DNA of 4,642 nucleotides from a virus (lineage: Duplodnaviria; Heunggongvirae; Uroviricota; Caudoviricetes). Positions 1 through 4,642 of this stretch are shown in pieces (positions within the stretch are counted from its first letter, which is position 1; every line of letters begins with the position of its first letter). The stretch lies in IMG/VR virus record IMGVR_UViG_2667527959_000005. The stretch is one strand, 5' to 3'. Both the position numbers and the translations under genes were made by a program. The notes under the pieces are model-generated. The model searched no databases. It was not told the origin of the DNA and worked only from the letters and a program-made list of their open reading frames with translations.

Positions 1-1
1 C

Positions 2-49
2 AAAGAAGAGTCAATCGCAGACAACATTTTGAATGCGGTCACACGTTAG
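2..49 (+). CDS. Q: 3' end of a Q-like late antiterminator gene (partial, 5' end outside window)
   Basis: Frame 2 reads KEESIADNILNAVTR then stop TAG at 47-49. The stop lies 78 nt upstream of the predicted late-promoter +1 (about 127), which is the spacing I recall for lambda Q and pR'. Only 15 codons are visible, so the call rests on synteny and spacing, not on a recognisable domain. Confidence 0.45.
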   Translation, partial: KEESIADNILNAVTR

Positions 50-91
50 CAGCATGATTTCCACGGATGGCAACATATTAACGGCATGATA

Positions 92-133
92 TTGACTTTT
101 TGAATAAAGTTGGGTAAATTTGACTCAACGATG
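92..133 (+). promoter_or_regulatory. pR'-type late promoter with qut-like element (Q antiterminator loading and pause site)
   Basis: -35 TTGACT at 92-97, a 17-nt spacer, -10 TAAATT at 115-120, predicted +1 near 127. The start of the transcribed region (TCAACGATGG, 125-134) matches the lambda pR' initial transcribed sequence that I recall as carrying the -10-like pause-inducing element. Position directly downstream of the Q-like stop and upstream of the lysis cassette fits a late promoter. Confidence 0.6.
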
Positions 134-155
134 GATAAATGCACTCGTTAAATAA

Positions 156-191
156 AGCCCTGAGTTAATAGCTCGGGGCTTTTTGCGTTTT
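156..191 (+). terminator. Rho-independent terminator of the short late leader transcript (tR'-like)
   Basis: Hairpin with 5' arm AGCCCTGAG (156-164), 7-nt loop TTAATAG (165-171) and 3' arm CTCGGGGCT (172-180): 9 bp including one G-U wobble, GC-rich core. It is followed by TTTT GCG TTTT (181-191). It lies about 30-60 nt downstream of the predicted +1. Confidence 0.6.
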
Positions 192-461
192 AATCACGGC
201 CTTTCTGAAAGCACATCAAACCAAATACCAGACAGACAATACCCTCACCTTATCCGCTGTGGCTACGGTGCGGTGTGCTTTGTATAAAAGAAAACCAGCT
301 CAATGTCTGGCTTCGTGAAAGCGGGTGGCAGGAGGTTGCGCTAACAACCTCATGCCGTTTTGCCCGTGCATATCGGTCACGAACAAATCTGATTACTAAA
401 CACAGTAACCTGGATTTGTTCTATCAGTAATCGACCTTATTCCTAATTAAATAGAGCAAAT

Positions 462-475
462 CCCCTTATTGGGGG
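462..475 (+). promoter_or_regulatory. sdi-like stem-loop upstream of the S dual start (translational control of holin versus antiholin initiation)
   Basis: CCCC (462-465), loop TTATT, GGGG(G) (471-475), immediately 5' of the two start codons ATG 482 and ATG 488. This matches the structured leader that sets the S107:S105 ratio in lambda. Confidence 0.5.
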
Positions 476-481
476 TAAGAC

Positions 482-805
482 ATGAAGATGCCAGAAAAAC
501 ATGACCTGTTAGCCGCCATTCTCGCGGCAAAGGAACAAGGCATCGGGGCAATCCTTGCGTTTGCAATGGCGTACCTTCGCGGCAGATATAATGGCGGTGC
601 GTTTACAAAAACACTAATCGACGCAACGATGTGCGCCATTATCGCCTGGTTCATTCGTGACCTTCTCGACTTCGCCGGACTAAGTAGCAATCTCGCTTAT
701 ATAACGAGCGTGTTCATCGGCTACATCGGTACTGACTCGATTGGTTCGCTTATCAAACGCTTCGCTGCTAAAAAAGCCGGAGTAGAAGATGGTGGAAATC
801 AATAA
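482..805 (+). CDS. S: Class I holin, lambda S type, with dual-start motif (antiholin S107 from ATG 482, holin S105 from ATG 488)
   Basis: 107-aa ORF beginning [34 protein letters not shown], which matches lambda S as I recall it over its whole length with very few substitutions. It has the Met1-Lys2-Met3 dual start and three hydrophobic segments with a charged C-terminus. The 17-nt overlap with the following endolysin gene is the same S/R arrangement as in lambda. Confidence 0.95.
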
Positions 806-1265
806 TCAACGTAAGGCGTTCCTCGATATGCTGGCGTGGTCAGAGGGAACTGATAACGGACGTCAGAAAACCAGAAATCATGGTTATGACGTCATTGTTG
901 GCGGAGAGCTATTCACTGATTACTCCGATCACCCTCGCAAACTTGTCACGCTAAACCCAAAACTCAAATCAACAGCAGCCGGGCGCTATCAGCTTCTTTC
1001 CCGTTGGTGGGATGCCTATCGTAAGCAACTTGGCCTGAAAGATTTCTCTCCGAAAAGTCAGGACGCTGTGGCATTGCAGCAGATTAAAGAGCGTGGCGCT
1101 TTACCGATGATTGATCGCGGTGATATCCGTCAGGCTATCGATCGTTGCAGCAATATCTGGGCGTCGTTACCTGGTGCAGGTTACGGTCAGTATGAACATA
1201 AAATCGGTGACCTGATTGCCCGATTTAAAAAAGCTGGTGGGGTAGTAAATGAAGCTGAGATATAA
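789..1265 (+). CDS. R: Endolysin, lambda R type lytic transglycosylase
   Basis: 158-aa [42 protein letters not shown]..., which matches lambda R from memory, including the catalytic Glu19 in the WSEGT context. GGAG at 779-782 is a Shine-Dalgarno 6 nt before the ATG. The last ~25 residues diverge from lambda R. Confidence 0.95.
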
Positions 1266-1641
1266 GCTGGTTATCGCTGCATTCTTCTTTACTGTCATCG
1301 GTTCTTTCATCTGGTCTGCCAACCACTACTACAGCAAATATCAGCACGAAAAGAAACGTGCTGATGAGGCTGTACAAAATGCCAAATCGGCAACTGTCAT
1401 TACCAATAACGTCCTGCAATCACTGCAAATCGTCAATACAGTTCTGGAGGCTAACCAGCATGCAAAACAGCAGATCACACTGGAGTCACAGAGAACCGAG
1501 AACGATATCAAGGCTGCTGTTGCGGATGATGATTGTGCTGTTCGTTTTGTGCCTTCTGGCGCAGTTAAGCGGCTGCACGACTACGCGAACGGTCTACGTT
1601 CCAGTTCCGGTGGTTCCGTTACCAGCCAACCTGACGGCTGA
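1249..1641 (+). CDS. Rz: Rz-like inner-membrane spanin subunit (i-spanin), non-lambda type
   Basis: 130-aa ORF whose start overlaps the R stop (ATG 1249, R stop 1263-1265), with GGTGGGG as Shine-Dalgarno. It has an N-terminal signal-anchor (LVIAAFFFTVIGSFIW), then a charged, Q/E/K-rich periplasmic region with a Cys near the C-terminus. It sits at the third position of the lysis cassette and contains an embedded +1 frame lipoprotein ORF. The sequence is unlike lambda Rz. Confidence 0.8.
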   Translation: MKLRYKLVIAAFFFTVIGSFIWSANHYYSKYQHEKKRADEAVQNAKSATVITNNVLQSLQIVNTVLEANQHAKQQITLESQRTENDIKAAVADDDCAVRFVPSGAVKRLHDYANGLRSSSGGSVTSQPDG

Positions 1642-1804
1642 AACACCGCAGCCAGACTTACCCGACCCGTTTACGTGGGGAGCAAGTCTTGACCTGAATG
1701 TCGCATTGCTGTCAGCGCTGGCGCAGTGCAACAGGGATAAGGCTGATATCAGGATTTTCGAGAACAACAGGGCAGGACAAACCGATGGCACGATTAAACG
1801 TTGA
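1526..1804 (+). CDS. Rz1: Rz1-like outer-membrane lipoprotein spanin subunit (o-spanin), overlapped architecture
   Basis: In the +1 frame relative to Rz: MMIVLFVLCLLAQLSGC, with lipobox L-S-G-C and the Cys at residue 17 from ATG 1526. The mature region is proline-rich (VYVPVPVVPLPANLTAETPQPDLPDP) and carries a further Cys (AQCNRD). The ORF starts inside Rz and ends 163 nt after the Rz stop. The start is uncertain: ATG 1526/1529 has no positively charged n-region, while in-frame ATG 1460 (GGAGG 11 nt upstream) would give a long charged n-region. Confidence 0.65.
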   Translation: MMIVLFVLCLLAQLSGCTTTRTVYVPVPVVPLPANLTAETPQPDLPDPFTWGASLDLNVALLSALAQCNRDKADIRIFENNRAGQTDGTIKR

Positions 1805-1970
1805 AGTTATCCCACCAGACAGCGAGGTGCTGAACGGGATTTTTGCAGAGATTGAGCGCAAATATGCGCGTCAGCCGCTGACGCCAAAAGTAATTGATGA
1901 AATGCAACGCGAAGTGGCGCGCCTTGTGCGGCGAATGATAACCACAAAGGTTACGTTCGTCCGGGACTGA
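1785..1970 (+). CDS. Hypothetical small protein (61 aa), function unknown
   Basis: ORF MARLNVEVIPPDSEVLNGIFAEIERKYARQPLTPKVIDEMQREVARLVRRMITTKVTFVRD. AGGA at 1774-1777 is 7 nt upstream of ATG 1785. It is co-oriented with the late operon and overlaps the Rz1 stop by 20 nt. The composition is protein-like (charged, probably helical). No motif I can name. The upstream in-frame ATG 1698 has no credible Shine-Dalgarno. Confidence 0.4.
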   Translation: MARLNVEVIPPDSEVLNGIFAEIERKYARQPLTPKVIDEMQREVARLVRRMITTKVTFVRD

Positions 1971-1977
1971 CATTACA

Positions 1978-2000
1978 GAAGCCCTTCACTGAGGGGCTTC
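1978..2000. repeat. Inverted repeat / RNA hairpin between the small ORF and the HExxH gene
   Basis: GAAGCCCTTC (1978-1987), loop ACT, GAGGGGCTTC (1991-2000): 10-bp stem with one G-U wobble, or a 7-bp perfect stem with a 9-nt loop. There is no downstream U-tract (GATAATGGAG follows), so it is not a canonical intrinsic terminator. Confidence 0.4.
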
Positions 2001-2024
2001 GATAATGGAGCACTGGGATTATTC

Positions 2025-2645
2025 ATGAACAGACCACACCCACCAGCGCATTTTACGATGCCACCTGACCCGAAGCCGTACATCAGCATTATGCCCGCTA
2101 ATGACGTTGGCGAGTGGCTGAATAAGCACATCCTGAGCGATGAGGGTGACCTCTACAACCCTGACCACCAGCATTTGCTTGAAGCGGATCTGTGCTTTCT
2201 CTGGGCGTCGAACGCTTTCGAGAAGAAAGGGCGTTCCGTGCTGGGGCAGGCGGAAGAAGTGGCAATGCGTGCCGGAGGCTGGCAGAAAGCGCGGATGGAG
2301 CAGCAGATGTATGAATGGTTCGGCAGGGTGCCGCAGTTCATCATCACGCTGGCCGCTGATTACTGCTCGCAATGTTCCGATCTGGAATTCTGTGCGCTGA
2401 TAGAGCACGAGCTTTATCACATCTGCCAGGCGACAGATGAATTTGGCGCGCCGAAGTTCACGCAGGAAGGGCAGCCAAAGCTGAAGCTGCGCGGCCATGA
2501 CGTGGAAGAGTTTGTGGGCGTGGTTCGCCGTTACGGTGCGAGCCGGGACGTGCAGGAAATGATTGATGCGGCGAATCAGCCAGCGGAGGTTGCTCATCTC
2601 GATATTGCCAGAGCGTGCGGGACGTGCATGCTGCGACTGGCTTAA
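2025..2645 (+). CDS. HExxH-motif protein, putative zinc metallopeptidase-like phage protein of unknown function
   Basis: 206-aa ORF co-oriented with the late operon. HELYH at residues 128-132 (nt 2406-2420) is preceded by CSQC (residues 114-117) and a further Cys at 123, with CGTC near the C-terminus (residues 198-201). The N-terminus is proline-rich (MNRPHPPAHFTMPPDPKP). Only weak Shine-Dalgarno candidates (GGGA 2015-2018, GGAG 2007-2010). Family assignment is from motifs only. Confidence 0.7.
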   Translation: MNRPHPPAHFTMPPDPKPYISIMPANDVGEWLNKHILSDEGDLYNPDHQHLLEADLCFLWASNAFEKKGRSVLGQAEEVAMRAGGWQKARMEQQMYEWFGRVPQFIITLAADYCSQCSDLEFCALIEHELYHICQATDEFGAPKFTQEGQPKLKLRGHDVEEFVGVVRRYGASRDVQEMIDAANQPAEVAHLDIARACGTCMLRLA

Positions 2646-2676
2646 ATACTGGACTGTATAAGACGAATGGTGATTT

Positions 2677-3150
2677 ATGGCTGCATTAAAACCTGATGTG
2701 AAAGCCTTCATCATTCAGTCGCTTGCGTGCTATGACACGCCATCGCAGGTGGTCGAGGCTGTCCAAAAAGAATTCGGGATCAAGATCACCCGCCAGCAGG
2801 CTGAATCTCACGACCCCACGAAGGCCAGCGGTAAGACGCTCGCCAAAAAGTGGATCGAGATGTTCCACGCGACGCGCGAACGGTTCCTGACCGAAACCAG
2901 CGACATTCCGATCGCGAACAAATCCTATCGCCTCCGCGTGCTTGACCGCATGGCAACCAAAACCGAGGGGATGAAAAACTTCTCCCTGACGGCGCAGCTG
3001 ATTGAACAGGCCGCGAAAGAGGTTGGCGACGCTTACACCAATAAGCTGAAGGTTGAAAGCACTGGCAAGGATGGCGGCCCGATCAAGACCGAGACGACCA
3101 ACCTCACCGCAGATCAGGCCGCAGAGATTTACCGCAAGATGATGGGGTGA
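2677..3150 (+). CDS. Terminase small subunit (TerS), P22/Sf6-like headful type
   Basis: 157-aa ORF immediately upstream of the large terminase (stop 3148-3150, TerL ATG 3153), with GGTGA Shine-Dalgarno before ATG 2677. The C-terminal segment [17 protein letters not shown] resembles the conserved GKDGG-x-I-x-x-ET tail of Sf6/P22-family small terminases as I recall them. The N-terminal region is plausibly a helix-turn-helix DNA-binding domain. Confidence 0.8.
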
Positions 3151-3152
3151 TC

Positions 3153-4642
3153 ATGCCTCTCCCGTTTGAATTCGATTTCAGAAACCCTGATTACCAGATG
3201 GTTTTTGAATGGCGGATGGAGCGCTTACAGCGCATTCGCCAGAACCCTGAAATGCTGCCAGCGCTAAAGCAGTTTTACCGCACCAACCCGGCACAGTTCA
3301 TCATCGACTGGGGTATGACTACTGACCCGCGTAACATCGATTATGGCCTGCCGGTCACCATCCCTTTTCTGCTGTTCCCGAAACAGGAAGAGTGGATTCA
3401 CTGGATCATGGAGCGGCGCGAACGACTGGAGAACGGCATCACCGAAAAGAGCCGCGAAATGGGGCTCAGCTGGACGGCGATCGGGCTGGCCTGTTCGCTC
3501 TGCCTCTTCAACAAAGAAATGGTTATCGGTTTCGGCTCCCGTAAAGAGGAATACGTCGACAGCACCGGTGACCCGAAGGCGCTGTTCTGGAAGGCGCGCA
3601 AGTTCGTGGAAACGCTGCCCGTCGAGTTTCGCGGTTCGTGGGACGAGAAGAAGCACGCGCCGTACATGCGCGTTGAGTTTCCCGATACTGGCGCGGTTAT
3701 CAAAGGCGAGGCTGGCGACAATATCGGACGTGGTGACCGTACCACGCTCTACCTGGTGGATGAAGCTGCATTCCTCCAGCGTCCTCTGTTGATTGATGCG
3801 GCGCTGTCGCAAACCACCCGTTGCCGTATTGACCTGAGCTCGGTTAATGGCATGGCGAACCCGTTCGCGCAGAAGCGCCACGGCGGAAAGATACCAGTAT
3901 TCACGTTCCACTGGCGGGATGACCCGCGCAAGGATGAAGAGTGGTATCGCAGGGAATGCGAGAAAATCGACAATCCGGTGGTGGTGGCGCAGGAACTTGA
4001 CCTGAACTACAGCGCATCTGCGGAAGGCGTCCTGATCCCGTCCGACTGGGTACAGGCTGCCGTCGACGCGCATATCAAACTTGGTATTCAGCCAACGGGC
4101 AAGCGACTTGGCGCGATGGACGTCGCCGACGAAGGCCGGGACAAAAATGCCTTTTCGACCCGTCACGGCTTCCTTCTGGAGAACGTGCGTGAATGGTCCG
4201 GCGTGGGCAGCGACATTTACCAGTCCGTTGAGAAGGTCTTCGGCTTTTGCGAACAGGACAACCTCGAAGAGTTTCGCTTCGACGAGGACGGCCTGGGTGC
4301 TGGCGTTCGCGGCGATGCGCGCGCCATCAACGAACTGCGTAACGCTGCGCGCCGACCGTCAATACTCGCCACACCGTTTCGTGGTAGCGGCGCGGTATTT
4401 GATCCGGACGATGAAGCGGTGCGCGGGGACAACGGACAGGCCGCACGCCTGAACAAGGACTTCTTCGCCAACGCCAAGGCCCAGAGCTGGTGGTGGCTAC
4501 GCAAGCTTTTCCAGAACACCTATCGCGCCGTGGTTGAGGGCATGGCCTACAATCCGGACGAAATCATCTCAATCAGCAGCGCTATGGCGAGCAAAGACAA
4601 ACTCATCATCGAGCTGTCGCAGCCGACCTACTCCATTAACGG
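3153..4642 (+). CDS. Terminase large subunit (TerL), N-terminal ~496 codons; 3' end beyond window
   Basis: Open frame from ATG 3153 to the window end with no stop, which is why it is missing from the ORF track. Deviant Walker A KSREMGLS (residues 99-106, nt 3447-3470) and Walker B LYLVDE (nt 3747-3764). The downstream region ([14 protein letters not shown] ... [10 protein letters not shown] ... [17 protein letters not shown]) is recognisably similar to the nuclease domain of Sf6/P22-type large terminases. Translationally coupled to the upstream TerS. Confidence 0.95.

Follow-up and report, generated by a model that had tools for sequence, protein, structure and literature searches.

Inside the i-spanin gene Rz of a lambdoid enterobacterial prophage, a second reading frame opens in the +1 frame, runs on past the Rz stop codon and encodes a candidate lipoprotein, the o-spanin. 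It offers several in-frame start codons, and, depending on the one used, the same mature lipoprotein would be preceded by a signal peptide of 15–16 or of 38 residues. Which start does this gene use, what is the stretch between the possible starts, and is the resulting o-spanin unusual in its arrangement or in the length of its mature domain? We addressed these questions by comparing the window, that is, the whole 4,642-nucleotide stretch of DNA that was analysed, with homologous DNAs and with curated spanins.

The lysis cassette and its lipoprotein gene

The window is the start of the late genes of a lambdoid enterobacterial prophage, and the closest E. coli genome matches it over its full length with 96.6% identity. 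Its features are as follows:

Up to 49: 3' end of the antiterminator gene, placed by comparison with that closest genome (L001)
482–805, plus strand: lambda-family holin S (PF05106, 9.6e-31; phrog_126, holin)
789–1265, plus strand: endolysin R (phrog_90)
1249–1641, plus strand: Rz-type i-spanin, 130 aa (phrog_214, Rz-like spanin, 1.5e-42)
1446–1450, plus strand: Shine-Dalgarno sequence GGAGG, 9 nt 5' of ATG 1460
1460–1804, plus strand: o-spanin precursor (Rz1-like, LysC family), most likely 114 aa plus stop (Pfam PF23793; conservation of the ATG)
1785–1970, plus strand: small ORF in the third frame (orf61), 61 aa (phrog_12811, 2.2e-34)
2025–2645: putative phage metallopeptidase, 206 aa (Pfam, 1.8e-43)

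Past the end of the antiterminator gene, a promoter-like TTGACT-17-TAAATT sequence (92–120) precedes a strong hairpin of 13 bp with a T-run (154–192); together the two have the arrangement of a lambdoid late promoter with its short leader RNA and tR' terminator. The holin begins with Met-Lys-Met (MKMPEK..., 482–490), which we take to be the dual-start motif of lambda S107/S105 and which presumably implies a holin/antiholin pair made from one gene. In the i-spanin, an N-terminal transmembrane segment (residues ~7–23; 1267–1317) precedes a periplasmic helical domain, and Cys96 (codon 1534–1536) is invariant across 67 homologue pairs; the match of this protein to DUF2570 is weak (23.4 bits) and under the cut-off. 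The product of orf61 is a hypothetical protein according to PGAP, and phrog_12811 is of unknown function. Of 112 fetched loci, 82 have this small ORF, which shows only a weak codon-position signal and whose Shine-Dalgarno sequence scores -7.3 kcal/mol; it was considered as a homologue of Mu gp24, to which it shows no similarity. Beyond its 3' end lies an inverted repeat (GAAGCCCTTCACTGAGGGGCTTC, 1978–2000) that lacks a T-run, and the genes that follow encode, in order, the putative phage metallopeptidase, a DUF2280 protein and TerL. Annotations of the 2025–2645 protein conflict, Pfam calling it a metallopeptidase and phrog_513 (1.5e-97) carrying the label 'transposase'. An NCBIfam scan of Rz, Rz1, orf61 and R gave zero matches.

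The geometry of the lipoprotein ORF is as the initial annotation had described it: the ORF uses the +1 frame relative to Rz and stops at 1804, 163 nt beyond the Rz stop codon, candidate ATG codons are present at 1460, 1526 and 1529, the 3' end overlaps the next ORF (ATG 1785) by 20 nt, and three reading frames are in use (1 for Rz, 2 for Rz1 and 0 for orf61). With ATG 1460 as its start, the gene shares 182 nt with Rz. Its product is a member of Pfam family PF23793 (Rz1-like lysis system protein LysC), scoring 65.7 bits (3.6e-18) in its 92-aa form and 64.9 bits in its 114-aa form against a gathering cut-off of 27 bits; P2 LysC and Mu gp23.1 match the same family. It also matches phrog_456 ('Rz-like spanin', 7e-28), it is 100% identical to a 114-aa NCBI protein named 'Rz1-like lysis system protein LysC' (P0001), and a protein search returned 359 relatives from many genera. 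It falls outside the lambda Rz1 family, in that the Pfam scan yields LysC alone and the gene passes the end of Rz. The i-spanin/o-spanin pair sits directly downstream of the holin and endolysin genes, and across all six frames of the window this ORF is the sole one with a lipobox after a hydrophobic stretch. What is established here is that the product belongs to the family, that it carries a lipoprotein signal, that its gene sits in a holin-endolysin-spanin cassette and that there is evolutionary evidence for ATG 1460. The ORF very probably encodes the o-spanin, the outer-membrane partner in a two-component spanin of the P2 LysC/Mu gp23.1/SfV Rz1 family, in the standard overlapped arrangement and with its start at ATG 1460.

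The same locus shows a recurrent mosaic junction at 1442–1450, just 5' of ATG 1460, with equivalents in L011, L016, L036, L054, L070, L083 and L102; many E. coli genomes match window positions 1442–4642 alone (~97.5%). The sequence '..EANQHAK' is the point at which homologues with unrelated Rz N-terminal halves converge, and in three rearranged or truncated loci the breakpoints lie 10–12 nt 5' of the ATG. The C-terminal part of Rz and Rz1 seem to be exchanged as a single module.

Choice of the start codon

Judged from sequence comparison, the o-spanin most likely starts at ATG 1460 rather than at 1526, which would give a precursor of 114 aa with a signal peptide of 38 residues. The initial annotation had rightly flagged the start as ambiguous (1460 versus 1526/1529), but its left coordinate, 1526, falls inside the gene that the comparison favours.

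The comparison covered 66 distinct homologous DNAs from phage records, IMG/VR contigs and the genomes of ~20 Enterobacterales genera. Every one of the 66 keeps ATG 1460. In Rz, the overlying codon (1459–1461) is CAT, TAT, AAT or GAT (His, Tyr, Asn or Asp), always NAT, and its third base is never C, even though C would be synonymous in Rz; it would remove the +1 ATG. The codon at 1526, by comparison, is ATG in 55 homologues, GTG in 6, GCG in 3, ACG in 1 and CAG in 1, and ATG 1529 is retained in 65 of the 66, with ACG in one lineage (L098). Among the start candidates, only ATG 1460 has a strong Shine-Dalgarno sequence: its anti-Shine-Dalgarno duplex is worth -9.3 kcal/mol (1st percentile of Rz positions), the median at the equivalent position is -5.9 kcal/mol across 60 homologues, and a GAGG-type core is retained in nearly all homologues, while the internal candidates reach -2.3 to -3.3 kcal/mol against a background median of -1.7. 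PGAP annotates the 1460-equivalent start, as do the SfV record and the record of phage Mulock curated by CPT.

Other starts fared worse. TTG 1520 has a weak Shine-Dalgarno sequence and is replaced by TTT or TTA in 3 of the 66 homologues, and GTG 1535 is GCG, GCA or GTT in 37 of them. As for 1358, 1364 and 1379, most homologues have stop codons 4–14 codons 5' of the 1460-equivalent ATG; the listed ORF from GTG 1358 is therefore over-extended. The SfII record starts its Rz1 at the 1358 equivalent. A lipoprotein signal peptide of 38 residues exceeds the usual length, and for a different phage the SpaninDB curators marked a 37-residue signal as 'too long, might start at a downstream M' (PMC6139136 supplement).

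Between the window and Mulock, 17 of the 66 nt in 1460–1525 differ, 10 of them at position 3 of the +1 codons and 2 at position 3 of the Rz codons. For the +1 frame, pN is 0.11 and pS 0.75, and for the Rz frame pN is 0.31 and pS 0.09; 4 of 22 residues change in the +1 peptide and 11 of 22 in Rz, and two AGA-to-CGG switches keep Arg in the +1 frame while altering Rz. This contrast, the sharpest one, is owed mainly to one diverged lineage, the Klebsiella-type block; across 67 homologue pairs, conservation in 1460–1525 is 0.848 in the +1 frame versus 0.829 in Rz, a slight gap. We also counted minimal changes by codon position among 38 distinct sequences that share one Rz type. Upstream of 1460, position 3 of Rz is the most variable (71 changes versus 46 at position 1); in the stretch that begins at 1463 this ranking is reversed (10 versus 16), as it is in the undisputed overlap (18 versus 31). 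By Fisher's test, the upstream region differs from 1463–1525 with p = 0.049, which is marginal alone, and from 1463–1525 and the undisputed overlap taken together with p = 0.002, while the two latter segments do not differ from each other (p = 1.0). All lines of evidence agree on direction, and the substitutions in 1460–1525 are consistent with coding in the +1 frame.

Two other possible sources of constraint on this region were considered. RNA structure in 1435–1555 was rejected: the single-sequence fold has z = +0.96, and the consensus fold of 30 homologues amounts to -2 kcal/mol with zero compensatory pairs. For the antisense ORFs at 1341–1511 and 1486–1578, the wobble position coincides with position 3 of Rz, not with the position that is observed to vary, and neither has family matches.

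A start at 1526/1529 would give a precursor of 91–92 aa with a signal of 15–16 residues, and 1460–1525 would be untranslated in the +1 frame and conserved through Rz. Such a signal is of more typical length, with its Cys at position 16–17 (Cys17 of the 92-aa form starting at 1526), but it would have zero charged residues before the hydrophobic core, a peculiarity that had already been noticed at the outset. The short form is found in several database entries (P0002, P0004, P0010 and others; 92 aa), and SpaninDB gives one for SfIV (93 aa versus 112 for SfV). The conservation of ATG 1529 in all homologues except one, where it is ACG, speaks for an internal start, while codon 1526 is GTG, GCG, ACG or CAG in 11 of the 66 and lacks a Shine-Dalgarno sequence (-3.0 kcal/mol in the window; homologue median -2.3, near background). 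Conservation through Rz sits poorly with the substitutions in 1463–1525, where synonymous sites of Rz are suppressed and variation peaks at position 3 of the +1 codons just as in the undisputed overlap, with the persistence of ATG 1460 across four different Rz residues, and with the Arg codons kept in the +1 frame through double changes. We consider this start quite unlikely. Use of both ATG 1460 and ATG 1529, yielding long- and short-signal precursors of the same mature lipoprotein, is also unlikely. Both ATGs are nearly universal, the holin of the same cassette begins with the MKM of the lambda dual-start motif, and a dual start could tune the amount or timing of the o-spanin, loosely like that of the upstream holin. 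However, the internal start has no Shine-Dalgarno sequence, ATG 1529 is missing in lineage L098, and the benefit of two products with an identical mature protein is doubtful. Moreover, the conservation of ATG 1529 needs no start function, because the conserved Asp-Asp pair of Rz, when encoded with GAT, forces it and Met suits the hydrophobic core.

That the +1 ORF happens to be open by chance, or is a relic without translation, and that something else disrupts the outer membrane, has next to no probability. Open alternative frames do occur generally, and PGAP is inconsistent in close relatives, some of which omit Rz and some of which call the ORF hypothetical. Against this stand the HMM matches of 1e-18 to 1e-28, the homologues found in so many genera, the lack of a second lipoprotein candidate in the window and the invariant lipobox and Cys. 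In the Rz1-only part, comparison with diverged phages gives pN 0.18–0.20 and pS 0.69–0.85, indicating purifying selection, and the +1 frame is open and conserved across the 66 distinct homologues; the signal is far beyond chance, and the conservation data already refute a chance frame. An o-spanin is needed to disrupt the outer membrane, and its loss shows as spherical cells in Mg2+. The Mu homologue has been validated experimentally: an amber mutant in gp23.1 gives spherical cells, the spanin phenotype, and lambda RzRz1 complements it (PMC9239132).

The signal peptide extension and the mature lipoprotein

Read from ATG 1460, the precursor consists of the following parts:

1460–1525, plus strand: N-terminal extension, 22 residues, MQNSRSHWSHREPRTISRLLLR, net charge +4, two His
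1526–1576, plus strand: hydrophobic core and lipobox, MMIVLFVLCLLAQLSG followed by Cys, that is, residues 23–38 and then Cys39
1574–1801, plus strand: mature lipoprotein, 76 aa, a Pro-rich segment and then a C-terminal helix

The extension is rich in Arg and His (SRSHWSHREPR) and is conserved over many Enterobacterales genera, with 11 of its 22 columns invariant in a 22-sequence alignment that spans several genera; residues 1–22 are predicted to be disordered. It would supply the n-region charge that a 1526 start lacks. Across these genera, the substitution data show it to be under purifying selection at the amino-acid level. When the first 39 aa were searched against 1.84 billion representative proteins, 12 matches were found; those that make sense belong to this o-spanin subfamily or are truncated or rearranged copies of it, and two long repetitive proteins are spurious, which argues that the extension is not a portable module. 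In P0126 and P0128, the same 39-residue signal peptide is fused to unrelated downstream sequence; these are probably rearranged or decaying prophages and not cases of a reused signal module.

Tat signals have two adjacent Arg residues, in a motif like S/T-R-R-x-F-L-K, on the N-terminal side of the hydrophobic core. A Tat signal was rejected here: the residues before the core are ISRLLLR, ISKWLLR or ISGLLLR, and no homologue has the RR pair. The core itself has 16 uncharged residues with a mean Kyte-Doolittle value of 2.38, and a helix is predicted by AF2 at residues 18–36. The lipobox LSGC (1565–1576, with the Cys39 codon at 1574–1576) fits [LVI][ASTVI][GAS]C; it is LSGC, LTGC or LNGC in 66 of 66 homologues, and its Cys is invariant. 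The PROSITE PS51257 pattern is not matched, owing to Gln at -4, but we place no weight on this. Under the Lol sorting rule, a lipoprotein without Asp at +2 goes to the outer membrane. In the window the +2 residue is Thr; homologues have G, T, S, N or V there and in no case Asp, which predicts outer-membrane sorting.

The mature domain, put at about 75 residues by the initial annotation, counts 76. It begins with a Pro-rich extended segment (1577–1675; residues 37–72 are extended in the AF2 model), continues with a C-terminal helix (~1676–1783; residues 73–108, pLDDT ~85) and ends in a tail that is variable among homologues. Its single conserved Cys, Cys90 (codon 1727–1729), lies in the helix, where Q89, C90 and N91 are invariant, and Rz likewise has a single conserved Cys, C96. 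A periplasmic Cys for an intermolecular disulfide is near-universal in o-spanins (Kongari 2018).

For the window locus, translation, lipidation and a role in lysis would follow by homology with lambda, P2 and Mu. On this model, the precursor would be exported by Sec, lipidated at Cys39 and cleaved by signal peptidase II (Lgt/LspA/Lnt processing), and the lipoprotein, with Thr at +2, would be sorted to the outer membrane by Lol. The Pro-rich segment would extend into the periplasm, where the C-terminal helix would bind the C-terminal part of Rz, and both subunits would dimerise through disulfides of their single conserved periplasmic cysteines. Once holin and endolysin had removed the peptidoglycan, the complex would fuse or disrupt the inner and outer membranes, completing lysis.

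Whether the 22-residue extension (M..SRSHW[ST]HRE[PS]R..S..LLR) is more than a long n-region is a further matter. That it is a sequence-specific functional element, serving as a gate of export and processing or acting in the inner membrane after cleavage, is a tentative idea that we regard as possible but rather doubtful. Extended signal peptide regions in autotransporters slow or gate export and processing, and the extension might likewise slow or gate those of the o-spanin; alternatively, the 38-residue peptide freed by signal peptidase II, made up of a cytoplasmic tail and a membrane helix, might have a role within the inner membrane as lysis proceeds.

Annotation and comparison with known spanins

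The gene as found matters little in itself: it is a recognisable, annotated member of an o-spanin family in the most common spanin arrangement. As first stated, the finding was already known, with an annotated family, an identical database entry, a prototype architecture and a typical length. Both 1460 and 1526 lie inside Rz, the Rz stop is at 1641 and the o-spanin has its own stop at 1804, which places the pair in the overlapped class, the architecture of Summer 2007 and Kongari 2018. Among 528 two-component spanins surveyed, 228 are overlapped (the largest class), 182 embedded and 118 separated (PMC6139136). Curation of a relative leads to the same class: SpaninDB lists the SfV homologue as 'ovl', in the +1 frame with a 182-nt overlap and with coordinates that begin at the 1460-equivalent ATG (PMC6139136 supplement); the initial reading of the o-spanin as overlapped and not embedded is thus in agreement with the curated entry. 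The mature domain had also been called unusually long, which is true relative to lambda Rz1 only. The mature lambda Rz1 has ~40 aa, and its gene lies wholly within Rz. By contrast, SpaninDB gives periplasmic-domain lengths of 74 for SfV, 75 for SfIV and 76 for P2, and many that are longer (PMC6139136 supplement). Given these lengths and the P2 layout, in which lysC also overlaps the following gene and three frames are likewise in use, such a mature length, an extension beyond Rz and an overlap with the gene downstream are the norm for the family.

The practical value of the comparison lies in annotation, where the evidence points to the 1460-equivalent ATG. Public records of this gene use at least four starts, with products of 85–92, 105–114, 144 and 148 aa; the annotated o-spanins have 144 aa in SfII, 112 in SfV and 93 in SfIV. 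In the closest genome (L001 4266–4461), PGAP names lysC and omits Rz entirely, the SfII record (L002 1665–2099) extends Rz1 to its 144 aa, and in RCIP0034 (L006 1135–1458) the o-spanin is called hypothetical and Rz is absent from the annotation. In a record titled Chryseobacterium sp. (L090, CACSKA010000001.1), a 76% identical version of this enterobacterial prophage spanin is present, probably owing to a mislabelled or contaminated assembly.

Relative to the literature searched, what is new is modest: the conservation of the long start and the purifying selection on the extension. Spanin localisation signals have been said to 'have no functional significance' (PMC6139136), and selection on the extension runs counter both to this statement and to the distrust of long signals among the SpaninDB curators. 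If the extension does have a role of its own, it would challenge that view, and the final step of phage lysis would gain a further level of regulation.

Among known systems, the closest named phages are SfV, SfII, SfIV and the Klebsiella phage Mulock, whose o-spanins (the 'Mu' o-spanin family of SpaninDB) are 68–81% identical to that of the window and which share with it the extension, the 1460-equivalent ATG and a 130-aa Rz; the 182-nt overlap of SfV equals that of the window. Their C-terminal tails are shorter than or unrelated to that of the window (...NRAGQTDGTIKR), and the downstream genes differ. In Mu, the mature domain of gp23.1 is 51% identical to that of the window, with PxTWGASL and LGQCNRDKA as common motifs, and gp23 is related to Rz (24% identity, E 1e-8; common D-x-C-x-x-R-x-VP motif). 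Mu also has the overlapped +1-frame arrangement, with an o-spanin gene whose 3' end overlaps a small ORF, although the two small ORFs are unrelated; its signal peptide has 28 residues (MMQKKKLQPP...) without the SRSHWSHREPR extension, and it lyses with a SAR endolysin and releasin in place of the lambda-type holin and endolysin of the window. P2 LysB/LysC is the prototype of the overlapped two-component spanins. P2 LysC belongs to the same Pfam family (6.2e-18 versus 3.6e-18 for the window), and its gene likewise begins within the i-spanin gene in the +1 frame and continues for ~150 nt beyond the i-spanin stop, overlapping the next gene as well (146 nt with lysB and 38 nt with R). LysC has 96 aa with Cys21, so that its mature form of 76 aa equals that of the window, and its N-terminal half is similarly Pro-rich. 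On the other hand, the two o-spanins are only ~32% identical (E 0.001), the i-spanins are barely related at the Pfam level, LysC has several periplasmic cysteines where the window has one, and its signal peptide, which has a normal MRTK n-region, is 20 residues long compared with 38 in the window; like Mu, P2 is without the 22-residue extension. With lambda, finally, the spanin pair of the window has its role in common, and the window shares a type II inner-membrane protein paired with a +1-frame, Pro-rich outer-membrane lipoprotein that has a single periplasmic Cys, as well as a lambda-like holin and endolysin, whereas the spanin pair of the window matches no lambda Rz or Rz1 model in the Pfam scan.

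Follow-up and report, generated by a model that had tools for sequence, protein, structure and literature searches.

Two separate genes between the lysis and terminase genes of a tailed phage: a lysis-side ORF and a PhageMetallopep (PF18894) gene beside a DUF2280 small terminase

The 4,642-nucleotide stretch of DNA analysed here (the window; Caudoviricetes, IMG/VR record IMGVR_UViG_2667527959_000005) encodes two co-oriented proteins of 61 and 206 amino acids between its spanin and terminase genes. The initial annotation read them as a two-gene cargo module in the moron slot of lambdoid phages, possibly related to defence. The locus thus raises the questions of whether the two genes belong together, whether each is part of the lysis or of the packaging block, and what the longer protein, which harbors an HExxH motif, may do.

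Layout of the interval and the joint between its blocks

Both ORFs are real genes with ATG starts, and the HExxH motif of the longer product is indeed present, as HELYH (Table 1). Their placement in a variable slot between the spanin and packaging genes also holds up. In related E. coli prophages, this slot is occupied by the 61-aa ORF (ORF61), by a KilA-N gene and a hypothetical gene, by a GIY-YIG remnant and a gene encoding a spike-fibre domain, or by a 79-aa hypothetical gene. The prophage is not P22-like. Its virion module encodes baseplate proteins and a DUF3383 protein, presumably of the tail-sheath type, which makes it a contractile-tail module; its kin is Pectobacterium phage ZF40, and it follows an early and lysis region of lambdoid type. 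A search for repeats across positions 1700-3300 returned short chance-level matches only, with no obvious pac-like array.

Table 1. Features between the spanin and terminase genes, in window coordinates
Feature	Coordinates	Strand	Remarks
Rz spanin gene	1249-1641		overlapped by the LysC/Rz1-type o-spanin frame
LysC/Rz1-type o-spanin	1460..1804	+	PF23793 LysC, E 6e-18; RefSeq lysC coordinates; last lysis gene
ORF61	1785..1970	+	ATG start; 61 aa; PHROG 12811
Conserved stem-loop, mosaic joint	1971..2007	+	5-bp outer and 10-bp inner stem; no U-tract
PhageMetallopep (PF18894) gene	2025..2645	+	ATG start; 206 aa; zincin-like putative zinc hydrolase
HELYH codons of the PhageMetallopep gene	2406-2420		residues 128-132
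Invariant H158 codon of the PhageMetallopep gene	2496-2498
DUF2280 protein, putative small terminase (TerS)	2677..3150	+	PF10045, 168 bits; directly upstream of TerL
Large terminase (TerL)	3153..4642	+	N-terminal 496 codons; runs off the window (full gene 1,623 nt in RefSeq); RefSeq 'TerL protein'

The two genes are separated by a stem-loop with a folding energy of -21.3 kcal/mol (z -3.8), for which Rfam holds no family. The element is found in 401 E. coli genomes, and 97.4% of the cells in its alignment are paired, with compensatory change at three pairs; slid controls reach 36-52%. Homology breakpoints fall exactly at positions 1971 and 2007. On these sequence comparisons, the stem-loop marks a recombination (mosaic) joint between a lysis/ORF61 block and a packaging block, and it has this place between modules in hundreds of prophages of E. 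coli. The third-position GC content (GC3) is 0.43-0.50 in the lysis genes and 0.53 in ORF61, as compared with 0.67 in the PhageMetallopep gene, 0.72 in TerS, and 0.71 in TerL.

A two-gene cargo (moron) module, e.g., a toxin-antitoxin, immunity, or defence pair, would agree with the adjacency and shared orientation of the two genes, here and in 17 E. coli genomes, and neither product has a demonstrated function. However, ORF61 is present in 157 and the HExxH gene in 52 of the 5,426 complete E. coli genomes searched, and those 17 are all that carry both out of 198 with either. ORF61 likewise accompanies only 4 of 80 IMG/VR loci that harbor the HExxH gene, and it adjoins Terminase_2 and Terminase_3 modules that lack any PF18894 gene. 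The recombination joint between the two genes and their difference in GC3 also speak against a unit. As a co-inherited module, the pair is already refuted, and a cargo pair of any kind has become very improbable. Since the two genes do not travel together, a complex of their products is not expected.

ORF61 belongs with the 3' end of lysis cassettes, on the lysis side of the joint. It begins inside the o-spanin gene and shares the final 20 nt of that gene, no promoter-like site of its own was seen upstream, and the stem-loop that follows it lacks a U-tract; its GC3 is close to that of the lysis genes. Elsewhere, ORF61 follows LysC/Rz1 or a 142-aa gene and precedes unrelated terminase types. 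Its distribution in E. coli is sporadic, with other genes filling the slot in its place. The homologues form 37 clusters of constant length, and 29 aligned members (56-64 aa) are 61-95% identical, with dN/dS values of 0.21-0.31 in the more divergent comparisons. The AlphaFold2 model (pLDDT 94.6) has the topology β-α-α-β. A ribbon-helix-helix fold (an N-terminal strand and two helices) was considered and rejected: hhalign against Arc and CopG, with approximate reference sequences, gave no support, and the model adds a fourth element, a C-terminal strand that pairs with the N-terminal one. The product of ORF61 would be a small folded protein of the cytoplasm that is independent of the 206-aa protein. 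Its gene would be coupled in translation to the last lysis gene and passed on together with the cassette, possibly as an accessory to lysis or as a small moron.

The 206-aa protein and the PF18894 family

The initial annotation had placed neither gene in a characterised family. This still applies to ORF61, which is uncharacterised beyond its PHROG, and no longer to the 206-aa protein, which matches PF18894 (PhageMetallopep) with 148.2 bits and an E-value of 1.8e-43 (Pfam cut-off 23.7). The match runs from residue 30 to 184 and takes in positions 2-134 of the 134 in the profile, and it is the sole Pfam match of the protein. It also matches PHROG 513 (E 1.5e-97), and its RefSeq name is 'putative metallopeptidase'. 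Its homologues form 3,501 clusters, most members of which have the same length. NCBIfam gave nothing informative for ORF61 or the 206-aa protein, and neither the 206-aa protein nor the DUF2280 protein nor the ORF61 profile had a meaningful match among PDB chain sequences.

Across 86 relatives, H128, E129, H132, and H158 are invariant. H48/H50 and C198 are nearly so, and C201 is kept in the closer relatives. The motif H128-E-L-Y-H132 is the metal-binding and catalytic motif of the family, and the predicted fold is of the family's zincin type. The model (pLDDT 93.9) contains a zincin core that is nearest to minigluzincins and SprT/Spartan. A Foldseek search of the PDB with this model yielded no significant match, while BFVD returned further members of PF18894 and, weakly, SprT-like proteins of viruses, and nothing else. 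On the basis of the model and the conserved residues, the protein is probably a zincin-fold, zinc-dependent hydrolase with an intact HExxH…H site. Literature searches found no experiment or paper on the PF18894 family, and whatever is said here about its catalysis, its substrate, or a part in packaging is therefore inference.

Long-form relatives carry an N-terminal helix-turn-helix (HTH) domain, with best E-values of 6.5e-5 for HTH_8, 5e-5 for HTH_Tnp_1, and 1.7e-4 for MerR. One such gene, which encodes both HTH and zincin (locus L124), is followed by DUF2280 and then TerL. Homology between the HTH of the long-form relatives and the DUF2280 domain found no support (hhalign probability 0.8%). 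Of two scans for distant family members, one found none and the other only four loci.

The weak match to HTH_Tnp_1 is one of two points in favor of a transposase, the other being the label itself, which is attached to PHROG 513 and to the records of ZF40 (gp39), phiPSA1, and VBM1. The 206-aa protein, however, has neither an HTH nor a transposase catalytic domain, its only Pfam match is PF18894, and its predicted fold is that of a zincin. The paper on ZF40 gives no experimental basis for the name and itself regards a role of the gene in lysogeny as unlikely (PMC3391216). A transposase identity is effectively refuted by domain content and fold and retains practically no chance of being correct. 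The propagated annotation in PHROG 513 and in several GenBank records can be corrected on this ground.

Association with the DUF2280 small terminase

The 206-aa gene is not cargo of the variable slot, contrary to what was first proposed. The mosaic joint leaves it with the packaging genes, it has a terminase-like GC3, and belongs to a catalogued family whose members are followed on the same strand by a DUF2280 gene in 117 of 123 loci, a sample skewed in that 80 of the 123 are >71% identical to the query. The distance is ≤100 bp in 109 loci, and the median gap is 32 bp. In three of the six loci without a downstream DUF2280 gene, the sequence simply ends. The three distant members at L100, L102, and L103 (about 35% identity) have no DUF2280 gene detectable downstream.

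The two families are also matched in number. Their cluster counts are 3,501 for PF18894 and 3,570 for DUF2280, and the counts by host genus in a phage database are 62/62 for Acinetobacter, 44/44 for Pseudomonas, 8/8 for Vibrio, and 7/7 for Burkholderia. Phages of Gamma-, Beta-, and Alphaproteobacteria carry the pair, and at least three types of TerL follow it; prophage hosts include E. coli, Klebsiella, Acinetobacter baumannii, Pseudomonas aeruginosa, Burkholderia, and Vibrio. Lambdoid morons are sporadic, have their own promoter and terminator, and are of odd composition. The 206-aa gene does not show these traits, and no promoter-like site was seen upstream of it. It behaves as a part of the packaging module and not as a moron. 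The initial annotation had allowed for a conserved core gene with a defined role: a conserved near-core gene of the packaging module it is, and a defined role did not emerge. Nor did the suggested link to defence, as ORF61 had zero matches to the PADLOC defence models and the 206-aa protein only a spurious one of 12 bits.

The assignment of the DUF2280 protein as TerS draws on its position and its tail. In comparison with the prophages of BL21 and E2348/69, the segment 2008-3060, i.e., the PhageMetallopep gene plus the N-terminal DUF2280 domain, is swapped as one cassette, and the C-terminal tail of TerS and TerL are retained. The C-terminal 39 residues of the DUF2280 protein are 64% identical to the C-terminus of the Terminase_2-family TerS of the BL21 prophage, which pairs with a TerL that is 97% identical to that of the window. 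In the Acinetobacter phage vB_AbaS_Gln, the DUF2280 protein is labelled 'terminase small subunit'. With a gene directly upstream of terL and a shared, putatively TerL-interacting tail, the DUF2280 protein has the features of a putative DNA-binding TerS, and the sequence comparison supports DUF2280 as its putative DNA-recognition domain.

A different explanation is that the protein is a fixed late counter-defence or host-takeover protease that cleaves a host protein, for instance one of a restriction or abortive-infection system (cf. the ArdC metalloprotease domain), and that it would sit beside terS only as the first position of the late/packaging operon. Against this stand the lack of patchy presence, with a ratio to DUF2280 of about 1:1 that extends over three classes of Proteobacteria and no fewer than three types of TerL, as well as the core-gene GC3 and the PADLOC result. 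Moreover, the protein diverges much as TerS does, with metallopeptidase/TerS identities of 71/73, 60/60, 47/50, and 54/61%. A counter-defence role is accordingly considered unlikely.

The association with DUF2280 has its limits. In 181 Salinibacter phage records, a DUF2280 TerS (33% identity) is preceded by a membrane protein gene and occurs without a PF18894 gene; thus, the DUF2280 TerS family is able to work without PF18894. The upstream Salinibacter gene was compared with PF18894 as a candidate divergent member and rejected. In E. coli CFS3246, a 72%-identical metallopeptidase occurs alongside a 99%-identical TerS, so allele-specific matching of the two is not required, and this mix counts weakly against a tight physical complex. 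The synteny could alternatively reflect just co-transcription and the placement of recombination joints.

Possible roles and comparison with known systems

Overall, the reading preferred here, which is tentative and given slightly less than an even chance, is that the PF18894 protein is the upstream partner of the DUF2280 TerS within the packaging module, with ORF61 as a separate lysis-linked gene and the stem-loop joining the two blocks. The best guess at function is a DNA-associated zinc hydrolase that works with or on the DUF2280 small terminase. PhageMetallopep would be made from the late transcript along with TerS and TerL and, as a DNA-associated metalloprotease, would act at the DNA-recognition step of headful packaging. 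Its target may be the HTH-type TerS encoded next to it, which it would process or turn over in the manner of ImmA with ImmR and IrrE with DdrO. Alternatively, it may clear the site where packaging starts of DNA-bound protein, like SprT, Spartan, and Wss1.

A stronger version, which is possible but doubtful, holds that PhageMetallopep is an unrecognised third component of a widespread system of headful packaging, a DNA-targeted zincin, with an HTH of its own in some lineages, needed with the DUF2280 TerS to start packaging. For this, it would activate or recycle TerS by proteolysis or free the pac region of protein. If so, it would correspond, as a protease, to the HNH accessory factors that serve cos terminases. 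Another reading is a metal-dependent nucleic-acid hydrolase in place of a protease, namely, a YbeY-like zincin-fold nuclease or DNA-processing factor that helps to make or prepare the first pac cut, in a role like that of HNH proteins for some cos terminases; this is regarded as improbable.

Since the PhageMetallopep gene is a typical representative of a family already catalogued, the window holds no new kind of system. The tie between a putative zinc hydrolase and one small-terminase family across phages of three proteobacterial classes is nonetheless a useful comparative lead. Should PhageMetallopep take part in packaging, it would represent a new class of terminase accessory enzyme, and such a role could also matter to generalized transduction by temperate phages of this kind.

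Within PF18894/PHROG 513, nothing sets the 206-aa protein apart: its match is full-length and high-scoring, it has the HExxH motif, and its length is the usual one. It differs from SprT, Spartan, and Wss1 (e.g., PDB 6mdx and 5xbn) in that it has no significant match to PF10263. The SprT-like profile does not match it at E-values up to 1 and matches five of the 86 relatives, at best with E 0.012. The HExxHx(5)H pattern is also absent, as no third histidine occurs 5-6 residues after HExxH. The HELYH motif is followed by HELYHICQATDEF, with no histidine within 25 residues, and the invariant H158 lies 26 residues downstream. Extra N- and C-terminal elements, including H48/H50 and C198, are a further difference. 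The only pointers to a putative DNA-dependent protease activity are indirect, namely, the HTH fused to the zincin in long-form relatives and the location beside TerS. The minigluzincins (projannalysin, 4jix; proabylysin, 4jiu; selecase, 4qhf) share only 10-15% identity with the protein, and they are archaeal, stand-alone, and about 100 aa in length, in contrast to a phage-encoded protein twice as long.

ImmA/ImmR and IrrE/DdrO each comprise a COG2856/M78 zincin that adjoins its HTH-protein substrate. Similarly, the PF18894 gene adjoins one that encodes a small DNA-binding protein of the HTH type, and the two would be co-transcribed; in some members, zincin and HTH are fused in one chain. The partner, however, is a small terminase instead of a repressor, and the 206-aa protein does not match Peptidase_M78 (PF06114) at E-values up to 0.1.

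HNH endonucleases of the HK97 gp74 type partner cos-type terminases. Like these, PhageMetallopep is a small putative metal-dependent enzyme whose gene lies beside terS/terL and is conserved in the packaging module. The two differ in fold and motif, i.e., zincin with HExxH versus ββα-Me with HNH. In contrast to the cos-type HNH phages, PF18894 phages harbor SPP1/Mu-F-type head-morphogenesis genes, which are typical of headful packagers.

Layout of the late region

The window represents the late region of a lambdoid prophage and is matched over its full length, with 96.6% identity, by a prophage in E. coli MMC-J-0020. Citrobacter phage Omnitron is 98.9% identical over the interval with both ORFs (1785-2645). 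The ORFs of 61 and 206 codons between the lysis cassette and the terminase genes are present exactly as the initial annotation described them, as is the HExxH motif of the larger product. A lambda-style late control region occupies positions 92-191, just 3′ of the end of the Q gene.

Features of the late region and their positions in the window
Feature	Position	Remarks
Q antiterminator gene, end	~49	left edge of window
pR′-like promoter	92-120	TTGACT, 17 nt spacer, TAAATT
tR′-like intrinsic terminator	stem 154-182 + T tail	strong
Lambda-family holin	482-805	
GH24 lysozyme	789-1265	
Rz	1249-1641	
LysC/Rz1-type o-spanin	ends 1804	overlaps Rz
ORF61	1785-1970	
Stem-loop	1971-2007	between both ORFs
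206-aa ORF (zincin gene)	2025-2645	HELYH = residues 128-132
DUF2280 gene (TerS)	2677-3150	
TerL	3153 onward	

Further downstream, the virion genes of the E. coli relative encode a DUF1073 portal, a DUF3383 protein (taken here to be of the tail-sheath type), a tail tube, and baseplate proteins, among others. The virion module is of the contractile-tail type, like that of Pectobacterium phage ZF40, and not P22-like. In the E. coli BL21 prophage (L010), a truncated DUF1073 gene at the portal position (7063-7821) bears the RefSeq label “anti-CBASS protein Acb1 family protein”. Its full-length homologue is annotated in other strains as a DUF1073 protein only, and the Acb1 label may be an annotation artefact.

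ORF61, the stem-loop, and the variable slot

ORF61 is a real gene, independent of the zincin gene. Its homologues form only 37 clusters, and all sources that name an organism are Enterobacterales (Escherichia, Citrobacter, Enterobacter, and Serratia). Aligned homologues (n = 29) measure 56-64 residues and share 61-95% identity with the window protein, with dN/dS values of 0.21-0.31 for the more divergent pairs. The model is a confident one (pLDDT 94.6) and has the topology β(2-9)-α(13-26)-α(34-51)-β(53-60). Profile searches place ORF61 only in PHROG 12811, a family without known function, and it has no match in Pfam, NCBIfam, PADLOC, or the PDB. The earlier view that neither gene could be assigned to a characterised family holds for ORF61; its neighbor is assigned to a catalogued family.

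ORF61 always lies at the 3′ end of a lysis cassette and overlaps the stop codon of the gene ahead of it, either LysC/Rz1 or a gene encoding 142 aa. The packaging modules behind it are mutually unrelated, harboring either Terminase_2 with a 540-aa TerL, or Terminase_2 or an unassigned gene with Terminase_3. In two metagenome-assembled enterobacterial prophages on ENA contigs (L094 and L095, 3573-4183), an ATGA overlap joins the ORF61 homologue to the 142-aa gene, which precomputed annotations flag as PF28015 “LysA”. This overlap hints at a tie between ORF61 and lysis-cassette accessory genes.

Of 5,426 complete E. coli genomes, 157 have ORF61 and 52 have the zincin gene, with 17 carrying the two side by side; ORF61 is present in only 4 of the 80 IMG/VR loci with the zincin. 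The two genes therefore mostly travel apart, and their independence makes the originally proposed two-gene cargo module, suggested by their adjacency in the window, very improbable. Related E. coli prophages carry other genes at this position: a truncated GIY-YIG nuclease, a “head spike fiber domain” protein, and a 92-aa ORF (L007 3107-4907); a KilA-N protein and an 85-aa hypothetical ORF (L008 3691-4442); or a 79-aa ORF (L009 2978-3217). On the basis of these alternative occupants and the scatter of ORF61, the true variable slot is placed between the spanins and the zincin gene, with ORF61 as one occupant linked to the spanin block. The moron slot claimed between the spanins and the small terminase is thus real as a site of alternative cargo, but it ends ahead of the zincin gene.

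The stem-loop between both ORFs (37 nt, CATTACAGAAGCCCTTCACTGAGGGGCTTCGATAATG; dG -21.3 kcal/mol, z -3.8) is the mosaic joint between the lysis and packaging blocks, and homology breakpoints coincide exactly with both of its edges. It is present in 401 of the 5,426 E. coli genomes, and in some prophages carrying neither ORF it lies upstream of lambda-type (DUF1441) or Terminase_2-type terminases. For 13 distinct variants, pairing holds in 97.4% of cells versus 36-52% in slid controls, and three pairs show compensatory changes. The stem-loop lacks a U-tract, and Rfam contains no family for it. It may act in mRNA processing or stability, or as a recombination linker.

Linkage of the zincin gene to the small terminase

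The 206-aa protein is a typical representative of a known, uncharacterised family. It matches Pfam PF18894, “Putative phage metallopeptidase” (148 bits, E 1.8e-43), and PHROG 513 (E 1.5e-97), and its RefSeq name is “putative metallopeptidase”. Its homologues form ~3,500 clusters at 90% identity, with 899 cluster representatives at 50% identity. PF18894 genes occur in 144 phage-database records (Acinetobacter, Pseudomonas, Klebsiella, Vibrio, Burkholderia, Pectobacterium, Rhizobium, and others). A full-text literature search found no functional study of PF18894; the single paper that names it counts it among accessory genes whose role is unknown.

The zincin gene is part of the packaging module and lies outside the cargo slot. 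PF18894 stands directly ahead of DUF2280, followed by TerL and then the portal, in annotated phages of E. coli, Pectobacterium, Acinetobacter, Pseudomonas, Vibrio, and Rhizobium. DUF2280 lies downstream on the same strand in 117 of 123 collected loci carrying PF18894, a biased sample in which 80 loci are >71% identical to the query and the remaining ~40 span Alpha-, Beta-, and Gammaproteobacteria. The intervening gap is at most 100 bp in 109 of the 117 linked loci (median 32 bp). Of the six exceptions, three are loci whose sequence ends too soon after the gene, and the other three are ~35%-identical outliers. In the phage database, tblastn counts for PF18894 and DUF2280 are almost the same by genus (Acinetobacter 62/62, Pseudomonas 44/44, Vibrio 8/8, Burkholderia 7/7), and a collection of 5.8 billion proteins holds 3,501 and 3,570 clusters, respectively. 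At least three TerL types follow the pair (a 540-aa type without a Pfam match, Terminase_6N/6C, and Terminase_3/3C). The GC3 of the zincin gene (0.67) resembles that of TerS (0.72) and TerL (0.71), while the lysis genes have values of 0.43-0.50. Adjacency to the DUF2280 TerS is near-obligate, and the designation of the HExxH gene as cargo is not sustained.

Salinibacter ruber phages (181 records) have a DUF2280 TerS (33% identity) and no PF18894 gene; a 172-aa multi-pass membrane-like protein takes the place of the zincin ahead of DUF2280 (phage 4_20, L098 3432-4480). Therefore, this TerS family does not need the zincin in all phages. E. coli CFS3246 harbors a 72%-identical zincin alongside a 99%-identical TerS, and thus strict allele matching is unnecessary. 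The 206-aa protein is rather unlikely to be a protease-type accessory factor that the terminase cannot do without.

In the BL21 and E2348/69 prophages, homology to the window stops at 2007 and resumes from 3061, within terS. Between these points, a reverse-strand gene and a Terminase_2-type N-terminal domain replace the zincin gene and the N-terminal DUF2280 domain. The last 39 residues of TerS (64% identity) are retained, as is TerL (97% identity). This mosaic reads as a natural swap of a predicted DNA-recognition domain on a constant, putatively TerL-binding tail. The swap also supports the view that the DUF2280 protein is the small terminase and that its DUF2280 portion is an exchangeable domain for DNA recognition. 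The shared tail lies at 5319-5435 in the BL21 prophage.

Active site and proposed role of the 206-aa protein

Structural modeling assigns the 206-aa protein a zincin fold, each fold match spanning ~85-105 of its 206 residues. In an 86-sequence alignment of PF18894, residues H128, E129, H132, H158, G171, C198, and G199 are invariant, and H48, H50, D159, and E161 are nearly so. The predicted catalytic motif is intact, and conservation of the general-base glutamate favors an active enzyme over a pseudo-enzyme. Two further conserved motifs, DHxH at 47-50 and CGxC at 198-201, offer additional potential metal ligands, with C201 invariant among closer relatives only. H48, H50, C198, and C201 might form a structural zinc site. 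Weak SprT-like Pfam matches occur in 5 of the 86 relatives. The window protein itself has no such match and lacks the third-histidine spacing of SprT; therefore, membership of the SprT family is ruled out.

Approximately one quarter of the listed 50%-identity PF18894 representatives (long forms, P0167-P0307) are 250-330 aa in length and have a conserved N-terminal module of ~45 residues, which weakly matches HTH_8 (best E 6.5e-5), HTH_Tnp_1 (5e-5), and MerR (1.7e-4). On a metagenome contig (L124 592-1395), such an HTH-zincin gene is followed by DUF2280 and a Terminase_6N TerL. No relatedness of the long-form HTH to DUF2280 was detected. This HTH is probably the source of the “transposase” label on PHROG 513 and several phage records. 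For PHROG 513 and ZF40 gp39 the label has no experimental basis (PMC3391216), and a transposase is hardly credible.

The terminase linkage of the zincin gene is a worthwhile experimental lead. We infer, with a little less than even confidence in the general form, that the 206-aa protein is a DNA-associated zinc hydrolase that would cooperate with the small terminase, or act on it, when packaging starts. A fixed counter-defence protease is an unlikely alternative, and a YbeY-like nucleic-acid hydrolase helping the pac cut is less likely still. Two versions of the packaging-initiation role can be drawn from known systems. In ImmA/ImmR and IrrE/DdrO, a zincin processes an adjacent HTH protein, and the 206-aa protein would similarly process TerS. 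Alternatively, it would remove a DNA-bound protein, as SprT does.

Follow-up and report, generated by a model that had tools for sequence, protein, structure and literature searches.

In gluzincin-type enzymes, the third metal ligand is carried at the start of the helix that follows the HExxH region. The minigluzincins (MEROPS M95: proabylysin, projannalysin; selecase) have this ligand on the helix after HExxH and are self-inhibited by their C-terminal tail. YbeY is built around an HxxxH-type motif without the general-base Glu, and SprT-like proteins usually carry a C-terminal Cys4 zinc ribbon. HK97-like phages have an HNH endonuclease gene next to the terminase. As purified, the minigluzincins show no detectable peptidase activity (PMC3890501), and in proabylysin the zinc is bound by the enzyme's own C-terminus, which closes off the cleft (PMC5557861). 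In metzincins, Asp-zincins and Wss1, a ligand is found at position +6 after the second His of the motif (PMC5557861), and the latency of Wss1 is a cysteine switch (PMC4559962).

The stretch of DNA analysed here (the window, 4,642 nucleotides) represents the late region of a lambdoid prophage of enterobacteria, with all genes on the + strand, and at least 80% of it is present in seven complete E. coli genomes at 92.6-97.7% identity. A holin gene (482-805; Pfam Phage_holin_3_1), an endolysin gene (789-1265), an Rz-like gene with an embedded LysC/Rz1-type lipoprotein frame (1249-1641; PF23793) and a 61-codon open reading frame (1785-1970; phrog_12811) precede the gene of interest, which occupies 2025-2645 (stop codon 2643-2645) and encodes a 206-residue "putative phage metallopeptidase" (PF18894), hereafter MP. 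Downstream, a spacer of 31 nt (2646-2676) leads to the gene for a 157-residue DUF2280 protein (2677-3150; PF10045, E 5e-50; pI 9.1), the presumed small terminase, which some phage records indeed label "terminase small subunit". The large terminase gene (TerL, 3153-4642) extends past the end of the window; its product, which has no Pfam match at E ≤ 0.01, is identified by the annotation in matching records. The MP gene is thus placed 3′ of the holin, endolysin and Rz/LysC genes and 5′ of the terminase genes. A consensus scan around it revealed no promoter and no intrinsic terminator.

MP is a full-length match to PF18894 (E 1.8e-43; 148.2 bits against a gathering cutoff of 23.7), its residues 30-184 covering positions 2-134 of the 134-position profile, and all 134 relatives in our first alignment (A1) match this profile too. 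Proteins 98-99% identical to it in NCBI and UniRef are already named "putative metallopeptidase", as is the gene in RefSeq in the seven E. coli genomes, and Citrobacter phage Omnitron carries MP with 99% protein identity. The family is large: a word-indexed search recovered homologues in 3501 clusters at 90% identity, an exhaustive search of 50%-identity representatives gave 899 relatives at E ≤ 0.001, and MP is found in 145 sequenced phage records, with hosts including Acinetobacter, Pseudomonas, Klebsiella, Vibrio and Burkholderia. Three divergent queries (P0268, P0215 and P0156) had no matches among viral contigs. NCBIfam has no match for MP, and the sole match among the PADLOC defence models is at chance level (E 0.013 over 30 residues). 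As a sequence finding MP is already known, since PF18894 is catalogued and the RefSeq name exists; no functional study of PF18894 or DUF2280 was found in the literature searched. The candidate third ligand, the His/Cys pairs, the tight DUF2280 linkage, the direct repeat preceding DUF2280 and the HTH fusions, all presented below, appear to be undescribed there. With a pI of 5.2 (family median 5.55) MP is acidic, and none of its hydrophobic stretches reaches membrane-helix length; from these properties and the gene position, it is best read as a soluble, cytoplasmic, late-expressed protein.

A preliminary description of the sequence had pointed to an HExxH motif flanked by cysteines, and the elements that it listed (CSQC, C123, HELYH, DEF and CGTC) are all found in the open reading frame at the positions claimed. 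HELYH (H128-E129-L-Y-H132; 2406-2420) forms the C-terminal end of predicted helix 119-131. A single HExxH would be expected by chance in about 3% of cases given the 9 His and 17 Glu of MP (hand estimate), so that the motif by itself carries little weight and its reality is decided by conservation. For this, database relatives and translated related loci were combined into 473 distinct sequences, which reduce to 178 relatives when made non-redundant at 70% identity and reach down to 36% identity to the query. Among these, H128 and E129 are kept in 178/178 and H132 in 177/178, which argues that the HExxH of MP is real and not a chance occurrence. The upstream cysteines behave differently: within C114-S-Q-C117-x5-C123 (2364-2393; CSQC at 2364-2375, C123 at 2391-2393), C114 is kept in 35 of the 178 (20%) and C117 in 58 (33%), with no co-variation of the two, and C123 in 139. 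By this alignment, the CSQC cluster is a lineage-specific feature and not a conserved metal site. The cysteine part of the preliminary description therefore stands only in part: the C-terminal pair discussed below is conserved and the CSQC pair is not.

The AlphaFold2 model of MP is confident (pLDDT 93.6, pTM 0.88), with lower values in the tail (mean pLDDT 72 for residues 191-200 and 47 for 201-206), and has the mixed β-sheet, backing helix and active-site helix of the zincin fold. Sequence searches of the PDB, both with MP itself and with the 134-sequence profile, detected no relative; Foldseek against the PDB returned no match at E ≤ 0.001, and the BFVD matches are two other "putative phage metallopeptidase" models only (17% identity). 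Structural comparison ranks projannalysin highest (7.8), followed by selecase (7.1), the Spartan SprT domain (6.7), proabylysin (6.4), BepA of M48 (6.2), the Acel_2062 mini-zincin (5.9), YbeY (5.8), BlaR1 of M56 (5.6) and Wss1 (5.4), and below Wss1 the list consists mostly of further zincins. These alignments span about 90 residues, estimated as roughly 56-170. Because zincins dominate the list and about 90 residues align, the modelled fold is a minimal zincin core, to which about 55 N-terminal and 35 C-terminal family-specific residues are added. Together with the invariant HExxH, this confident zincin model upholds one of the readings offered in the preliminary description, that of an unusual zincin, and relates the fold to metallopeptidases; neither of the two outcomes that would have spoken against this reading, a variable HExxH or a fold foreign to metallopeptidases, was observed. 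As for membership of the SprT-like family (PF10263), MP has no match at E ≤ 5 and contains only one conserved CxxC, and weak, sub-threshold SprT-like Pfam matches occur in 6/134 relatives (best E 0.012).

The preliminary description had left the third zinc ligand unclear. It was right that HExxHxxGxxH is absent, position +3 after H132 being Q135, and it overlooked a candidate further downstream. H132 is followed by I-C-Q-A-T-D; the residue at +3 is Gln in 94/131 relatives and the residue at +6 is D138, the first residue of D138-E-F (2436-2444), which is kept in 144/178 (81%). The metzincin signature is excluded by Gln at +3 and by Asp instead of His at +6; the Asp-zincin signature HExxHxxGxxD, which includes the DUF1025/Acel_2062 mini-zincins, by the missing Gly at +3 and a D138 that is not invariant; and the three-His HExxHx5H site of the WLM/Wss1 type by Asp at +6, in addition to which MP has no Pfam WLM match. 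In short, these three spacings are rejected because D138 is found in only 144/178 and Gly is absent at +3, and a conservation of 81% likewise speaks against D138 itself as the third ligand. The candidate lies instead in G157-H158-D159-V-E161-E162-F163 (GHDxEEF; 2493-2513), the probable source of the third ligand. In the 178 relatives, H158 is kept in 177, D159 in 169, E161 in 171, E162 in 143 and F163 in 160. H158 is 26 residues past H132 and directly before predicted helix 164-170, and besides HExxH it is the only other invariant metal-binding residue downstream of the motif. From its conservation and its place before this helix, H158 is most likely the third zinc ligand, and E161 or E162 could be used in its place.

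Conserved features are also found at both ends of the protein. The N-terminus carries a motif, M-x-R-P-x-P-P (2025-2045), in which P4, P6 and P7 are kept in 167, 168 and 159 of the 178 relatives, and the segment N45-P-D-H48-Q-H50-L (2157-2177) contains two conserved His (H48 175/178, H50 173/178; N45 159/178). Near the C-terminus, C198-G-T-C201 (2616-2627) represents a conserved CGxC (C198 176/178, G199 173/178, C201 157/178), and the remainder at C201 includes 12 gaps, probably from truncated sequences. The two N-terminal features, like H158, were absent from the preliminary description. Mean-field direct-coupling analysis (DCA) of the 473 sequences (Neff 214, ~20,000 pairs) places these segments relative to the active site. 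The top ranks can be trusted because the top contacts, for example T146-K152, G74-L109 and F58-I107, match strands and helices of the AlphaFold2 model. At ranks 10-23, N45 and D47 couple to E127 and Y131 of the HExxH helix and to G165, R169 and Y170 of the helix after H158. Furthermore, R3 couples with D119 (rank 20) and G157 (rank 69), and in the tail, A190 and A197 are coupled to L120, G41 and W31 at ranks 41-52, with A197 pairing with G41 and W31 at ranks 42 and 52. Both termini and the HxH segment thus seem to meet beside the catalytic helices. There, H48, H50, C198 and C201 probably form a second metal site of the His2Cys2 type, or a tail that gates the active site; alternatively, a tail cysteine capping the catalytic zinc also fits.

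The position of MP next to the terminase genes is not confined to this prophage. Viral contigs, genomes of GTDB, metagenomes and phages in GenBank yielded 243 related loci in which at least 650 nt of sequence follow MP, and a same-strand DUF2280 gene follows MP within 60 nt in 211/243 and within 700 nt in 234/243. The order MP, DUF2280, TerL, portal is found in annotated phages, namely Pectobacterium ZF40, Acinetobacter AM106, Pseudomonas Marin and Medea1, Vibrio PP270, Burkholderia Bups phi1 and a Rhizobium phage. In this Rhizobium phage and in several metagenome loci, a gene has been inserted between MP and DUF2280, with MP still upstream. In the phage collection, 145 records contain MP and 328 contain DUF2280; the two agree closely by genus (MP/DUF2280 62/62 in Acinetobacter, 44/44 in Pseudomonas, 8/8 in Vibrio, 7/7 in Burkholderia and 8/9 in Klebsiella), and MP and DUF2280 travel together in phages of Proteobacteria. 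DUF2280 does not require MP, because 181 Salinibacter phage records have DUF2280 with no detectable MP match; in the one Salinibacter record inspected, the gene upstream of DUF2280 encodes a hydrophobic protein with no PF18894 match. Pairwise identity profiles place the left edge of the shared module at the MP start codon and the right edge near the end of DUF2280, and TerL is often replaced by an unrelated type while the MP-DUF2280 module persists. No fusion of the two genes was found among about 250 loci. MP has no conserved upstream partner gene; the upstream genes vary and include homing endonucleases, the HNH and GIY-YIG nucleases of homing type being found beside MP and not in place of it.

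The spacer between the two genes contains an element of its own. In relatives it holds a two-copy direct repeat with a period of 10-11 nt, position-fixed upstream of DUF2280, and in the window this repeat is weak (5/9; ATACTGGAC / GTATAAGAC). When the 45-mers upstream of DUF2280 starts were searched for an 8-mer direct repeat with at least 7/8 matches and a period of 9-12, it was present in 60/164 distinct 45-mers, with 4.7 expected from shuffled sequences and 9.4 from random 45-mers of the same loci. The period is 10 or 11 nt in 57/60, and in 33/60, the most frequent arrangement, 12-13 nt separate the end of the second copy from the ATG. The letters vary by lineage and both copies change together, as in CCTGGAC (two copies), CCCCTGAC (two copies), GCTGTACG in Acinetobacter AM106 (two copies), ACCTTTAC in locus L166 (two copies) and, matching at 7/8 positions, CTTGATGG/CTTGATAG in the Rhizobium phage. 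Three prophage loci otherwise 98-100% identical to the window (L012, L053 and L059) differ from it in a single patch, 2601-2840, which covers the MP 3′ end, the spacer with the repeat and the first ~55 DUF2280 codons. In these loci MP remains 98-100% identical, its only change within the patch being R204K, and since the N-terminus of DUF2280 is swapped and MP is not, MP needs no co-adaptation with that part of DUF2280. The repeat looks like a putative binding site of the DUF2280 N-terminal domain, serving as a packaging recognition site or as an autoregulatory operator. While it says nothing about the MP protein, it provides another possible explanation of the synteny.

A subset of relatives carries additional domains. 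At least 19/134 sequences of alignment A1, 250-330 residues long, have a real N-terminal helix-turn-helix (HTH) domain ahead of the core, and the extension of one of them (P0131) matches HTH_Tnp_1 at 24.6 bits (cutoff 24.1) and HTH_8 at 22.7 (cutoff 22). A second, different helical type of N-terminal extension is also present. Mis-called starts do not account for these long relatives, as their cores begin at RPxPP without a preceding Met and the extensions are real HTH domains. DUF2280 is retained downstream in the HTH-fused loci L185, L186 and L191, and the fusions tie the MP family to DNA. They also bear on the label "transposase", which is attached to PHROG 513 (phrog_513), ZF40 gp39, phiPSA1, VBM1 and JBD44. 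The only Pfam match of MP at E ≤ 5 is PF18894, with no transposase or HTH domain, and the label probably derives from relatives whose extension matches HTH_Tnp_1.

We propose that MP is a late-expressed zinc hydrolase with a minimal zincin fold, likely a peptidase, that acts with the packaging module, and we give this reading a probability of about 0.5. Its parts are held with different firmness: a zinc-binding hydrolase of the zincin type is predicted with high confidence, peptidase activity is predicted more cautiously, as somewhat probable, and a part in packaging, suggested by the linkage, is tentative. In the proposed mechanism, a single zinc would be bound by H128 and H132 of the active-site helix and by H158 of GHDxEEF at the start of the next helix, with E129, as general base, activating the water molecule on the zinc. 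The N-terminal RPxPP, H48-x-H50 and the C198-G-x-C201 tail would pack beside the catalytic helices and regulate the enzyme. MP, which is inherited as one module with the gene of the presumed small terminase, would then act when DNA packaging begins, and its target would be either the terminase small subunit or another protein that occupies the packaging site. As a counterpoint, a protein as acidic as MP is a less likely candidate for binding DNA directly in the manner of SprT and Wss1. A bolder version, which we consider rather unlikely, would make PF18894 a dedicated third component of DUF2280-type terminases, a zinc protease that is recruited to DNA, kept latent by its termini with their conserved His and Cys, and required to cut before packaging begins. 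Recruitment would be achieved by its own HTH in some phages and by DUF2280 in others, and the protein cut at the packaging site would be the small terminase or a host protein bound to DNA.

The tie to packaging might also be indirect. MP may be an active zinc peptidase with an unrelated job, such as host takeover or counter-defence, that hitch-hikes with DUF2280, recombination being unable to separate the genes because the recognition site of the small terminase would lie at or in the MP 3′ end. We judge this possible, though unlikely. It would be consistent with a position-fixed repeat that varies with the N-terminus of DUF2280, with the exchanged patch, which takes the MP 3′ end and the spacer along with the DUF2280 codons and leaves MP nearly unchanged, with the use of DUF2280 by Salinibacter phages that have no detectable MP, and with the different TerL types that MP tolerates. 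However, co-inheritance extends over the entire MP gene and not only its 3′ end, its left limit falling sharply at the start codon, and MP stays upstream even where another gene has been inserted before DUF2280, as in the Rhizobium phage and the metagenome loci. The HTH fusion, furthermore, points to action on or at DNA, and counter-defence in particular finds no match to known defence or anti-defence models.

Whether the predicted zincin cleaves proteins is a separate matter. The preliminary description had also raised a fold that binds rather than cleaves, which is made less likely by the invariance of Glu129, the catalytic base, and of the metal ligands. The same invariant general base, part of an H-E-x-x-H signature present throughout the 178/178 relatives, sets MP apart from YbeY and argues against a non-proteolytic use of the fold. 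Such a use, whether as a nuclease or another hydrolase that depends on metal (YbeY is an example) or as a non-catalytic binding or scaffold subunit of the packaging complex, is quite unlikely in our view. Such a non-proteolytic role would agree with the lack of measurable peptidase activity in the closest solved relatives (PMC3890501), and an HTH fusion would suit a DNA-acting enzyme. The gene also sits where other phages, such as the HK97-like ones with their HNH gene, carry an accessory nuclease. Yet the best structural matches are peptidases, and the homing-type HNH and GIY-YIG nucleases lie beside MP instead of replacing it. A Cys zinc ribbon formed by CSQC...C and CGTC beside an HExxH that arose by chance, the remaining reading of the preliminary description, or a transposase as PHROG 513 has it, is highly improbable. 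The four to five Cys in CxxC-like spacing gave the ribbon its appeal and the database labels did so for the transposase, but the ribbon is refuted because HExxH is invariant and the cysteines of CSQC are confined to some lineages, where they come and go independently of each other. The transposase reading is refuted as well: the label has a probable source in the HTH-extended relatives and no counterpart among the Pfam matches of MP. The zincin fold argues against both readings.

As a sequence finding, MP is ordinary; its value lies in a widespread family with a near-obligate place before DUF2280. Together with the HTH-fused forms, the linkage leads to a concrete, testable packaging hypothesis, for which E129, H158, H48, H50, C198 and C201 are the candidate functional residues. 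If the hypothesis is true, MP would be a protease with a part in packaging phage DNA and would represent a novel type of terminase accessory. The points of interest are thus the packaging link, the set of candidate ligands and the repeat that precedes DUF2280.

Compared with known systems, MP is in no way different in kind from the PF18894 family, of which it is a full-length member and whose function is predicted only. The minigluzincins, its nearest structural neighbours, have no detectable sequence similarity to it, even by profile; they are archaeal proteins of ~105-110 residues, whereas MP has 206 residues, of which only ~90 align, and they lack counterparts of its termini (~55 N-terminal and ~35 C-terminal residues) with their conserved His and Cys. 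Precedents for regulation through such termini come from proabylysin, whose C-terminal tail is self-blocking (PMC5557861), and from Wss1 with its cysteine-switch latency (PMC4559962); Wss1 also has a three-His zinc site (PMC5557861), as is proposed for MP. SprT, Spartan and Wss1 are tied to DNA, as is the MP family through its HTH-fused relatives and its packaging-gene neighbour, although MP itself is acidic and, unlike SprT and Wss1, has no recognisable DNA-binding region of its own. The membrane zincins of M48 and M56 (BepA, HtpX, Ste24 and BlaR1) differ from MP, which is predicted to be soluble, has no membrane segments and shows no sequence match to them. Finally, the HNH gene of HK97-like phages and MP are each a small enzyme gene fixed beside the terminase, the one with the fold and chemistry of HNH and the other, as predicted, with those of a zincin.

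The start codons of the presumed small-terminase gene (DUF2280) are preceded, just upstream, by a two-copy direct repeat with a period of 10-11 nt, found in the 45 nt upstream of the DUF2280 genes in the related loci (L001-L264) and, in the window, in the spacer at 2646-2676. The second copy ends most commonly 12-13 nt ahead of the DUF2280 ATG. Among 164 distinct 45-mers from this position, 60 carry the repeat with at least 7 of 8 matches, compared with 4.7 expected from shuffles. The sequence of the repeat varies between lineages and the two copies change together; in the window itself the repeat is weak. The repeat could be a binding site for DUF2280, in pac or cos recognition, or an operator.

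The spacer repeat also lies within a region of local divergence. Prophages L012, L053 and L059 match the window at 98-100% identity outside a single patch, 2601-2840, where identity falls to 65-90%. This patch runs from the last ~15 codons of the putative phage metallopeptidase gene (MP, PF18894) through the spacer repeat into DUF2280, of which it takes in the first ~55 codons, and it looks like a swapped specificity cassette.

At the other end of the MP-DUF2280 module, the left mosaic boundary coincides exactly with a strong GC-rich hairpin at 1971-2007 (core AGAAGCCCUUCACUGAGGGGCUUC), located between a small ORF and the MP start. Its folding energy is -21.3 kcal/mol (z -3.8), none of 200 shuffles was equally stable, and it is without a T-run. 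The small ORF (1785-1970, 61 codons), which follows the lysis cassette and precedes MP, belongs to phrog_12811, a phrog of unknown function; it has no Pfam match and is not kept beside MP in other phages. Further upstream, a LysC/Rz1-type lipoprotein frame at 1490-1804 (PF23793, E 5e-18; lipobox LSGC) starts within the Rz-like gene at 1249-1641, in a different frame, and ends beyond the Rz-like stop codon. The arrangement is that of an overlapped spanin pair, not an embedded one.

The genes adjoining MP differ in other phages. In some, homing-type endonuclease genes (HNH_3 with NUMOD4; GIY-YIG) are inserted beside it, at 4588-5139 in L003, 5490-5984 in L166 and 3553-4020 in L002. In P. syringae phages, the gene directly upstream of MP bears the label 'proteasome subunit beta' (L171 3065-3544; Pseudomonas phage Medea1 and relatives), which is doubtful because the Pfam Proteasome match, covering 48 residues, is below threshold (21.6 versus 22.4 bits). 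Some PF18894 proteins (P0130, P0131, P0133, P0151 and others; loci L185, L186 and L191) carry a real N-terminal helix-turn-helix domain of the HTH_Tnp_1/HTH_8 type ahead of the RPxPP motif at which the core begins, P0131 scoring just over the Pfam cutoffs; in P0156, P0189 and P0139, the N-terminal helical domain is of a second type. The HTH fusions in this subset probably explain the widespread mis-annotation of PF18894 proteins as 'transposase'.

DUF2280 also occurs in Salinibacter ruber phages, with 33% identity. In Salinibacter phage 4_20 (L172) and 180 similar records, in which no PF18894 match was detected, the DUF2280 gene precedes the terminase, and in the single record looked at the gene upstream of DUF2280 encodes a hydrophobic 172-aa protein.
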